Below, piece after piece: positions 1-64,000 of a DNA stretch of 64,000 nt; positions within the stretch are counted from its first letter, which is position 1, and every line of letters starts with the position of its first letter. Source of the stretch: an uncultured Gallionella sp. (GTDB lineage: Bacteria > Pseudomonadota > Gammaproteobacteria > Burkholderiales > Gallionellaceae). The stretch spans positions 33,495-97,494 of the forward strand of contig CAYHEM010000005.1 of assembly GCA_964355765.1 (NCBI GenBank), written 5' to 3'. The notes under the pieces were generated by a model. The model had not been told where the DNA came from. It saw nothing but the letters and a program-made list of their open reading frames with translations, and ran no database searches. The position numbers were made by a program, and so were the translations under genes.

Positions 1-966
1 CCAGCAGCGGGCGGCCAGATTGCGCAACTACGAGTGAAAAAGGGAGAACGGGTCAAGGCCGACCAAATATTGCTGGAGTTGTGGAATGATGATTTGCAGG
101 CTCAGGCGCGGCTCGCTGAACAACAACTGGGCACCACCGCAACACATGTCGAGGAGGTGTGCACCGTTGCGGAACAGAGCAGCAGGGAAGCGGCGCGGGC
201 GCGCCAGTTGCGCGCGCGCGGCTTTATCTCGCCCGAAGGACTGGAACGCGCCAATGCAGACGCAAAAGCCAAACAGGCTTCCTGCAAGGCGGCACGTAGT
301 GAAATCGAGCAAGCGCGTTCGCGCATTGCCGTGGCGCAGGCCGGCTTGCGGCGCATGGTGTTGCGCGCGCCGTTCGACGGGGTCGTGGCCGACATCAGTG
401 GGGAACTGGGCGAATATGCCACACCCTCGCCGCCCGGCATTCCGACGCCGCCTGCGATCGACCTGATCGATGACAGCTGCCTGTTCGTCAGCGCGCCGAT
501 CGACGAAACAGACGCAGCCAACATCAAGGTCGGCCAGTTGAGCCGCATCGTATTGGATGCGATCAATCGCAAGTCATTTGCGGGCAAGGTCAAGCGCGTC
601 GCGCCCTATGTACTGGAACTGGAAAGGCAGGCACGCACCGTAGAAGTAGAGGTGGAATTCGTCGAAGCGCCCACGGCGGAAAACCTGCTGGTCGGCTATA
701 GCGCCGATGTCGAAATCGTGCATGCCTCACATGAAAAAGTGCTGCGCATCCCCACGCAAACCTTGCTGGAAGAAAATCGCGTGCTTCTTTACCGGGCAGA
801 TGGCATTCTCGAGGAACGTACGGTGGAAACGGGGTTGGCCAACTGGGATTACACCGAAGTCATTTCCGGATTAAACGAGGGGGATCGTATTGCGATGACG
901 CTCGATCAGGCGGGTGTGCAAGCTGGCGCACATGTGCTGCCGGAAGATGCCCAGCCTGCAAGATGA
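1..966 (+). CDS. Efflux transporter periplasmic adaptor subunit (HlyD/MacA membrane-fusion family); 5' end cut by window edge
   Basis: The frame of ORF 34..966 stays open back to nt 1. PAAGGQIAQLRVKKGERVKADQILLELW is the lipoyl-like hairpin motif of membrane-fusion proteins, followed by a coiled-coil segment. The stop overlaps the ATG of the downstream ABC ATPase (ATGA at 963-966). Confidence 0.85.
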   Translation, partial: PAAGGQIAQLRVKKGERVKADQILLELWNDDLQAQARLAEQQLGTTATHVEEVCTVAEQSSREAARARQLRARGFISPEGLERANADAKAKQASCKAARSEIEQARSRIAVAQAGLRRMVLRAPFDGVVADISGELGEYATPSPPGIPTPPAIDLIDDSCLFVSAPIDETDAANIKVGQLSRIVLDAINRKSFAGKVKRVAPYVLELERQARTVEVEVEFVEAPTAENLLVGYSADVEIVHASHEKVLRIPTQTLLEENRVLLYRADGILEERTVETGLANWDYTEVISGLNEGDRIAMTLDQAGVQAGAHVLPEDAQPAR

Positions 967-1643
967 TCCAGCTGGAGAATGTCAGTCGTATCTTCACAGT
1001 CGGCGATCAGCAGGTTGCCGCATTGCGCGATATCGATCTGAATCTTGGTGTCGGTGAATATGTGTCCATCATGGGGCCGTCCGGCTCCGGAAAGTCCACC
1101 CTGCTCAACCTGATCGGGCTGCTTGACAGGCCAAGTGCCGGCACTTACCGGCTGAACGGCGGCAACGTCACTGACCTGGATGACGAGCAGCAGGCGCAAG
1201 TCCGGCGCGAACAAATCGGCTTCGTGTTCCAGTCTTTTCATCTGGTGCCGCGTCTGACGGCGGCGATGAACATCGAACTCCCGCTGGTGCTGGCAGGCAT
1301 CGCCCCCGTGGAGCGCAAGGCGCGGGTAGCGGAGCTGCTGCTGAATTATGGTCTGGCGAATCGGGCCGATCACCGCCCCGACCAGCTTTCCGGGGGGCAG
1401 CGCCAGCGGGTGGCCATCGCGCGCGCCACCGTCATGCGCCCCAGTGTGCTACTTGCTGACGAGCCAACCGGCAACCTGGACCGCACCACCGGCGGGGAAG
1501 TGCTGAAACTACTGGAGCAACTGGTCGAGCAGAACATCGCGCTGGTCGTTGTCACCCATGATGCCGAAATCGGCGCGCGTGCGGCGCGCCAGTTGCACAT
1601 GCTGGACGGCCGTATCGTGTCGGACGATCCACGTCCGGCATGA
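963..1643 (+). CDS. ABC transporter ATP-binding protein (MacB/LolD-type)
   Basis: Walker A GPSGSGKST, ABC signature LSGGQRQRVAIARA, Walker B LLADEPT. Start/stop overlaps with both neighbours. Confidence 0.95.
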   Translation: MIQLENVSRIFTVGDQQVAALRDIDLNLGVGEYVSIMGPSGSGKSTLLNLIGLLDRPSAGTYRLNGGNVTDLDDEQQAQVRREQIGFVFQSFHLVPRLTAAMNIELPLVLAGIAPVERKARVAELLLNYGLANRADHRPDQLSGGQRQRVAIARATVMRPSVLLADEPTGNLDRTTGGEVLKLLEQLVEQNIALVVVTHDAEIGARAARQLHMLDGRIVSDDPRPA

Positions 1644-2848
1644 GACTCGCCGACACGCTGCAGTTCGCTTCTGCCAGCCTACGCGGCAGCCGCAGCCGTA
1701 CCCTGCTGATGATTCTTGCCATGTCCATCGGCGTGGCAGCCGTCGTTGTTCTCACCGCGCTGGGCGAAGGCGCGCGTCGCTACGTGATCGATCAGTTTTC
1801 CTCGCTGGGCACCAACCTGATCATCATGTTGCCGGGGCGCACCGAGACTGCCGGACTGACGCCGGGCATGCTGCTCGGACAGGTTCCGCGCGAAATTTCA
1901 CTGGATGACGCAGAAGCCTTGTTGCGCAGCCGTGCCATCAAACGCATCGCGCCGCTGACCGTCGGCACGACCAACATTTCGCTTGACGCGCGCAATCGCG
2001 AAGTGGTGGTGCTCGGCTCGACTCCCGAACTGCTGGAGGTGCGCCACATGGAGCTGACGCAAGGGCGGTTCCTGCCAAAAGGCGACATTCATGACAGCGC
2101 TTCGGTGTGCGTGCTGGGCGCAAAGATCAAGCGCGAACTGTTCGGACAGCGCTCCGCCGTCGGCGCATGGGTGCGACTGGGCGACCGGCGTTTTCGCGTA
2201 ATCGGCGTGCTGACCTCACAGGGCGAATCGATGGGGTTCAACACCGACGAGCTGGTCATCATTCCGGTCGCCTCGGCGCATATGCTGTTCAATACTTCCG
2301 GGCTGTTCCGCATTCTGATCGAGGCCAAGAGCCGCGATGCCATCGGGCAGGCCACGCGCGATGCCGAACAAATCCTTGCCCGGCGCCACAATGACGAACG
2401 CGATGTGACGGTCATCACACAGGATGCCGTACTGGCCACCTTCGACCGCATCCTGCGCGCGCTGACGCTGGCGGTTGGCGGAATCGCCGCCATCAGTCTC
2501 GCCGTGGCTGGTATTTTGATTATGAACGTGATGCTCATCGCCGTCGCCCAGCGCGTCAGGGAAATCGGCCTGCTCAAGGCACTGGGTGCACCGGCAGCGC
2601 AGATACGCAAACTGTTTTTTGCCGAAGCCGCGCTCCTGTCCGGCATCGGCAGCGCGGTGGGACTGATATTCGGTGAAATCGGAACAGCGGTAATCGGGCA
2701 GATTTATCCTGCACTGCCGGTGGCCGCACCGTGGTGGGCGGTGCTGGCAGCGTTCGGCACGGCACTCGGCACCGGCATCCTGTTTAGCGTGTGGCCGGCG
2801 CGGCGCGCGGCGCGGCTCGATCCGGTGATGGCGCTGGCGAGGTCGTAA
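1640..2848 (+). CDS. ABC transporter permease, FtsX/MacB family (first of two)
   Basis: N-terminal TM helix, large periplasmic domain, C-terminal FtsX module with QRVREIGLLKALGA motif. ATGA overlap with the ATPase gene. Confidence 0.85.
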   Translation: MRLADTLQFASASLRGSRSRTLLMILAMSIGVAAVVVLTALGEGARRYVIDQFSSLGTNLIIMLPGRTETAGLTPGMLLGQVPREISLDDAEALLRSRAIKRIAPLTVGTTNISLDARNREVVVLGSTPELLEVRHMELTQGRFLPKGDIHDSASVCVLGAKIKRELFGQRSAVGAWVRLGDRRFRVIGVLTSQGESMGFNTDELVIIPVASAHMLFNTSGLFRILIEAKSRDAIGQATRDAEQILARRHNDERDVTVITQDAVLATFDRILRALTLAVGGIAAISLAVAGILIMNVMLIAVAQRVREIGLLKALGAPAAQIRKLFFAEAALLSGIGSAVGLIFGEIGTAVIGQIYPALPVAAPWWAVLAAFGTALGTGILFSVWPARRAARLDPVMALARS

Positions 2849-2850
2849 TC

Positions 2851-4050
2851 ATGCTGTTCCCCGACCTGATCCGCCTTACCACCTCCAGCTTCCTGGCTTA
2901 CCGCATGCGCAGCTTCCTCACCGGCCTGGGCATTGCCGTCGGTATTGCGGCGGTGATTCTGCTTACTTCAATCGGTGAAGGCCTGCACCAGTTCGTGTTG
3001 TCCGAGTTTTCGCAATTCGGCACCAACCTGATCGGCATCCAGCCCGGCAAGAAACAGACACATGGCGCAAGCGTCGGCATGTTTGGCTCGGTGCGGCCGC
3101 TCTCCCTGGAAGATGCCGAATCGCTGCGCCGTCTGCCTTATATCGAGTACGTCAATCCCAGCGTGCAGGGCAATGCCGAAGTGCGCGCCAACGGCAAGAC
3201 GCGCCGCACCACGGTGTACGGCGTCGGCCACGAAATGCCGCAGGCGTTGCGCATCTACGTGCGCACCGGCAGTTTTCTGCCGGACGAGGAACCGAGCCAG
3301 GCGCGCGCTTTTGTCGTGCTCGGTGCAAAGGTACGCCAGGAACTGTTCGGCGACATTAACCCGCTGGGCGGTTATTTGCGCGTCGGGGGACAGCGGTACC
3401 GGGTGATCGGGGTGATGGAGCCAAAAGGATCGGTGCTGGGGCTGGATCTGGACGACTCGGTGTACATCCCCGCCGCGCGCGCGCTGGAACTGTTCAACCG
3501 CCCGGGGCTGATGGAGATTCAGGCAACCTACCTGCCCGGTGCCGAGCTCGGCCGGGTGGAGGCGGGCATACGCAATATGTTGATCGCACGGCACGGGCGC
3601 GAGGACTTTACCGTGATCTCGCAGCAAAAGGCGCTGGAGGTGCTCGGTTCGGTGCTGGACGTCATCACCTTCGCGGTCGGCGCATTGGGCGGAATTTCAC
3701 TGCTGGTGGGGGGGGTCGGCATCCTGACCATCATGACCATGGGGGTCGCCGAACGCACTACCGAGATCGGATTGTTGCGCGCGCTGGGGGCGCGCGAACG
3801 ACAAGTGCTGACGATATTCCTTGGCGAAGCCATCCTGCTCTCCGCGCTCGGCGGTCTGGCAGGACTGGCGCTCGGCGTCGGTATCGCGCAGGCGCTGCAT
3901 CTGATATTCCCCGCGCTTCCGGTACACACTCCGTGGCTGTTCGCCATGCTTGCGGAACTCTCCGCCATTACCATCGGCCTCGCGGCCGGTGTCGTGCCGG
4001 CACAGCGTGCGGCGCAGCTCGACCCGGTGGAGGCGTTACATGCAGAATAA
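2851..4050 (+). CDS. ABC transporter permease, FtsX/MacB family (second of two)
   Basis: Same architecture as 1640..2848 (ERTTEIGLLRALGA motif). I prefer the ATG at 2851 (MLFPDLIRL...) over the upstream alternative start at 2791, which would overlap the previous gene. Confidence 0.8.
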   Translation: MLFPDLIRLTTSSFLAYRMRSFLTGLGIAVGIAAVILLTSIGEGLHQFVLSEFSQFGTNLIGIQPGKKQTHGASVGMFGSVRPLSLEDAESLRRLPYIEYVNPSVQGNAEVRANGKTRRTTVYGVGHEMPQALRIYVRTGSFLPDEEPSQARAFVVLGAKVRQELFGDINPLGGYLRVGGQRYRVIGVMEPKGSVLGLDLDDSVYIPAARALELFNRPGLMEIQATYLPGAELGRVEAGIRNMLIARHGREDFTVISQQKALEVLGSVLDVITFAVGALGGISLLVGGVGILTIMTMGVAERTTEIGLLRALGARERQVLTIFLGEAILLSALGGLAGLALGVGIAQALHLIFPALPVHTPWLFAMLAELSAITIGLAAGVVPAQRAAQLDPVEALHAE

Positions 4051-4074
4051 GGCGGGTGCCGTGCGAAATTCACG

Positions 4075-4935
4075 TTACTGGATCAACCCGACCGTGATGA
4101 TCGCCTCATAGGTCCCGTTCTTGCCGTAACGGTTTGAAAAAATCTGCTTCGACAGCACTGCCTTGGTCGTCATGAGGACATCGTCCACTCCAGAACTGAT
4201 CCTGTAGAACCGGTCATGTGCGTCCGGGTCATCCGGATTGTCATGTATACGCGCAAACAGATGGGCCTGATAATTCGATTCATAGAAGGATTCGGGATGA
4301 TTGATGCTGACCGCGATATCCTTTTTAGGCGCCTTGCTTCCGGTGTTTATCCTGATCTCGTAGGGCAAACGGGGTCCGGTGGCATGAACCTCGAATACAT
4401 CCTGAACTGAAGGAGATGTCGTGACGGATATTGTGACTTTCTGATCGGCATCAAAACTGCCAGAGGGGAATATGGCCAGCGCATACCCCTTGAGATCCAC
4501 CGCCTCTCCGAGGGTCGGGACAGTGACGGTGACGGTGCGTTTTTCCAGGCTCATGATGGTAACGATAATCGCTGCATCCGCCGCGCCTGCCACCTCGACT
4601 GAAATATCATTATTTTTCTTGAGTGCAACGGGCTTTGTCAGGATCTTGAACCGATTTCCAAGCTCATCCGGTTTGACGACAACCTTTCCGTTTATACTCA
4701 CCGCGCCACGCGCCACCCGTTCCTCATAATTCATGCCATTCTGGATCGAGATAAAATATTTCTGATTGATGTCGTGAACGGAAAAATGCTTGACCACCCG
4801 TTGCTGCTCGCCGCTTTCACTGGAGAAAAATTCCGGGCCGAAGACAAGCGTATGCCCATGTGCGACAGATACAAAACCATTGCAGAAAAACACCAACAGC
4901 GCAGCCAGCGTATAAATACCGGATATTTTTCTCAT
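4075..4935 (-). CDS. Hypothetical secreted protein
   Basis: ORF 4075..5049. The internal ATG at 4935 gives MRKISGIYTLAALLVFFCNGFVSVAHG, a signal-peptide-like N-terminus. No recognisable catalytic motif. The stretch looks more AT-rich than its neighbours. Confidence 0.55.
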   Translation of the reverse strand: MRKISGIYTLAALLVFFCNGFVSVAHGHTLVFGPEFFSSESGEQQRVVKHFSVHDINQKYFISIQNGMNYEERVARGAVSINGKVVVKPDELGNRFKILTKPVALKKNNDISVEVAGAADAAIIVTIMSLEKRTVTVTVPTLGEAVDLKGYALAIFPSGSFDADQKVTISVTTSPSVQDVFEVHATGPRLPYEIRINTGSKAPKKDIAVSINHPESFYESNYQAHLFARIHDNPDDPDAHDRFYRISSGVDDVLMTTKAVLSKQIFSNRYGKNGTYEAIITVGLIQ

Positions 4936-5080
4936 GACCAGAAACTCCTTATATAGATGTTCGAATGACTGACAACAACCATTGTTTCCGCCCTGCAAAT
5001 CTGTGCATACTGCACCCTCATTCTGCGACTTTGTCGAGGCAGGTGTCAACGAACAACATGAATCCTAAGGAATTATTGTG

Positions 5081-6295
5081 ATGCCAGCCGAAAACCGCAA
5101 CCCGGCCGCAGTCCGGTGCGACATTTTCTGCAACGTCATCGACAACTATGGCGACATCGGCGTGTGCTGGCGGCTGGCGCGGCAATTGGCAAATGAGCAT
5201 GGCCTTGACGTGCGGTTGTGGGTGGATGATCTGGCAAGCCTGCACCGGCTGTGTCCGGAAGCGGATGCTCGGCTCCCGCAGCAGCATTGCCGGGGCGTAA
5301 ATGTCTGGCACTGGGCTGCGCCGTTTGCGGATGTGGCACCCGCAGATCTGGTGATCGAAGCGTTTGCCTGCAAACTGCCGGATCGCTACGTTGCGGCGAT
5401 GGCGGCGCAGGAAATCAAACCCGTGTGGATCAACCTTGAGTATCTGAGCGCCGAAGACTGGGTCGCGGGCTGCCACAGGTTGCCTTCGCCGCACGCGTCG
5501 CTGCCGCTGGTCAAATATTTCTTCTTTCCCGGCTTTACCCCGCAAACCGGCGGGCTGCTTCTGGAGCGTGATTTGTTGGCGCGTCGCGACCTGTTTCAGG
5601 AAGATGCCGCACAACAGCGAGCCTACTGGCAATCCCTCGGCATCAAGATACCCAGCGCGGAAACCCTGAAAATCTCGCTGTTCGGTTATGAGAATAGCGC
5701 GCTATCCGGGCTGTTCGATGTCTGGGCACACAGCGCACAGCCGGTGCTGTGCCTCGTGCCGGAAGGACGCATTCTGCTGCAAGCCGGACAATATTTCGGC
5801 GACGCTGTGCCGCACGCAGGTAATACCTACGAGCGCGGCAACCTGCGGGTACAAATGCTGCCATTCGTCGAGCAGGAACGCTACGACGAGCTGTTGTGGG
5901 CGTGCGACATCAATTTCGTACGTGGCGAGGACTCCTGCGTGCGGGCGCAGTGGGCGGGCAAGCCATTCGTGTGGCAGATTTATCCACAGCATGACGCGGT
6001 GCACTGGGACAAACTGCAAGCCTTCCAGAAGTTATATTGCAGGGCACTCGACTTACCGCACCCGCCTGCGGGAGAGGGAGTAATGGCACAGGCAATGCTG
6101 GATCTGTGGCGGGCGTGGAACAGCGGGGACGGGGCGGGGAATGCGTGGCCGGCGTTCGCCGCAGCGCGTGACGGACTAGAGCGCCATGCACAAGACTGGG
6201 CGCATCAACTGGCCACAAACAATCTTGCATTGAATTTGCTGGATTTTTATCGGAGAATCGGTACAATGCGCGCCTGCAAAATTGAAGGGCAGTAA
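5081..6295 (+). CDS. earP: EF-P arginine rhamnosyltransferase EarP
   Basis: The N-terminal [24 protein letters not shown] motif is characteristic of EarP (DUF2331). ~400 aa, immediately upstream of an efp that has Arg at position 32. Confidence 0.85.
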
Positions 6296-6297
6296 AC

Positions 6298-6852
6298 ATG
6301 AAAACAGCACAGGAACTCCGCGTAGGCAACGTAATCATGGTCGGTACCGATCCGATGGTGATACTCAAGGCTGATTACAGCCGCTCCGGCCGTAACGGTT
6401 CGGTGGTCAAGATGAAGATGAAAAATCTGTTGACCGAGGCCGGCAAGGAAACCGTGTATAGCGCCGACGACAAGTTCGATCAGGTAATTCTGGATCGCAA
6501 GGAATGCACTTACTCATACTTTGCCGACCCGATGTATGTGTTCATGGATGGCGAGTACAACCAGTACGAAATTGAAGCCGAAAGCATGGGCGATGCGATC
6601 AACTACATTGAAGACGGCATGCCATGCGAAGTGGTGTTCTACAACGAAAAGGCCATTTCCGTCGAATTGCCCAACACCATCGTGCGCGAAGTCGTGTACA
6701 CCGAACCCGCCGTGCGCGGTGACACTTCCGGCAAGGTTATGAAGCCGGCCAAGATCAATACCGGTTTTGAATTGCCGGTTGCTGCCTTCATCGAAATCGG
6801 CGACAGGATCGAGATCGATACCCGCAGCAACGAGTTCAAGAAGCGCGCCTAA
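6298..6852 (+). CDS. efp: Translation elongation factor P
   Basis: 184 aa. The N-terminal KOW-like domain has the loop YSRSGRNGS, placing Arg at residue 32. Typical EF-P length and sequence. Confidence 0.97.
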
Positions 6853-6867
6853 TTATCCTCCAGCAAT

Positions 6868-6898
6868 AAAAAGGGATGCCAGACGCATCCCTTTTTTG
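6868..6898. terminator. Rho-independent terminator between convergent efp and the PPIase gene
   Basis: AAAAAGGGATGC-caga-GCATCCCTTTTTT: 7-bp GC-rich stem flanked by an A-run and a T-run, so it can act in both directions. Confidence 0.7.
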
Positions 6899-6917
6899 TT
6901 TCTGACAATCTATCAAA

Positions 6918-7703
6918 CTACTCAATCTTGGCTTTTCCGCGCAGTTCGGCAATAACTTTCTGAATGGACTGTTGCTGCAGGCGCTGTTGAAGTTGCGGCT
7001 TGATCTCATCAAACGACGGCGCCTTCAAAGCGCGTACATCATCCAGCCTGATCACATGCCAGCCGAATTGCGATTTCACCGGCGCCTTGGTGTAGTCTCC
7101 CTTGTTCAGGTTGATCATCACATTGGCAAACTCCGGAACCAGATTGCCCGGCACATTCCAGCCCAATGAACCGCCCTGCGACGCGGAGCCCGCGTCCTTG
7201 GATTTTTCGGCAAGCTTCTCGAACTTTACCTTCTTGCCGAGTTTCGCAATGATGTCTTTGGCCTCTTCCTCTGTTTCGACCAGAATGTGCCGTGCGTTAT
7301 ACTCCTTGCTCCCGAGTTTGGTTTTCAACTTGTCATATTCCTGCTTGAGATCATCTTCGCTGATCGGGTGCTTCTTCGCATAGTCCTGTACAAAAGCGCC
7401 CGCCAGCACCTGCGCCTTGGTCAGTTCAACTTGTTGCACCACGTCCGCATTCTTGTCCAGGCCAAGCCTTGCCGCTTCTTGCACCAGCACTTCCAGATTA
7501 ACCAAGTCATCACGAATTGCCTTGCGCAAATCCGGACTGTCAGCCTGGCCTTGCGCAGCGGCCGCCTTGACACGCAGGTCGATGCGTGCCTGTGGTATGG
7601 AAACGCCGTTCACCAATGTGGCGGATTTGTTTTCGGCAAACGCGGGATTAATCGTCAGTGCACCCAGAATGGCCAGTGCCGCGAATTTTCCAGATTTCAA
7701 CAT
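6918..7703 (-). CDS. Periplasmic peptidyl-prolyl cis-trans isomerase (parvulin/PpiC type)
   Basis: Signal peptide MLKSGKFAALAILGALTINPAFA. Rotamase domain with ARHILV and FGWHVIRL motifs. Confidence 0.9.
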   Translation of the reverse strand: MLKSGKFAALAILGALTINPAFAENKSATLVNGVSIPQARIDLRVKAAAAQGQADSPDLRKAIRDDLVNLEVLVQEAARLGLDKNADVVQQVELTKAQVLAGAFVQDYAKKHPISEDDLKQEYDKLKTKLGSKEYNARHILVETEEEAKDIIAKLGKKVKFEKLAEKSKDAGSASQGGSLGWNVPGNLVPEFANVMINLNKGDYTKAPVKSQFGWHVIRLDDVRALKAPSFDEIKPQLQQRLQQQSIQKVIAELRGKAKIE

Positions 7704-7924
7704 GCTAAATCCTCTTCAAGTTAAGTTAATTAAATTTCGTTCGGCGCATACGCCTGAATATCAAGCGCATGGACATCGCGCTTCATTATCGTTCCCAACG
7801 CGGAATATATCATACGGTCGCGCCCTGTTCTATTCTTCACGATGTACCGCATTGAGACGATGCGGGCTACGGCGGTCTTGTCATAAAGCGCGTAAGCGTT
7901 TGACTATACCCTTCGCCGCACGGC

Positions 7925-8227
7925 TCAAGCAGGCAACACCTTCCGGAACGGCTGTACGGTGAGCTGGGCGAATACCCCAACGATCGTATAGGGATCGGCA
8001 TCCGCCCATTCCTGCGCCGCCTGCGATGAGGCGAATTCGGCAACGATCAGACTGCCGGTAAAGCCCGCCACACCCGGATCAATGGCATCTACTGCCGGAA
8101 AAGGGCCGGCCAGCAGCAACCGACCTTCATCCTGCAATGCCTGCAAACGTGCCAGATGCGCCGGGCGCGCCGCCATGCGTTTATCCAAACTATCCGGAAC
8201 ATCCTGTCCGATGATCGCATATAACAT
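7925..8227 (-). CDS. YciI family protein
   Basis: 100 aa. MLYAIIGQD...RPAHLARL...GPF pattern typical of YciI-like proteins. Lies next to yciB, as in many proteobacteria. Confidence 0.75.
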
Positions 8228-8352
8228 TCAGGTAGCCTTTCTCGTTTGCCTTCTTTCCCACTGGCGGGATAACCAGCGACCTGGCTGCGGTTTCTTGCGG
8301 CCTAGTCGAATGGCTAGTTGTTTCACCCATAGGATTGAGGAGAGGGTGAGCA

Positions 8353-8895
8353 TCAGTTTGATTCCTTCTTCTCGTCCACGTATTTTGCAAGCCACGCGCT
8401 TTGCGCCAAGATGAATACCAGCATCAATCCGGTGAAGCCAAACAGCTTGAAGTTGACCCAGGCATCTTCAGAGAAGTTGAACGCCACATAAAGATTGATA
8501 AAACCGAGCAGCGCAAAAAACAGGCTCCACATCAGATTGACGCGATGCCAGATATGCAGCGGCAAGGCGATTTTTTCCTGCAATAACGAGCGCATCAGAT
8601 TTTTGTTAAAGAATATATTCGAGATCAACAGAATGGCGGAAAACAGCCAGTACAGAACGGTTGGCTTCAGCTTGATAAAGGTCGCATCGTGCAATATCAG
8701 CGTGGCGCCGCCAAACACGGTGATGATAACGAAGCTCACCCACAACATCACATCGACCTTGCCGTGGCGCCATTTCGTCCAGACAATCTGCACGATGGTC
8801 GCGCCGATGGCCACCGTCGTGGCGACATAGATACCAAATACCTTAAAGGCGATGAAAAACAGAATAATAGGAAACAGGTCGAAGAGTAATTTCAT
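8353..8895 (-). CDS. yciB: Intracellular septation protein A (YciB/IspZ)
   Basis: 180-aa polytopic membrane protein beginning [23 protein letters not shown], the typical YciB N-terminus. Confidence 0.85.
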
Positions 8896-8910
8896 GATGG
8901 CGATAAAAGG

Positions 8911-9306
8911 TTAATTCCGATCCAGCGCGAGCGCGGCCGAGTTGATACAAAAACGCAACCTGGTCGGCGGCGGGCCGTCCGGAAAGATATGTCCGAGATG
9001 TGCGCCGCACTGTTTGCAGCAAACTTCCACGCGTTTCATGCCGTGACTGGAATCTGTGCATGTGGTGACATTTTCCGGAGCATGCGGCCGCTGGAAACTC
9101 GGCCAGCCGGAACCGGAATCGAATTTAGCCTCGGAATCAAATAACGCATTGCCGCAGCACACACAGCGGTAAATTCCGTCTTCATGGCAGCCACAATAGG
9201 CGCCGCTGAAGGCCGGCTCAGTGGCACGCTGGCGACACACCCGATATTGCTCAGGCGTGAGTTGCTCACGCCATTCGGCATCGGATTTCCCCAAGGGAGC
9301 GGTCAT
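8911..9306 (-). CDS. msrB: Peptide-methionine (R)-S-oxide reductase
   Basis: Two CxxC pairs ([20 protein letters not shown]) and the GWPSF motif. Confidence 0.95.
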
Positions 9307-10715
9307 AGCACCTCGGCGGCGTAATCCGCCAGACGCGAACGCTCACCGCGCAGCAGCGTGATGTGCCCGCCGTGCTCCCAACCCTTGAAACGGTCCACCA
9401 CGTAGGCCAGGCCGGAACTACCTTCGGTAAGATAGGGCGTATCGATTTGTGCAATGTTGCCCATACACACCACCTTGGTGCCGGGCCCGGCGCGCGTCAC
9501 CAGCGTCTTCATCTGCTTGGGCGTAAGGTTTTGCGCCTCATCGATAATGAGATATTTGTTGAGGAAAGTGCGCCCACGCATGAAATTGAGCGATTTCACC
9601 TTGATGCGTGAGCGGATAAGATCGCGCGTCGCAGCGCGTCCCCAATCGCCGCCATCGTCGTCAGGCTTGTTCAGTACATCGAGATTATCTTCCAGCGCGC
9701 CCATCCACGGCGTCATCTTTTCTTCCTCTGTGCCCGGCAGAAATCCAATGTCTTCGCCGACCGGAACCGTCACGCGCGTGATAATGATCTCGGAATACAA
9801 CTTGGTTTCCAGCGTCTGTAGCAGTCCCGCAGCCAGCGTTAGCAGGGTTTTTCCAGTGCCCGCCTGTCCTAGCAGGGTGACAAAATCAATTTCCGGATCC
9901 AGCAATAGATTAAGCGCAAAATTCTGCTCACGATTGCGCGCGGTGATACCCCACACATTATTTTTACTGTGTGTGTAATCGGTCAGTGTGCGTAACAGCG
10001 CAGTCTTTTCGTCCTGCTCCAGCACCACTGCATAGAACGGGGTTCCATTCTCCTGATACACAAATTGATTGATAAATAACGCCGCACAGATCGGGCCGCG
10101 TATCTGGTAATAGGTGTGACCTTCCTTCAACCATGACTTCATATCCTTGCCATGCCTGTCCCAGAAATCATCCGGCAGTGGCAACGCGCCGGTATAGAGC
10201 AGGTCCGCGTCTTCCAGCACCTTGTCATTAAAGTAATCCTGCGCTTCCAGCCCAAGCGCACGCGCCTTGATGCGCATGTTGATATCTTTACTGACCAGAA
10301 TAACCGCACGACCCTGATGCTGCTGTTGCAGGCCGATGACCACGCCCAGAATCGCATTGTCCGCCTTGCCCAGTTCCAGGTGCTGCGGCAGCTCGTGCTT
10401 GATGAAACTGGTCTGCAGGAACAACCTCCCGGTGCAGCTCTTGTATGCGTCGGATTCCAGCGCGATACCTTCTTCTATCTTGTGCGGCGCATCGCTGACA
10501 ATTTCATCCAGGAAACGGCTGGCCTGGCGCGCATTACGCGCCACTTCGGTCATGCCTTTCTTCTTGTTATCCAGCTCCTCCAGCACGAACATCGGCAGAC
10601 AAATATCGTGTTCCTCGAAGCGGAACAGGCTGGTGGGGTCGTGCAATAACACATTGGTATCCAGCACAAACAACTTGATCGCCGTTCCCTTTGCCGCTTG
10701 CTTGCGTGGGGGCAT
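9303..10715 (-). CDS. PhoH-like ATPase with N-terminal PIN domain (YlaK type)
   Basis: PIN-like [12 protein letters not shown], Walker A GQAGTGKT, PhoH-like C-terminal region. 4-nt overlap with msrB. Confidence 0.9.
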
Positions 10716-10724
10716 GATGTTCCT

Positions 10725-11183
10725 TTAACCGAGAGAGTTGATAAAATTCAGCACGTCCTGCGCGTGACCGTCCGCCTTGAGTCCACGCCATTCCTGGCGA
10801 AGCACCCCGTCTTTATCAAAGACAAAAGTGCTGCGTTCGATGCTGCGTACCTGCCTGCCATACCTGTTTTTCATCTTGATGACACCGAACAGGTTGCATA
10901 CCCTTTCATCGACGTCGGAGAGTAACGCGAATGGCAGAGAAAACTTGGCCTTGAAATTTTCATGCGACTTGATGCTGTCGCGCGAAATGCCCACCACGGT
11001 GCAATTCGCTTTCTGAAACTTTGCATACAGATCGCGAAATTGCCGCGCTTCGGTGGCGCAACCCGGGGTATTATCCTTGGGGTAAAAATAAAGAGCCAGA
11101 GTCTTACCGCGCGCGCCGGATAGGGTGAATGCCTGACCACTGGTGGCTGGCAAGGAGAAATCAACGATGGTGTTTTCGGGCAT
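10725..11183 (-). CDS. bcp: Thioredoxin-dependent peroxiredoxin Bcp
   Basis: YFYPKDNTPGCATE peroxidatic-Cys motif, 152 aa. Confidence 0.9.
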   Translation of the reverse strand: MPENTIVDFSLPATSGQAFTLSGARGKTLALYFYPKDNTPGCATEARQFRDLYAKFQKANCTVVGISRDSIKSHENFKAKFSLPFALLSDVDERVCNLFGVIKMKNRYGRQVRSIERSTFVFDKDGVLRQEWRGLKADGHAQDVLNFINSLG

Positions 11184-11264
11184 AAGGGCATTCAGTCAAC
11201 ATGCCGCCATTCTTGTCAAAAACCGCGGCAAAGGCAAGCATCAAATGACCTGCCCCGTTTTTGG

Positions 11265-11294
11265 TTGACAGTTCGGGACAAAAAAACCTACATT
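11265..11294 (+). promoter_or_regulatory. Candidate sigma70 promoter for acs
   Basis: TTGACA (11265-11270), 18-nt spacer, TACATT (11289-11294). A GAGGAGA Shine-Dalgarno sits about 6 nt before the ATG at 11347. Pattern match only. Confidence 0.3.
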
Positions 11295-11346
11295 CACCCC
11301 ATTCCCGATTTTTCTGCTTCCACCACCGCTATCGAGGAGACATTCT

Positions 11347-13314
11347 ATGTCCGACATCCAATCCGTGTTGCATGAAACCCGAGTATTTAACCCATCCGAA
11401 GACTTTGTCAGACAGGCCAATGTCTCCGGCATGGAAAGTTATCAGGCCATGTGCAAGGCAGCGGAGCAGGACTATGCAGGTTACTGGGCCAAGCTGGCGC
11501 GCGAAACCCTGCTGTGGAAAAAACCGTTTACCAAAACACTGGACGAGAGCAATGCGCCGTTTTTCAAGTGGTTTGAGGACGGCGAGTTGAATGTTTCGCA
11601 TAACTGTCTCGACAAGCATCTTGTCAGCCAGCCGGAAAAAATCGCGATCATTTTCGAAGCCGACGACGGCACGGTGACGAAAATCAATTACCGCGATCTT
11701 CATGCACGCGTCTGCCAGTTTGCCAACGGCCTGAAATCGCGCGGCATCAAAAAAGGCGAGCGCGTCATCATCTACATGCCGATGAGCATCGAGGCGGTCG
11801 TCGCGATGCAGGCCTGCGCGCGCATCGGCGCGATCCATTCGGTGGTATTCGCCGGATTTTCCTCCAGAAGCTTGCATGAGCGCATCACCGATGCCCAGGC
11901 GTGCGCGGTGATTACCGCCGACGCGCAAATGCGCGGCGGCAAGCTGATGCCGCTGAAACCTGCAGTGGACGAAGCATTGACGCTAGGTGGCTGCGACAAA
12001 GTACACAGTGTCGTCGTGTATCGGCGCGCCGCCTGCGAAACCGCGTGGAACACAGCGCATGATGTTTGGTGGCATGATCTGGTGGCGGGACAAAGCGCCA
12101 TCTGCGAACCGGAATGGGTCAGTGCGGAACATCCGCTGTTCATACTCTATACCTCCGGTTCCACCGGCAAACCCAAGGGTGTGCAACATTCCAGCGGCGG
12201 CTATCTGCTGTTGGCGATGCTGTCGATGCAATGGGTGTTCGATTACAAACCGGCCGATATTTTCTGGTGCACCGCAGATGTGGGCTGGGTCACCGGCCAC
12301 AGCTATGTCACCTACGGCCCGCTGGCAATGGGCGCGACGCAGGTGGTATTCGAGGGTGTGCCAACCTGGCCCGATGCAGGTCGCTTCTGGAAGATGATTC
12401 AGGATCATCGGGTGACGATCTTCTATACCGCACCAACCGCGATCCGCTCCCTCATCAAGCTGGGGGGCGACTTGCCGGGAAAATACGATTTGTCCAGCCT
12501 GCGCCTGCTCGGCTCGGTCGGCGAACCGATCAACCCGGAAGCCTGGATGTGGTATTACACCGAAGTCGGCCGCTCGCGCTGCCCGATTGTGGATACCTGG
12601 TGGCAAACCGAAACCGGCGCGCACATGATTGCACCGCTGCCCGGTGCGATGCCGATCAAGCCCGGCACCTGCACGCTGCCCCTGCCCGGCATCATGGCTA
12701 CCATCGTCGATGAAACCGGGGAAGAATTGCATGGTCCGAATGGCGGTTTTCTCGTCATCAAGCGCCCGTTTCCGTCACAAATCCGCACCATCTGGGGCGA
12801 CCCGGAGCGCTATAAAAAAAGTTATTTTCCGGAAGAAATGCGCGGCTATTACCTTGCAGGTGATTCCGCGCACCGCGATGAAGACGGGTATTTCTGGATC
12901 ATGGGGCGCATCGATGATGTGCTGAATGTTTCCGGCCACCGTCTCGGGACGATGGAAATTGAATCGGCGCTGGCTGCCAATCCGCTGGTCGCCGAGGCAG
13001 CCGTGGTCGGCAAGCCGCATGACATCAAGGGGGAAGCGATCGTGGCCTTTGTCGTGTTGAAAAGCGCACGTCCGGACAATCCGGTCAAAGCCAAAGAAAT
13101 AGCCGCAAGCCTGCGCGCCTGGGTGGGAAAGGAAATCGGCTCGATTGCCAAACCCGATGAAATTCGCTTTGGCGATAATCTGCCCAAGACGCGCTCCGGC
13201 AAAATCATGCGCCGCCTGCTGCGCGCCATCGCCAGAGGAGAAGATATTACCCAAGACGTTTCGACACTGGAAAACCCAGCCATTCTCGAACAGTTGAAAA
13301 ACGCTGTGCGCTAA
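11347..13314 (+). CDS. acs: Acetyl-CoA synthetase
   Basis: 655 aa with AMP-binding signature [11 protein letters not shown]. Full-length typical Acs N- and C-termini. Confidence 0.97.
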
Positions 13315-13692
13315 TTGGCCGGGTTTGGTTACGACATAACCCGCCAACGGGTTAGTCTCCACCGCAACAAGCCTCTGCGAGGCGTGTTGTCGGCGCAGGC
13401 TAACATCGCTTGCGATGTTAAGGTGCGCAGCACCGGCCGTAGCCAAAACCCAGCCATTCTCGAACAGTTGAAAAACGCTGTGCGCTAATTGGCCGGGTTT
13501 GGTTACGACATAACCCGCCAACGGGTTAGTCTCCACCGCAACAAGCCTCTGCGAGGCGTGTTGTCGGCGCAGGCTAACATCGCTTGCGATGTTAAGGTGC
13601 GCAGCACCGGCCGTAGCCAAAACCCAGCCATTCTCGAACAGTTGAAAAACGCAGTGCGTTAATTGGCTGGGTTTGGTTACAACATAACCCGC
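13271..13692. repeat. 174-bp tandem repeat: 2 identical units plus a 74-nt diverged partial unit
   Basis: Units start at 13271, 13445 and 13619. Units 1 and 2 are identical by eye. Unit 3 has 4 mismatches over 74 nt and then runs into unique sequence. Each unit starts with the last 44 nt of acs including the stop codon. Confidence 0.95.
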
Positions 13693-14282
13693 TGCTCATT
13701 GTTCCCAGGATTTTCATCAGCCCAATTATTGAGGTATTTCTCCAGCCAGAACAGCCCGACGATGGTTTTGCTGTCGTTGATCTTGCCAGAGCGTATCCAC
13801 GCTATCGCCTCCTGCAGGGGCAATTCGAATACTTCCAGAAATTCACCATCGTCCAGATTGCGCCCTTGTCGCGTCAGGCCGCGCGCCAAGAAATATGCTA
13901 TGCGTTCGTCGGCGTAACCGATGCAAGGCCAGGCAGTGGTAAGGTGCTGCCACTCGCCTGCCGCATAACCGGTCTCTTCCAGCAACTCGCGTTGCGCGGT
14001 AAGCAGAATATCCTCTCCATGATCAATTTTTCCGGCGGGCAGTTCGATGAATTCGCGTTGCGGCGCGTAGCGAAATTGGCGCTCCAGCACCAGATTGCCG
14101 TTGTCCAGCATCGCCAGCACTGCCACCGCGCCGGGGTGGGTGATGTATTCGCGGCTGCCTGTCGCGCCATTCGGCAAAAGCACACTATCCTTGCGCACCT
14201 GCATGAAACTTCCTTCATACACCAATGCCGTATCCAGACGCTTTTCTTCCAGATCCACTATCACTCCTTGCTTCCGGGCCAA
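13677..14282 (-). CDS. Nudix hydrolase, ADP-ribose pyrophosphatase-like
   Basis: Nudix box GKIDHGEDILLTAQRELLEETG, 201 aa. The 3' end lies inside the third (partial) repeat unit. Confidence 0.8.
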   Translation of the reverse strand: MARKQGVIVDLEEKRLDTALVYEGSFMQVRKDSVLLPNGATGSREYITHPGAVAVLAMLDNGNLVLERQFRYAPQREFIELPAGKIDHGEDILLTAQRELLEETGYAAGEWQHLTTAWPCIGYADERIAYFLARGLTRQGRNLDDGEFLEVFELPLQEAIAWIRSGKINDSKTIVGLFWLEKYLNNWADENPGNNEQRVML

Positions 14283-14294
14283 AGCAGCTTCCGC

Positions 14295-16259
14295 TCAGCA
14301 AGCTCCGGGTTTTTCGAACTTCCAGTCAACAGCGCCTTCATCGTCCGAAAAAAAACGCGACGTGCGGCTATCCGTCTTCTGTATGGATATCCTGATATCG
14401 TTGTCCGTCATGTCCCTGAAAAAATTCAACCCACTTTCAACCTTCATTGTTTGTCCAGTGGTTTGACCGGCAACCTTATCTATCACACAAGCAATATTTT
14501 CCCCCATCCCGTCGCGGTCATGCATGACGGTAGAAAGCTCCGCTGCGGAGGCCTTGATTGACTTATCCAGCTCACCGATTTCCTCTTCCAGCATCACCAC
14601 TTGACTAGCCGCTTTGGCATTTTTCGCAACCAGTTTTTGCCAGGCGCCGATCCGATCTTCCGCCAGCTTGATTGCGCCGCTTCTGATTTCTTCTGCCAGC
14701 GTAAAATATCTTGAGACGTCCCGGTCCGACTTTATCCGTTCGATCTGACGCATTCTGGTTCCGATATTCGCCTGAGCATTGACCATTTCCTTTTTAAGGT
14801 CAGCGACACGCTGGTCAACGCCGGAAAAATCCGGGATCAATAGCGTCACCAGTGTCTCCCTGCCTTTGCGCTCATCAGAAGAAATAACCTTGATTCTCTC
14901 CGCCACAACCCTGCATCCCTCAACCTTGTCGGCGAACACTTCTTCACCAATGATTTCGCAATTCACCGCATATTCGATGCGAACAGTCTTGCCGATAATC
15001 ATGCTGCTCTCGCAAAACCTGACCGTCACTTCGCCGTCATAAGCGAGAATTACCGCGCGCGAAGCGTTCTTGTCCAATGTGACATTTCCGCCCGTTGCTT
15101 CCGCGCGACCGCCGGATAGATTGCCCCTGACGCAAATGTTACCATCCTGCGAAATCACGCTACCGAACACATTGGAAAGGAAAGTCATGTGCTTTCCCCT
15201 GACTACACGACCTTCCTGTACCTCGCCATGCTCGATAAATTCGTCTACCCCCAAAATCAGATCGCCCGTCGTCCTGGCACTAACACCTTCTTTAGTTTCA
15301 ATTTTTTTGGTAATTGACACTTTATTTGAATGGCTGTCCAGTGACAGGAACCCATCCAGTGCCGCCACAATATATTCGCCATCCGGTTCCTGCTCGATGC
15401 ACGTCCCGAATGAAGCAAGCGCATGCAAATCCAGATCCTTTGGCATTCTCGGTTCGATGACGTCACCGGTCACCTTGCGTCCCTGCTTGCCCAGCTTGCG
15501 CGCAAGCTTCTTGAGCATGCGCTCCCCTTTGACCATTTGCGGAAAGCGGTTCTCAAAAACACGCAAGTCGACCCTGCCGTTCGCCAGCATTCTGGGGGAA
15601 TTATCCCGATGCAAATGCTTGGAGACCTCCCTGATCTCGGCGTCGCTGCCTTCGGTGGGATCAAGACACCGTGCAATCGTCACGCGTGCCGGTGTACTGC
15701 TGGCAATGGCCTGCTGCACGGCATTTGCATCGATGCCGAACTTCACACCCTTCATCCACATATCGGCGATAAACTCGTCAAAATTCAACTTGGCCGGCTG
15801 CAACTCGATCTTGTTCTCATACCCGACGATGCTGGCAGTACCACTTTCGTCCGGCTCGCCATAAATCGGCTGCTCACTGCTTACTTCGATACTGACCGGC
15901 TCAAAAACATACTCGGCGCATTTTCCGCCTTCAAGCATCTTGACTGCCCTGTAGAGCGCGCGGCGCTCTGGCAAAAACCCGACAATTTCCGCCGCCAGTT
16001 TCACTTCCGTGCACTGGTCTTGTATCTCTGCCAGCCAATCGGCGTCATAAAGAAGCTTGAGAAAGACGCCATAATCCAGGCCCGAAAACAGCGCCTCTCC
16101 GGTGAACAGGCGCTCGACAAACTGCTCGAAGCCGCCTGCCGTCCGCAAGACCGGCAAGTCTATAAACACACCTTCGGGCCGCCTGGAGACAAAACCGGGA
16201 ATGATCAGGCCATTGAGGTCAGCATTCGCTAAACCAGGCAAGGCCATGCCTATATCCAC
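14295..16259 (-). CDS. FapA/DUF342-like protein (beta-helix plus coiled coil)
   Basis: 654 aa. The central region has short repetitive beta-strand-like segments (GNICVRGNLSGGRAEATGGNVTLD...VTVRFCE...VRIEYAV...), followed by a long coiled-coil-like segment. Assigned by overall pattern, not by a sharp motif. Confidence 0.5.
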   Translation of the reverse strand: MDIGMALPGLANADLNGLIIPGFVSRRPEGVFIDLPVLRTAGGFEQFVERLFTGEALFSGLDYGVFLKLLYDADWLAEIQDQCTEVKLAAEIVGFLPERRALYRAVKMLEGGKCAEYVFEPVSIEVSSEQPIYGEPDESGTASIVGYENKIELQPAKLNFDEFIADMWMKGVKFGIDANAVQQAIASSTPARVTIARCLDPTEGSDAEIREVSKHLHRDNSPRMLANGRVDLRVFENRFPQMVKGERMLKKLARKLGKQGRKVTGDVIEPRMPKDLDLHALASFGTCIEQEPDGEYIVAALDGFLSLDSHSNKVSITKKIETKEGVSARTTGDLILGVDEFIEHGEVQEGRVVRGKHMTFLSNVFGSVISQDGNICVRGNLSGGRAEATGGNVTLDKNASRAVILAYDGEVTVRFCESSMIIGKTVRIEYAVNCEIIGEEVFADKVEGCRVVAERIKVISSDERKGRETLVTLLIPDFSGVDQRVADLKKEMVNAQANIGTRMRQIERIKSDRDVSRYFTLAEEIRSGAIKLAEDRIGAWQKLVAKNAKAASQVVMLEEEIGELDKSIKASAAELSTVMHDRDGMGENIACVIDKVAGQTTGQTMKVESGLNFFRDMTDNDIRISIQKTDSRTSRFFSDDEGAVDWKFEKPGAC

Positions 16260-16331
16260 CCTGTCGGTTCACTACTGCCCATAGTGCGTTGCGAAACGAT
16301 TGCGTTCACCACCATTTCTCCCCAGTTCCCT

Positions 16332-17531
16332 TTAAAGACTTTCAAATATGCCCGCCGCACCCATTCCCGTTCCGATGCACATGGTCACCATGCCGTATTT
16401 CTGCTTGCGGCTGCGCAGACCGTGCAGCAGGGTCGCGGTGCGGATCGCGCCGGTTGCGCCGAGCGGGTGGCCGAGGGCAATCGCGCCGCCGAGCGGATTC
16501 ACCTTTGCCGGATCGAGGCCGACATCGCTAATCACAGCCAGCGTCTGCGCGGCGAAGGCTTCGTTCAGTTCGATCCAGTCCATATCGTCGAGCCGCAAAC
16601 CGACCTGCTGCAACACGCGTGGAATAGCTTCTTTCGGGCCGATACCCATGATTTCCGGCGGCACGCCCGCAACGCTGAAACCCAGAAACTTGCCGATGGG
16701 CTCAAGGTTATAACGCTTCAGCGCCGCCCCGCTGCACAGCAGCACCGCGCCTGCGCCGTCCGACATTTGTGAACTATTGCCTGCCGTAACCGAACCATTT
16801 TGCGCGAACACCGGCCTGAGTCCGGCCAGCGCATCAAGCGAGGTATCGGCACGCGGGCCTTCATCCTGTGCTGCCTCGCGCATCTTCAAACTGGCCGCGC
16901 GTGTCTGCATATCCGGCTGATGCTCGGCAATTTGATACGGCGTAATCTCATTCCTGAAGTCGCCATTCGCTATCGCCGCAATGGCACGCTGATGACTTTG
17001 CAGCGCAAAAGCATCCTGCGCCTCGCGCGACACATGCCATTTCTTAGCCACCTTCTCCGCCGTCAGCCCCATTCCATAGGCGATGGCGACATGGTCGTCG
17101 CCCGCGAATATCTGCGGATTGAATGCCACCTTGTTGCCCATCATCGGAATCATGCTCATGCTTTCCACACCTGCCGCGATCATCACCTCTGCCTCACCAA
17201 GCCGGATGCGATCCGCCGCATTCGCCACTGCCTGCAAACCGGACGAGCAAAAACGGTTTACCGTTACCCCCGGAACGCCATGCGGCAGCCCTGCCAGCAA
17301 CAACGCGATGCGCGCGACGTTCATGCCCTGCTCCGCCTCCGGCATCGCACAGCCGACGATGACATCACCGATCGCCGCCGGGTCAAGTGCCGGTGCTTGC
17401 GCCAGCACGCTCTTTAATACATGCACCAGCAGATCGTCGGGGCGCGTGTTGCGGAACATCCCGCGCGGCGCTTTGCCGACCGGCGTACGTGTCGCGGCAA
17501 CAATGTAGGCTTCCTGAATTTGTTTGGTCAT
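16332..17531 (-). CDS. Acetyl-CoA C-acyltransferase (thiolase)
   Basis: Active-site region NRFCSSGLQA and C-terminal CIGTGMGAA, 399 aa. Confidence 0.95.
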   Translation of the reverse strand: MTKQIQEAYIVAATRTPVGKAPRGMFRNTRPDDLLVHVLKSVLAQAPALDPAAIGDVIVGCAMPEAEQGMNVARIALLLAGLPHGVPGVTVNRFCSSGLQAVANAADRIRLGEAEVMIAAGVESMSMIPMMGNKVAFNPQIFAGDDHVAIAYGMGLTAEKVAKKWHVSREAQDAFALQSHQRAIAAIANGDFRNEITPYQIAEHQPDMQTRAASLKMREAAQDEGPRADTSLDALAGLRPVFAQNGSVTAGNSSQMSDGAGAVLLCSGAALKRYNLEPIGKFLGFSVAGVPPEIMGIGPKEAIPRVLQQVGLRLDDMDWIELNEAFAAQTLAVISDVGLDPAKVNPLGGAIALGHPLGATGAIRTATLLHGLRSRKQKYGMVTMCIGTGMGAAGIFESL

Positions 17532-17560
17532 GATGCTCTCCGCTCAGGCTCTGATCCCGC

Positions 17561-17722
17561 GACTATACATAGCGGTGGAAATCGTAGCGAGCGATTTTGC
17601 AGCGGAGAGAGACCAGAAAGCGGGAACCTGAGGATTCGGGGCGGGGCACGAGTCCGCTGCGGAATCCCGCGGCGAATCTATGTCGCTATGTGCAATCGAC
17701 AACCGCGCTGCCACATTATTTT
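17561..17722. repeat. Imperfect palindromic intergenic element with CGCTATGTATA-type ends
   Basis: The left end GACTATACATAGCGG and right end GTCGCTATGTGCAATCGAC are inverted relative to each other. GATTTTGCAGCGGA and TCCGCTGCGGAATC are an inner inverted pair. The right end is similar to 53278..53325. Confidence 0.35.
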
Positions 17723-18046
17723 TCCACCTGAGACACGTCCCGCACCGCACCCTTGTCGGCCGAAGTCACCATAAGGCGTTGGCCTGCGAACGGCGGAGCA
17801 GTGGCTCCACGCAAGTGGAGATGCGACCCGGCAGCAGTGCCCGCTGCCATCATATTCCTTCAAGCTGCGACACGTCCCGCACCGCGCCCTTGTCGGCCGA
17901 AGTCACCACAAGGCGTTGGCCTGCGAACGGCGGAGCAGTGGCTCCACGCAAGTGGAGATGCGACCCGGCAGCAGTGCCCGCTGCCATCATATTCCTTCAA
18001 GCTGCGACACGTCCCGCACCGCGCCCTTGTCGGCCGAAGTCACCAT
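17709..18046. repeat. 137-bp tandem repeat: 2 near-identical units plus a diverged ~63-nt partial unit
   Basis: GACACGTCCC recurs at 17732, 17869 and 18006 (period 137). Each unit contains the last ~57 nt of ilvD (minus strand) including the stop codon. Confidence 0.9.
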
Positions 18047-19840
18047 AGCAGCGTAGGCACGCAATGCGACCGATACCTTGCGCTGACGGTCTGTCGCGGG
18101 CTTCCATGCCTGCCTGCCCCTGGCCTGCATCGCGACGCGGCGGCGCACCAATTCCTCATCGGAAATCGCCAAATTGATACTGCGCTCCGGGATGTCGATC
18201 TCGATGGTGTCACCCTCCTCCACCAGCCCGATCGCGCCACACTGCGCAGCCTCCGGCGAAACATGGCCGATACTTAAACCCGAAGTGCCGCCGGAAAAAC
18301 GCCCGTCGGTAAGCAATGCGCATGCCTTGCCCAGACCTCTGGATTTCAGGTATGAAGTCGGATACAGCATCTCCTGCATGCCCGGCCCGCCCTTGGGTCC
18401 TTCATAGCGGATCACCACCACATCGCCCGCCACAATCTGATCGGCGAGGATGGCAGCCACTGCATCGTCCTGGCTTTCGAACACGCGCGCGCGTCCGGTG
18501 AATTTCAGGATACTTTCATCCACTCCGGCGGTTTTGACAATGCAGCCATCCGGTGCGATGTTGCCGTGCAACACCGCCAGCCCGCCGTCCTGACTGTGCG
18601 CATGCGCCTTGTCGCGGATACAACCGTTGGCACGATCTGCATCCAGCTCCGGATAATGCATGGATTGCGAGAAGGCAAGGGTGGTGACAATCCCGCCAGG
18701 CGCGGCGCGGAAAAATTTTTTCACGGCTTCATCCTGTGTCTGCACGATGTCCCACTGCTGCAAACCCTCGCGCAATGTCGCGCTGTGTATCGTCCCGGCG
18801 CCGGCATGCAACAGGCCGGCCCGGTCCAGTTCCCCCAGAATCGCGGGTATCCCGCCGGCACGATGCACGTCTTCCATGTGATATTCGGAGGAAGGTGCGA
18901 CCTTGCACAGCGTCGGCACATGGCGCGACAGGCGATCCATATCCTTCATGGTGAAGTTCACTTGCGCTTCCTGCGCAATCGCCAGCAGATGCAACACGGT
19001 ATTGGTCGAGCCGCCCATCGAGATATCCAGCGTCATGGCATTTTCGAATGCGTCGAACGTGGCGATGGAACGCGGCAACACACTCGCGTCGTCCTGTTCG
19101 TAGTAGCGTTTGCACAATTCGACGATGACGCGCCCGGCGCGCAAAAACAACTGCTTGCGCTCGGCATGCGTCGCCACCAGCGAACCGTTGCCGGGCAGCG
19201 CCAGTCCCAGCGCCTCGGCCAGGCAATTCATCGAATTGGCGGTAAACATGCCGGAACAGGAACCGCAGGTCGGGCAGGCGGAACGCTCGATGGCTTCACA
19301 TTCCGCCGCACTGACTTTGTCGTCCGCCGCTGCCACCATCGCATCCACCAGGTCCAGGCCCCGGGTCTGACCCTGCCAGTTGACCTTACCCGCCTCCATC
19401 GGCCCGCCCGAGACGAAAACCACCGGGATATTCAGGCGCATCGCCGCCATCAGCATCCCCGGTGTAATCTTGTCGCAATTTGAAATGCACACCAGCGCAT
19501 CGGCGCAATGCGCATTGACCATGTACTCCACACTGTCTGCGATCAGGTCGCGGCTCGGCAACGAATACAACATGCCGTCATGCCCCATCGCAATGCCGTC
19601 GTCGATGGCGATGGTGTTGAACTCCTTGGCGATGCCGCCCGCCTTCTCGATCTCGCGCGCCACCAGCTGCCCCATATCCTTGAGGTGGACATGGCCGGGC
19701 ACAAACTGGGTGAACGAATTGGCGATGGCGATAATGGGCTTGCCAAAATCGCCTTCCGTCATGCCGGTGGCGCGCCACAAGGCGCGCGCGCCGGCCATGT
19801 TGCGGCCATGGGTGGAAGTGCGGGAACGGTAAGCGGGCAT
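17987..19840 (-). CDS. ilvD: Dihydroxy-acid dehydratase
   Basis: 617 aa with IlvD/Edd signature [12 protein letters not shown]. Full-length. Confidence 0.97.
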
Positions 19841-19879
19841 GTTGTCTCTCTCTGTAAGTTTGGACCTGAAAAAGCGTTT

Positions 19880-20003
19880 ATCCGCAGATTACGCAGATTG
19901 GCGCAGATTCAAAGACATGACAATGATGATCTGTGCAACCATAGCGGGCGCAAGAATTTCATGGGGCCGGGTTGTAATCGGTTTAATCTGCGCAATCTGT
20001 GGA
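19880..20003. repeat. MITE-like element with phased CGCAGATT terminal repeats
   Basis: CGCAGATT occurs at 19883, 19892 and 19902 (9-10 nt spacing). Inverted copies AATCTGCG (19985) and CAATCTGTGG (19993), plus ATCTGTGC at 19929. Confidence 0.5.
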
Positions 20004-20066
20004 CGATTGCGACTCCAAGGTTAAAGCACACGTATAATCGAAGCTCTGATTCTACCCGATTCATCC

Positions 20067-20849
20067 ATGCTCGTTCATCCACAATTCGACCCCGTCGCGC
20101 TGCAACTCGGCCCACTCGCCATTCACTGGTACGGGCTGATGTATCTGGCCGGTTTCATGACTTTTCTGTGGCTGGGGCGCAAGCGTATCGCCATGCTGAA
20201 TCATCCGCAGCTCAACACCAAACTGCTCGACGACTTGCTGTTTTATGGTGTGCTCGGCGTCATCCTGGGCGGGCGTCTGGGTTATGTGCTGTTCTATAAA
20301 ACCTCATATTACCTGGCTCATCCGCTGGAAATTCTCGCGCTGTGGCAGGGCGGCATGTCTTTTCATGGCGGCTTTCTCGGCGTGCTGCTGGCGATGGCGT
20401 GGCTTGCCTATCAACGGAATTTGCGCTGGCTACAACTGACCGACTTCATCGCCCCGCTGGTGCCGCCGGGCCTTGCCTTCGGACGACTGGGCAATTTCAT
20501 CAACGGCGAGCTGTGGGGACGCCCGACTGACCTGCCATGGGCAATGGTTTTCCCGCAGGCGGACAATCTGCCACGCCACCCCTCACAGCTCTATCAATTT
20601 GCCTTGGAAGGCATTTTGCTGTTTGCGCTGCTCTGGCTGTATGCGCGCCGGCCGCGCCCCGTTGGTGCGGTATCCGGGCTGTTCCTGATCGGCTATGGCA
20701 GCATGCGTTTTCTCGCCGAGTTTGCCCGTGAGCCGGATAACTTCCTCGGTCTGCTGGCCTTCGGCATGAGCATGGGACAATGGCTAAGTCTGCCGATGAT
20801 GATTGCCGGTGCACTGCTGATGCGTTACAGCATCCGGCGCGGCGCTTGA
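20067..20849 (+). CDS. lgt: Prolipoprotein diacylglyceryl transferase
   Basis: [16 protein letters not shown] signature, polytopic, 260 aa. Confidence 0.95.
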
Positions 20850-20905
20850 CACCCGCAGCCCTCTCGCACACTATTCTCGCCGTTAAACATTACTGAAACA
20901 TCATC

Positions 20906-22183
20906 TTGGACGACATTTCCTTAGGCTGGTTGTTTGGCATTTTATTGTTGTTACTGGTTTTCAGCGGATTTTTTTCCGGCTCGGAAACCAGCATGATGGC
21001 AATCAACCGCTATCGCCTGAATGCCCTGGTTCGCAAAGGCAATCGCAGTGCCAAGCTGGTCAACCGTCTGCTGGGCCAGGTGGACAAACTGCTCGGTTCG
21101 ATTCTGTTCGGCAACACGCTGGTCAACGTCGCCGCAGCAGCATTGGCCAACATCATCGTATTGCGCTTGTTCGGACAAAACGACTGGGCGATCCTGATGG
21201 GTACGCTGGCAGTCACCTTTGCGATTCTGGTATTCAGCGAAATTATGCCGAAGATACTGGCTGCCAGCCACCCGGAGCGCATTGCGCTACCTGCAAGCTA
21301 CCTGCTCACGCCGCTGATTACCCTGTTTCATCCGGTGGTTTCGGTAGCGACCGCCCTGGTAAAAGGCATGTTGTGGCTGTTGCGCATAAAAATAGAGACG
21401 GACCAGACCAAGCAGAAAATCACGCTGGAGGAATTGCGCGGGCTGGTGCTGGATGCCGGGCATTTCCTGCCGCGCAAGCACCAGAAAATGCTGCTGAACC
21501 TGGTCGATCTGGAGCGCATCACCGTGAATGATGTGATGATTCCGCGCAATCAGGTTGAGGCGTTGGATATCAATGCGAACGCAAACGAATTGCGCCAGCA
21601 GATCATTACCTGCCACCACACGCTGCTGCCGGTTTACGCAGATTCACCGAGCAACATCATCGGCATCCTGCATATCAAACGCGTGCTCACCCTGTTGCAA
21701 ACCGAGGCACTGGACACCACGCAATTGCGGGAAATTTTGCATGAACCGTATTTCATTCCCTCCGACACGCCGCTACTCAGGCAACTACAACAATTCCAGG
21801 AACGCCACACAAGGCTGGGGCTGGTGGTGGATGAATATGGCGAATTACTCGGACTGGTAACGCTGGAAAATATTCTCGAGGAAATCGTTGGTGAATTCAC
21901 TACCCATTCACCCGCGCAAACCGGCAAGTTTCTGCGTCAGGCGGACGGCAGTTGGCTACTGGAAGGAAGCAGCAGCTTACGCGAGTTGAATCGCAAACTC
22001 GGACTGCATCTGCCGCTGGATAATGCAAAAACGTTGAACGGCCTGATTCTTGAGCATCTTGAAGATATACCGGAAGCCGGCACCAGCCTGAAAATTGCCG
22101 GGCATCCGATAGAAATCATTCAGATGCAGGATCGCATCGTAAAAGTGGCGCGTATTTTTCCGGCGCAAGTGGAAAAACAGTAG
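20906..22183 (+). CDS. HlyC/CorC family transporter (DUF21-CBS-CorC_HlyC)
   Basis: N-terminal 4-TM DUF21 region, CBS pair, C-terminal CorC/HlyC domain. TTG start at 20906. Confidence 0.88.
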   Translation: MDDISLGWLFGILLLLLVFSGFFSGSETSMMAINRYRLNALVRKGNRSAKLVNRLLGQVDKLLGSILFGNTLVNVAAAALANIIVLRLFGQNDWAILMGTLAVTFAILVFSEIMPKILAASHPERIALPASYLLTPLITLFHPVVSVATALVKGMLWLLRIKIETDQTKQKITLEELRGLVLDAGHFLPRKHQKMLLNLVDLERITVNDVMIPRNQVEALDINANANELRQQIITCHHTLLPVYADSPSNIIGILHIKRVLTLLQTEALDTTQLREILHEPYFIPSDTPLLRQLQQFQERHTRLGLVVDEYGELLGLVTLENILEEIVGEFTTHSPAQTGKFLRQADGSWLLEGSSSLRELNRKLGLHLPLDNAKTLNGLILEHLEDIPEAGTSLKIAGHPIEIIQMQDRIVKVARIFPAQVEKQ

Positions 22184-22249
22184 GAAGTGGGGAACGGCAG
22201 AGGGTGGCTGATTTTCCTATTCCCCACTTTCCACTTCCCACTTTCCACC
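22169..22249 (+). repeat. Purine-arm/pyrimidine-arm imperfect palindrome (intercistronic element, copy 1)
   Basis: The GTGGAAAAACAGTAGGAAGTGGGGAA arm, a loop, and the ATTCCCCACTTTCCACTTCCCACTTTCCAC arm. Overlaps the stop codon of the CorC-type gene. Confidence 0.7.
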
Positions 22250-22320
22250 TTGGCTTTACAAGAGGAACAAAGCTCGTCATCATGTTTATCAACGTTAGTG
22301 GATGACCCAAGGGGGGCGCT

Positions 22321-23538
22321 ATGGCTGTCGCACCAAAAGCCACAAAAGCAAAAGAATATTCCTATCTCTGGGAAGGCAAAGACAAGACTGGCAAGATAAT
22401 CAAAGGTGAGATGCGCGCACCCGGCGAAGCCACCGTGTCTGCTCATCTGCGCCGCCAGGGCATCAATATTTCCAAGATAAAACGACTGCGCGGCAGCACC
22501 AAACCTGTTACTGAAAAAGACATTTCGCTGTTCACTCGCCAGCTTGCCACCATGATGAAATCCGGTGTTCCTTTGCTTCAGGCGTTCGATATCGTGGGAA
22601 AAGGCCACAGCAACCCATCCGTGGCGCGGCTGCTGTTCGACATCAAGACCGATGTGGAAACCGGCAGCAGCCTGCAACAATCGTTCAAAAAATATCCGCT
22701 GTACTTTGATGAACTGTACTGCAACCTTATCGGTGCCGGCGAAGCCGCCGGCATTCTGGATACTTTGCTGGACCGGCTGGCAACCTACAAGGAAAAAATC
22801 CAGGCCATCAAGAGCAAGATCAAGTCCGCGTTGTTCTATCCGATCTCCATCATCGTCGTGGCGTTTATCATTACCGCAGTGATCATGATTTTTGTGATCC
22901 CGGCGTTCAAGGAGTTGTTTTCCAGCTTCGGCGCAGATTTGCCGGCGCCCACATTATTTATCATGGCTGTCTCGGATATCTTCGTGACCTATTGGTGGGC
23001 GATCTTCGGCGGAGTCGGCGGCGGCTTCTACACCTTCTTTTATTTCTGGAAACGCAGCAAAAAAATGCAGGCAGTAATGGACCGGTTGATGCTAAAGCTG
23101 CCCGTTTTCGGCGAACTGATCCGCAAGGCGAGCATCGCACGCTGGGCTCGCACACTTGCGACCATGTTTGCCGCCGGCGTGCCACTGGTGGAAGCGTTTG
23201 ACTCGGTAGCCGGAGCAGCGGGCAATGCAGTGTATTTCGATGCCACGAAAAAAATCCAGCGCGATGTAACCACCGGCAACAGCCTGACCGTGGCCATGCA
23301 GAACACCGAAGTCTTTCCGAGCATGGTGCTGCAAATGGTAGCCATCGGCGAGGAAGCCGGCTCGCTGGATGCCATGCTGAGCAAGGTGGCCGATTTCTAC
23401 GAGGGCGAGGTGGACGATGCAGTGGAGGCGCTATCCAGCCTAATGGAGCCCATCATCATGGTAGTGCTGGGCACGCTGATCGGCGGCATGGTGATTGCGA
23501 TGTACCTGCCGATTTTCAAGATGGGTCAGGTGGTTTGA
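22321..23538 (+). CDS. pilC: Type IV pilus assembly platform protein PilC (GspF family)
   Basis: 405 aa with duplicated GspF-type domains and three TM segments, followed by pilD. Confidence 0.93.
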   Translation: MAVAPKATKAKEYSYLWEGKDKTGKIIKGEMRAPGEATVSAHLRRQGINISKIKRLRGSTKPVTEKDISLFTRQLATMMKSGVPLLQAFDIVGKGHSNPSVARLLFDIKTDVETGSSLQQSFKKYPLYFDELYCNLIGAGEAAGILDTLLDRLATYKEKIQAIKSKIKSALFYPISIIVVAFIITAVIMIFVIPAFKELFSSFGADLPAPTLFIMAVSDIFVTYWWAIFGGVGGGFYTFFYFWKRSKKMQAVMDRLMLKLPVFGELIRKASIARWARTLATMFAAGVPLVEAFDSVAGAAGNAVYFDATKKIQRDVTTGNSLTVAMQNTEVFPSMVLQMVAIGEEAGSLDAMLSKVADFYEGEVDDAVEALSSLMEPIIMVVLGTLIGGMVIAMYLPIFKMGQVV

Positions 23539-23542
23539 TGAT

Positions 23543-23657
23543 GAGAGTGAGTAATAAGTGGAAAGTAGCAAGTGGAAAGTGCAATGTGGGAAGTGCAACC
23601 ACTCGCCATTCACTACTCGCTACTCACTACTTTCCGCCCCTCACTTCCCGCTTTCCA
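23543..23657 (+). repeat. Purine-arm/pyrimidine-arm imperfect palindrome (copy 2, largest)
   Basis: The left arm is GAGAGTGAGTAATAAGTGGAAAGTAGCAAGTGGAAAGTGCAATGTGGGAAGTG (2 C). The right arm is CACTCGCCATTCACTACTCGCTACTCACTACTTTCCGCCCCTCACTTCCCGCTTTCC (4 G). Confidence 0.75.
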
Positions 23658-23659
23658 GT

Positions 23660-23782
23660 ATGAGCCTCCTGGAATTAATGCAAACTGTCCCTGCTACCTT
23701 CATCGGCGCGTACCTGATCATCGGCCTGATGGTCGGCAGCTTTAGCTCCGACATAACCCGCCGGCGGGTTAGTCTTCACTGA
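23660..23782 (+). pseudogene. Displaced 5' fragment of a prepilin peptidase gene (28 codons), fused to a hairpin element
   Basis: MSLLELMQTVPATFIGAYLIIGLMVGSF aligns with the pilD N-terminus MSDLFQLLQSSPLAFTSACAVLGLMVGSF. Homology stops at 23743, where the hairpin motif begins. Confidence 0.6.
23749..23779. repeat. 31-nt hairpin motif CGACATAACCCGCCGGCGGGTTAGTCTTCAC
   Basis: Perfect 18-nt palindrome TAACCCGCCGGCGGGTTA (23755-23772). 28/31 identical to 13332-13362 and 13506-13536 in the acs tandem repeat. Confidence 0.85.
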
Positions 23783-23792
23783 AACCACCGAC

Positions 23793-24665
23793 ATGTCTGA
23801 TCTATTCCAGCTTCTTCAATCCTCGCCCCTTGCGTTTACCAGCGCCTGCGCTGTATTAGGGTTAATGGTCGGTAGTTTTCTGAATGTCGTCATCCACCGC
23901 CTGCCGAAAATGCTGGAACTTGGCTGGCAACACCAATGTGCCGAGCTGCGCGGTGAAGAACCGACCCTATTGCCCACGTACAATCTCATCGTTCCGCGCT
24001 CGGCCTGCCCGCATTGTCACCACGCCATCAGCGCGTGGGAAAACATCCCGGTCATCAGTTATCTGCTGTTGCGCGGCAAATGCAGGGGATGCGGCGCGGC
24101 CATCTCGCTGCGCTATCCGGCCATTGAGGCGATCAGCGGTATTCTGTGCGGATTTGCAGCCTGGCATTTCGGCTTTGGCCTGGCTACTGCCGCTGTGTTA
24201 TTTCTCATCTGGGCCTTGCTGGCACTCACGGCGATTGACTTCGACACGCAATTATTGCCGGACGATATCACCCTGCCCCTGCTGTGGGCTGGGCTCCTGC
24301 TTAACCTGTTTGATGTTTTTACCAATTTGCAAAGTGCCGTGCTGGGCGCCGTATTCGGCTATCTCTCACTGTGGGGCGTGTATTGGCTGTTCAAGATCGT
24401 CACCGGAAAAGAAGGCATGGGCTACGGCGATTTCAAACTGCTCGCCGCGCTGGGTGCCTGGCTGGGCTGGCAAATGCTGCCACTCATCATCCTGTCGTCC
24501 TCGCTGGTGGGTGCAGTGGTTGGCATCACCTTGATGGTGGTGGCCAAGCATGGGCGCAACATTCCCATTCCATTTGGTCCCTATCTCGCCGGCGGCGGAC
24601 TGATTGCGCTGTTCTGGGGACCAACCCTGACGCAAAGCTATCTGCAACTGCTCTCTACTTCATGA
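23793..24665 (+). CDS. pilD: Prepilin peptidase/N-methyltransferase (A24 family)
   Basis: CPHC...CRGC zinc-type motif and catalytic-Asp motif GMGYGDFKLLAALG, 290 aa. Confidence 0.93.
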   Translation: MSDLFQLLQSSPLAFTSACAVLGLMVGSFLNVVIHRLPKMLELGWQHQCAELRGEEPTLLPTYNLIVPRSACPHCHHAISAWENIPVISYLLLRGKCRGCGAAISLRYPAIEAISGILCGFAAWHFGFGLATAAVLFLIWALLALTAIDFDTQLLPDDITLPLLWAGLLLNLFDVFTNLQSAVLGAVFGYLSLWGVYWLFKIVTGKEGMGYGDFKLLAALGAWLGWQMLPLIILSSSLVGAVVGITLMVVAKHGRNIPIPFGPYLAGGGLIALFWGPTLTQSYLQLLSTS

Positions 24666-25336
24666 CCATTCGACTGATTATCGGACTCACTGGCGGGATC
24701 GGCAGCGGCAAGAGCACCGTTGCCACGCTGTTTGCGGAACATGGTGCAGGCATTATCGACACGGATGCTATCGCCCACCACCTGACGCAAACCAACGGCG
24801 AAGCCATTGCCACGATCCGTGCAGCTTTTGGCGATGAATACGTGACGAATGACGGCGCACTGGATCGCGCCAAGATGCGCGGGCTAATTTTTTCGGACGC
24901 TTCCGCCAAGCAACGACTGGAACATATTTTGCACCCCCAGATATTCGAACAAGCCAAGGCGCAATTACGTCAATTGCAGGCCAAGCCTTACATTCTCGTT
25001 GTCGTGCCACTGCTGCCAGAAAGCCGCACCTTCCGGCAACTGGTGCAGCGCGTGCTGGTAGTGGATTGCGACGAAAACACCCAGATTACGCGCGTCATCG
25101 GGCGCAGCCGCATGAATGAAATGGAAGTACGCACCATCATCGCCCGGCAAACTCCGCGCGCTGAACGGCTGCAACTGGCAGACGACATCATCCACAACGA
25201 CTCCAGTCTGGGCAACCTGTCAGAACAGGTTGCCGTTCTGCATGAACGCTACCTGAAACACACAACAACAATTGACGATACAGGGATATCCCATATATCT
25301 TTCGCCTCTGGAACTCCTTCACCAAAACTGCCGTGA
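24662..25336 (+). CDS. coaE: Dephospho-CoA kinase
   Basis: GLTGGIGSGKST P-loop at the N-terminus. ATGA overlap with the pilD stop. The longer ORF 24371..25336 is rejected because its upstream part runs out of frame through pilD. Confidence 0.9.
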   Translation: MTIRLIIGLTGGIGSGKSTVATLFAEHGAGIIDTDAIAHHLTQTNGEAIATIRAAFGDEYVTNDGALDRAKMRGLIFSDASAKQRLEHILHPQIFEQAKAQLRQLQAKPYILVVVPLLPESRTFRQLVQRVLVVDCDENTQITRVIGRSRMNEMEVRTIIARQTPRAERLQLADDIIHNDSSLGNLSEQVAVLHERYLKHTTTIDDTGISHISFASGTPSPKLP

Positions 25337-26094
25337 TCAACTACGAATTTCCTCTTAATGAAAAAGTGCGCACGCTGCTGCGCCTGGAGGATTTGTTTGC
25401 CCGCATTACGCACTACGCCGATCTAGACCACGACATGGATCACCATGCCGCACTGATCACGCTGTTCGAAATTCTTGAAGTAGCCTGTCGCGCCGATTTA
25501 AAGTCAGAGCTGTTGCAGGAACTGGAACGCCAGCGGCGCTCTCTTTCTGCATTGCACAACAACCCGGCAATTTCTGAGGACGCGCTGGATACCATCCTTG
25601 CGAAGATTGACGGGGCCTCCACAGACATACTCGCCATGCCCGGCAAAACCGGCCAGCATCTGCGCGAAAACGAATGGCTGATGAGCATCAAGCAACGCAC
25701 CTTCATGCCGGGCGGCACATGTGAATTTGATCTGCCCTCCTATCACTACTGGCAGAATCAAGGGGCTGATTCACGGCGTAGATCTATACGGACATGGCTG
25801 GCTCCGTTCCTGCCCCTGCTTGCCGGCCTGGAAATCGTTCTGCGCCTGCTACGCGAAAGCGGCAAGGTGCTCCATTTCACCGCGCATCAAGGCACATTTC
25901 AGCAAATGCAGGGCGGGCGTGTCGCGCAGATGCTGCGTCTCGGTCTGAGTAGCGAACTGGCATGCATCCCCGAAGTGGGTGCCAATAAATACGCCCTTAA
26001 CATCCGCTTTATAGCCGCCGACTATGCGGCAAAGACCACGCTGTTCGAGCAGAATGTCCCTTTTGAACTGACCTTTTGCTGCCTCCCCTCCTGA
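25333..26094 (+). CDS. zapD: Cell division protein ZapD
   Basis: [23 protein letters not shown]-terminus typical of ZapD (YacF). Conserved coaE-zapD-yacG order. Confidence 0.88.
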
Positions 26095-26285
26095 TGCAAA
26101 ATAAAGCGCCGCCCGTTGTGTTTTGCCCGCGTTGCGGCGTTGAACATCAGTGGGATACCAATAACCGCTTCCGTCCGTTCTGCAGCGAACGCTGCAAACT
26201 GATCGATCTGGGCAAGTGGGCGAATGAGGAATATCGTGTCGAACAACGCGAACAGGAGTTATCCGAACCGGATTACCAGGCCTGA
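26094..26285 (+). CDS. yacG: DNA gyrase inhibitor YacG (zinc finger)
   Basis: CPRCG...[14 protein letters not shown] motif. I prefer the ATG at 26094, which overlaps the zapD stop by 1 nt. Confidence 0.85.
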
Positions 26286-27259
26286 CGCAGCAAACTGATT
26301 CCGTGCGCGCCATGCTGCCATGCAGTCGGCATATCCCCGTGCGTCAAACCGCCCAGCGCATAAACCGGAATTGAAGTCCCGGCCACGATTTCCAAAAATC
26401 TTTCCCAGCCCAGATGTGCCGCACCGGGATGACTCTGTGTCGGCAGCACCGGACTCAACAGCGCAAAATCGCAACCCAGCGCCTCGGCGCGGCGCAATTC
26501 CGCTACGTTGTGGCATGATGCCGCGCACCAATTTACAGCTGGTCGTTCGTTCAAAGTGGCAAGCTGCGCGGCCGTCAACTGCACGCCGTCCGCCCCCATT
26601 TCGTACGCCAATTCCACATCGCCATTCAGCAGCACCTTCACGTCATGCGCGTGCGCCAGCGCCATCACTCGTCCGGCCAATTCACGCAGTTCATCACGCG
26701 GCATGCTCTTCTCGCGTAACTGCAGCAGCCGCAAGCCGTTGCCCAGCGAGACCTCCAGTCGCCGCAGGAATTCTTCCACACCCAGTTCGGCGGCATTGCT
26801 GATGGCATACAGGGAGGGCAACTCCAGCGCGCGCAGGATGGGAGTGTTGGCGGGCAGCATCGGAGCAACCGGCGCCTGTTTCTTCGCGCTTTCATGCGAG
26901 AGAGGGTATTGCCACGCAAACTGCTGCCCCTCGTGCGGATGCAACTCACCGCGCCACGCCGTCACGCGGAAAAAATTCAGCCGCACCGTCGCGTGAGGAT
27001 AAGTGAACACGCGCGTGATCCATGGATAAGCCGTCTCGACCTCGATGCCCAGTTCCTCGTGCAGCTCGCGTACCAGCGCATGATAAGGCGTCTCGTCGGG
27101 CTCGATCTTGCCGCCGGGGAACTCCCAATAACCTGCCCAGATTTTGCCGGGGGGGCGTTGGGCGAGGAGGAAAGAGCCGTCGGGGCGGTGCAGGACGGCG
27201 GCGGAGACTTCGATGATTTTTGTGGTTTCGGTTTGCGTGTTCAATGTGTTCCCTGACAT
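26273..27259 (-). CDS. Nudix (MutT-like) hydrolase fused to a thiamine-phosphate-synthase-like domain
   Basis: N-terminal Nudix box [23 protein letters not shown]. The C-terminal half looks TMP-synthase/TIM-barrel-like (GADGVQL..., YALGGL). I prefer the ATG at 27259 because the five upstream codons lie in the terminator T-run. Confidence 0.8.
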
Positions 27260-27263
27260 CAAA

Positions 27264-27296
27264 GTCAAAAACAAAACCGCCGGGGGTAGCCCGGCG
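27264..27296 (-). terminator. Rho-independent terminator downstream of argJ
   Basis: On the minus strand: CGCCGGG-ctacc-CCCGGCG followed by GTTTTGTTTTT. Confidence 0.6.
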
Positions 27297-27323
27297 AAGT
27301 TGTTTTTGATGTTGGCAAGATAT

Positions 27324-27351
27324 GCCCTTCGACAAGCTCAGGGCGAACGGC
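27324..27351. repeat. REP-like GC-rich intergenic motif GCCCTTCGACAAGCTCAGGGCGAACGGC
   Basis: It translates to the LRQAQGER / SLSKG-type spurious peptides often produced by intergenic repeats in GC-rich proteobacteria. Only a single copy in this window, so family membership is unverified. Confidence 0.3.
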
Positions 27352-27364
27352 TGAAGAAGGCAAA

Positions 27365-28594
27365 CTAACTTCGATAGCTTGCGTTGATCTTCACGTAATC
27401 GTAAGAAAAATCGCAAGTCCACAAAGTCGCAGCCGCGGCCCCGCGATTCAACACCACCCGAATCGTGATATCGCTCTGCCCCATCACCCGCTGACCATCT
27501 TCTTCGCGGTAACTGACCGCACGCCCGCCCTTCTCGGCGACTAGCACGTCATCGAGATACAGTTCGAGCGCTTCGACATCCAGATCAGCTATACCGGCAT
27601 AACCGATCGCGGCAAGGATGCGCCCGAGGTTGGGGTCTGAGGCGAAGAAGGCGGTCTTGACCAGCGGCGAGCGGGCGATGGCGTAGCCGATCTGTTTGCA
27701 CTCGGCCTCGTCACGACCGCCCTCGACCTGCACGGTGATGAACTTGGTGGCGCCTTCGCCGTCGCGCACGATGGCTTGTGCGAGCCAGACCGCGACTTCG
27801 TTCACAACAGCCTGCAGAGCGGAAAATTCGGCGCTAGTCGCATCGTGTATTGCCGGCAGGGCGGCCTGTCCGGTTGCGATCAACATCAGCGCGTCGTTGG
27901 TGGAGGTATCGCCGTCCACGGTGATGCAGTTGAAAGAACGGTTGGCGGCTGCACTGACCATTTGTTGCAAGAGCGGTTGCGCGATTCCCGCATCGGTGGC
28001 GATGTAGCCGAGCATGGTCGCCATGTTCGGGTGAATCATGCCGGAGCCTTTGGCGATGCCGGTGACGGTAATTGGCACACCGTCGATCGTGATCTGGCGG
28101 GAAACCGCCTTGGCGACAATATCGGTGGTCATGATCGCGTGCGCGGCATCAAACCAGTTATCGGCACGCATGTTCGCCACACAACCGGGGAGACCGGCGG
28201 TAATTTTTTCCAGCGGCAGCGGCTCCATGATCACGCCGGTGGAGAACGGCAATATCTGCGTCGCCTTGTAATCCAGCAGCCCGGCCAATGCCGCGCAGGT
28301 GGTGCGCGCATCCTGCAAACCCTGTTCGCCGGTTCCGGCATTGGCGTTGCCGGTGTTGATCACCAGCGCGCGAATAGCATGGCCAGCAGCCAGATGTTCA
28401 CGCGCCACGATCACCGGCGCCGCACAGAAGCGGTTCTGGGTAAACACGCCCGCAACCCGCGCGCCCTCGCTCAACTGCATCACCAGCAGATCCTTGCGAT
28501 TTTCCCGCTTGATGTTCGCTTGGGTAACGCCCAAAGAAACGCCCGCAACGGGCAACAGCTGTGCCGCTTCGGGCAATGTCAGACTGACCGGCAT
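27365..28594 (-). CDS. argJ: Bifunctional glutamate N-acetyltransferase/amino-acid acetyltransferase
   Basis: 409 aa with autoprocessing-site region [11 protein letters not shown]. Confidence 0.95.
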
Positions 28595-28606
28595 GGAACC
28601 GTGTTC

Positions 28607-29092
28607 CTAATAGCGGCCGTGGGTGCGGAAAATATAATTGCTCAACTCGGAAGATTGCACATTGATACGCCGCACGATGCCATGCACATTACGCACCACC
28701 CCGCGCATGACCTTGTAGACGATCATCGGATGTGATTCGATCAGCGTCTCAAATTTGACCCGATGCAAACTCAACACCTTGGTATCGCCGATCGCGTAAA
28801 GCGTCGCGCTATGATGGGAAGCCGGTCCACCCACGAATGTGATGATGCCGGCCAGATCACCTGGTTTGAGTACATGTATAGTGGCTTCATCGTGGCCACT
28901 CATGACTTTTACTTCGATTTCGCCATGCGCGAGAATGAACAGCTGATCATTTTTTTCCTCCGACGGGCTGGTAATGACCTCCCCCCCTTTATAATCCCGC
29001 ACCTCAAACAATCCCGCGAGAACCCCTACTTCGGCATTGGTCAATTCTTCGGTAATCGTTGATGTGTGCAACGTATCAATTACTAATGACAT
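28607..29092 (-). CDS. Stand-alone cyclic nucleotide-binding domain protein
   Basis: 161 aa, a single cNMP-binding beta-barrel pattern (FILAHGEIEV...GDLAGIITFVGG), with no output domain. Confidence 0.75.
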   Translation of the reverse strand: MSLVIDTLHTSTITEELTNAEVGVLAGLFEVRDYKGGEVITSPSEEKNDQLFILAHGEIEVKVMSGHDEATIHVLKPGDLAGIITFVGGPASHHSATLYAIGDTKVLSLHRVKFETLIESHPMIVYKVMRGVVRNVHGIVRRINVQSSELSNYIFRTHGRY

Positions 29093-29123
29093 TTCCCCTC
29101 CCCCTCGCCTGTTAGTTCACTTA

Positions 29124-31844
29124 TTAGTTTAATTTACCATGGCACTGCTTGTATTTTCTGCCAGATCCGCATGGGCACGGATCGTTACGACCCACTTTCT
29201 GCCCGTCACGCACAAACGGCCTATGCTCTTCATCGCCTGACCGGTCATCTGCCGGTTGTGCCAGCGCTTCATCATAGTTGGTGTGATGATACTGCACATT
29301 TTCCGGTGCGTGGGGCGCTTCTGCCGATTCCACATCCGTCTCGCTGCGCACCTGAACCGTCATCAATACCTGCGTCACTTCGCGCTTGATCGCCTCCAGC
29401 ATCGTGGAAAACAGCTCAAACGCCTCGCGTTTATATTCCTGTTTCGGGTCTTTCTGCGCATAGCCGCGCAAGTGGATGCCTTGGCGTAAATGATCCAGCG
29501 CAGCCAGATGCTCGCGCCAGTGTTGATCCAGGCTTTGCAGCATGATGACGCGCTCGTAGTGGTGCATTTCCTTCCCAACCAAGTCCACTTTAGACTGATA
29601 TTGCTGCTGGGCATGTTCGATAATACGATCGCGCAAACCTGCCTCATTCAGCTGTTTATCCTCATCCAGCCACCGCACCAACGGCAGTTCCAGGCGAAAC
29701 TCGGCAGCCAAGGCCTTTTCCAGAGAATGCGCATCCCATTGCTCTTCCATACTGTCCGGTGGAATATGCTGGCTGATGGTATCAGCCAGTACTCCCTCGC
29801 GCATCGCCTGGATGGTTTCGTAAATATCCTGGGTCTCCAGCAATTCATTACGCTGCTGATAAATCACTTTGCGCTGATCGTTGGCGACATCGTCATATTC
29901 CAGAATCTGCTTGCGCATATCGAAGTTGCGCGCCTCGACCTTGCGCTGCGCATTCTCGATGGCGCGCGTCACCCAGCTATGCTCGATGGCCTCGCCCTCA
30001 GGCAGCTTGAATCTATTCATGATCGCCGCCACGCGATCGGAGGCGAAAATGCGCAGCAGCGGATCCTCCAGCGAAAGATAGAAGCGGCTGGAACCGGGGT
30101 CTCCCTGACGCCCCGCACGGCCACGCAACTGATTGTCCACCCGGCGCGACTCGTGCCGTTCAGTACCGATAATATGCAGACCACCCGCCGCCAGCACTTG
30201 CTCATGCAGCGACTGCCATTCGCTGTGCAACTGCTCGATACGCTGGTTACGCGTCGCCTCATCCAGGCTTTCGTCGGCGTGCAAATGCTCGACCTGCTTC
30301 TCGACATTCCCGCCCAGCACAATATCCGTGCCGCGCCCGGCCATGTTGGTGGCGATGGTCACCATCTTTGGGCGTCCGGCCTGTGCGATGATTTCTGCCT
30401 CGCGTGCATGCTGCTTGGCATTCAAAACCTGATGCGGCAATTTGTCCTGCTCCAGATATTGCGATAGCAATTCCGAATTCTCGATCGAGGTCGTACCCAC
30501 CAGCACCGGCTGGCCGCGCTCATAACAGTCTTTAATGCCACCCACCACCGCCTGGTATTTCTCCTTGGCAGTGAGATACACCTTATCCATCATGTCGTTG
30601 CGGATGGTCGGCCGGTTTGGCGGAATAATCACAGTTTCCAGATTGTAGATTTGCTGAAACTCGTAAGCCTCGGTGTCCGCCGTGCCGGTCATGCCAGCAA
30701 GTTTGTGGTACATGCGGAAATAATTCTGAAAAGTAATGGATGCCAGCGTCTGATTCTCCTTCTGGATCGCCACACCCTCTTTCGCTTCCACCGCCTGATG
30801 CAAGCCATCTGACCAGCGCCGCCCTGCCATCAGGCGTCCGGTAAATTCGTCCACAATGACCACTTCGCCATCCTGAACCACATAATGCTGGTCACGGTAA
30901 AACAGGTTATGCGCGCGTAACGCCGCATACAGATGGTGGATCAGTGTGATATTGGCGGGGTCGTACAAACTACCACCGGCAGGCAACAAACCGGCTTGGG
31001 TAAGGATACTTTCCGCGCGCTCATGGCCGGCCTCGGACAACAATATCTGATGGTTTTTTTCATCCACGCTGAAATCGCCCGGCCCATCCTCCTCGGCCTG
31101 GCGTTGCAACTGGGGAGCCAGCTTATCGATGCGCACATAGATATCGACGTTGTCCTCGGCCTGACCGGAGATGATCAGCGGCGTACGCGCCTCATCAATC
31201 AAGATCGAGTCGACCTCGTCCACGATGGCGTAATTGAGCGGACGCTGGAAGCGTTCACTGGTCTGCGTTGCCATGTTGTCGCGCAGATAATCAAAGCCGA
31301 ATTCATTATTGGTGCCATAGGTAATGTCTGCCCCATAGGCGGCCTGTTTATCGCCCGATGGCATCTGCGACAAAATCACACCTACCGACAGACCAAGAAA
31401 GCGATACAGCTTACCCATCCATTCGGCATCGCGACCGGCAAGGTAGTCATTCACCGTCACCACATGCACACCCTTACCGGAAATTGCATTCAGATAAACC
31501 GGCAAAGTGGCCATCAGCGTTTTGCCTTCGCCGGTGCGCATTTCGGCGATTTTGCCGTAATGCAGGACCATCCCGCCGATCAACTGGACATCATAGTGAC
31601 GCATCCCCAGCACGCGCGTGCTCGCCTCGCGCACGACGGCAAACGCCTCCGGCAACAGTGCGTCAAGCTTCTCGCCCAGCGCGAATCGCTGCCTGAAGCT
31701 GTCGGTTTTCAAGCGCAACTCATCATCGCTCAATTTGGCGATATCAGCTTCCAGCTTGTTGATGGATTGGACGGTAGCGCGGTATTGCTTGAGTAGGCGG
31801 TCATTGCGACTACCAAAGACCTTTTTCATTACACTGGAAATCAT
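29124..31844 (-). CDS. secA: Preprotein translocase ATPase SecA
   Basis: 906 aa with [11 protein letters not shown]-terminus, DEAD-like motor motifs and C-terminal zinc finger [14 protein letters not shown]. Confidence 0.98.
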
Positions 31845-31861
31845 ATTCTCATTCTCAACTA

Positions 31862-31897
31862 CAAAAATAAAGGGTGAGGCTATTCATCACCTCACCC
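31862..31897 (-). terminator. Rho-independent terminator downstream of the M23 peptidase gene
   Basis: On the minus strand: GGGTGAGG-10 nt loop-CCTCACCC followed by TTTATTTTTG. Confidence 0.6.
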
Positions 31898-31918
31898 CCA
31901 CCAAAATATCCATCACCA

Positions 31919-32845
31919 CTAACCAGCGGCTTTTTTCAGGAAACGCACAGGGTTCTGGGCGACACCTTTATAGCGGACTTCAAAGTGCAAGTGATTGCCG
32001 GTAGAACGCCCGGTGCTGCCGACTTCGGCAATCTTCTCGCCGCGCCGCACCACTTGGCCAACCTTAACCAGCAATCGCGAGGCATGTGCATAACGCGTGA
32101 TGATGTCATTACCATGATCAATCTCGACCATACTACCATACTGGGGATGCTGATTCGAGTAGGCAACCACGCCGCCAGCCGAGGCCCGGATAGGCGTTCC
32201 TTCCGGAACCACGTAGTCTACACCTTCATGCATGGCATTCGCGCCGGTGAAAGGATCAGGGCGCCATCCAAAATTCGACGAATACCACCCTTCCCCCTCA
32301 TGAATGGGCGGAATAGAGGGCAGCAACTTGCGGTCTAACTGGTTTTGCAACAGCATGGTTTCCAGCGCCAGCAGCTTGTCGCTACGATCATTGAGCACTT
32401 TCACCAGACTGTCCAACTGCTGATTCAGATTTTTTACCGACATTTCCTGACCGGGCAAGGTAACCAGCGGTCCGCCCTGAGCAGGAAGTTTGTCAAACTG
32501 AAATTCCTCCGGTTTCATACCGGTCAATTTGGTCAGGCGCGCCCCCAGCGCATCCAAACGCTGCATCCGAGCCTGCATCTGTCCAACCCGTGCGGCCATA
32601 GCATCCAGGCTATCATTCACATAGGATTGCTGCTTTTGTCGCTCTTCGCTCTGCGTTTTGGATAACAGGATACGCACCCCGTCGCTCAACCCCTCCGGCG
32701 CAAAACGCACCAGTGCGTATTGCATCATGAGTGCCGCGATCCACACCAGTCCGGACAGCAGTAGCAACAACAACGAAATTTGCCAGCCACCCAGCGTAAT
32801 ACTGCGGGATTTTGCCAAGCGATTGGAAACTAGAATAACATTCAT
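31919..32845 (-). CDS. M23 family metallopeptidase
   Basis: HEGVDYVVPEGTPI and GNHLHFEVR zinc-ligand motifs, N-terminal TM anchor and a coiled-coil region. Confidence 0.9.
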   Translation of the reverse strand: MNVILVSNRLAKSRSITLGGWQISLLLLLLSGLVWIAALMMQYALVRFAPEGLSDGVRILLSKTQSEERQKQQSYVNDSLDAMAARVGQMQARMQRLDALGARLTKLTGMKPEEFQFDKLPAQGGPLVTLPGQEMSVKNLNQQLDSLVKVLNDRSDKLLALETMLLQNQLDRKLLPSIPPIHEGEGWYSSNFGWRPDPFTGANAMHEGVDYVVPEGTPIRASAGGVVAYSNQHPQYGSMVEIDHGNDIITRYAHASRLLVKVGQVVRRGEKIAEVGSTGRSTGNHLHFEVRYKGVAQNPVRFLKKAAG

Positions 32846-32881
32846 GCTTCCCCCTTAAATAATGGTGTAATCGTAAAACCT

Positions 32882-33304
32882 GTGACACAGAAATTCAAAT
32901 CACTACTGAGCGGCAGTCAGGAATTACGCCCGCTACTGACCAAAGCCTCAGCCTTGTCGGACTTGCAACGCCATCTTATGGAGGTTGCACCCCACCGTCT
33001 CGCGCAATTCAGCCAGGTATTAAGCCTGCAATCCGGCACGCTCACTATCGCCGTCGGCAACGCAGCAATTGCCGCCAAATTGCGTCAACTTGCACCGGAG
33101 CTTGTTGTCATGTTGCAAAACAAAGGCTGCGAGGTTAGCCGAATCCGGGTCAAGGTGCAAGTCACCTTCAATCCCGGCCAACCCGAAACGATCCCCCGCA
33201 AACTCAGCCAGAAAGCTCAGGACGCACTGAATGAACTCAGCAGGAATCTGAAAGATTCACCGCTCAAGCTTGCGCTGAAAAAGATGCTCAAGGCAAAAGA
33301 TTAA
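32882..33304 (+). CDS. DUF721 (DciA-like) protein
   Basis: 140 aa. The GTLTIAVGNAAIAAKLRQLAPELVVMLQ...VSRIRVKV pattern is typical of DUF721. GTG start. Confidence 0.6.
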   Translation: MTQKFKSLLSGSQELRPLLTKASALSDLQRHLMEVAPHRLAQFSQVLSLQSGTLTIAVGNAAIAAKLRQLAPELVVMLQNKGCEVSRIRVKVQVTFNPGQPETIPRKLSQKAQDALNELSRNLKDSPLKLALKKMLKAKD

Positions 33305-33316
33305 CCCTCGGACCTC

Positions 33317-33868
33317 TCAGGCTGATTTGGCGAGATCCAGAATCCCCGGCAAAAATACCTCTGTCACCAGTAGCGGCGCGCCCTGCAGATAAAACAGCGA
33401 GCGGCGCGCCCACAGGCGGTCTGGCGGATTACGCAACACCGTAGCCGCGCGCTGATACAGCATATGTGTGCCGCGTAATGCCTTGTAATGCAGCGGCCTG
33501 CGCTCAACCTGCGGATGCGCAAACAACAGCGCACCCAGAGGCCTATTGCCCAGATTGCGCACGGCAGACCATGCGCCATGAAGATCCTGCCGGTCGCACG
33601 CGCTGTGCGCAAACACCACCGGTCGATTATCGGCGTACAGAAACACTTCCCGCGACCAGGCCAGGCATTGCGGCGCAATGCCGAGCAGCGCCGATTCGTC
33701 GAAGGCAATGCGCGCCAGTCCGCTGCGCAGCGGGCGCACTGCGAAGCTTTCGCAACGTTGCTGGATGCGTTGCGTCAGCGAGCCGCGATCACCGAGCCAC
33801 GGCGCAATACCCGCTTCGCAGTTCACGGCTGCGCCATTCCAGTAGTAATCAGACACGCAGATAATCAT
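33317..33868 (-). CDS. ubiC: Chorismate--pyruvate lyase
   Basis: WLGDRGSLTQRI and REVFLYADNRPVVFAHS motifs. I prefer the ATG at 33868, which overlaps the recG 3' end by 20 nt. Confidence 0.75.
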   Translation of the reverse strand: MIICVSDYYWNGAAVNCEAGIAPWLGDRGSLTQRIQQRCESFAVRPLRSGLARIAFDESALLGIAPQCLAWSREVFLYADNRPVVFAHSACDRQDLHGAWSAVRNLGNRPLGALLFAHPQVERRPLHYKALRGTHMLYQRAATVLRNPPDRLWARRSLFYLQGAPLLVTEVFLPGILDLAKSA

Positions 33869-35936
33869 GTTTATTTGCCATCCATCGGTGCAGATGCACC
33901 TGCACCGTTTCAGGAAAATCGCGCAACAATTCATCGGCGCTCTGCCGCGCATCGTTCAATAAGTCTTCATCCGCGCTGATGTCGGCAAAGCGCAGCATCG
34001 CAACCCCGCTCTGGCGCGCACCGATCAACTCACCTGGCCCACGCAATTGTAAATCCTGTTGCGCGATGGCAAAGCCGTCATTGCTCTCATAGATGATCTT
34101 CAGGCGCGCACGCGCCAGCTCAGAAAGCGGCTGCTGAAACAACAACACGCAGGTACTCTCGGCCGTGCCGCGCCCCACCCGTCCGCGCAGTTGATGCAGT
34201 TGCGCCAACCCCATGCGCTCGGCATGGTCGATCACCATCAGACTGGCATTCGGTACATCGACGCCGACTTCGATGACCGTTGTGGCAACCAGCAATTGCA
34301 GTTCACCCGCCTTGAACGCCGCCATGACCCGCGCCTTTTCGGCGTTATCCAGCTTGCCGTGCGCCAGACCAACACGCAGTTCCGGAAAAGTTTGCGTGAG
34401 CAGCTGAAAGGTCTCCAGTACGGTCTGCAATTGCAGCGCCTCAGGTTGGCTGCGGCCGCTACGCTTAACGTTCGCTGCGCTCACGTTAGCCTTCGCCGAA
34501 ACTCCGTTTTCGTCGATCAGCGGGCACACCCAATAGGCCTGCTGCCCCTCCATGCACGCGGCGCGCACCCGCTCGAACACTTCGTCACGGCGCGCATCGC
34601 TGACCAGCTTGGTAGCCACTGGCGTGCGCCCCGGCGGTAATGCGTCGATCACCGACACATCGAGATCGGCGTAATAACTCATTGCCAGTGTGCGCGGGAT
34701 CGGCGTGGCACTCATCATCAGCTGATGCGGTTCGCTGCCCTTGTTGCGCAGCGCAAGGCGCTGCTGCACACCGAATTTGTGCTGTTCATCCACGATCACC
34801 AGGCCGAGCCGGTGAAAGCTGACCTGTTCCTGGAACAGCGCATGGGTGCCGATGGCCAGCAACACCTCGCCGCCAGCGATGCGTTCGGCGGCAAGCTGTT
34901 TCTCTTTCTTCTTTAAGCTACCGGATAGCCACACCGGCGTAATGCCGAGCGGCGTGAGCCAGTCGCACAGCTTGAGATAGTGCTGTTCCGCGAGGATCTC
35001 GGTGGGTGCCATGAAAGCAACCTGATAACCGTTCTCGATAACCTGCAGTGCAGCGAGCACGGCAACAATGGTCTTGCCGCTGCCGACATCGCCGAGTAAC
35101 AGGCGCTGCATTGGGTGGGATTGCGCGAGGTCGTGGCTGATTTCGGCGTACACTTTTTGCTGCGCGCCGGTCAGCGCGAACGGCAGCTTAGCGAGCAAGG
35201 CGTCGGTGAAGCGGTGAAGCGGCGCAAGCTCGGGAGCGGTGCGCTGGCTGCGCTCGCGGTGGTGCATGCGCATCGACAGTTGCTGCGCCAGCAGCTCGTC
35301 AAATTTGATGCGCCGCCACGCGGCATGGCTGCGCTGCTCCAGGCTGCTTGCGGCAATGTCAGGCGGCGGGTTGTGCAACAGCCTGAGACTGTCGGCAAAG
35401 TCTGCCAGCCGCAGTTTTTTCAGCAGCGGTTGCGGCAGCGTATCGCTCAACGGCAGGGTCTCCAGCGCGTTACCGATCAGCTTGCGCAACACGGCCTGCG
35501 ACAGCCCGGCAGTCGTCGGATACACGGGTGTGAGGCTCTGCTGCAGTGGCGTATCGTCGTCCACCACGCGGCACTTCGGGTGCACCATCTCCAACCCGTA
35601 ATAACCCATGCGTACCTCGCCGATAGCGCGAATCTGTTTGTCCACTGCGAGCTGCTTTTGCTGGCTGGGATAGAAGTTCAGGAAACGCAGATACAGCTCG
35701 CCGCCGTTGTCCTGCAGACGGCAAACCAATGTGCGGCGCGGGCGAAAAGCCACTTCGCTGTGGGTAATAACGCCCTGCACCTGCACGGTCTCACCGGGCT
35801 GGACCGTCGCGATTGGTGCCAGATGCGTCTCATCCTCATAGCGCAACGGCAGATGCAGCAGCAGATCGGCGCGGTGGTGAACACCCAGCTTGGCGAGTTT
35901 GGCCAGCGTGGCAGGTGAAATCTTGACTGGTTGCAC
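33849..35936 (-). CDS. recG: ATP-dependent DNA helicase RecG
   Basis: Wedge domain plus helicase motifs GDVGSGKT and VIVDEQHKFG, 695 aa. Confidence 0.96.
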   Translation of the reverse strand: MQPVKISPATLAKLAKLGVHHRADLLLHLPLRYEDETHLAPIATVQPGETVQVQGVITHSEVAFRPRRTLVCRLQDNGGELYLRFLNFYPSQQKQLAVDKQIRAIGEVRMGYYGLEMVHPKCRVVDDDTPLQQSLTPVYPTTAGLSQAVLRKLIGNALETLPLSDTLPQPLLKKLRLADFADSLRLLHNPPPDIAASSLEQRSHAAWRRIKFDELLAQQLSMRMHHRERSQRTAPELAPLHRFTDALLAKLPFALTGAQQKVYAEISHDLAQSHPMQRLLLGDVGSGKTIVAVLAALQVIENGYQVAFMAPTEILAEQHYLKLCDWLTPLGITPVWLSGSLKKKEKQLAAERIAGGEVLLAIGTHALFQEQVSFHRLGLVIVDEQHKFGVQQRLALRNKGSEPHQLMMSATPIPRTLAMSYYADLDVSVIDALPPGRTPVATKLVSDARRDEVFERVRAACMEGQQAYWVCPLIDENGVSAKANVSAANVKRSGRSQPEALQLQTVLETFQLLTQTFPELRVGLAHGKLDNAEKARVMAAFKAGELQLLVATTVIEVGVDVPNASLMVIDHAERMGLAQLHQLRGRVGRGTAESTCVLLFQQPLSELARARLKIIYESNDGFAIAQQDLQLRGPGELIGARQSGVAMLRFADISADEDLLNDARQSADELLRDFPETVQVHLHRWMANKHDYLRV

Positions 35937-35951
35937 AGACTGAAGATATGT

Positions 35952-36338
35952 CTAATTCTGAATGACCATCACCCCGTCGGCCTCAATGAGCGCGCCGCGC
36001 GGCAATGATGCAACGCCGACGGCGGCGCGTGCCGGATAGGGTTGATTAAAATAACCCGCCATAATCTCGTTCACCTTGGCGAAATTGCCAAGGTCGGTGA
36101 GAAAGATATTCACCTTCACCACATCGTCCATGCTGCCGCCTGCCGCAGTCGCGACTGCGCGCATGTTCTGGAACACGCGGTGGATCTGCGCGTCGATGCC
36201 TTCGACCATCTGCATGCTGGCGGGGTCGAGACCGATCTGACCGGACAGATACACAGCGCTATCGACGCGCACGGCTTGCGAATAGGTACCGATCGCGGCG
36301 GGCGCGTCAGTGGTCTGGATGAACTGTTTGTTTGCCAT
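35952..36338 (-). CDS. ridA: RidA family enamine/imine deaminase
   Basis: 128 aa, YjgF/UK114 family pattern ([11 protein letters not shown]..., [12 protein letters not shown]). Confidence 0.92.
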
Positions 36339-36409
36339 AGGGCCACTCCTTGGGGTTTAAATCGCGCCTTTGCGGCGCGGCACGAATATTCCGGAATGCG
36401 ATTATAGCT

Positions 36410-38059
<1,650 letters not shown>

Positions 38060-38165
38060 CTACGATCTTGGCTTTGGCATCTTATCAGGCATGCCTGTTT
38101 CCCTGCCCGGCAATTCCTGCAATAATTGCGAACGAAATAAATAATATTGAAAGCGGGATAAACGG

Positions 38166-38828
38166 ATGCTGAGCCAGGATGATTTGAAACATGCGGTTGC
38201 GCGAGCCGCGATCGAGTATGTGCCGGCTGATTGCATCGTCGGTATAGGCACGGGCTCCACCGCCAACTTCTTCATCGACGAACTGGCTATGATCAAGCAC
38301 AAGATACGCGGCGCGGTCGCCAGTTCGGAAGCCTCGGCAAAGCGTTTGCAGGGGCACGGTATCAAGGTGCTGTCACTGAACGATGCGGGCAACCTGCCGG
38401 TGTATGTGGACGGCGCGGACGAGATCACCCGCCACATGCACATGATCAAAGGCGGCGGCGGCGCACTGACGCGCGAGAAGATCGTCGCGGCGGCTAGCAG
38501 GAAATTTATTTGTCTGTGCGACGCCAGCAAGCTGGTGGATATGCTGGGTAAATTCCCCCTACCCATCGAAGTCATTCCGATGGCACGCAGCTTCGTAGCA
38601 CGCCAACTGGTTGCCTTGGGCGGACAGCCGCAACTGCGCGAAAATTTTGTCACCGACAACGGCAATCTCATTCTCGATGTGCATGAGCTGCAAATCATGA
38701 ATCCGGTGGAACTGGAATCCACGCTGGATCATATCGCAGGAATCGTTACCAGCGGCCTGTTTGCGCGCCGTGCCGCCGACGTGTTACTGCTCGGCACAGC
38801 GGAAGGCGTGAAGACGATGACGGCATGA
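38166..38828 (+). CDS. rpiA: Ribose-5-phosphate isomerase A
   Basis: GIGTGSTA and DGADE motifs, 220 aa. Confidence 0.95.
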
Positions 38829-38869
38829 ATATTATGCCGCTCTTCCCCAAAGGGAAGGGACGGTTGCTT

Positions 38870-38907
38870 CCTCTCCCGCAAGCGGGAGAGGATTGAGGTG
38901 GGGGGGG
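38870..38907. repeat. REP-like element: CCTCTCCCGC-AA-GCGGGAGAGG hairpin plus ATTGAGGTGGGGGGGG box
   Basis: Perfect 10-bp stem at 38870-38891. The same hairpin/box family occurs in the opposite orientation inside coaBC (43641-43683). Confidence 0.7.
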
Positions 38908-38915
38908 TAGTGCCA

Positions 38916-38934
38916 ATGTCATCTAACCTTCACA
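38916..38934 (+). promoter_or_regulatory. Possible Pho box upstream of phoU
   Basis: ATGTCAT-CTAA-CCTTCAC resembles two 7-nt PhoB half-sites spaced by 4 nt (consensus CTGTCAT-4 nt-CTGTCAT), 44 nt upstream of the phoU ATG. Weak match. Confidence 0.25.
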
Positions 38935-38977
38935 TTTTTCGCCTAAACTACGCAATCAATCATTTTGAAAGACGACC

Positions 38978-39685
38978 ATGATTAGCAGCGAACATATTTC
39001 CCGCCAATTCGACACCGAGCTCGAAGCCATTCGTGCCAATGTATTGCAAATGGGCGGCCTGGTGGAAAACCAGATCAAGAGTGCCGTGGAATCGCTGTTA
39101 AGCGGCGATGTGGCCCTGATGACCCGGGTCATTGAAGATGACCACCGGGTTAATGCCATGGAGGTGAAAATAGATGAAAGCTGCAGCCAGGTGATAGCCC
39201 GCCGCCAGCCGACAGCGGGGGATCTGCGTCTGATCATGGCGGTGGTCAAGACCATTACCGACCTGGAACGCATTGGCGATGAAGCCGAAAAAATTGCGCG
39301 CATGGCCAAGCTGTTGTCGCAAAAAAATACGCCCAATCTGCCGCGCTACCACGAAATCATCCATGCTGCCGATCTGGCTTTGAATATGCTGCGCCAGGCG
39401 CTCGATGCCTTTGCGCGCCTGGATGTGGCGATGGCCGCACAGGTGGTGCGTCAGGATGAAAAGGTGGACGAAGAGTTCCGCGCCATCATGCGCTACCTCA
39501 TCACCTTCATGATGGAAGACCCGCGCACCATCACCATCTCGCTGGAAATCCTGTTTGTGGCAAAGGCGATCGAGCGCATTGGCGACCACGCCAAGAATAT
39601 GTCCGAATACGTTATCTACATGGTCAAGGGCCGCGACGTGCGCCATGTAACCGTGGACGAGATCGACCGCGAGATTCAGCAGTAA
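38978..39685 (+). CDS. phoU: Phosphate signaling complex protein PhoU
   Basis: 235 aa with two PhoU repeats. Typical N-terminus HISRQFDTELE. Confidence 0.93.
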   Translation: MISSEHISRQFDTELEAIRANVLQMGGLVENQIKSAVESLLSGDVALMTRVIEDDHRVNAMEVKIDESCSQVIARRQPTAGDLRLIMAVVKTITDLERIGDEAEKIARMAKLLSQKNTPNLPRYHEIIHAADLALNMLRQALDAFARLDVAMAAQVVRQDEKVDEEFRAIMRYLITFMMEDPRTITISLEILFVAKAIERIGDHAKNMSEYVIYMVKGRDVRHVTVDEIDREIQQ

Positions 39686-39692
39686 AGGCCAT

Positions 39693-39789
39693 GGGGGAGT
39701 AGTAAGTGGATCGGCGCTTCGTGCCTCAGTGGTAAGTGAAAAACCCGCTCCTGCTCCCCACATCCTACTTCCTACTCCCCACTTCCCCC
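39693..39789 (+). repeat. Purine-arm/pyrimidine-arm imperfect palindrome (copy 3)
   Basis: GGGGGAGTAGTAAGTGGA ... AGTGGTAAGTGAAAAA, then CTCCTGCTCCCCACATCCTACTTCCTACTCCCCACTTCCCCC. It fills the phoU-ppx gap and ends 2 nt before the ppx ATG. Confidence 0.7.
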
Positions 39790-39791
39790 TT

Positions 39792-41270
39792 ATGCACCAT
39801 CAGCCCATCCTTGCCGCCGTTGATCTGGGATCAAACAGTTTCCGGTTGCAAATCGCACGGGTCGAGGGTGACCAGCTTTACATGCTGGACGGACTGCGCG
39901 AACCGGTGCAGCTTGCCGCCGGACTCACCACCAACAAACATCTGAACGCCGAAGTACAACAGCGCGCCCTCACCACGCTGGGGCGGTTTGCCGAGCGCCT
40001 GCGCGGCCTGCCGCGTGAAGCGGTGCGTGCAGTAGGTACCAATGCATTACGTGTGGCAAAAAATGCCGCTGACTTCATCCCGCAGGCCGAACAGGTATTA
40101 GGATTTCCGATCGAGGTCATCGCCGGCATAGAAGAAGCACGCCTGATCTATAACGGTGTCGCGCATGGCCTGCCGCAATCTGATGGCAACCGTCTGGTGA
40201 TGGACATCGGCGGCGGTTCCACCGAATTCATCATCGGCCAGGGCCTGACCCCGCTCAAACTGGAAAGCCTGTATATGGGCTGCGTCAGTTACAGTCTGCG
40301 TTTTTTCCCCGACGGTAAAATCACCAAACAAAACCTCAAGCAGGCCGAATTTGCCGCGCGCAATGAATTGCAGGCCATTACGGTGGATTTCAACAGAAAC
40401 CAATGGTCCACCGCGTTCGGCTCGTCCGGCTCGGTGCGGGTGTTATACGACGTACTGGAACTGAACGGCTATTCCGAAAACGGCATCACGCACGATGGGT
40501 TGGAAAAACTGCGCGCCTACCTGCTCAAGATTGGCGATGTGCAAAAGCTGAACTTGTCGGGTTTGCGCGCGGATCGGGTGCCGGTTTTTCCCGGCGGTTT
40601 TGCCATCATGTATGCCGCCTTTTGCGAGTTGGGAATCGAACAACTTCAACCCGCACCAGGCGCACTGCGCGAGGGTGTGCTGTATGACCTGTGGGGACGC
40701 TTCCACAACAACGACATGCGTGAAGTCACCACGCAGCAATTTATGCGGCGCTATCGCGTTGATATCATGCAAGCAGAACGTGTGGCGGGCCTGGCATGCC
40801 AATTTGCCAAGCAGTTCCTCGATGATGAAATTGATGAGGCCACGCTGCACCTGCTCAACTGGGCGGCCAGCTTGCATGAACTTGGCATCAGCGTCGCACA
40901 CAGCGGCTATCACAAACACACCGCCTACATCCTTGCCAATGCTGACATGCCCGGCTTCTCAAAAAAGGAGCAGGCGCGTCTCAGTTTGCTGGCGCTAGCC
41001 CAGCGCGGTAACCTGGAAAAACTGAAGGGGCAATTTAAAAATGCCGAAGATTGCGCGCTGGTAGCGAGTCTGCGCCTTGCCGTACTGCTTTACCGCAACC
41101 GCAGCACTATCAGCCTGCCCACCCTGCACGGACACTTCAACAGCACCCGTTTCCGCCTTTCAATAGACGCAAACTGGCTGGCACAAAACCCGTTGACTGA
41201 AGCGGCGTTACAGGAGGAGGTGTTACGCTGGGAAGTGTTCGGGGTATGCATGAAAATCGCATCCGAATGA
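39792..41270 (+). CDS. ppx: Exopolyphosphatase (Ppx/GppA family)
   Basis: AAVDLGSNSFRLQIA N-terminal ASKHA motif. I prefer the ATG at 39792, because the upstream extension to 39729 translates the palindromic element. Confidence 0.9.
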   Translation: MHHQPILAAVDLGSNSFRLQIARVEGDQLYMLDGLREPVQLAAGLTTNKHLNAEVQQRALTTLGRFAERLRGLPREAVRAVGTNALRVAKNAADFIPQAEQVLGFPIEVIAGIEEARLIYNGVAHGLPQSDGNRLVMDIGGGSTEFIIGQGLTPLKLESLYMGCVSYSLRFFPDGKITKQNLKQAEFAARNELQAITVDFNRNQWSTAFGSSGSVRVLYDVLELNGYSENGITHDGLEKLRAYLLKIGDVQKLNLSGLRADRVPVFPGGFAIMYAAFCELGIEQLQPAPGALREGVLYDLWGRFHNNDMREVTTQQFMRRYRVDIMQAERVAGLACQFAKQFLDDEIDEATLHLLNWAASLHELGISVAHSGYHKHTAYILANADMPGFSKKEQARLSLLALAQRGNLEKLKGQFKNAEDCALVASLRLAVLLYRNRSTISLPTLHGHFNSTRFRLSIDANWLAQNPLTEAALQEEVLRWEVFGVCMKIASE

Positions 41271-41334
41271 GAAACTAAGCGAGTCCGACAAATCCAGTGA
41301 TAAGAACACTCCCGAAAAATAATCAGGAGCGCCT

Positions 41335-42168
41335 CTAAGCCAGCAGATTCACCAGCCCATCCAGCCCGACAAAGTTTAATGCGTAACTGGCCTGGGCGCG
41401 TACCACCGGCTTGGCATGGTACGCAATGCTAATGCCGGCCCGCGCCATCATCTTCAGGTCGTTCGCACCATCGCCCACAGCGATAACCTGCTCCGGTCTG
41501 AGCTCCAGTTCTTCGCGTATCTTCACCAGCCAATCCACCTTGCCCTGCGCGTCAAAAATCTTGCCCTGTACCCTGCCGGTAAGTTTTCCGTCAATAATTT
41601 CCAGCGTATTAGCATGGACAAAATCGAGTTGCAGACTCGCCTTGACGCGCTCGGTGAAAAATGTAAATCCGCCGGAAACCAGCAATGTCCTGATGCCGTG
41701 CTCCTTCAGTCTGGCCAGCATCAGCTCGGCTCCGGGATTGAATTGCAAGCGTTCGTCATAGACTCGTTGCAAGGCGTGTTCGTCCAGTCCCGCCAGCAAA
41801 TCCACACGACGGCGCAGACTTTCTGCGAAATCGAGCTCGCCGCGCATCGCCGCTTCCGTAATCGCCGCAACCTGCGGCTTAAGCCCCTGCATGTCGGCAA
41901 TCTCATCGATGCACTCGATGGCAATCAACGTGGAATCCATGTCCATCACCAACAGCCCAAAATCTTTCAACGAGCGACCGCGCGGCACAAAACCATAATC
42001 CAGTTGATGCTCAAAACAATAGGGGGCAATTTCGGGATGCGACTGCGCTTCAGGCAGGCGATAAACATGTTCGGCAATCTGTTCGCGCTGTTTGCTCTGC
42101 GCCAGATCGGCAAGGTGATTCAAATGGGTGGCCGCAATAGCATGAGTAGCCTGAATGATGAGGTTCAT
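41335..42168 (-). CDS. serB: Phosphoserine phosphatase
   Basis: HAD motif I DMDSTLI. C-terminal GDGANDL motif. Confidence 0.9.
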   Translation of the reverse strand: MNLIIQATHAIAATHLNHLADLAQSKQREQIAEHVYRLPEAQSHPEIAPYCFEHQLDYGFVPRGRSLKDFGLLVMDMDSTLIAIECIDEIADMQGLKPQVAAITEAAMRGELDFAESLRRRVDLLAGLDEHALQRVYDERLQFNPGAELMLARLKEHGIRTLLVSGGFTFFTERVKASLQLDFVHANTLEIIDGKLTGRVQGKIFDAQGKVDWLVKIREELELRPEQVIAVGDGANDLKMMARAGISIAYHAKPVVRAQASYALNFVGLDGLVNLLA

Positions 42169-42351
42169 TGGTTTGATCGAGCGTAAAAAAGTAATCGGAC
42201 GCCATTTCCGGCTAGTTGCAATTATCCGTCATTTCGTGCGAATTTTCCCGCTCTGCAAAAAGTTAAAGCGAACAGCTACCGCATCCCACTGAACCGACTG
42301 AGGCTATGCGAGTCGGCCCCCATACGCCAGAACACACTTGTTTTTCTCCCG

Positions 42352-43026
42352 CTATATCAACCCTTTCTCTGCAAATGACAGGGTTTGCCCAGCCGCCACC
42401 ACGAAGTGGTCCAGCACACGCACATCCACCAGACCCAAGGCCTGTTTGAGCGCATCGGTCAGCAAACGGTCGGCTTGGCTGGGTTCAGCAACACCGGAAG
42501 GATGATTGTGTGCAAGGATCACAGCGGCGGCGTTATGCGCCAGCGCGCGCTTGACCACTTCGCGCGGGTAGACACTGGTCTGGCTCAGCGTACCCTGGAA
42601 TAATTCTTCCGAGGCAATTACGCGATGCTGGGTATCGAGAAACAGCGCCAGAAAAACTTCTTGCTGCCGCCCGCCAAGCAACAACTGCAAATAGTCACGC
42701 ACTGCGCGCGGCGAATTGAGCGCATCACCGCGCTGCAATTCCTCCTTCAATGCACGCCGCGACATTTCCAGCACGGCTTGCAGTTGCGCGTATTTTGCCT
42801 GCCCCATGCCGTGCGTTTTGCAGAAATCAATTTCGGCGGCGGCAAACAGCCGGGTGAGGCTGCCGAAGCGGATGAGCAGCTCGCGCGCCAGATCGACCGC
42901 GCTCTTGCCGGTCACACCAGTGCGCAGAAAGATCGCCAGCAGCTCGGCATCGGAGAGCGAGACTGCGCCGCGCTGAAGGAGCTTTTCACGGGGCCGCTCA
43001 CCTTCAGGCCAATCGGAAATAGCCAT
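42352..43026 (-). CDS. radC: RadC family JAB-domain protein
   Basis: HhH N-terminal region and JAB/MPN motif HNHPSG, 224 aa. Confidence 0.9.
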
Positions 43027-43067
43027 TTACCTGCCCTCCCAGCCCAGACGGGCTGTTTCTTGATAAG

Positions 43068-44327
43068 ATGCGCGACATTATGGAACAACAATCAGCGGTG
43101 CGCATCACTCTCGGCATCACCGGCGGCATCGCGGCCTACAAGGCGGCGGAATTGCTGCGCCTGTTGATGAAACAGGGAATGGAGGTGCAGGTCGCGATGA
43201 CCGAAGCGGCCTGCCATTTCATCACGCCAACCACGATGCAGGGACTGTCCGGCAAGTCGGTTCTGACCTCGCAGTGGAACAACACCGACAATGGCATGGC
43301 GCATATCAGCCTGAGCCGCGCTGCCGATGCGATTGTCATCGCGCCGGCGACCGCTGATTTTATTGCCAAGCTGGCGCATGGCCTGGCGAATGATCTGCTC
43401 TCCACGCTCTGTCTGGCACGACAGTGTCCGCTGCTGATCGCACCGGCGATGAACCACGAGATGTGGCAGAACGCCGCGACACAACGCAATATTGCACAAC
43501 TGCTTGCTGATGGCGTGCAGGTGCTTGGGCCGGACTGTGGCATGCAGGCCTGCGGCGAGGAAGGTATGGGGCGGATGCTGGAAGCCGAGGAACTGGCGCG
43601 AGCCGTGATGGCATTTTTACAAGCAACGCCTCTTGCACCTACCCTCACCCCAGCCCTCTCCCTCTCCCGCTCGCGGGAGAGGGCGTTAAATGGTGTGAAG
43701 ATTCTCATCACCGCCGGACCGACCTATGAGGCAATCGATGCGGTGCGCGGCATTACCAACCGCAGCTCAGGAAAAATGGGTTACGCCATTGCGCAGGCTG
43801 CGCTGGAGCAAGGCGCGGAAGTGGTGCTGATATCCGGCCCGACGGCACTCGCCAAACCACACGGTGTGCAGGGCGTGGATGTCATAAGTGCCGCACAAAT
43901 GTTCGCGGCGGCACAAGACCAAGCCAGCGCTTGCGATATTTTCATCGGCGTGGCAGCGGTGGCGGATTACCGTGTCGCACAGCCGAGCGCACAGAAAATC
44001 AAGAAGAACGCGGATACGCTTACGCTGGAACTGGTGCCCAATCCGGACATTCTGGCGCATGTCGCCAACCTGCCGAACCCACCGTTTTGTGTGGGATTTG
44101 CCGCCGAGAGCGAGAACCTTGCGGAGTACGCAGAGCAGAAACGCCGCGCGAAGAAGCTGCCGCTGCTGGTGGGCAATCTCGCGCAAAATGCCATCGGCAG
44201 TGACGACAATGAACTGGTGCTGTTTGACGACAGTGGCAGCCATGTTTTGCCACGCGCCGACAAGTTGACATTGGCAAGGCTATTGATGCAACAGATTGCG
44301 CAACGCTATAAAGGAGCAAACAAATGA
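43068..44327 (+). CDS. coaBC: Bifunctional phosphopantothenoylcysteine decarboxylase/phosphopantothenate--cysteine ligase
   Basis: [10 protein letters not shown] flavoprotein motif, CoaB motifs ITAGPT and SSGKMG. The start may instead be the ATG at 43080. Confidence 0.93.
43641..43683. repeat. REP-like element inside the coaBC interdomain linker
   Basis: ACCCTCACCCCAGCCCTCTC box, then a perfect 11-bp stem CCCTCTCCCGC-TC-GCGGGAGAGGG (43660-43683). Read in frame as [14 protein letters not shown]. Confidence 0.7.
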
Positions 44328-44779
44328 AGCATATCCCGGTGGATGTCAAAATTCTCGATCCCAGCCTGCATGAAAGCATGCCGGGCTATGCGACCGCCGG
44401 TTCTGCCGGAATCGATTTGCGCGCATGCATCGATCACAACATGGTGATTCAACCCAAGCAGTGCGAGCTCATCCCGAGCGGCATCGCCATTCACCTGAAG
44501 GATCCGGGCTACGCCGCGATGATCCTGCCGCGCTCCGGGCTGGGACACAAACACGGCATCGTGCTCGGCAACCTGGTCGGGCTGATCGATTCAGATTATC
44601 AGGGGCAGATTTTTGTTTCGCTATGGAACCGCAGCCAGATACCCTTCACGCTGATGCCGATGGAACGCATGGCGCAACTGGTAATCGTGCCGGTGATGCA
44701 GGCGAAATTTAATATTGTGGAAGAATTTTCGCTGAGCGCGCGCGGCAGCGGCGGTTTTGGCAGTACCGGCAAGCATTAA
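44324..44779 (+). CDS. dut: dUTP diphosphatase
   Basis: 151 aa with GLIDSDYQG motif. ATGA overlap with coaBC. Confidence 0.95.
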
Positions 44780-44806
44780 AAAAGCCCGCTGACGCGGGCT
44801 TTTTTG
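44778..44806. terminator. Bidirectional rho-independent terminator (dut / PEGA lipoprotein gene)
   Basis: AAAAAAGCCCGC-tgac-GCGGGCTTTTTT. Confidence 0.75.
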
Positions 44807-44818
44807 CGCAGAACAGAA

Positions 44819-45850
44819 TCAGCGCTTCAGATCCAATTCCATTTCGGTGTTATCGCCTCTACGCACCGATACCTTTTCGGTGACCATATTGTAGCCTTCC
44901 AGTTTTACGCTGATGGCATGTACGCCAGGCTCCATTTCAAGACGCAACGGGGACAGCCCATAATAAACCCCGTCCAGATACACCTTGGCGCGCGACGGGC
45001 TGGTATTCACCAGCAACAGCCCAGTAGTATCGCTGGCACGCGGCATATAGGCGGGTGGCGGAACCGGCTGCATGCCACCGTGGCTTGGCATCATGGCTGC
45101 AGGGGCTGCCGGCGCGGACTTGGCGGCAGTGGGTGCGACATATACCGTCACGCCGGGAATCGGCTTGGTGCCTGCCGTCAAATTAAACAATTCCGGCTGT
45201 GATGCCATCAGCGACGCGCTGACCGCTTCTACGGTCTTGTTGCTGGCAACGCGCAATTCCTTGTTCAGATAAGCGACCACGTCCTCCTTGTTATTGCCGG
45301 AAACACCGGCAAAGCGATCGTTCTTTTCAGTGACCAAACCTGACCACACCACTTTGCCGCTAGACACCTCTTTCAGGGTCGTTTCAATCGCGATGTTGAT
45401 TTCGTCGCGGTCCTTGACGTTCAAAGTCAGGTCCTTGATGACGCCCGATACTTCAAACAGGGCGTTGCTGGCGCTGCTGCCTTCCAGCACCTGATAGTTT
45501 TCCGTGTCAAAGCGCGTTTTGATGGCTATTGTGACGATATTCGCGATCTCCTGATCGAGCAGCAACTCCTTGCCATCCACGCCACGAACGCGCTGCGTAG
45601 TTATCCCCAGCAAACGCGGATTGCCGTGCTTGCGCTGATCGACATACTTGTTGACGCGCAAGGTTGCGGCATATTTGAGCGTGGGTCCTGAACTGCCGCC
45701 TGTCGTCTTTTTTCCGGTGGAAGTACTGAGCGTGGTGTCACCGCCATCAAACCATCCGACAACGGAATCCTTGGCATCCTTAACCGTGGAACACCCGGCA
45801 ACAGCTGACAACAGCACAACCAGCGCAATGCGCTGCAATAATGAATTCAT
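44819..45850 (-). CDS. PEGA domain-containing lipoprotein
   Basis: The ATG at 45850 gives MNSLLQRIALVVLLSAVAGCS (lipobox). The C-terminus has a PEGA-type domain (SRAKVYLDGVYYGLSPLRLEMEPGVHAISVKLEGY). Confidence 0.75.
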   Translation of the reverse strand: MNSLLQRIALVVLLSAVAGCSTVKDAKDSVVGWFDGGDTTLSTSTGKKTTGGSSGPTLKYAATLRVNKYVDQRKHGNPRLLGITTQRVRGVDGKELLLDQEIANIVTIAIKTRFDTENYQVLEGSSASNALFEVSGVIKDLTLNVKDRDEINIAIETTLKEVSSGKVVWSGLVTEKNDRFAGVSGNNKEDVVAYLNKELRVASNKTVEAVSASLMASQPELFNLTAGTKPIPGVTVYVAPTAAKSAPAAPAAMMPSHGGMQPVPPPAYMPRASDTTGLLLVNTSPSRAKVYLDGVYYGLSPLRLEMEPGVHAISVKLEGYNMVTEKVSVRRGDNTEMELDLKR

Positions 45851-45897
45851 GAATTTCACCTCGGAATTTTTCAAGCGTATTAGATTTTTAAAATGTA

Positions 45898-46494
45898 TCA
45901 GCCGCGCGCGATCACGGCTTCGATTTCGGCGAAAGTGTGGGCCAACTCGAAGCTTTGAAGCTGGACGCCTAGCTGGCGGGAAATTTGGGTAATAGAAAAC
46001 AAGCCGCACACTGTTTGGCTGCCATTCGCGCCTTCAGCCACCACCAGTGCATGCTGCCGGTTGGATCTTTTAAGGCTGACGACAACTTGCCCAACCTTGG
46101 CATGCTGCACATCGTCCATCTTTAATACTTCCAGTTCGCCTTGCGCGGTCATGATATCGCGCACCAGGATGTCGGCATGCGTTCCGCCCATGGTTTGCAG
46201 GAAGCGCATCGGCCTTTCTCCCATCACATCGGTTGCCGTCAGCAACCCTGCCAACTGCTCGTTATCATCCAGCACCAGCAGCATACGCACGCCATAACGG
46301 ATCATTTTGGCATTGGCCCTGTCCATTGAAGTCTGGGCGCGTACGCCGACCAATGAAACCTTACTCAAATCGGTCATCACGTCCATCGCCGGGTCGCTCA
46401 GCTTGACGCGCTCTGGAAGGGCCTGTACCGGATGCGCGAAAGTCGAACCCGCTTTCAATGGAAAAGATTGCAGGGGGGTATATTCCTTGGTCAC
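45898..46494 (-). CDS. CBS domain-containing protein
   Basis: 198 aa with tandem CBS-like segments (DVMT...VGV..., VRDIMT...LEVL...). Confidence 0.75.
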   Translation of the reverse strand: MTKEYTPLQSFPLKAGSTFAHPVQALPERVKLSDPAMDVMTDLSKVSLVGVRAQTSMDRANAKMIRYGVRMLLVLDDNEQLAGLLTATDVMGERPMRFLQTMGGTHADILVRDIMTAQGELEVLKMDDVQHAKVGQVVVSLKRSNRQHALVVAEGANGSQTVCGLFSITQISRQLGVQLQSFELAHTFAEIEAVIARG

Positions 46495-46530
46495 AACTGT
46501 CGCTCCTTAAAATAACTCACTAAAAATTAT

Positions 46531-47049
46531 CTATGCCACATGATGCACCTGTGGCGAACAAACAGCATTGTTTGCTGGTGCGGGAAGATAGCGCACCAAT
46601 TCATTAAGCGCCCTCGTGTAAACCTCACGCTTGAATTCAATTACGGCATTGATATCCAGCCAATAATCATTCCAGCGCCACGCATCAAACTCGGGATGCG
46701 GGCAAGCACGCAGACAGACATCACAATCACGACCCGTCAGACGCAACAAAAACCATATCTGTTTTTGCCCGCGATAGTTACCGCGCGATTCACGCTTGCT
46801 CCAGCTTTGCGGAACCTCATAGCGCATCCAGTCACGGGTGCGTCCGAGTATTTTCACATGCTCCGGCATCAAGCCAACTTCCTCATGCAACTCGCGGTAC
46901 ATCGCCTGCTCCGGAGTTTCGCCGTGCTGAATGCCGCCTTGCGGAAATTGCCACGCATGCTGCCGCACCCGCTTGCCCCAGAACACCTGATTACTGTCAT
47001 TAGTGATAATGATGCCGACATTCGGACGGTAGCCGTCACGGTCTATCAT
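46531..47049 (-). CDS. rppH: RNA pyrophosphohydrolase
   Basis: Starts [14 protein letters not shown]. Nudix box [22 protein letters not shown]. Confidence 0.92.
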
Positions 47050-47192
47050 TTGCCATTCTATTCGGTTAATTTCAACGGTCGGATTCTTTCACATTTCCCC
47101 TGTTATGGAAAGCGAATGCGCCCCGCCATACCGAATGGCGCGCATTCCCTGTAAAATCGCAACTTCATCATCATTATCCGGGTCGCCTCACC

Positions 47193-48893
47193 ATGCGCGT
47201 TTCACAATTTTTCATCTCCACCCTCAAGGAAGCTCCGGCAGAGGCAGAGCTCCCAAGCCACAAACTGATGCTGCGCTCAGGCTACATCAAAAAACTGGCC
47301 AGCGGCCTGTATACGTGGATGCCTTTGGGTTTGCGTGTGCTGCGCAAAGTGGAAAGCGCAGTGCGCGAGGAAATGGATAAAAGCGGCGGCATTGAGCTAT
47401 TGATGCCTGCGGTGCAACCCGCCGAGCTGTGGCAGGAGACCGGGCGCTGGGCGGTATTCGGTCCGCAGATGCTGAAAATCAAGGATCGGCACGACAATGA
47501 TTTCTGCTTTGGTCCCACTCACGAAGAGGTCATCACCGACATCGCGCGCCGCGATATCCGCAGCTACCGCCAGTTGCCGGTGAATTTTTACCAGATACAA
47601 ACCAAGTTCCGCGACGAGGTGCGCCCGCGCTTCGGCGTGATGCGCGCCCGCGAGTTCGTAATGAAAGACGCCTATTCCTTTCACGCCGATTACGCCAGTC
47701 TGGAGCAGACCTATCAGGCCATGCACGACACCTACAGCCGCATCTTTACCCGCCTCGGCTTGCAGTTCCGCGCCGTCGCGGCGGATACCGGCGCAATCGG
47801 CGGCAGTGGTTCGCACGAATTTCATGTGCTGGCCGATGCGGGCGAGGATGCGTTGGCGTTCTGTCCGGATTCAGACTATGCGGCAAATGTAGAACTGGCA
47901 GAAGCTGTCGCACCCGACACACCCCGCGCCGCTGCAACACAGGAAATGCAGAAGGCCATCACGCCCGGCCAGCGTTCCATCGAGGAAGTTGCCGCGTTCT
48001 TCAATACCTCCGCACAAAAGGTATTGAAGGCCATTGCCGTGGTGAACCACGAGGACGAATTCGTGCTGCTATTGCTGCGCGGTGACCATATGCTGAACGA
48101 GCTCAAGGCTGGCAAGGTGCTGGGCGATTTCCGTTTCGCCACGGACGAGGAAATCCAGCGCAACATGAATTGCCGTGCCGGCTATATCGGGCCGGTGAAC
48201 ACCAGCGTACGCCTGCTGATCGACCGTGCCGCCGCTGCGCTGGGCGACTTCATCTGCGGCGCGAACGACGATGGGTTTCATTACACCGGCGTGAATTTCG
48301 GACGAGACCTTGCGCTCGATGAAACCAGCATCCACGACCTGCGCAACGTAGTCGCGGGCGATCCCTCGCCGGACGGCAAGGGTGCGCTGGAGCTGTGCCG
48401 CGGTATCGAAGTCGGCCACATCTTCCAGTTGCGCACCAAATATTCCGAGGCACTCAACGCCACTTTCCTCGACGAAAATGGCAAGTCGCAAATGATGGAG
48501 ATGGGCTGCTATGGCATCGGTGTGTCGCGCATCGTGGCTGCCGCCATCGAGCAGAACTTCGACGAGCGCGGCATCACCCTGCCCGCCGCGATGGCACCGT
48601 TCCAGATCGCTATCGCACCCATCGGTATCAGGAAGAGTGAGGCCGTGCGCAACGCAGCAGAACAGCTTTATATCAAATTAAGCGCGGCGGGCATCGAGGT
48701 ATTGCTGGATGACCGCGACGAGCGCCCCGGCGTGATGTTCGCCGATATGGAACTGATCGGCATCCCGCATCGCATCGTCATCGGCGAGCGCGGGTTGAAG
48801 GATGGCAACGCGGAATATCAGGGACGCCGCGATACTGCTGCACAGATTATTCCCTTGCAAAGCGCGCTGGAGTTTGTAGAATCAAAACTGTGA
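47193..48893 (+). CDS. proS: Proline--tRNA ligase
   Basis: 566 aa. Bacterial-type ProRS with an inserted editing domain. N-terminus [19 protein letters not shown]. Confidence 0.96.
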
Positions 48894-48912
48894 AAGCGGA
48901 AAAACCAGGACC

Positions 48913-48990
48913 GGGAATCGAGGAACGAGGATTGAGCAGGATCCTCCGCTCTGCCTTTAGCCCGTTCCTCGCTCCTCGCTCCTCGCTCCT
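48913..48990 (+). repeat. Purine-arm/pyrimidine-arm imperfect palindrome (copy 4, GAGGAACGAGGA word type)
   Basis: GGGAATCGAGGAACGAGGATTGAGCAGGA, then TCCTCCGCTCTGCCTTTAGCCCGTTCCTCGCTCCTCGCTCCTCGCTCC. The right arm contains 3 x CCTCGCT. Confidence 0.65.
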
Positions 48991-49591
48991 TATAGCTGGC
49001 CTATTTTTCGCTAGCTCCACTTCCGCCGGCTCACAGGTATATGTACCGCTCTCTGCCAGTGTGCGCGCGGTAATGCAGCGCAGCGTGTCGGATCAGGCAG
49101 CACCCAAACTGGCATTCGCTACGCAACAGGAGGCGGATGCCTGGCTGAACGAAATGTCACGGCGTCTGCAGGAACGTATCCAGGATACCGATTCCCGCCT
49201 TGATTTCCTGCGCACGGCGCACTACGAGGCAACCCGCGCCGGGTTGGATCCGCAACTGGTGCTGGGAATCATCGAGGTGGAAAGCGGCTTCAAGAAATAC
49301 GCTATCTCGCGCGCCGGCGCACGCGGCTACATGCAGGTGATGCCATTCTGGACCAAGGAAATCGGCCTGCCGGGAAACAATCTGTTCCATCTGCGCACTA
49401 ACTTGCGTTATGGCTGTACCATCCTGCGCCACTACCTGGACATCGAGAAGGGCGACCTGTATCGCGCGCTCGGTCGCTATAACGGCAGCCTGGGCCGACC
49501 CGAATATCCAAACCTGGTACGCGCCGCCTGGCACAACAACTGGGCGCTGCCAAGTCGCACCGTCAGCAGCACATCCCTTCCGGCTAGTTGA
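48932..49591 (+). CDS. Lytic transglycosylase (SLT domain) with signal peptide; start uncertain
   Basis: SLT motif EVESGFKKYAISRAGARGYMQVMP. The ORF opens at GTG 48890, overlapping the proS stop. TTG 48932 would give MSRILRSAFSPFLAPRSSLLIAGLFFASSTSAGS. Either way the N-terminus is encoded by the palindromic element. Confidence 0.7.
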   Translation: MSRILRSAFSPFLAPRSSLLIAGLFFASSTSAGSQVYVPLSASVRAVMQRSVSDQAAPKLAFATQQEADAWLNEMSRRLQERIQDTDSRLDFLRTAHYEATRAGLDPQLVLGIIEVESGFKKYAISRAGARGYMQVMPFWTKEIGLPGNNLFHLRTNLRYGCTILRHYLDIEKGDLYRALGRYNGSLGRPEYPNLVRAAWHNNWALPSRTVSSTSLPAS

Positions 49592-50045
49592 ATTTCCTGC
49601 TTTTGATAAAGGCCTCGATGCTATCGCGCGTCACTTCCCCTGGCTGATAACTTACCTGCTCGCCGTTTGGTGCATATAAATAGCTGGTTGGCAGCACTTC
49701 CATCTTGCCGATCTGCGCTGTAATCTCTTCATTACCCATCACAACCGGATAGCTCATGCCATGCGCCTTGGCGAAATCAGCCACTATTCGTCTGGAGCCG
49801 GAATCGATGGCAATACCAATCACCACCAGATCCTTGTCCTTGTGGGCATTGTGCAGGCTGGCCAATTCGGGAATCTCGCTCACGCATGGCGGACACCATG
49901 TTGCCCAAAAATTTATCAGCACCCACTTGCCGCGATAATCTGCCAGACGGTGCATTTTGCCCTGCATGTCTTCCAGTGAAAAACCTGCCGCATAGCCGGG
50001 AAACGGCAGGATCAGCAACAGTAACAAGCAGCGTAACAGCCTCAT
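49584..50045 (-). CDS. TlpA-family thiol:disulfide oxidoreductase
   Basis: Signal peptide plus thioredoxin-fold motif WATWCPPC. Confidence 0.88.
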   Translation of the reverse strand: MRLLRCLLLLLILPFPGYAAGFSLEDMQGKMHRLADYRGKWVLINFWATWCPPCVSEIPELASLHNAHKDKDLVVIGIAIDSGSRRIVADFAKAHGMSYPVVMGNEEITAQIGKMEVLPTSYLYAPNGEQVSYQPGEVTRDSIEAFIKSRKFN

Positions 50046-50147
50046 AAAACCTCAATAAGAAATTGGTATCCGCTTCATTCGGGTTCTTGTCCGGCTTGAA
50101 GGCAGGCTTTAGTTTGCATGGTCAATGCCAGCCGCAAAAATCATGCC

Positions 50148-50747
50148 CTAGAAAAGGGGGTGCATCGGCTTATCAAACCACAACCGCTTGCGTTCCAACC
50201 CGTAGGTGCCGATCAACTTCCATTGACCCGCTTCCTTGGCCAGCACATGCTCCTGGTTGTTCCAGTTATCAATAGTAATGGGTGTTTTTTTAGTGTCCGG
50301 CACGCCAAGTAGAAGACCATTACACTGAAAAACGACCATGTTTTTATCTGTCGTCACTTTTCCAAGCTTCATGTTATGGTGCATTGCCATGGTGTCAAAC
50401 GTGGCAAATATTTTTTGCCATATCAGTCTCGCAGATTTTTTATCATGTTCGCCATTGCTATAGTTATCCGAATACAGCGCCATAAGGGCTTCAATATCCT
50501 TTGTTTCGATGGCCTTTTCAGCTGCATGGAAAAAAACCATCAGTTCATCGAAGGTCTGCTCCCCCAGTTTTTCTTTCGCAGCAGGATCGACTTCCAGAGC
50601 ATATTTATCCGAGAGCCTGTGTTCGCTCCCAACAGCCGTACCGGCAAAGAGGGTGGCTGCTACCAGGATAGGCGCACCGCACATGACAACGAGACGATTT
50701 ATGGTGCTTATGTGATTTGCAAGAAAAGTCATAATTAGCTCCTTCAA
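50148..50747 (-). CDS. Hypothetical membrane-anchored/secreted protein, possibly NTF2-like fold
   Basis: N-terminal hydrophobic segment. The rest resembles SnoaL/DUF4440-type sequences (IEALMALYSDNY...). Weak assignment. Confidence 0.4.
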   Translation of the reverse strand: MKELIMTFLANHISTINRLVVMCGAPILVAATLFAGTAVGSEHRLSDKYALEVDPAAKEKLGEQTFDELMVFFHAAEKAIETKDIEALMALYSDNYSNGEHDKKSARLIWQKIFATFDTMAMHHNMKLGKVTTDKNMVVFQCNGLLLGVPDTKKTPITIDNWNNQEHVLAKEAGQWKLIGTYGLERKRLWFDKPMHPLF

Positions 50748-50771
50748 TAATTCTGCGGCAACATATCCCGC

Positions 50772-51944
50772 TCATTTCGGAAAAGAATCTGGCAGCGTAA
50801 CATGCTGCCACCCCTGCCCACTCAGCGCCCCCAAAAAGGCCACCAAGTCCGCCTGCTCCTGCTCTGTGAGATCCAGCTTAATAAAATCCACCTCTGCTGG
50901 AAGCTTTTCTCGAGCATCCCTTTTTCCATAGTACTCCAGCAGTTGCTCCAATGTACGATTCGGACGCCTCATTTCAACGTCCAGAAAAGGGTTAGCCACG
51001 CCTCCCCTGTCGTATAGAGTCACCACCTCTTGCAAAGTTTCAATAGTTCCGTTGTGCATGTAGGGCGCCGTATTGGCAACCTCTCTCAGCGTAGGCGTCT
51101 TGAAGGCGCCTATATCCTGTTCATCTCCGGTGACCTTGTAACGACCAAGATCGACACGATTACTGTCCCAGTCGACGCCCAAATTGTGATATTTCTCATC
51201 GGTAAAATTCGGCCCGCTATGGCATTGCGTGCAACGTGCCCTGCCTTCAAAAAGCGCCAGCCCGCGTTTTTCCGCCTCATTGAGCGCCTGCTGATTTCCC
51301 GCCTTGAATTCATCATATCTGGAACCGCCGGAAAGCACGGTGCGTTCAAAAGCCGCAATCGCACGGGCCAGGTCATCGATATTCACCTCTCCGGCAAAAA
51401 CCCTTTTGAACCAGCTCCGGTAACCCTGGATACCTGCCACCTTGCTGACGAGCAGCTCGTGGCTGCTCATGGCCATCTCTTTCGGATTGATTAATGGCAG
51501 CCTGAGCTGCTCCTCCAGCGAGCCTGCTCTGCCATCCCAGAACTGTTCCCGGGAGAACGCCCGGTTGATAATCGTGGGCGAATTTCTATCCCCGGCTGCC
51601 TGTCCCACGCCCAGCGCGACTTGACGGTTGTCTGAAAAAGCGGCCTGCGGAAGATGGCAAGTGGCGCATGAGACGCTATTATCGCCTGAGAGCCGCGTAT
51701 CAAAAAAAAGCGTGCGCCCCAGCTCAACCTTGTCCTTGCTCATCGGATTATCGGGGGGCAGGATGAAATCCTCCCGATTCAGGCCGCTTGGCAGCTCTAT
51801 TTTAAAATCCTCGAACTGCATCGTCTGACTGGCTAGCGGCGAGCCCTCAGCCAGCGCATGGCCCGCAGAAAAAACCCCGAGAACAAGTCCCAGGCAAACG
51901 CCGCAACTGGCGCGGCGAACATCGATATCACAAGGTTTTGTCAT
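50772..51944 (-). CDS. Di-haem cytochrome c peroxidase (CCP/MauG family)
   Basis: Two haem c motifs, CATCH and CTQCH. The ATG at 51944 gives a signal-peptide-like start; the ORF extends to 51983. Confidence 0.9.
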
Positions 51945-52027
51945 CTCAACCCGCTTTCGAGTCAGGAATTCAGCAGACTGCATCGTGACTGCAATAGTTC
52001 ACCAAGCGATCAAAAACATTCTATCGA

Positions 52028-53119
52028 TCAGACGTTAAAACGGAAATGCATGACATCGCCATCCTGCACAACATACTCCTTGCCTTCCACACGCATTCTG
52101 CCCGCGTCCTTCGCACCCTGCTCGCCTTTGTATTTCACGAAGTCGTCATAAGCAATCACCTCGGCGCGGATGAAACCGCGCTCGAAGTCGTTGTGGATCA
52201 CGCCAGCGGCCTGCGGGGCAGTATCACCCTTGTGGATGGTCCAGGCGCGCACTTCCTTCACGCCGGCGGTGAAGTAGGTCTGCAGGCCGAGCAGGTTATA
52301 GCCGGTACGAATCAGGCGATTCAGGCCGGGTTCGGCCAATCCCGCATCAGCTAGAAACTCCTGCTTGTCCTCATCGGAAAGTTCGGCAATTTCCGCTTCC
52401 AGCGCGGCGCAGATGGGTACCACCGGCGCGCCCTCCCGGGCGGCAAATTCTTCAAGTCTGGCCAGCAACGGGTTATTGTTGAAGCCGCCTTCCGCGACGT
52501 TGGCGACATACATGGCAGGTTTGACGGTGAGCAGGCACAGCGGCTGAAGCAGCGCAAGCTGTTCGGCATCCAGTTTCAGCATGCGCGCCGGCTTACCCTC
52601 GTCGAGATGCGCGGAAACCGTCTCCAGCAACACCCCCAACTTGGCGGCCTCCTTGTCGCCGGAGCGTGATTGCTTACTATTGCGTTGCTGCGCTTTTTCC
52701 ACGGTGGCAAGGTCGGCCAGCGCCAGTTCGGTGATAATGGTTTCAATATCGGCAATCGGATCAATCTTGCCTGCGACGTGAATCACGTTGTCGTCCTCGA
52801 AGCAGCGCACCACATTGACAATGCCGTCGGTCTCGCGAATGTTGGCGAGAAACTGGTTGCCCAGCCCTTCTCCCTTGCTTGCTCCCGCCACCAGCCCGGC
52901 GATGTCCACAAACTCGGTGATCGCATACTGCATCCGTTGCGGTTTGACGATTTCCGCCAGCGCCGCCATGCGCGCATCCGGCACTTCGACGATGCCGACA
53001 TTCGGCTCGATCGTGCAGAACGGATAGTTTTCCGCCGCGATGCCGGCCTTGGTCAGCGCGTTAAACAGGGTGGATTTACCCACGTTGGGCAAGCCGACAA
53101 TACCGCATTTGAGACTCAT
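52028..53119 (-). CDS. ychF: Redox-regulated ATPase YchF
   Basis: The ATG at 53119 gives [23 protein letters not shown], with a C-terminal TGS-like domain. The upstream extension to 53224 is rejected. Confidence 0.95.
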
Positions 53120-53277
53120 ACTTTGTTTCCCTTTTAATTGAATGTCATGTGTACATAACGTACAGAAATCCTGGCAAGCGTTTGGAGTGGTGAGGCCAGC
53201 GCGCAGAAACCGAAGTTTACACAAAAGTACCCGGAAATTCCGGGCACCGCACGAGCAGGCTCCGGAATCGTGCAGTC

Positions 53278-53325
53278 ACTTTATATCGCTATGTATATCA
53301 ATCGAAATACTGCTGCCAAAAATGC
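53278..53325. repeat. Solo copy of the CGCTATGTATA-type element end
   Basis: The exact blocks TCGCTATGT / CAATCGA / GCTGCCA occur in the same order as at 17683-17714. Confidence 0.35.
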
Positions 53326-53457
53326 TGCGACAATCCTTGCGTTGTATCTTCCACCATATCCAGCACATGCTCGAAGTCTTCCACTTTACACAGCAGTCAG
53401 TTATTTAGGCGATACATGTACCATTAGTCGAAATCGTTGCATAAGCCAATGCGTCGT

Positions 53458-53514
53458 TGGAGCCCGATTTATCGGGCGATAGCCAACCTTAAAATCGCCC
53501 GATAAATCGGGCTC
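53458..53514. repeat. REPIN-like doublet: perfect 22-bp inverted repeat with 13-nt loop
   Basis: GGAGCCCGATTTATCGGGCGAT (53458-53479) and ATCGCCCGATAAATCGGGCTCC (53493-53514). Each arm is itself a small palindrome (CCCGAT-TT-ATCGGG). Confidence 0.85.
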
Positions 53515-53670
53515 CTACACATGAATATCAATTTAAAGATCTTCCCATCATGGGCTTAATCCCGTATGCCGAGTCAAATAGTACGAATTGAAGGGGCAAA
53601 TTCGGATTAGCTTCCCATGGGTCATGGCTTGCGTGGCCATATTATTTATTCGGACGGTTGTGTCGCAAGC

Positions 53671-55356
53671 TTACCCTTGCGCACGGATACGGTGAATCGC
53701 CGCCGCCACCTCATGCAGCCGCGGCAGGGCAAGCTCCCCGGTTTTCCACGGCGACAATATATCGAGCCCCTTTTCTTCCACCTCTTTGAAAGCCAGCGTC
53801 AGGCCTTCACCCAGACTATTAATTTCATCCGCATAGTTGCTTGCATACCAATGCAGGATGAGACCGATTGCCCGCGTCTGACCGATATCGACCAGCTGTT
53901 CCACCTTGCTCAGATCGATCTCATGCTCGCCATAAAGCAGGGTATCAACGCCTCTGGCGGCAATGCTGACTTCTTTGTTTCCTCGCGCGGGATTCAGTAT
54001 TGCCGGATCCAGGCCCCTTTCTGCCTGCCTGACCACAGGGGGCAGGTCACACTGTTTGATCCGGGGCTGACCGGCAAGCGCATGGGCCTTGAGGGTGACA
54101 TCCCGGGGTTGATAAGCATCCATCATGATGACCGTATCGCTCACCTCTAAGTAATCCCCGGAGCCGCCCATGACGATCACCGTGGATACGCCAAGATCCT
54201 GGTACATCCCGCGCACATGATGCAGAAAAGGCGTGATCGGTTCCTTGTCCTTGGCAACCAACTGTTGCATGCGCTCATCACGAATCATGAAATTCGTTGC
54301 CGAGGTATCTTCATCGATCAACAGCAGCGAGGCGTCATCTCCCAACGCCTCGATGATATTCGCTGCCTGTGACGTGCTGCCGCTGGCATTCTCCGTGGAA
54401 AAACGGCGCGTATCTCGCGCAAAGGGCAGCCGGTCGATAAACGGGCTGATGTCGATATTTGAGACGACCCGATTGTCTTCCGCACGCACCTTCACAGCGC
54501 TGGCATCAGTTACCACCAGCTCTCGGCCATCGCCGGGAATATGATTGTAGACACCTCGTTCCAGCGCGTGCAGCAGGGTAGATTTGCCGTGAAAACCGCC
54601 GCCGACAATCAAGGTGACTCCCCGGGGAATACCCATTCCCCTGACCCTGCCCCGGTTCGGTAAAACAAATGTACATGCCAGAGATTCCGGTGAGACGAAG
54701 GGAACTACATTTTCTTCAAGAGGGCTGTCATCGATACCGCTGCGTCTAGGCAGAATGGAATGGTCAGCCACAAAAGCGACCAGGTTGTTTTGTGGCAACA
54801 GGCTGCGCAAAAACTCCTGGTCCTCGGCCGACTCGACATAACGTTGAAATTTACTTTGATCAAGATTTTTAAAATAGAGGCTCTGAGCCACAACCTCAGG
54901 CAGCTCGCGGAAAAAAATCTCCTGCGCATCCCGCGCCAGAATCCTTCGCCCCGCCGCAGGCAGGCCCACCGTCAACCTTGCCTCTACTCCTGCCCCATCA
55001 ATCAGCACCGAGTTTCTCACCAGAATCTGCTGGCCACTCGTCTCGATGCGTACCTCTCCACTCTTCCCGATTCCCCGCTGCCCCTTAACGTTTACCTGAA
55101 TCGCCCGCGCCACCGCTCTCGCCAAAAATTCTTCCGCGGCAATCTTTCTGATTCTGCCTGACCACAATTCTGCAGGGAGAGAGAATTCCGCCGGTGAGAC
55201 ATGGATGCTGATCCGCGAAGGCTGGGCAAAAGGATCTCCCTGAACATGATCGATCGTAAGACGGTAGCCCTCAAACTGATAGCTCCCCGCAAGGGGCTTG
55301 TAGGCCTTGTAGCCCATCCCGTCTGTTTCCTTTAGCAGCGTTCTTAGACGTTCCAT
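53671..55356 (-). CDS. ABC-class ATPase domain protein of unknown function (stand-alone, no permease)
   Basis: 561 aa with Walker A-like GGGFHGKSTLLHAL and Walker B-like LLLIDEDTSATNF. The overall layout resembles the 'predicted ATPase of the ABC class' family. Confidence 0.75.
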   Translation of the reverse strand: MERLRTLLKETDGMGYKAYKPLAGSYQFEGYRLTIDHVQGDPFAQPSRISIHVSPAEFSLPAELWSGRIRKIAAEEFLARAVARAIQVNVKGQRGIGKSGEVRIETSGQQILVRNSVLIDGAGVEARLTVGLPAAGRRILARDAQEIFFRELPEVVAQSLYFKNLDQSKFQRYVESAEDQEFLRSLLPQNNLVAFVADHSILPRRSGIDDSPLEENVVPFVSPESLACTFVLPNRGRVRGMGIPRGVTLIVGGGFHGKSTLLHALERGVYNHIPGDGRELVVTDASAVKVRAEDNRVVSNIDISPFIDRLPFARDTRRFSTENASGSTSQAANIIEALGDDASLLLIDEDTSATNFMIRDERMQQLVAKDKEPITPFLHHVRGMYQDLGVSTVIVMGGSGDYLEVSDTVIMMDAYQPRDVTLKAHALAGQPRIKQCDLPPVVRQAERGLDPAILNPARGNKEVSIAARGVDTLLYGEHEIDLSKVEQLVDIGQTRAIGLILHWYASNYADEINSLGEGLTLAFKEVEEKGLDILSPWKTGELALPRLHEVAAAIHRIRAQG

Positions 55357-55507
55357 CCTGGCCTCACCACTTGAAAGGGCACGGAGTGCATTTTATTCTG
55401 CCAGCACCCGGTTGAGGAAATTGAATATTTCTGTACCATCATGCGTATGCCGCTGTTTCCAACCATGCTGACCAACAGGTCCGCCTCATAACCATCAGGA
55501 GTCAACC

Positions 55508-55846
55508 ATGCCTGCCTGGCTCATTCCCGCACTCAAGTCCGTTCTGCCCTATGTCGGCACGATCGTGTCAGCGGCGGCGCCCGTATTCACCAAGAAGAGT
55601 GCTGACGCTGCCGCCAATCAGACGATATTACAGCAGCAGATAAGCGAACTGCAGACGGCGGCATCCGGGAACGATGCGCATATCAAAGCGCTGGCTATAC
55701 AAATGCAAAATACGGTGGAAGCTCTGGAGAAGGGAGCGTCGCTTGCAGAAATCAGACATCAGCGGATGATGCTTCTCGGTATCGCGGCGAACGTCATTTC
55801 CGTAACTTCTCTGGGTACTGTCTTATACATTTTTCTTGCGCGATGA
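55508..55846 (+). CDS. Hypothetical small membrane protein
   Basis: 112 aa with hydrophobic N- and C-terminal segments flanking a coiled-coil-like middle (QQQISELQTAASGNDAHIKALAIQMQNTVEALEK). Confidence 0.45.
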   Translation: MPAWLIPALKSVLPYVGTIVSAAAPVFTKKSADAAANQTILQQQISELQTAASGNDAHIKALAIQMQNTVEALEKGASLAEIRHQRMMLLGIAANVISVTSLGTVLYIFLAR

Positions 55847-55898
55847 TTCCCTGTTCAGCTATTGCAAACAAATTTATCCAACACTTCCCGGGTTATTC

Positions 55899-56228
55899 AT
55901 GAGAAGCGTATTTGAGGCCTCCACCGGTCTGGATGCGCACATGGTGCTAAACCTCCTCGAACAGCAAGGCATTTCAGGGCGTATCGAAGGGGAGTATTTG
56001 CAGGGAGGGGTCGGCGAACTTCAGGCGCTGGGCTTTGTGCGTGTACTCGTTACTGAAGAAGACTACGTTAGGGCCAGGGAGATCATTGACACATGGGAAT
56101 CGATCCAACCGGCTTCGCAAAATTCCAGGCCGGAAGCACGGTCATCGGGAAGAATCTGGATTTTCGTTAACGGGGTCATCGTCGGTGCGGGAATAATGTA
56201 CTGGGTACTCAAGGTACTCGCCGCCTAA
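55899..56228 (+). CDS. DUF2007-like small protein with C-terminal TM segment
   Basis: The ATG at 55899 gives MRSVFEASTGLDAHMVLNLLEQQGISGRIEGEYL, resembling the DUF2007 'putative signal transducing' fold. Hydrophobic tail. Confidence 0.45.
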   Translation: MRSVFEASTGLDAHMVLNLLEQQGISGRIEGEYLQGGVGELQALGFVRVLVTEEDYVRAREIIDTWESIQPASQNSRPEARSSGRIWIFVNGVIVGAGIMYWVLKVLAA

Positions 56229-56288
56229 TTCAAATGATGCGCTCGCAACAAATCCTGTCAAACAAATAAGCAGGAGCGGTAGCCACGC

Positions 56289-57161
56289 TCAGTTATAGTC
56301 GACTTCCATCTCGCTGCCGGCATACAGATTCTGCAACTCGGTGATGACGGACTTGATGCTGGCTTTCGACAGTATCTTCTTGATGATCGTATTTCTGAAT
56401 TCGTCCATGCATTCACGCAGGATGGGGTGATAGAGCGACGGGACTTTTTTCAGAAATACTTTCCAGCCCGCCTCGACATCCGGCGAAGAATTTCGAACAC
56501 CCTGGATCAGGGTTTCGATATCTTTTTGCCTGAGTCGCGCAACGATAGGCGCATCACCGGCCATTGCAAAAATCACCGCGATCGAGATCACCGCATGAGC
56601 GTCGAGATCGGGATCCTTGATCGGCCCCGCGTAATGTCTTTGGCGCAGCCATTTCGCGCAGGCCACGATACGCTGGTTGTCCTGTCGATCCTTTAATTCG
56701 CGCTGGTAGATGTCATCGCCTTTCCATGCTGCGAACGGATCGGCGCGACATATTTCGGTGAACAGCATCTTGAGATCGAGCTGCTTTATGTACGGGTCGT
56801 TATCGAAATCCGAAACGAACGCCGTGTAGGGCATGCCAGACAATTCCTTGATATGCCGGAATCCCATCTGAAAAACATATTCCGCACCATGGTGCAGCAG
56901 AAAGGACAGCTGCGCATCGCCTTCCTGCGGAATACTCGCCCGGCTCATCGCCAGCGAGATACATCCCACCGTCAGGTGAAATGCGTCGAGCAACCCATCC
57001 GCAGTCATTTCATTGGTAAATTTTTTGGCGACGAGCACGGTGATGCCGCTCAGTTCGTCGATCAGCGTTTGCGCCACCTCCTGGTGACCCGCACGCTTGG
57101 CCAGTGCTTCGAGCGTTTGCACCAGATGGGGAGGATGCGTGGAGAGGTGGGCGAGCTGCAT
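56289..57161 (-). CDS. Hypothetical protein (4th gene of J-domain operon)
   Basis: 290-aa ORF, same strand and 40 nt downstream of the preceding ORF. No motif recognised. Confidence 0.6.
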   Translation of the reverse strand: MQLAHLSTHPPHLVQTLEALAKRAGHQEVAQTLIDELSGITVLVAKKFTNEMTADGLLDAFHLTVGCISLAMSRASIPQEGDAQLSFLLHHGAEYVFQMGFRHIKELSGMPYTAFVSDFDNDPYIKQLDLKMLFTEICRADPFAAWKGDDIYQRELKDRQDNQRIVACAKWLRQRHYAGPIKDPDLDAHAVISIAVIFAMAGDAPIVARLRQKDIETLIQGVRNSSPDVEAGWKVFLKKVPSLYHPILRECMDEFRNTIIKKILSKASIKSVITELQNLYAGSEMEVDYN

Positions 57162-57201
57162 AAATGACTTTTCGGTAACGGGTTATTTCAGCGATTGACC
57201 A

Positions 57202-57990
57202 TCAGGCAAAAATATCCTCACCCAGACTCGGGCGAGCACCTTTTTTCGGCGCACGCGCCGCTTTGCTCGGCACTTGATTGCGCAGGCGCACCAGCAATTC
57301 ATGGGTGGTTCGGGCTAAAGCGTATTCATGATGATGCTCGTCATCATCGCCTTCTTCGGAGCGTGCCCGTAATTGGTTTTCGCCGGGCACCCAGTCGGGG
57401 AACAACTCGAACAGCACCCGATCCCAGGCATCCGCATCGCTACGGGCAATTTCCAGCGCGAGCGGAATCACATCGTGATCGGAAGTCGTCTGACCGCTGC
57501 TGTGCGCGCCGCGCGAGTGAATGTCATTGGCGAGTTCGACGATCTCCTGGGTAGTGGTCGAAAACAACACGGCAAAAGCCGTTGTCCCCCAGTCAGTCGA
57601 TAGTGCCTCATGAATGAGACCGGTGCGCCGCGCCGCATCATCGGTGGAGAAAATGACCCCATGGATATGCGTGAACAGGGATTCGGTCAACACCTCCGGC
57701 TCATCCTCAATCATATCCTCGCCCCAGGCAGCGGCGAAAAAGGCCAGACTCTCGGCCCATGCCTTGGGCGAGATCAGCAGCGTCGCCAGCGACAATTTGC
57801 CGCCATCAAAAGCGGACAAATGCATCGCTGCCACCTGCGGCTCCAAGGTTTCCAGTACCGCCACCACGGCCAGATCACCGAATTGTTCCGCGGTGTCATT
57901 GATCGCCTCCTCCGCATGAGCGGAAGAGCCAGCCAATACCAGCTCGGTCACCTGCCGGCTGATCGCGGGAAAATTTGCGTTATCAGCCAT
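57202..57990 (-). CDS. Hypothetical acidic protein (3rd gene of J-domain operon)
   Basis: The ATG at 57990 (MADNANFPAISRQ...) overlaps the upstream stop as ATGGCTGA. The 5' extension of the ORF to 58251 is Arg-rich out-of-frame read-through of the upstream gene and is rejected. Confidence 0.6.
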   Translation of the reverse strand: MADNANFPAISRQVTELVLAGSSAHAEEAINDTAEQFGDLAVVAVLETLEPQVAAMHLSAFDGGKLSLATLLISPKAWAESLAFFAAAWGEDMIEDEPEVLTESLFTHIHGVIFSTDDAARRTGLIHEALSTDWGTTAFAVLFSTTTQEIVELANDIHSRGAHSSGQTTSDHDVIPLALEIARSDADAWDRVLFELFPDWVPGENQLRARSEEGDDDEHHHEYALARTTHELLVRLRNQVPSKAARAPKKGARPSLGEDIFA

Positions 57991-58513
57991 TCCCGTCCTC
58001 GCGTATGTCGAACAGATCGATAACGTCCTGCCCCGGCACGCCCCGTTCCGCTTCCTCGTCATCATCCATATTCTTGTAATCGTCCTCTTCTTCCTGCAGC
58101 GCTTCGAGTGAATTGTCTTCCTCCGCCCAGCGCTTGGTGTTCTTGAACAGGAATGCCGTGATGATCGCCTTGCGCGCCAATTCAGGATTGCTGCCGGAAA
58201 CGGCAGCCAACGCCTTGCCCGCCTCGGCATCCGCACAGGACACCATCGCAATCACCTTCGCGGCATCGCCCGTATCATATTGCCTGCATTGCGCCAGCAG
58301 TCCGGCCGGGTCATCAAAGCGCAGATGATCAAAGAGCGCAAAGCTCAACAGATTCACGTCGTCGATCTCCGTGCCCTTCGCATACTCATCGATCAACGAT
58401 GCGATGACTCTTGCATAGTGCTTCCGGTCGGGCGGTTCGCCCAGGGTGTCCGCGATCTGTTCGCCAAGTTCGCGCGACTGGTAAGCAAATTCGTGATGTA
58501 TATTTTTATTCAT
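57983..58513 (-). CDS. Hypothetical protein with acidic C-terminal tail (2nd gene of J-domain operon)
   Basis: 176 aa, 12 nt downstream of the J-domain gene. Tail EEDNSLEALQEEEDDYKNMDDDEEAERG. Confidence 0.6.
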   Translation of the reverse strand: MNKNIHHEFAYQSRELGEQIADTLGEPPDRKHYARVIASLIDEYAKGTEIDDVNLLSFALFDHLRFDDPAGLLAQCRQYDTGDAAKVIAMVSCADAEAGKALAAVSGSNPELARKAIITAFLFKNTKRWAEEDNSLEALQEEEDDYKNMDDDEEAERGVPGQDVIDLFDIREDGNG

Positions 58514-58525
58514 GGGGTTTCGTAT

Positions 58526-58834
58526 TTAAAGTGAAGAAGGGTTCTCGTGCGGAACGGTAACGCCGCAACGATCAAACAGCGAATGCCACAAAGCGCGCGC
58601 CTCATTATCCGGATCGATGATGATGCGATTGTTCAGGCTCTGATCATATGCAGCCCTTTTCTTGGGGTCGGAAAGCAACTCATACGCAGTCTTGATCGCA
58701 TTGAAGCGTATCTCGGAGCCGGAATGGGTACTCCGATCCGGGTGATGGCGCATCGCAAGCGAGCGATACGCCTTCTTAATCTCCTCGGCGGTCGCGGTTG
58801 GCGAAACGCCAAGGATGTTGTATAGATTTTCCAA
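58526..58834 (-). CDS. Stand-alone J-domain protein
   Basis: 102 aa. [30 protein letters not shown] (HPD motif) ... [15 protein letters not shown]. No G/F region, zinc finger or C-terminal client-binding domains. Confidence 0.9.
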
Positions 58835-58954
58835 CTCATATCTCCTGTGGGGCGAGGATTTTACACATTAACCGGTGAGGAACAGTGGAAATTGCCGCAA
58901 CACCCTGCTTTACATGGATCTCACACAGCGACCGCCTGCCCCTTCAATGGCCTG

Positions 58955-59426
<472 letters not shown>

Positions 59427-59625
59427 CTATCTATGCGACCACTTCTGGCGCCCCAACCGAACTTCAAGTACCGAATTGCTTACCGGTAAGCGGGCGTTCA
59501 CGATCAAACTTAACCGAAATTAAAGTGAATTCAGGCGCTGCCTGTGAGATCAAGTTACGACGGCCACAGCTGAAAAAATCACGCCATTTCCATCGGCACT
59601 GAACTGCCTGCGCGCCTCTGCCGCC

Positions 59626-61041
59626 CTAAAGCGCGCGCACCTTCACCGTCTTACCCTTGACCTTACCTGCCGACAATTTGCGCACAGCCTCCTGCGCGAT
59701 GTTGCGCGCGACGGCGACATAGGTGGACTGATCGGTCACGGTGATCTTGCCGACCTGTTCGCGCGTGTATCCCGCTTCGCCGGTGAGCGCGCCCAGCACG
59801 TCGCCGGGGCGAATTTTCTCCTTGCGTCCGCCGAGTATCTGCAACGTCACCATCGGCGGCACCAGCTTGGCTTCTGCTTCGCTGTGCAACTCGGCCAGGT
59901 CATGCCACTCCGGTTTAATGCGCATCATCTGCGCGATGGTGATGACGCGCCGCTGATCGGAAGGGCTGCACAGGCTGAGCGCCCAGCCGTTTTCATCGGC
60001 GCGGCCGGTGCGACCGATGCGGTGGATGTGTACCTCGGGATCGGGTGTGATGTCGACATTGATCACCGCCTCGAGCTGCACGATGTCCAGGCCGCGCGCC
60101 GCGACATCGGTGGCCACCAGCACCGAGATGCTGCGATTGGCGAACTGGATCAGCACCTGATCGCGCTCGCGTTGTTCCAGATCGCCATTCAGCGTCAGCG
60201 CCCTGATGCCCTGTGCATGCAGTGCTTCCAGCAACGAGCGGCATTGCTGCTTGGTGTTGCAAAAGGCCAGCGTGCTCACCGGGCGATAATGTTTGAGCAG
60301 GATGCCCACGGCCTGCAAACGATCCTCATCGGCCACTTCATAGAAACGCTGGCGTATCTTGCTTTCTTCATGCTGCTCGGTCAGCTTCACCTCCTGCGGA
60401 TCGCGCATGAACTGGCGTGCCAGTCGCACGATGCCGTCGGGATAGGTCGCCGAGAACAGCAGCGTCTGGCGCTGCGCCGGACAACGCTTCGCGATATAGG
60501 CGATATCGTCGTAGAAACCCATGTCCAGCATGCGATCCGCCTCGTCGAGCACCAGCGTGTTGAGCGCCTCGAGGTTCAGCGTGCCGCGCTCCATGTGATC
60601 CATGATGCGCCCCGGCGTGCCGACTACGATATGCGCGCCATGCTCCAGGCTGGCAATCTGCGGACGCATGGTGCTGCCGCCGCACAGCGTCAGTATCTTG
60701 ATGTTGTCTGCGGAACGTGCCAGTCGGCGGATCTCCTGAGTTACCTGATCAGCCAGCTCGCGCGTCGGACACAGCACCATCGCCTGCACCGCAAAGCGGC
60801 GCGGATTGAGATTGGTGAGCAGCGGCAACCCGAACGCCGCCGTCTTGCCGCTGCCGGTCTTCGCCTGCGCGATCAGATCGCGACCCGTCAGAGCAATCGG
60901 CAGGCTGGCCGCCTGTATCGGTGTCATCGTCAGATAACCAAGCTGCTGCAAGGTCGCCTGCATGCCGGGCGACAGCGGCAGTTCGTTGAAGGAGCGCCCG
61001 GTAGGGTTAGCGGCAAGGGAGGAGGAATTTGTATTGGTCAT
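59626..61041 (-). CDS. dbpA: ATP-dependent RNA helicase DbpA (DEAD box)
   Basis: AQAKTGSGKT, VLDEAD and SAT motifs, plus a C-terminal DbpA-type RNA-binding domain, 471 aa. Confidence 0.9.
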   Translation of the reverse strand: MTNTNSSSLAANPTGRSFNELPLSPGMQATLQQLGYLTMTPIQAASLPIALTGRDLIAQAKTGSGKTAAFGLPLLTNLNPRRFAVQAMVLCPTRELADQVTQEIRRLARSADNIKILTLCGGSTMRPQIASLEHGAHIVVGTPGRIMDHMERGTLNLEALNTLVLDEADRMLDMGFYDDIAYIAKRCPAQRQTLLFSATYPDGIVRLARQFMRDPQEVKLTEQHEESKIRQRFYEVADEDRLQAVGILLKHYRPVSTLAFCNTKQQCRSLLEALHAQGIRALTLNGDLEQRERDQVLIQFANRSISVLVATDVAARGLDIVQLEAVINVDITPDPEVHIHRIGRTGRADENGWALSLCSPSDQRRVITIAQMMRIKPEWHDLAELHSEAEAKLVPPMVTLQILGGRKEKIRPGDVLGALTGEAGYTREQVGKITVTDQSTYVAVARNIAQEAVRKLSAGKVKGKTVKVRAL

Positions 61042-61112
61042 AGTGATTGTTTGATCAACGACTTCTTGTCCACGAGTGGCCAGTTGGTTTATCAGGACAA
61101 GGCGTTTTGAAG

Positions 61113-61610
61113 TTATCCTTCCTTGCGCCGACGCGTTGCAAACGACTTGAAAGGTTTGCGCTGTCCCGGATGTCTATAGGGCTCCTCCACCGGTTTGGGC
61201 TTGGGTATCAGCAGGTTTTTGCCGGAGCTTGTTTGGGCGGCCTGATGCGCTAAAACGGCGGTGGCAATTTCTTCCACCGTTAACAGAATGATCGTGTGTT
61301 CGCCGTTAAGGTGGTAATCGGCGAGATTCTCCTTGATGTCGAAGATGCGCTCCTGACTCTTGGCCTTCCTGGCATGGCCGGACAATATCTGCTGCGCATC
61401 CGGCGTCAGCGCGTAGCCGCCATCCTGCTCGCAGATCAAACCGTATTCGGAAAGCCGGTAAAACGAATCGGATAATTTAGTTTCAGGAGGAATCGCGCCA
61501 TGCGTCAGATCGGCCGCAGCGATGATCTCGACAAGCTCTGCTGGACGCCGTTTGGCCGCAAGCGCCATCGCCAGCAAGAGGATTGCATCAACATCGTGGA
61601 CTGGGTACAT
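61113..61610 (-). CDS. Hypothetical protein with basic C-terminal tail
   Basis: The ATG at 61610 gives MYPVHDVDAILLLAMALAAKRRPAELVEI.... No motif recognised. Confidence 0.5.
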   Translation of the reverse strand: MYPVHDVDAILLLAMALAAKRRPAELVEIIAAADLTHGAIPPETKLSDSFYRLSEYGLICEQDGGYALTPDAQQILSGHARKAKSQERIFDIKENLADYHLNGEHTIILLTVEEIATAVLAHQAAQTSSGKNLLIPKPKPVEEPYRHPGQRKPFKSFATRRRKEG

Positions 61611-61802
61611 CGTGTAACCTTTAAATGAGAGGGGAAAAAGCCAACTTGCCGGGGACAAACGCGCACGGGTTCGGGTGAGATGCGCTATTTTCGCATTTTA
61701 TGCGTAGCAGCGTCGCTCATAACTGACGGCGCCAGCTTCGGGTAACTTTCAAGCGGGGGCAGATCGGAACGTTTTAGCGGAATTTGTTGGCATTGTTCCA
61801 TG

Positions 61803-61832
61803 CGAAGAAAAGCCCAGCAAGCCGGGCTTTTC
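61803..61832 (-). terminator. Probable rho-independent terminator downstream of clpB
   Basis: On the minus strand: AGCCCGGC-tt-GCTGGGCT (one mismatch) followed by TTTCTTCG. Confidence 0.5.
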
Positions 61833-61841
61833 CGTAAGTGC

Positions 61842-64000
<2,159 letters not shown>

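Follow-up and report, generated by a model that had tools for sequence, protein, structure and literature searches.

DNA that settles at or beside the ends of bacterial genes is known in several forms. MITEs share their terminal inverted repeats with an IS and are bounded by a fixed, short target duplication of 2–9 bp. At the icd gene of E. coli, the element e14 or phage 21 brings in the working gene end; the resident end survives behind it as a pseudo-copy, with differences that are mainly synonymous. REP families are small, structured, palindromic and dispersed, lie mostly just 3' of genes and often form opposed pairs or clusters, some of them sitting within flanking palindromes that are absent where there is no REP (Di Nocera et al. 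2013, PMC3733652). Finally, insertion with long target duplication leaves direct repeats of variable length above 30 bp that are single-copy in insert-free genomes (Nobusato et al. 2000; Furuta, Abe & Kobayashi 2010, PMC2853133); these inserts bear no mobility gene, their repeats often overlap a gene 3' end or a tRNA gene, and it has been proposed that they are amplified later by way of these repeats (PMC2853133).

The locus considered here lies in a window of 64,000 nucleotides (the whole stretch of DNA analysed) from the genome of an uncultured Gallionella sp., hereafter G000. An array of 174-nt units stands between acs, encoding an acetyl-CoA synthetase of 655 aa (11347–13314, plus strand; an open reading frame with the Pfam domains ACAS_N, AMP-binding and AMP-binding_C), and a Nudix hydrolase gene (13677–14282, minus strand; recognized by Pfam NUDIX). 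This array is probably a small tandem amplification of a "gene-end cassette" and, judging from the sequence comparisons set out below, it is one case of a widespread habit of a small betaproteobacterial hairpin element, named E, at gene ends.

Tandem Repeats Finder places the array at 13271–13692, with a period of 174, 2.4 copies and 98% matches. An earlier note, made from the letters of the DNA, had described a layout A-B-A-B-A* with units starting at 13271, 13445 and 13619, and both this program and direct sequence comparison bear it out: unit 1, that is A plus B (13271–13444, plus strand), and unit 2 (13445–13618, plus strand) show no differences, and A* (13619–13692, plus strand) departs from A at 4 of its 74 positions, namely 35 (T>A), 41 (C>T), 50 (C>T) and 63 (G>A) of the unit. 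The final 14 codons and the stop of acs (13271–13314) form the working end, a-L, of unit 1, and a silent copy of them follows in unit 2 (13445–13488). The acs stop at unit positions 42–44, the 14-nt gap and the Nudix stop at 59–61 (TTA on the plus strand) are placed as that note had them, and the two mismatches within the acs frame, GCT/GCA and CGC/CGT, are indeed both synonymous. Behind the gene end comes a', an inverted copy of the opening bases AAACCCAGCC of the duplicated segment, which reads GGCCGGGTTT at 13317–13326 (plus strand) and again at 13491–13500. A* is made up of an acs end (13619–13662), its own a' (13665–13674), which reads GGCTGGGTTT and complements AAACCCAGCC perfectly, and the first 19 nt of a truncated, reversed E. 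Between genomes, a and a' covary.

B had been taken for a spacer with strong hairpins. The hairpins are real, and TAACCCG-CCAA-CGGGTTA is the inner hairpin of the reversed E copy, E(-), but the spacer is not private to this locus, being a composite of a class-wide repeat element in which two opposed E copies flank a small hairpin. E(-) is of the short type (13326–13364, minus strand, again at 13500–13538; nhmmer E = 8.6e-6 with the short-type profile, and family alignment). The small hairpin, H2, is CAACAAGCCTC-TGC-GAGGCGTGTTG, with the stem GCCTC-TGC-GAGGC (13365–13389, plus strand, again at 13539–13563), and copies of it with compensatory stem changes adjoin other E copies, at C2:54767, C12:65698 and C8:1487. 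E(+) is of the long type, CGGCGCAGGCTAAC-hp1-GTTAAG-hp2-GGCCGTAGCCA (13391–13445, plus strand, again at 13565–13619), has the conserved fold and is matched by the covariance model R1 with 57.4 bits (E = 1.5e-11) and by nhmmer with E = 9e-11; its 3' end (..GCCA) runs straight into the next copy of the acs segment. The whole 174-nt unit has a folding energy of -79.8 kcal/mol (z = -4.8 relative to shuffled sequences), with a' and the 5' arm of E(-) pairing with the 3' arm of E(+) and the next a. No intrinsic terminator is predicted within the array. Rfam gives no match over the window at gathering thresholds and only chance-level matches at E <= 10, the single one for the array being CRISPR-DR28 (19.4 bits against a threshold of 35, E = 2.1). 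A CRISPR array was rejected because the "spacers" between E copies are copies of one gene end, and attC and dif readings are ruled out by the anatomy, TAAC/GTTA lying inside the hairpin and not at its base.

An array of this kind may also arise in the computer, when strain variants of a metagenome are joined into a loop that no cell contains, the actual sequence being A-B-A* or having one A only. The source is a metagenome-assembled genome, the 174-nt unit exceeds typical short reads, and the runs were compared as k=31 unitigs. In these Logan unitigs, the one representing the unit (13275–13474) has a depth of 84.8 against 44.5 and 46.1 for the unique flanks in sample X1, 143.7 against 72.5 and 76.5 in X5, and 37 against about 14.4 in X2, and in X3 one unitig spans 13420–13566, that is, B, A and B in succession. 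The array at 13271–13692 is real, with about twofold unit depth in three independent metagenomes, and the best estimate of its size is two full units, an approximate number, as it comes from short-read unitig depth only. Sister species G018 has a three-copy array at the same junction, and there are like arrays in G114 and G055, whose near-complete assemblies consist of one to three contigs; the artefact, a danger to which the earlier note had itself pointed, is scarcely credible.

E can be written as CGGCGNAG[G/A]CTAAC-hairpin(s)-G[C/T]CGNAGCCA. It is a structured, quasi-palindromic element of about 40–65 nt, of which some 30 copies lie at gene ends in the 2.3 Mb of G000. The earlier note had set as a test a search for B and the junction motif elsewhere in the genome, and further copies of the B modules and of the motif do exist. 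E is present in 28 of the 31 genomes of the genus and in 63 of the 201 of the order. Its fold comprises an outer GGC/GCC stem, a GNA/GNA internal loop, a second GGC/GCC stem and a TAAC/GTTA stem, with variable inner hairpins that show compensatory changes; 96% of cells are paired, against 12–55% when the partners are slid. Both arms carry CGNAG, in which N is variable and is often T on the 3' arm (GTAG). E would be a conserved structured motif without an Rfam family. Cultured strains also carry it, among them Azonexus caeni KACC 11481, in which serS bears a cassette, as well as Methylophilus luteus CCUG 58412, Cupriavidus and Paraburkholderia, and for this reason its mechanism is testable at the bench.

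The resemblance of E to REP, BIME and REPIN sequences is considerable: a short palindrome in many copies, mostly extragenic and located at gene ends, with some copies in frame within genes, including repair genes such as recG. Its GNAG motif, often GTAG, may be a counterpart of the GTAG or CGTC tag that REP sequences bear at one end. In contrast to REP families, which are usually specific to a species or genus, the sequence of E is conserved class-wide; its core is branched, with two hairpins and the GNA/GNA loop; it has no RAYT association; and it stands apart from the REP sequences described in PMC3733652 in having a long target duplication joined to an inverted a', and displaced gene ends that look like alleles. 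Like Correia/NEMIS, ERIC, RUP and Nezha, E is non-coding, hairpin-forming and dispersed beside genes, and like MITEs it is co-transcribed and can give neighbouring ORFs stop codons or tails. It differs from MITEs in its duplications, which are variable and 15–110 nt long, and in that no parent IS is seen beside the E copies of G000. No description of the E sequence, or of gene-end duplication around REP-like elements, was found in the literature outside subscription journals.

The order of parts around E is recurrent: the gene runs through GA|AAA into a-L (the new end), which is followed by a', by E and then by AAA-a-L (the old end). This layout holds for about 35–37% of the E copies examined in other genomes. 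In the survey of the genus, a direct repeat begins exactly at the E 3' end in 28 of 75 E copies from 22 other genomes, against 1 of 600 random sites, and among named Betaproteobacteria this is so for 48 of 139 copies; about 60% of E copies have no flanking duplication, which tells against the cassette reading. The duplicated stretch varies from 23 to 88 nt in the genus and from 15 to 110 nt in the named Betaproteobacteria. Its start site has a clear preference (G in 23 of 28 cases, then, after the junction, A in 25, A or C in 20 and 6, A in 27 and A in 25), and the E end and the target have 1–4 nt in common (A, AAAA or ATTA). Layout sites are gene 3' ends, 5' ends on the other strand and tRNA genes, and they are seen in G000, in the genus and in the order; in the tRNA cases (L213 and L229), the duplicated stretch runs from the anticodon loop to the 3' end. 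Within G000, for instance, serS has a cassette with a 67-nt repeat at 100% identity (67/67), a gene at C2:181430 has one with a 30-nt repeat (30/30 identical), pstB has one with an inverted a' matching at 16/16 positions and with ATTA common to the E end and the target, and pilD shows the layout at its 5' end. In a smpB-like gene, 18 codons are duplicated with an identical protein and at least 12 synonymous differences. Genes with both a working and a displaced copy include acs, serS and the ..ENRLHVQKALMEYLLLGK gene.

These cassettes come close to insertion with long target duplication. The serS site is filled in G000, G011, G004 and G010 and empty in G012, G014, G008, G006, G003 and G015, acs ends are single or duplicated, and the insert, a non-coding hairpin sequence of 40–130 nt, contains no integrase or transposase. 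The known inserts of that type, in contrast, are kilobase-sized restriction-modification units, each a one-off, whereas the members of the E family have defined ends, join preferentially at GA|AAA and come with the extra a'. A serS RNA contig that skips a' and E was rejected as an "empty" or processed form, being likelier a de Bruijn path through the 71-nt repeat, with a'-E uncovered.

Plain local tandem duplication offers a simpler account, in which slippage or unequal crossing-over acts at a hairpin-rich intergenic region, E is passive and recombinogenic, and neither mobility nor import is involved. The identity of units 1 and 2 agrees with this, and the other arrays found (accB five times and recA three times in G114, each with a diverged last copy, and a fivefold array in G055) have near-identical inner units and a diverged copy at the edge, which is the outcome of concerted evolution. 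The ilvD array in the same window speaks for it too, since the spacer there is not a dispersed repeat: this array has the cassette layout, but its spacer, F, is single in G000 and at best distantly E-like. F was rejected as a member of E, having no other copy in G000 and a 3' end (..CGCAGGCCA) that resembles the E end weakly; with such a spacer, the layout may not depend on E itself. Against local duplication stands the fact that one event yields 2.0 copies and not A-B-A*. It also leaves unexplained the start of the repeat exactly at the E 3' end and at a G|AAAA site, the inverted a' always abutting the E 5' end, the single cassettes in which no further E follows the old copy (serS, pstB and the acs genes of G013 and G024), and the mainly synonymous differences of the old copies, and the filled and empty serS sites differ by exactly one block of a-L, a' and E. 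As an explanation of the whole, it is improbable. For the latest step at acs, the earlier note had played slippage down, a view that finds no support here: the simplest account of the passage from A-B-A* to A-B-A-B-A* is that the 74-nt repeats recombined unequally or slipped.

Codon comparisons of old and new copies gave 130 synonymous and 33 non-synonymous differences in a first set and 89 against 50 in a second, both by automatic framing, and about 127:19 and 88:31 once evidently mis-framed pairs were dropped; among random changes, the synonymous share is about 25%. Because these differences are mostly synonymous, the displaced ends look like displaced alleles, seemingly those of other lineages. 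The inverted a' fits the new copy better in 14 cases and the old one in 1, with 13 ties, and by this count it is the working copy with which a' pairs and is co-inherited. At acs, the ends are duplicated in 7 genomes of the genus and single in 11, and the extra ends start at ..GCC|AAAAYCC without exception (G000, G018, G010, G001, G013, G019 and G024); in the Methylophilaceae L132 and L149, the same acs site is occupied. Alignment of the syntenic acs-Nudix junction of G018 gave three acs ends of two allele types, with 10 differing codons, all synonymous, and A* has GCA and CGT as in copy 2 of that species. The proposal that A* is the resident acs end displaced by an import is therefore supported in one part, A* being best read as the older end. 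It is not supported in the other, since at this locus alone vertical divergence would account for two synonymous differences as well as import would; likewise, the 4 differences here are too few to prove import.

A new working end with the resident one left as a pseudo-copy is what e14 and phage 21 produce, and the array could accordingly be imagined as what remains after a site-specific integration like that at icd (e14) or at tRNA att sites, with A as attL, A* as attR and B as the residue of an element that integrated one or more times with a replacement acs 3' end. The direct repeats contain a gene 3' end, the outer copy is allele-like, as with e14 and phage 21 in icd, and the tRNA duplications from anticodon loop to 3' end (L213, L229) are of the kind made by many integrases. 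Those prophages, in contrast, bear an integrase and use one fixed att, whereas here a non-coding spacer of about 100 nt, with no recombinase gene nearby, is one of many at dozens of unrelated genes: the same 57-nt element stands between the repeats, and the "att" repeat itself differs from gene to gene (15–110 nt) with GA|AAA as its only common core. This reading is extremely improbable.

More weight is due to homology-facilitated illegitimate recombination during natural transformation, in which E would be not a transposon but the preferred end or junction of imported fragments: the import is anchored in the gene body, and its E-hairpin end is joined at a micro-homology (..CCA/..GA|AAA) before the resident gene end. 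The allele-like displaced copies, the a' that accompanies the incoming copy and the junction overlap of 1–4 nt (A, AAAA or ATTA) all suit it, as does the report that insertion with long target duplication comes mostly from naturally competent species (PMC2853133). The window contains the type IV pilus genes pilC and pilD, and competence is putative. Such recombination alone does not create a', the first arrival stays unexplained where donor and recipient have no E-linked copy in common, and the identical new and old copies of serS (67/67) and C2:181430 (30/30) suit de novo duplication or conversion. On the whole we consider it rather unlikely.

The reading preferred here, amplification of a gene-end cassette, can be set out as a series of steps. 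From the anatomy of the layout, and from empty versus filled sites, we infer for its first origin that E would enter an intergenic site beside a gene with a long staggered target duplication, and that a' would be made by snap-back (fold-back) copying at the palindromic E through host replication or repair enzymes. Cassettes would then move between strains and species by recombination, the incoming gene end displacing the resident one, and unequal recombination or slippage between duplicated ends would have given A-B twice at acs. A* is best read as the older acs end, now behind the working one, with the two A-B units as the current cassette, doubled later and recently by unequal recombination, and a rearrangement that truncated an E copy may have placed the Nudix gene beside the array, into which it reads. 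A simple DDE-type staggered cut was discarded as a model for entry, since it would yield a-L-E-a-L without a'. A diversity-generating retroelement was likewise set aside, the changes T>A, C>T, C>T and G>A not being adenine-specific and no reverse transcriptase adjoining.

No enzyme or autonomous partner for E was found, and no protein-coding partner is seen beside the E copies of G000. Neither reverse transcriptase nor Y1 transposase genes track E: the E-rich genomes G045, G114 and G055, all near-complete, have no RVT_1 gene, which is still compatible with past activity, and Y1_Tnp is absent from E-rich G055 and G204 and present in E-free genomes. G000 itself has only two reverse transcriptases, both of group II introns and on another contig, and three Y1_Tnp genes flanked by other repeat families. 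These observations bear on SINE-like retroposition, by which E RNA would be copied into a TTTT^C nick through target-primed reverse transcription, snap-back of the palindromic cDNA giving a'. The geometry is that of LINE and SINE insertion, with an A-rich nick site, variable duplications, occasional inverted segments and the 3' end of the element abutting the duplication; G000 has its two group II intron enzymes; and the unit is over-represented in four metatranscriptome assemblies (in X7, 45 against 7 for the Nudix gene; in X12, 14 against 4.7), contig depth being a poor measure of RNA and DNA a possible contaminant of such libraries. The likeness goes no further than geometry, as E occurs in genomes without a reverse transcriptase gene, including the three just named, has no A-tail of its own and overlaps its target by ATTA at pstB. 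Retroposition is very improbable, and E is not a member of the LINE/SINE class.

A bolder proposition, which we put forward tentatively and regard as doubtful, is that E is mobile DNA of a new class in Betaproteobacteria, defined by its structure and encoding no protein, and spread by nick- or end-primed copying with host enzymes and then by homing of cassettes. The branched hairpin of 40–65 nt would enter beside gene ends by such copying, with a long, variable target duplication from GA|AAA and a snap-back inverted a' as the result. The block of gene end, a' and E would then "home" into that gene in further strains and species, where the pair of stacked hairpins would set the E 3' end exactly before the resident gene end, and the tails and the 3' or 5' untranslated regions of acs, recA, accB, serS, pstB, smpB and tRNA genes would be swapped across lineages with the gene never broken. 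If true, a tiny non-coding element would be replacing and duplicating core-gene ends across a bacterial class, at no time inactivating the gene and with no need of a nameable enzyme. This would account for "ghost" gene ends and altered C-terminal tails, such as those of serS and of the Nudix read-through, and for short tandem arrays that pass for noise in annotation and assembly. It would also give the long-unexplained insertion with long target duplication a sequence-defined case, with GA|AAA, the inverted a' and a conserved 57-nt fold.

The Nudix gene illustrates how such a tail may be acquired. Other Gallionella Nudix genes end in ..LEKYLNNWQD and a stop; here that stop is lost, and 15 codons (ADENPGNNEQRVML, then a stop) read into the junction and the truncated element, the last of them lying antisense to the truncated E(-) in A*. 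The earlier note had seen in A the antisense of the last Nudix codons, and its positions are right, but by comparison with these relatives the "Nudix end" within A is not the native gene end. The array and its two genes have PhoH-like and FapA-like genes as neighbours. As a further point against the cassette reading, the element that adjoins a' in the array of G000 is reversed, unlike the simple cassettes of sister species.

The earlier note described a 174-nt tandem array between the convergent acs (11347..13314, + strand) and Nudix hydrolase (13677..14282, − strand) genes, with the layout A-B-A-B-A*, where A (74 nt) holds both gene ends, B is a 100-nt spacer and A* is the diverged last copy. 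Tandem Repeats Finder recovers this as one array at 13271-13692 (period 174, 2.4 copies, 98% matches), in which units 1 and 2 are identical as claimed, and A*, the partial third copy of 74 nt, departs from them at four positions; both stop codons (acs and Nudix) and the 14-nt gap are placed inside A exactly as described. The source genome is metagenome-assembled, from freshwater or groundwater samples, and the array is genuine rather than an assembly artefact, for which reads supporting only one unit would be expected. Instead, the Logan unitig (k=31) at 13275-13474, specific for A-type sequence plus B, is covered about twice as deeply as the unique flanks in three samples (84.8 versus 44.5 and 46.1; 143.7 versus 72.5 and 76.5; 37 versus about 14), the exact copy number lying beyond short-read unitigs, and in a fourth sample a single unitig spans B, A and B. 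The predicted fold of the unit is much more stable than those of shuffled sequence (-79.8 kcal/mol, z = -4.8), and no canonical terminator is predicted in the array. In four metatranscriptome assemblies (X7, X12, X14 and X15) the unit is over-represented, assembling as a 204-nt contig (window 13290-13500) at a depth well over that of neighbouring genes (45 versus 7 in X7); this may reflect either a stable structured RNA or DNA carry-over, and its compatibility with a stable structured 3' UTR proves little.

B is no spacer private to this array: BLAST and pattern searches find its modules dispersed elsewhere in the genome. B plus the final bases of A is made up of a reverse, short-type copy of a small hairpin-forming repeat element, E (13326-13364), a small hairpin, H2 (13365-13389), and a forward, long-type E (13391-13445). 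The sequence of E reads CGGCGNAG(G/A)CTAAC, a variable hairpin, GTTA(AG), an optional second variable hairpin and G(C/T)CGNAGCCA, and all copies share one fold, in which a symmetric GNA/GNA internal loop separates the outer GGC/GCC stem from a second GGC/GCC stem, followed by a TAAC/GTTA stem. Sequence varies in the inner hairpins, whose pairing is kept, and bases pair in 96% of cells across 15 aligned copies, versus 12-55% with the partners slid. About 30 copies are present in the source genome; by covariance model, E is present in 28 of the genus's 31 genomes (0-28 copies each) and, across the order, in 63 of 201 genomes (40 of 115 genera), and carriers named by an exact-pattern scan include Thiobacillus, Methylophilus, Methylotenera, Sulfuritalea, Accumulibacter, Azonexus, Cupriavidus, Paraburkholderia, Gallionella and Sideroxydans. 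No Rfam family for E was found. Some copies lie within genes: recG (695 aa, window 33849-35936, − strand) reads in frame through a long-type E at 34444-34501, encoding ..IDENG-VSAKANVSAANVKRSGRSQP-EALQ.., reminiscent of REP families, which can sit inside DNA-repair genes (PMC3733652); three tandem units lie within an RND (CzcA-like) transporter gene (L119, G175 C7:41850-42550), and a single E within a Mpl/MurC-like gene (L125, G087).

The layout at acs is the normal habit of E. The same order of gene end, inverted flank (a'), E and second gene-end copy recurs at several loci of the source genome: 67 nt are duplicated with 100% identity in serS (new tail FIRVS*, old tail MLAR*), 30 nt in a gene at C2:181430 and 25 nt in pstB, where the copies differ at two synonymous sites and the inverted flank is perfect over 16 nt, and a smpB-like gene and, on the other strand, the pilD 5' end are arranged alike. 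A survey of 75 copies of E in 22 further genomes of the genus found 28 in which a direct repeat (23-88 nt), matching a stretch upstream of E, begins exactly at the 3' end of the element, as opposed to 1 of 600 random control sites; in named Betaproteobacteria this applies to 48 of 139 copies (15-110 nt). The duplication is long and variable, and about 60% of copies have no detectable one. The junction is a preferred one, the base before the upstream repeat copy being G in 23 of 28 cases and the copy starting A-A/C-A-A, and the ends are defined, E proper terminating in ..GCCA; since ATTA and TAAT are shared at pstB, the flanking bases belong to the target and not to E. On its 5' side E is abutted by a', an inverted copy of roughly 8-16 bases from the start of the duplication, paired from base two. 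As the duplicated stretch usually runs from inside the coding region across the stop codon (the start codon on the other strand) up to the a'-E position, the gene is left intact. Empty and filled serS sites were found in sister species.

Several individual loci add detail. Upstream of pilD, a displaced 5' fragment (MSLLELMQTVPATFIGAYLIIGLMVGSF, window 23660-23792, + strand), about half identical to the working N-terminus, is separated from the gene by an E at 23741-23784 (− strand), and its homology stops at GLMVGSF (GAAAA on the element's strand). At the serS cassette (L035:1538-1694, contig C8) an X7 RNA contig joins the serS end to the downstream flank, missing the 155 nt of a'-E plus one repeat copy. 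The DNA run of the same sample has the cassette at full depth. This contig is probably a graph artefact and less likely a processed or cassette-free form. At C12:65600-65830, a tRNA-Ser(UGA) truncated at the anticodon loop to its 5' half (CTTGACAAC) comes first, then a hairpin plus E, then the intact tRNA-Ser, with similar tRNA cases in other genomes (L120, L121, L131, L213, L229 and L234). An ilvD array (window 17706-18045, − strand; period 137, 2.5 copies) has two near-identical units and a diverged third, which reads QLEGI* versus QVEK* with the remaining changes synonymous; no further copy of its hairpin spacer (77 nt) was found in the genome, and the spacer contains no recognisable E, despite the same layout. 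Finally, outside the window, at C5:19498-19680, a gene's terminator-like hairpin is followed by three short-type copies of E in tandem (period 67 nt), and the 3' arm of that hairpin is repeated ahead of each one.

The displaced copies, that is, the older gene ends behind E, resemble alleles rather than decaying junk. In pairs without indels, 130 differing codons are synonymous versus 33 non-synonymous in the genus set, and 89 versus 50 in the class-wide set; frames were assigned automatically, and leaving out the three and six evidently mis-framed pairs, respectively, gives about 127:19 and 88:31. About 25% of random substitutions are synonymous, and vertical decay of the displaced copy would predict a non-synonymous majority even if the working copy contributed only synonymous changes. 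Judging from these codons, most of the divergence accrued when each copy still served as a working gene end, in separate lineages. Moreover, a' fits the working, upstream copy better in 14 cases and the displaced copy in one, and the travelling unit is thus the duplicated gene end together with a' and E. The proposal that A* is a displaced resident acs end accordingly gains from the family as a whole, the acs of this genome alone offering a thin basis with two synonymous differences.

Arrays of this kind are common. For instance, in G114 five 144-nt units and a diverged last copy lie behind accB, and three units behind recA, the last encoding quite a different tail, while five units occur in G055. 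As in A-B-A-B-A*, near-identical inner units are followed by one deviant copy at the end, a pattern that unequal recombination or slippage between duplicated ends yields; the earlier note had favoured displacement over slippage for A*. Amplification through long target duplications has been proposed (PMC2853133).

Extra acs ends, always starting ..GCC|AAAAYCC (codons N-P-A), occur in 7 of 18 genomes of the genus, and E cassettes occupy the same site in Methylophilaceae (L132, L149). The a/a' stem covaries between genomes: AAACCCAGCC/GGCTGGGTTT in the source genome, AAATCCCGCAAT/ATTGCGGGATTT in G018 and AAATCCGGCC/GGCCGGATTT in G010. G018, the sole relative in which acs and Nudix also adjoin, carries acs ends in triplicate: copies 1 and 3 share one type, and copy 2 belongs to the source-genome type; the types differ at 10 codons, all synonymous, the encoded peptide is the same in all copies, and A* carries the state that it shares with copy 2. 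Nudix orthologues elsewhere in the genus end in ..LEKYLNNWQD* or ..KDWR*. In the source genome (..NNWADENPGNNEQRVML*) and G018 (..NNWAEAKPDGN*) this stop is lost and the frame enters the junction and repeat sequence read in antisense, producing in the former a read-through tail of 15 codons (13677-13721, − strand), partly antisense of a truncated E, and in the latter a different one at the same junction. Since Nudix lies 5-10 kb upstream of acs in most relatives, the lost stop points to a rearrangement that cut E 19 nt from its end and placed Nudix next to the array. In A, the duplicated Nudix end is present as claimed, but as a by-product of rearrangement and not as the native gene end.

Among known systems, E works like REP/BIME and has many traits in common with them, but it fails the RAYT test and is far more widely conserved. 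Y1 transposase (RAYT) genes do not track E, and those of the source genome are flanked by other repeats: a small RAYT-like gene at C17:25260-25721 has arrays of a different, classical GTAG REP (CCCCTGTAGGAGCGCAATTCATTGCGCGAT) on both sides, and two further Y1 genes (C13, C1) each have their own family. The two reverse transcriptases of the genome belong to near-identical group II introns 10 kb apart on a lower-GC contig (C4:26326-26973 and 36537-37184; RF00029, RF02012; ORF of about 556-590 aa), and RVT_1 is absent from the E-rich, near-complete genomes G045, G114 and G055. No enzyme for E was found in this analysis, nor did a literature search of incomplete coverage find a paper describing E or its layout, which amounts to insertion with long target duplication on a small scale and with defined sequences; the displaced allele is similar to that of icd/e14, here without any integrase. 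Simple staggered-cut transposition would yield no a'. Rather, a strand end at a GA|AAA site may have been extended across E, the new strand folding back, because E is a quasi-palindrome, and copying a few bases of its own flank as a', with a second break 15-110 nt off setting the duplication length. Spread could then proceed by recombination with relatives' DNA, anchored on one side within the gene body and joined on the other at the 3' end of E, ahead of the resident end; stacked hairpins of a-L-a' (a-L being the duplicated gene end) and E would place this 3' end exactly at the junction, and the predicted fold of the 174-nt unit contains the corresponding pairing. At this locus, an acs cassette of the a-L-a'-E type would have existed in the ancestor of the source genome and G018, the rearrangement that truncated E and fused Nudix would have left what is now A*, a full cassette with slightly different, synonymous acs codons would have been placed before A* by import or within-array exchange, and the doubling of A-B would be recent.

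Follow-up and report, generated by a model that had tools for sequence, protein, structure and literature searches.

Three genes within 10.5 kb of the genome of an iron-oxidising, Gallionella-type bacterium, acs, ilvD and pilD, each keep an intact end and carry, across a short spacer, further copied sequence from that same end. Comparison with relatives indicates that the three loci are old, that each architecture had a single origin and that they are common to Gallionella-type bacteria rather than being fresh recombination scars. The conservation pattern argues that the spacers, or the modules within them, are kept by selection as cis-acting nucleic-acid structures. As to origin, we tentatively favour, at somewhat less than an even chance, ancient duplicative insertions of small palindromic modules that later became cis-acting structures, in arrays turned over by unequal crossing-over.

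The DNA analysed (the window) is a 64-kb stretch from an uncultured Gallionella sp. (GCA_964355765.1, contig CAYHEM010000005.1, positions 33,495 to 97,494, forward strand); labels from L002 to L043 denote the contigs or loci of relatives, MAGs among them, that were compared with it. A first-pass annotation had described a gene end, a spacer and a further gene-end copy at all three genes, and each was present where it had been placed (Table 1). The duplication is real, but acs and ilvD have more than the 'second copy' described, being tandem arrays with three copies. Both are laid out as A-B-A-B-A′, where A is the gene end and B the spacer, and comprise 2.4-2.5 units: a 174-nt unit × 2.4 at 13271-13692 for acs (TRF and repeat search) and a 137-nt unit × 2.5 at 17706-18047, minus strand, for ilvD. 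At pilD, a 5′ fragment is followed by a hairpin and then by the intact gene. The earlier view that three such sites exceed chance was borne out, with self-BLAST E-values for the repeats from 1e-15 to 1e-120; the remaining 53 kb contained nothing of the kind.

Table 1. Features of the acs, ilvD and pilD loci, in window coordinates
Feature	Position	Strand	Evidence or content
acs (acetate--CoA ligase), intact	11347..13314	+	NCBIfam NF001208, 1045 bits
acs array copy A1	13271..13344	+	TRF + repeat search
Hairpin motif E core, acs unit 1	13334..13358	+	motif search, 0 mismatches
acs spacer B1, 100 nt	13345..13444	+	DNA fold -43.2 kcal/mol, z = -5.1
acs second unit (A2 + B2)	13445..13618	+	100% identical to unit 1
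Hairpin motif E core, second acs copy	13508-13532	+	motif search, 0 mismatches
acs distal partial copy A′ (74 nt)	13619..13692	+	95% identical to A1
Nudix hydrolase, convergent with acs	13677..14258	-	ORF in window
ilvD distal copy A′, ancestral-type end QVEK*	17706..17773	-	matches empty-site L006 end
ilvD second unit	17774..17910 (A2 17842-17910, B2 17774-17841)	-	98% identical to unit 1
ilvD spacer B1	17911..17978	-	GGCACTGCTGCC...CTCCACTTGCGTGGAG...CGCAGGCCAACGCCTT
ilvD proximal copy A1	17979..18047	-	last 58 nt of ilvD + 8 nt; ends QLEGI*
ilvD (dihydroxy-acid dehydratase), intact	17987..19840	-	NCBIfam NF009103, 1186 bits
Small ORF, 40 codons	23660..23782	+	first 29 pilD codons copied (23660-23746), then SSDITRRRVSLH* from E
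Hairpin element E at pilD	23729..23792	+	core 23751-23775; 3′ arm ends at pilD ATG
pilD (prepilin peptidase), intact	23793..24665	+	Pfam A24_N_bact and Peptidase_A24

Insert-free sites in relatives (L006 for ilvD, L005 for acs/Nudix) point to insertion with duplication rather than to native sequence. Both have the distal-type end, in agreement with the earlier proposal that the resident end was pushed distally, and the gene-end copy adjoining the neighbouring gene is the ancestral one at acs and ilvD. Syntenic relatives had been suggested as a source of presence-or-absence comparisons; insert-free sites do exist, but the inserts themselves are old and common to several lineages. The joining of strain variants in tandem during assembly of a metagenome-derived genome is scarcely credible as a source of the whole layout. 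It is true that the unit number differs, since a near-identical MEGAHIT k127 contig has one unit fewer at both acs and ilvD than the SPAdes contig, and the second unit is missing from sister contigs L002 (acs) and L004 (ilvD). However, A-B-A′ recurs in independent assemblies, samples and lineages, including L014, apparently a long-read assembly, and the spacer is unique sequence. The two-unit state at acs and ilvD may be affected by assembly; only the unit number (one versus two) is really in doubt on this account. Among relatives, L015 has two diverged units, L014 near-identical copies and L012 partly so.

At acs, copy A1 takes in the final 41 nt of the gene together with its stop codon, the remains of the Nudix 3′ end and the left arm of a hairpin that we named E. 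The right arm lies in B1, which also has a second hairpin (hairpin 2) and, as a palindrome, GCGCAGGCTAACATCGC/GCGATGTTAAGGTGCGC. Convergent with acs, the Nudix gene also has its 3′ end inside the repeated block. The distal copy breaks off within the E loop, and the Nudix gene now takes its stop codon from it: the window Nudix gene reads ...NNEQRVML* through A′, relatives end in ...DGN*, and at the empty site L005 the Nudix stop overlaps the acs stop by 4 nt. The differences between the copies are T>A, C>T, C>T and G>A. Both in-codon differences in the distal copy (GCT/GCA and CGC/CGT) are synonymous, in line with the mainly synonymous divergence described in the first-pass annotation. The acs unit folds with a closing stem. 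Within it, AAAACCCAGCCA (the 5′ part of A1) pairs with TGGCYGGGTTT just past the stop codon, and a stem across this stop region recurs, with different sequences, in L019, L007 and the empty site L005. The idea that the inverted repeat beyond the acs stop originated by fold-back was rejected, as the stem is already in L005 and its 3′ arm there consists of Nudix codons.

The acs arrangement occurs in three lineages, with spacers that are homologous (shuffle p = 0.002-0.012 among L007, L019 and the window) and remodelled. Hairpin E together with hairpin 2 forms a discrete 62-nt indel among these spacers, and the oldest-looking spacer, that of L007, is only about 28-43 nt. The overlap with the Nudix stop that is seen at the empty site is retained by the distal acs copy in L007 and L019. 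A protein-coding role for the acs spacer was dismissed because the ORF is closed in L019. Such remodelling would suit a plain tandem duplication of 60-100 nt, by slipped mispairing or unequal exchange, with palindromes accumulating later at the spare junction: the L007 spacer is very short, E and hairpin 2 are clearly a later insertion at this locus, arrays expand by whole units, and no enzyme is necessary and none was found. Yet every case seen has a spacer, none of the observed duplications being free of one; short tandem duplications are as a rule soon lost whereas these persist across species, and TGATGG-like sequences are common to the A/B junctions. All three cases also fall in 10.5 kb, with none in the other 53 kb, and we consider this origin unlikely.

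The ilvD arrangement has identical junctions in four lineages, one of which has different downstream synteny. Since identical junctions in several diverged lineages imply a single old origin for each architecture, the proposal that the loci are recent footprints does not hold. Spacer B differs at 1-9 of 69 nt among the four lineages (1-13%) compared with 11-24% for the flanks and A, an evolution 2-10 times slower than that of the flanks. On these grounds it is very improbable that the loci are scars left by homology-facilitated illegitimate recombination or by allele replacement recurring after DNA uptake. The spare copies do resemble bona fide alleles, with third-position changes, and pil genes are present, but the identical junctions argue for single old events, the spacers lack similarity to local flanks and they are conserved above the adjacent coding DNA, which also counts against the allele-replacement scars proposed earlier. 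Derivation of the spacers from local flanks or decayed older gene-end copies was likewise rejected, as Smith-Waterman comparison with shuffles gave nothing significant. The ilvD spacer lacks the E core and terminal inverted repeats, is not palindromic and showed no covariation (RNAalifold); it resembles the acs spacer at no more than a suggestive level (p about 0.075).

The claim that the second copies remain in frame applied to ilvD in part: the unit is not a multiple of 3, and the claim stands only for an ORF that starts at the ATG overlapping the ilvD stop codon. Between lineages, substitutions by codon position in A′ were [3, 12, 29], a coding-like pattern whose source could be translation or conversion. 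In the same ORF, B gave [15, 12, 3], and on this pattern a protein-coding spacer was rejected. Divergence between the proximal and distal copies was described as mainly synonymous, which is correct for 2 changes in 15 codons (copy differences C>T and G>T plus an indel) but not for the last 4-5 codons, where QLEGI* and QVEK* differ with a one-codon indel. The derived codon of the proximal end is common to three lineages, and in L043 the end variants are swapped, with the derived end on the distal copy. We suggest that the direct repeats undergo unequal crossing-over and gene conversion; the pattern is visible in the arrays, and the process would let them grow to two units, refresh the spare copy from the working copy and swap end variants. 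The spare copies would look allele-like because of this refreshing and swapping.

At pilD, the copy of the gene start (87 nt) is strongly diverged, as had been noted, with 41% amino-acid identity to PilD residues 3-36 (BLASTP E = 2e-7), and 46 nt separate it from the intact gene. The arrangement is common to 8 Gallionella/Nitrosomonadales MAGs of different species. Orthologues of the small ORF were found in L009, L016 and L018, and substitutions by codon position across four lineages were [45, 9, 75], which indicates that the mini-ORF is maintained by purifying selection and argues against the displaced piece being a scar. Homologues in protein databases fall in only 1-3 clusters, too few to measure distribution. 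The outer arms of E at this locus are GTCGGCAG.TTTAG / CTGAAAC..CCGAC; the predicted hairpin has its 5′ arm within the mini-ORF and its 3′ end at the pilD ATG, and is marked by conservation only, with no covariation. The mini-ORF stop codon lies 13 nt before the same ATG. A canonical terminator lies between pilC and pilD in L043, where E is missing.

Regulatory upstream ORFs with mRNA hairpins are known from SecM-secA, MifM-yidC2, VemP-secDF2 and classical translational coupling. Like them, the pilD mini-ORF is short, would encode a membrane-type segment if translated, as we presume, and directly precedes a membrane-protein gene; the 3′ arm of its conserved hairpin abuts the start and the upstream stop is 13 nt away. 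In contrast to those systems, it copies the N-terminus of the very gene that it would regulate, and its hairpin also occurs in the acs 3′ UTR and alone in other bacteria. Any arrest sequence or regulation at pilD is putative. Hairpin E and the mini-ORF derived from the duplicated pilD start probably couple or gate pilD translation.

The hairpin motif common to two loci was confirmed: the 31-nt motif ACATAACCCGCCNNCGGGTTAGTCT, which is the core of the roughly 70-nt hairpin E, occurs three times in the window, twice at acs and once at pilD, compared with 0 expected. Across 8 genomes the mean pairwise identity of E was 0.91; the start of the intact pilD reached 0.74 and its copied fragment 0.61. 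In these E sequences 94% of cells form pairs, with z = -3.9 for the MFE hairpin; stem positions are invariant, the loop is variable, and the stem showed conservation alone, with no compensatory covariation. A genome scan gave one motif match per genome in 11 MAGs; for the window's species, the count is that of the window alone. In 3 Burkholderiales MAGs the motif stands alone, without a duplication, which supports an insertion-type origin. With the pilD context excluded, a metagenome scan found one further E locus, at another acs site, and plasmid, phage and viral collections gave no match to E. On these counts E is not a highly repeated or dispersed element, the att-like dispersal imagined for the motif did not materialise, and there is no sign of current mobility because nearly all genomes in which the motif was found have a single copy of it.

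REP and REPIN elements have a conserved 5′ tetranucleotide, are extragenic, occur in tens to hundreds of copies and are associated with a RAYT gene. E resembles REP, REPIN and BIME elements and Correia or RPE MITEs in being a short, conserved, imperfect palindrome at gene junctions with a conserved stem base and a variable loop. TAG/GTAG precedes the palindrome, at low copy number, both in E and in R, a related-looking hairpin family that is dispersed and has covarying stems. E differs in being single-copy in almost every carrier genome and in lying inside duplicated coding sequence, and no RAYT-type transposase was seen in the window. Duplications of 60-90 nt are not known to result from REP or MITE insertion. 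A covariance model from 9 copies of R found window 8266-8330 (E = 1e-15) and left E at pilD and acs undetected, and membership of E in R was rejected on this result. The GACTAA-stem-TTAGTC of R resembles the reverse complement of E, which is a lead only. Other palindromes also lie at TGATG stop/start overlaps (R at window 8266-8330, R in L029 and a long hairpin after pilC), and by eye these appear to be flanked by short direct repeats of the TGATG overlap, which would agree with an insertion-type origin. Hammerhead, CRISPR-repeat and attC readings of E were set aside by eye, the motif order or size being unfit. A search of Rfam 15 gave no match with an E-value of 1 or less across positions 12500-25000; the full window had none that reached the gathering score, and loci with E or R had no match either. 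No spacer contains a site resembling a Rho-independent terminator, which has a GC-rich stem with a loop of 3-8 nt and then a T run, and a literature search for these sequences gave no relevant match.

Pfam and NCBIfam scans of the 56 long ORFs across the 64 kb found housekeeping families only, with no tyrosine or serine recombinase. The first-pass annotation's report of no integrase or transposase in the window was thus upheld and extends to reverse transcriptase, while the linked recombinase that it envisaged was not found among these ORFs. A diversity-generating retroelement has a reverse transcriptase nearby and adenine-specific VR/TR differences. The loci share with it a gene 3′ end with a nearby second copy and a hairpin after the first; they differ in that no reverse transcriptase is present, the differences are not adenine-specific and the targets are housekeeping enzymes.

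In the case of e14 and phage 21 in icd, and of genomic islands that occupy tRNA-gene or protein-gene 3′ ends, the working end lies by the gene body and an allele-like copy is displaced beyond the inserted DNA. The present loci likewise have a displaced second end with differences that are often synonymous. In contrast to those systems, however, only 46-100 nt rather than kilobases lie between the copies, the window holds no integrase or island, the spacer is conserved across species, the units are tandemly amplified and one case (pilD) duplicates a 5′ end. We judge it distinctly unlikely that the units, 135-174 nt long, are miniature, non-autonomous integrative elements that bring a replacement end and are moved by site-specific recombination with an integrase encoded elsewhere and acting in trans, their tandem state reflecting repeated integrations. 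The layout fits attL-element-attR with a displaced resident end, and the derived ilvD codon common to three lineages, the tandem units and the presence of one hairpin at two loci agree with it; however, the window lacks an integrase, the motif is not dispersed, L043 has the derived ilvD end on the distal copy, three target genes would require three specificities, and the spacers are under long-term constraint rather than decaying. Moreover, 135-174 bp is very small for a double-stranded circle.

Under the duplicative insertion that we favour, a short palindromic non-coding module would have been installed at a gene terminus, namely the ilvD stop region, the overlapping acs/Nudix stops and codon 29 of pilD, with a direct target duplication of 63-90 nt. 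Every gene would have kept an intact end because the target was duplicated at installation. The most likely mechanism would be a small non-autonomous hairpin element making widely staggered cuts at TGATGG/TAATTGG-like target sites, which would leave a long target-site duplication. As in MITE or IS insertions, direct target repeats flank the insert and relatives have the empty site, although 63-90 nt is unusual; the single motif match per genome in 11 MAGs, with 3 in the window, and the lack of a transposase parent among the sequences found do not conform to such elements. Long, variable target duplications of 8-514 bp are made by IS1549 and IS1634 (PMC2266710), which resemble the present loci in that target repeats of tens of bp, varying in length by site, flank the insert. 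In contrast, neither a transposase nor a full-length element was found here, the spacers are 28-100 nt with only E palindromic, and the loci belong to a betaproteobacterium, not to Mycoplasma or Mycobacterium. Against duplicative insertion, the window has no parent element, transposase or recombinase, 63-90 nt far exceeds ordinary target-site duplications, and the clustering of three sites within 10.5 kb is left unaccounted for.

Local hopping would account for that clustering if the inserts were remnants of an insertion sequence, which would have made a long target duplication and then undergone hairpin-mediated, nearly precise excision that spared only the tips of the inverted ends, as a palindrome between the two target copies. 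In essence E does consist of a loop between two arms in inverted orientation, and long target duplications have precedent (PMC2266710). However, the two arms of E agree most closely in their inner parts rather than at the outer tips, the ilvD spacer is not palindromic and plasmid and phage collections contained no insertion sequence that matched; we hold such a remnant to be improbable. A bolder form of duplicative insertion, in our estimate rather unlikely, is a new kind of small structured module that would install in gene termini while duplicating 60-90 nt and then be domesticated; by analogy with the arrest systems, the pilD transmembrane-segment copy and E would form a translated sensor or coupling device gating prepilin peptidase synthesis.

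The spare ends, and small ORFs through them, are easily mis-called in annotation or collapsed in assemblies. Duplicated gene ends are usually taken as scars of prophages or islands; those described here are tiny, family-wide and, by their conservation, apparently under selection. Should their origin be an insertion that duplicated a long stretch of target, it would show a route by which hairpin modules reach coding sequence and junctions of overlapping genes while the genes stay intact. If the pilD mini-ORF and its hairpin are regulatory, they would represent an upstream regulatory ORF derived from the regulated gene's own start.

The gene-end duplications at acs, ilvD and pilD lie in a housekeeping chromosomal stretch of a Gallionella-like betaproteobacterium from groundwater, an assignment taken from the names of the nearest Nudix homologues and from the contig sources. 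Genes along the stretch run acs, Nudix (convergent), a FapA-like gene, thiolase, ilvD, lgt, a CNNM transporter gene, pilC, pilD, coaE and zapD. No comparable duplicated structure was found in the remaining 53 kb of the window. The first-pass annotation had reported no integrase or transposase here and, in agreement, Pfam and NCBIfam scans of the 56 long ORFs in the window detected neither an integrase nor a transposase, and no reverse transcriptase. One possible source of the duplications is a miniature integrative element mobilised in trans, and the lack of an integrase among these ORFs counts against it. The FapA_N-domain gene occurs both in the window and at L007 (L numbers denote relatives' loci) and is missing from L005; gene content therefore varies inside an otherwise syntenic block.

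Features of the duplicated loci and of associated hairpins (window positions unless a relative's locus is named)
Feature	Position	Strand	Description
R hairpin copy	8266-8330	-	~65 nt, between YCII-family gene (7925-8227) and ispA (8353-8895)
acs array	13271-13692		174-nt unit x 2.4; first 44 nt of unit = acs end
FapA_N-domain gene	14295-16259	-	between thiolase and Nudix
ilvD array	17706-18047	-	137-nt unit x 2.5, beginning with ilvD end
ORFs overlapping ilvD stop	17724-17858; 17861-17995	-	44-48 codons, from ATG in TGATG/ATGA
ORF overlapping ilvD stop, L043	6001-6147		as above
Inverse partner of post-pilC hairpin	22204-22248		upstream of pilC
Post-pilC hairpin	23556-23657		~100 nt, GTGGAAAGT/GTGGGAAGT-type repeats, between pilC stop and pilD mini-ORF
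pilD locus			87-nt copy of pilD start (upstream), 46-nt spacer, intact pilD
Weak R-model match	61048-61095	-	E = 0.024; CTGATAAACCAACTGGCCACTCG...AAGTCGTTGATCA, between ORF 61113-61658 and DbpA-like helicase gene
Insert-free acs/Nudix end, L005	3055-3070		stops overlap by 4 nt (AATTAG)
Inverted duplication, L006	2540-2615		contig end; perfect, of acs terminal sequence, CTCCATCTTCCTCGAACAGCTT...AAGCTGTTCGAGGAAGATGGAG
Solo E, L008	4690-4783
Solo E, L011	4497-4590
Solo E, L017	3484-3577

The acs and ilvD arrays read A-B-A-B-A′, where A is a copy of the gene end, B a spacer and A′ the distal spare copy. At acs, units 1 and 2 are identical, the third copy (74 nt) is 95% identical, and block A also takes in the 3′ terminus of Nudix, the convergent gene. 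Because the uninterrupted ilvD end of L006 is of the distal type (QVEK*), the convergent acs and Nudix stops of L005 overlap with no insert, and the distal acs copy of L007 and L019 still shows this overlap with the Nudix stop, the ancestral copy is the one adjoining the neighbouring gene, with the proximal copy and spacer as the addition, although recombination between repeats would recreate an empty site, so that absence of the insert can be secondary. In the window, Nudix has acquired another C-terminal tail (...NNEQRVML*), which is read from the repeat (compare 13310-13680).

A near-identical MEGAHIT contig lacks exactly one unit at each of acs and ilvD, indicating that the basic state is A-B-A′; the second unit either arose by recent expansion or reflects a difference between assemblies. 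This contig also favours an assembly artefact as the explanation of the arrays, which we consider unlikely. The ilvD arrangement has identical junctions in four lineages, one of which (L043) has another downstream gene and no pilD duplication. Compared across genomes, the duplicated loci are old, single-origin features that were later remodelled, and the proposal that they are scars of repeated allele replacement, or of uptake recombination, becomes unlikely. At acs, the spacers of the window, L007 and L019 are homologous; what separates them is a discrete 62-nt block (hairpin element E together with another hairpin) and additions specific to individual lineages. A terminal stem (AAACCCNGC... 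/ ...GCNGGGTTT) is kept in four lineages despite different sequences, and the empty site already has it, with Nudix codons forming its 3′ arm. At the L006 contig end, the inverted duplication probably arose during assembly, at a site prone to hairpins.

The ilvD spacer differs at 1-9 of 69 nt between lineages, compared with 11-24% in the flanking copies. When the spacer is read in the frame of the ORF whose ATG overlaps the ilvD stop, its substitutions number 15, 12 and 3 at codon positions 1, 2 and 3, a distribution unlike that of coding sequence. For the distal copy A′ the counts are 3, 12 and 29, similar to the functional copy (12, 12 and 54). In L043 the ilvD end variants are swapped between proximal and distal copies, and in L014 the copies are near-identical. 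Together with the coding-like pattern of A′, this is consistent with copies being refreshed repeatedly through unequal crossing-over or conversion; alternatively, A′ may be translated. The ORF overlapping the ilvD stop crosses the spacer, finishes with the spare IlvD tail copy and stays open across the four lineages, and the next gene in L043 begins 2 nt past its stop.

At pilD, the upstream copy of the gene start shares 41% amino-acid identity with pilD (E = 2e-7), and the arrangement is present in all 8 Gallionella/Nitrosomonadales MAGs that a search for the motif across 185,579 species genomes recovered. The fragment forms an orthologous ORF in the window, L009, L016 and L018 (MSLLELLQTVPAAF.G.CL..GLMVGSF followed by SSDITR.RVSLH*), and this mini-ORF is under purifying selection as a ~40-residue hydrophobic peptide, with 45, 9 and 75 substitutions at codon positions 1, 2 and 3. 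In some genomes it starts at a TAATG overlapping the pilC stop, and it stops 13 nt upstream of the pilD ATG. L009 has the same kind of post-pilC hairpin, which gives spurious microRNA matches in Rfam; L016 lacks it and has the pilC TAATG directly.

The first-pass annotation had also noticed a hairpin motif common to two loci. Indeed, ACATAACCCGCCNNCGGGTTAGTCT occurs twice at acs and once at pilD only, compared with 0 expected in the window, and forms the core of the longer hairpin E. At pilD, E has GTCGGCAGTTTTAG and CTGAAACAGCCGAC as its outer arms; the 5′ arm supplies the VGSF codons of the fragment, the 3′ arm runs up to the pilD ATG, and the lowest-energy structure predicted is this hairpin (z = -3.9). 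The stem pairs in 94% of cells, compared with 24-43% when partners are slid, and shows no compensatory change, so that structure is supported by conservation and not covariation. Identity between genomes is 0.91 for E, 0.74 for the first 90 nt of intact pilD and 0.61 for the upstream fragment; the loop is variable and wobble positions are fixed. E had no match in Rfam or in plasmid, phage or viral collections. It also stands alone in intergenic DNA, without duplication, in three Burkholderiales/Alcaligenaceae MAGs. There it lies inside a conserved ~125-nt intergenic block (TTTGCGTCC...CTTTGCGAAAAT...ATGATGG...E...CTCGTTTTCAAC), which has different neighbouring genes in each and looks like a small independent transcription unit.

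A separate dispersed hairpin family, R, is laid out as CTGATGAAACAACTAGCCATTCGACTAAGC-stem-loop-stem-AAGTCGCTGGTTAT, with four further copies in L015, one in L010 and others in 3 IMG/VR contigs. The inner stem of R shows covariation, with double changes at 4 pairs, and the family has no Rfam match. The weak match near the helicase gene looks like a degenerate copy without the inner hairpin.

An origin by duplicative insertion would fit the loci. The A/B junctions share TGATGG/TAATTGG, and the R copies (including that in L029) and the long post-pilC hairpin are palindromic elements at TGATG stop/start overlaps, apparently flanked by short direct repeats of the overlap (judged by eye). IS1549 and IS1634 have been documented to duplicate 8-514 bp of their target (PMC2266710). 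Against this origin, the ilvD spacer is not palindromic, the acs and ilvD spacers show only slight similarity (p about 0.075), and no parent element or enzyme was found. Plain tandem duplication with hairpins acquired afterwards is possible, as is the remnant of an excised insertion sequence.

The layout resembles that left by prophages integrating into icd or tRNA genes, except that element and integrase are both lacking. Some features are shared with REP/MITE biology, although the duplications here are very long, and the pilD locus resembles leader-ORF/hairpin devices. These loci would be best filed under duplicative insertion, with the inserted module subsequently exapted.

Follow-up and report, generated by a model that had tools for sequence, protein, structure and literature searches.

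The 3' end of ilvD in this genome is followed by two further copies of itself. This raises the question of whether these copies are real, which of them is the older, and whether the copies or the spacer between them carry the meaning of the structure. The DNA analysed, here called the window, is a stretch of 64,000 nucleotides from contig C5 of a 2.34-Mb, 30-contig metagenome-assembled genome of freshwater or groundwater origin. As described below, the array is a real, inherited repeat of variable copy number and not a switch between gene versions. The original prediction missed the main point: the spacer is the conserved and selected part, and the structure is old, vertically inherited and present in six lineages.

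Both Pfam domains of the ilvD product were recognized (ILVD_EDD_N, 7.7e-133; ILV_EDD_C, 5e-75), and the C-terminal domain reaches residue 607 of 617. The gene end (A) and the spacer (B) alternate in the order A1-B1-A2-B2-A3, where A3 is also called A* (Table 1). TRF reported positions 17706-18045 with a period of 137, 2.5 copies and 95% matches, and the repeat search agreed, which confirmed the tandem array duplicating the ilvD 3' end. The units lie head to tail, and units 1 and 2 differ at one base. The change of the first codon in the second copy from ATG to GTG, and the synonymous changes of the third copy (GGC>GGT and TCG>TCT relative to A1) followed by another tail, had also been read correctly. 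The spacer, previously given as 74 nt, measures 77 nt. The hairpins described in it, GGAGC-AGTG-GCTCC and GGCAGC-AGTGCCC-GCTGCC, are present. The 57-nt core contains two overlapping palindromes, CTCCAC-TTGC-GTGGAG and GGAGC-CACT-GCTCC, and the palindrome CTCCACTTGCGTGGAG is present in B. The short segment TGTGGCAGCGCGG behind the distal stop is a homologue of the beginning of B and of what follows the distal copy in the metagenome lineages L056 and L057, so that the repeated segment extends about 12 nt beyond the stop.

Table 1. Features of the ilvD array and its surroundings, in window positions.
Feature	Position	Strand	Source
ilvD CDS (dihydroxy-acid dehydratase), 617 aa	17987..19840	minus	ORF list; Pfam
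A1, last 19 codons and stop of ilvD, 60 nt, copy in use, tail QLEGI*	17987..18046	minus	
B1, 77-nt spacer: 20-nt variable hairpin (TGGCAGCGGGCACTGCTGCC) and 57-nt conserved core	17910..17986	minus	
57-nt core of B1 (GGGTCGCATCTCCACTTGCGTGGAGCCACTGCTCCGCCGTTCGCAGGCCAACGCCTT)	17910..17966	minus	column conservation
A2, second gene-end copy; single difference from A1 at the first base (GTG vs ATG)	17850..17909	minus	
B2, second spacer, same sequence as B1	17773..17849	minus	
A3 (A*), distal copy, tail SQVEK*, older end common to sister lineages	17716..17772	minus	
TGTGGCAGCGCGG, 3' of the distal stop	17703..17715	minus	sequence comparison
Distal flank up to the thiolase start	17532..17702	minus	
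Thiolase gene downstream of the array	16332..17531	minus	Pfam Thiolase_N, Thiolase_C

The thiolase gene occupies the place of the mutarotase gene, which is the usual follower of ilvD in most of the genus, as judged from the neighbourhoods of relatives. The last ~50 nt of the distal flank are homologous to the entire ilvD-thiolase spacer of G018, the sister of this genome. It should be mentioned that this flank also contains a short dispersed repeat at ~17560-17605, found on contig C16 and in several relatives, and that a related population (X11) is without 159 nt of window positions 17547-17707 and has 51 other letters instead. The acs and ilvD genes are convergent and 4 kb apart (window 13300-17720), with a Nudix gene, a FapA-like protein gene and the thiolase gene between them. 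This acs-ilvD arrangement occurs only in this genome and G018, and the ilvD-thiolase junction also in two metagenome lineages.

The reality of the array was assessed with Logan k=31 unitigs from two probable source samples, X1 and X2, and from an independent study, X4. The flanking unitigs have depths of 46-47.5 in X1 and 14.2-14.3 in X2. The 136-nt unitig common to the units has depths of 74.9 and 24, respectively, or 1.6-1.7 times the flank, and a separate 61-nt unitig has depths of 34.5 and 11.8, or 0.75-0.83 times the flank. The latter is centred on the G at position 17909 and carries the B-to-(G)A junction together with the A-type base 24 nt further. This means that a B-to-A junction distinct from the B-to-A* junction exists in the DNA. 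We infer that two units are present in roughly three quarters or more of the source genomes, the exact number per cell being an estimate. The shortfall from the expected values of 2.0 and 1.0 may be caused by heterogeneity or by the counting of depth on short unitigs. X4 contains a 167-nt cycle unitig (137+30), and related variants occur in other populations. The closed genome of Ca. Ferrigenium straubiae KS has a one-unit A-B-A form, from which the runs of its culture show zero differences. Among assembled RNA contigs, one spans the B-to-A junction and another stops 3 nt past the stop.

A metagenome assembler might have written strain variants or a collapsed bubble in tandem. The fragmentation of the genome into 30 contigs, the presence of about a dozen high-identity arrays of 2-3 units in it, and a unit depth lower than twice that of the flank would be in keeping with such an error. 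However, the junction k-mers B-to-(G)A and B-to-(A)A* both occur in independent runs and studies, and the same architecture is found in a closed genome and in five other lineages. The probability of an assembly artefact is negligible, and this explanation was rejected on the basis of the junction unitigs, the independent studies and the closed genome. Collapse of the array to one unit in the reads, which had been considered earlier, was not borne out: the unitigs of X1, X2 and X4 support at least two units.

The spacer was then compared across genomes. The genome-wide search proposed with the original prediction found no copy of B in this genome outside the ilvD array. Besides this genome, B occurs in three members of a collection of 185,579 species genomes, as two spacers in G056 and as a single one in G045 and in G064, and also on two metagenome contigs (L056 and L057); in every case it lies at ilvD. 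A dispersed mobile repeat was rejected, since the genome, the genus, the species collection and the metagenomes hold no copy outside ilvD. Across the six lineages, the 57-nt core of B shows 0-4 differences. The third-codon positions of ilvD are 65-78% identical within the thiolase clade, the final ilvD windows ahead of the repeat have 67-83% identity, and the adjacent coding A copies vary at third positions among the six lineages. A core that is nearly invariant where the third positions of the neighbouring gene are not points to B as a selected, non-coding, locus-bound element. Purifying selection is the simplest reading of this pattern, and B would accordingly be functional.

The history of the array was examined on a maximum-likelihood tree of ilvD that included the six B-bearing lineages, seven B-less species, and G018 and G014. 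The six B-bearing lineages, all Gallionella or Ferrigenium, fall in one clade, and the seven B-less species lie apart with 100% bootstrap. The B-less G018 and G014 are nested inside the B clade. The identity of B to that of this genome is 99, 97, 95, 93 and 90%, and the corresponding identity of ilvD is about 86-88, 83, 84, 82 and 81%. This parallel decrease is expected of vertical descent with a slow clock. The pattern fits one ancient origin, vertical descent and two secondary losses. Losses should be easy, because B is flanked by direct repeats. As the tree was built from ilvD itself, co-transfer of ilvD and B would look alike; a recent horizontal tract in the ilvD body was rejected, as no jump in identity was seen. 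The short spacer of G018 (48 nt) is homologous to the thiolase-proximal flank and not to B, and was thus rejected as a relic of B.

The number of spacers is 0 in G018 and G014, 1 in G045, G064, L056 and L057, and 2 in this genome (G000) and G056. Unit number therefore varies among eight lineages, and the A copies are homogenised within genomes, which is the pattern of concerted evolution. Over their first ~45 nt, the A copies of any one genome have lineage-specific substitutions in common, which suggests gene conversion. In L057, a decayed second spacer and the first 8 nt of a third A (0 of 2000 shuffles) directly adjoin the upstream region of the thiolase gene. This relic indicates that arrays with two or more units have existed for a long time and decay starting at their distal end. 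In this genome, the single-base difference between units 1 and 2 suggests that the first unit was duplicated very recently, after its tail had become LEGI*.

Which copy is older was judged from the gene-end tails. The ilvD genes of relatives end in QIE*, QIER*, QIEPH*, QVEK*, QLEK* or QVEN*, and QVEK-type tails are seen in G010 (AQVEK*) and in G045 and G064 (TQVEK*). The LEGI* tail is confined to this genome and was found in no other. In L056 and L057, which have the same thiolase downstream, the distal copy ends in SQVEK* and is followed by TGTGGCAGCGC... The SQVEK* tail of A3 and the sequence TGTGGCAGCG behind its stop match these distal copies. As both A3 and its 13 following nucleotides match, the distal copy keeps the older end of the clade, and LEGI* is the derived one. 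The proposed comparison of tails thus gave a polarity, QVEK-type being older and widespread, and an SQVEK end was indeed found among relatives, in the distal copies of L056 and L057.

It had been proposed that the distal copy is an alternative allele of the ilvD terminus rather than a random duplication. Its status as an older allele stands, on the tail and post-stop matches and on the mostly synonymous changes (12, against 5 non-synonymous) that separate proximal from distal copies in four species. A role as an alternative in use does not. An inversion or recombinase system is lacking, and the distal tails differ between lineages. Furthermore, the distal copy in X4 carries a Ser-to-Pro change in the invariant SADKG motif, and the middle copy of G056 is frameshifted. 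No evidence was found for allele switching or for translation of the distal copies. The 12:5 bias is expected if a selected first copy keeps overwriting the others. This bias could also mean that the displaced copies still served as functional gene ends at a later time than a single ancient event would permit.

The structure, distribution, conservation pattern and copy-number variation described above are observed; the history that connects them is probably, although not securely, that of an old tandem repeat straddling the ilvD stop, which arose by ancestral fixation of B together with a spare gene end and has been kept by a selected core and recombining copies. In the ancestor of one Gallionella/Ferrigenium subclade, the 77-nt non-coding B would have been fixed directly behind ilvD with a second 19-codon end. 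Translation of ilvD would then stop in A1, and the earlier gene end would lie downstream, untranslated. The founding event might have been one-sided homologous plus illegitimate recombination, or unequal exchange, these being the most likely routes. At the founding junction, the end of B (...CAACGCCTT) would have been joined to the Met codon opening A. By either route, a foreign gene end with its downstream DNA would have met the resident gene end at ...CGCCTT|ATG. The 57-nt core appears to have since been held almost constant by purifying selection, which would mean that B does something as DNA or RNA. Gene conversion would keep the first ~45 nt of the A copies alike in each genome, and unequal crossing-over would add or remove units, giving 0, 1 or 2 spacers by lineage. 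In this genome, the tail of the first unit presumably changed to QLEGI* before that unit was duplicated, and the third copy kept the older QVEK*. Host recombination would do this work, and an element-encoded enzyme would not be needed.

The tails of the mutarotase-context genomes bear on the founding step. Proximally these genomes have QVEK-type tails; distally they have tails of the local QIE type, which overlap the start of the mutarotase gene. This is as expected of a single one-sided homologous plus illegitimate recombination; unequal or alternative-pairing exchange, as in PMC3784515, would give the same tail pattern. B is foreign to both the mutarotase and the thiolase contexts, so that plain duplication of native sequence fails to explain its origin. 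There is some similarity between the final ~28 nt of B and the ilvD codons that precede A, and between the first ~12-20 nt of B and the sequence 3' of the distal stop. These two resemblances weakly suggest a plain native duplication; as the former is not significant, B as a diverged ilvD fragment was rejected.

Known classes of element were considered for B. No Rfam family matched B at the gathering score or at E<=5, and ARAGORN found no tRNA or tmRNA in the array region. No promoter pattern was found for B, and no terminator-like site (GC-rich hairpin and T run) in 17400-18150. The predicted fold of B is no better than that of shuffles (z = 0.28). The pairing of B with the next A copy that RNAalifold put forward found no support from covariation: the covariation term was -0.11, and 156-208 of 500 shuffles reached the observed values; the test has low power, as B hardly varies. 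No encoded enzyme linked to B was found. A DGR was rejected, as no RT is adjacent, the RTs of the genome being limited to two group II intron proteins encoded on a different contig; moreover, the differences between A and A* (C>T, G>T and CTT>GTG) are not adenine-specific. REP/REPIN-RAYT membership was not supported: B is confined to the ilvD array, and repeat families other than B flank the three RAYT genes. The iterated nhmmer profile of the E family, described next, gave no match at the ilvD array, and B contains neither an E motif nor an inverted repeat of that kind.

E is a dispersed, genus-restricted hairpin element with the core GCAGRCTMAY-hairpin-RTKWAR-hairpin-GGCCGWARCC, followed by AMAA; both hairpins covary. 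Behind gene ends its layout is L, A, an inverted copy of the first 10-18 nt of A, E, and A again. The A flanking E measures 26-100 nt and begins at GG|AAAA. The array at acs (13271-13692, TRF), for which the same A-B-A-B-A* logic had been claimed, does exist and is an E-family locus; its spacer is unrelated to that of ilvD, as stated earlier, no motif being common to B and E. Further E loci in this genome are at serS (G000:C8:55449-55674), at an smpB-like gene (G000:C4:140700-140920), and at G000:C2:181397-181549 and G000:C5:143520-143650. The two 71-nt copies at serS do not differ from each other, and MLAR* has given way to a new tail, FIRVS*. Among relatives, E is present at L021 (acs of G018), L049 (argF of G015), L045, L046 and L048, where the flanking gene-end copies are different alleles of the same peptide. 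The argF copies differ by 11 synonymous to 1 non-synonymous changes over 21 codons, and the acs copies by 11 to 0 over 14 codons. One allele gives way to the other exactly at the E|AAAA boundary. In nine other species, the acs site is empty and lacks the inverted repeat. No enzyme gene lies beside the E copies, whose neighbours are metK, serS and similar genes. Comparison of these sequences suggests a cassette-like replacement of gene ends between lineages.

These loci show that gene-end replacement by small cassettes is ongoing in the genus, which counts against the old, vertically inherited repeat preferred here for ilvD. B might be a present or recent gene-less mobile or "homing" cassette that enters the ilvD 3' end and spreads by recombination, bringing a spare gene end (QVEK* tail and hairpin) so that ilvD survives. 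The architecture is that of the E loci, whose displaced copies are foreign alleles, and conservation rises sharply at the edges of B to a level far above that of its flanks. Every lineage has a QVEK-type proximal tail, while the mutarotase-context genomes keep the local QIE type distally, and the middle of the G045 distal copy has three thiolase-clade-like synonymous states, as a Campbell-type hybrid would have. Transformation can also yield tandem duplications via alternative pairing of repeats (PMC3784515). However, B is present at ilvD only and in one clade only, its divergence tracks that of the host, the ilvD body contains no recombinant tract, and B shares no motif with E and has no associated enzyme. 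A mobile or homing cassette of this kind is therefore considered unlikely. More doubtful still is the idea that B and E form one undescribed class of gene-less cassettes, which would sit in the last codons of essential genes and supply a spare gene end; the core would be a cis-site for host recombination or repair, the inverted repeat of E a target guide, and the ilvD cassette an old, domesticated and locus-bound member.

The downstream copies might themselves be functional, either as a reservoir for tail swaps (slow phase variation) or as translated small ORFs of 45-48 aa that start at the ATGA/TGATG overlap with the ilvD stop, end at the next A stop and couple to the next gene. The synonymous bias is in line with this, as are the ATG or GTG and the in-frame stop kept in every A copy, the ORF through B, which overlaps the ilvD stop and is open in each of the six lineages, and the distal stop that overlaps or abuts the mutarotase start in G056 and G045. 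However, B has no stop in any forward frame, so that an open frame is uninformative. G064 has a frameshift in the 5' part of B, and the changes in B are 4 non-synonymous to 2 synonymous; a small protein gene through B was rejected on these three grounds. The damaged copies of X4 and G056 and the distal tails, which differ freely among lineages, also speak against a function, and no variant joining ilvD directly to A* was seen in the reads. Function of the copies is thus quite improbable. The repeats might also be attL/attR-like scars of an integrative element that targeted the ilvD 3' end and brought a replacement gene end with it, nearly all of the element having later been deleted to leave 77 nt. 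The tandem units do resemble tandem accretion, and duplication of a gene end with displacement of the native end is the classic footprint of islands in gene 3' ends. Yet the 77 nt between the repeats hold no integrase or cargo, no other gene lies between or beside the repeats except the neighbours ilvD and thiolase, and a neutral scar should not exceed the rest of the region in conservation. A phage or plasmid att site was rejected, as the spacer matches no phage and plasmid matches cover the ilvD part only. Such a scar is highly improbable.

The old tandem repeat proposed here can be compared with several known systems. As in tandem duplications under concerted evolution, the units are head-to-tail, copy number differs among relatives, copies are homogenised, and host RecA-type recombination would suffice. 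In contrast to these, the ilvD unit is just 137 nt, straddles the stop and leaves the gene intact, and its non-coding core is more conserved than the gene. The array has persisted through speciation, whereas most bacterial duplications are unstable. In E. coli, the 178-bp tyrT repeats each begin with the 3' end of a tRNA gene. The ilvD array resembles such tRNA-linked repeats in its unit of upstream-gene 3' end and spacer, its partial terminal copy and its variable unit number, but it repeats protein-coding sequence with a stop, and its spacer core is conserved across species. Genomic islands and CIMEs integrate in gene 3' ends, and the homing-endonuclease "mobile ORFs" of fungal mitochondria duplicate the C-terminal ends of genes. 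There too, incoming DNA gives a replacement gene end and the native end is displaced downstream; unlike them, the ilvD insert is 77 nt, is found at one locus and has no integrase, endonuclease or ORF. REP, BIME and REPIN sequences with RAYT are likewise small, hairpin-bearing and intergenic near gene 3' ends, but B is single-copy per unit, locus-bound, without the GTAG-hairpin signature and unlike the REP families of the genome.

For the founding event, two processes have been described. Tandem duplication driven by transformation occurs by alternative pairing of repeats (Johnston et al. 2013, PMC3784515). Homology-facilitated illegitimate recombination (HFIR) in natural transformation or conjugation (PMC3240628) would yield gene-A'-foreign DNA-A, with one end anchored in ilvD homology and the other at the microhomology CTT|ATG. 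For ilvD, HFIR is a candidate mechanism. The products of HFIR are normally neutral insertions, whereas B is a conserved element.

Compared with concerted tandem duplications and tRNA-linked repeats, the ilvD array is new in that it spans the stop codon of a protein gene, has an ultra-conserved non-coding core and persists across species. A short tandem repeat across a stop codon can thus stay stable through speciation when it bears a selected non-coding element. "Coding-like" displaced gene ends can stay fresh by gene conversion while untranslated, and this can mislead both annotation and selection tests. As an orphan conserved element beside a core metabolic gene in iron-oxidising Gallionellaceae, the 57-nt core is a target for functional work. 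Together with the E-family loci, the ilvD array makes the genus suited to the study of gene-end replacement by small non-coding DNA.

Several other repeats of this genome should be mentioned. The three RAYT-type Y1 transposase genes are at G000:C13:43470-44228, G000:C17:25260-25721 and G000:C1:~128400-129140; each has its own REP family, arrayed in tandem or in inverted order on its flanks, and neither the E family nor the ilvD spacer is among these families. The two group II intron reverse transcriptase/HNH proteins are encoded about 10 kb apart at G000:C4:26326-26973 and 36537-37184. About a dozen more high-identity intergenic tandem arrays have periods of 55-174 nt and 2-3 units, the last unit being often partial and slightly diverged. 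Most of them begin 30 nt or less from a stop codon; they include G000:C10:10445-10790, C13:52125-52543, C13:65176-65520, C17:24971-25259, C22:30144-30509 and C5:19486-19647. At window positions 23660-23792, a diverged 28-codon fragment of the pilD 5' end and a second dispersed module (ccgacataacccgccggcgggttagtct), which is also part of the acs spacer, stand directly upstream of the intact pilD. This locus shows the displaced-end logic seen at ilvD, but at the 5' end of the gene.
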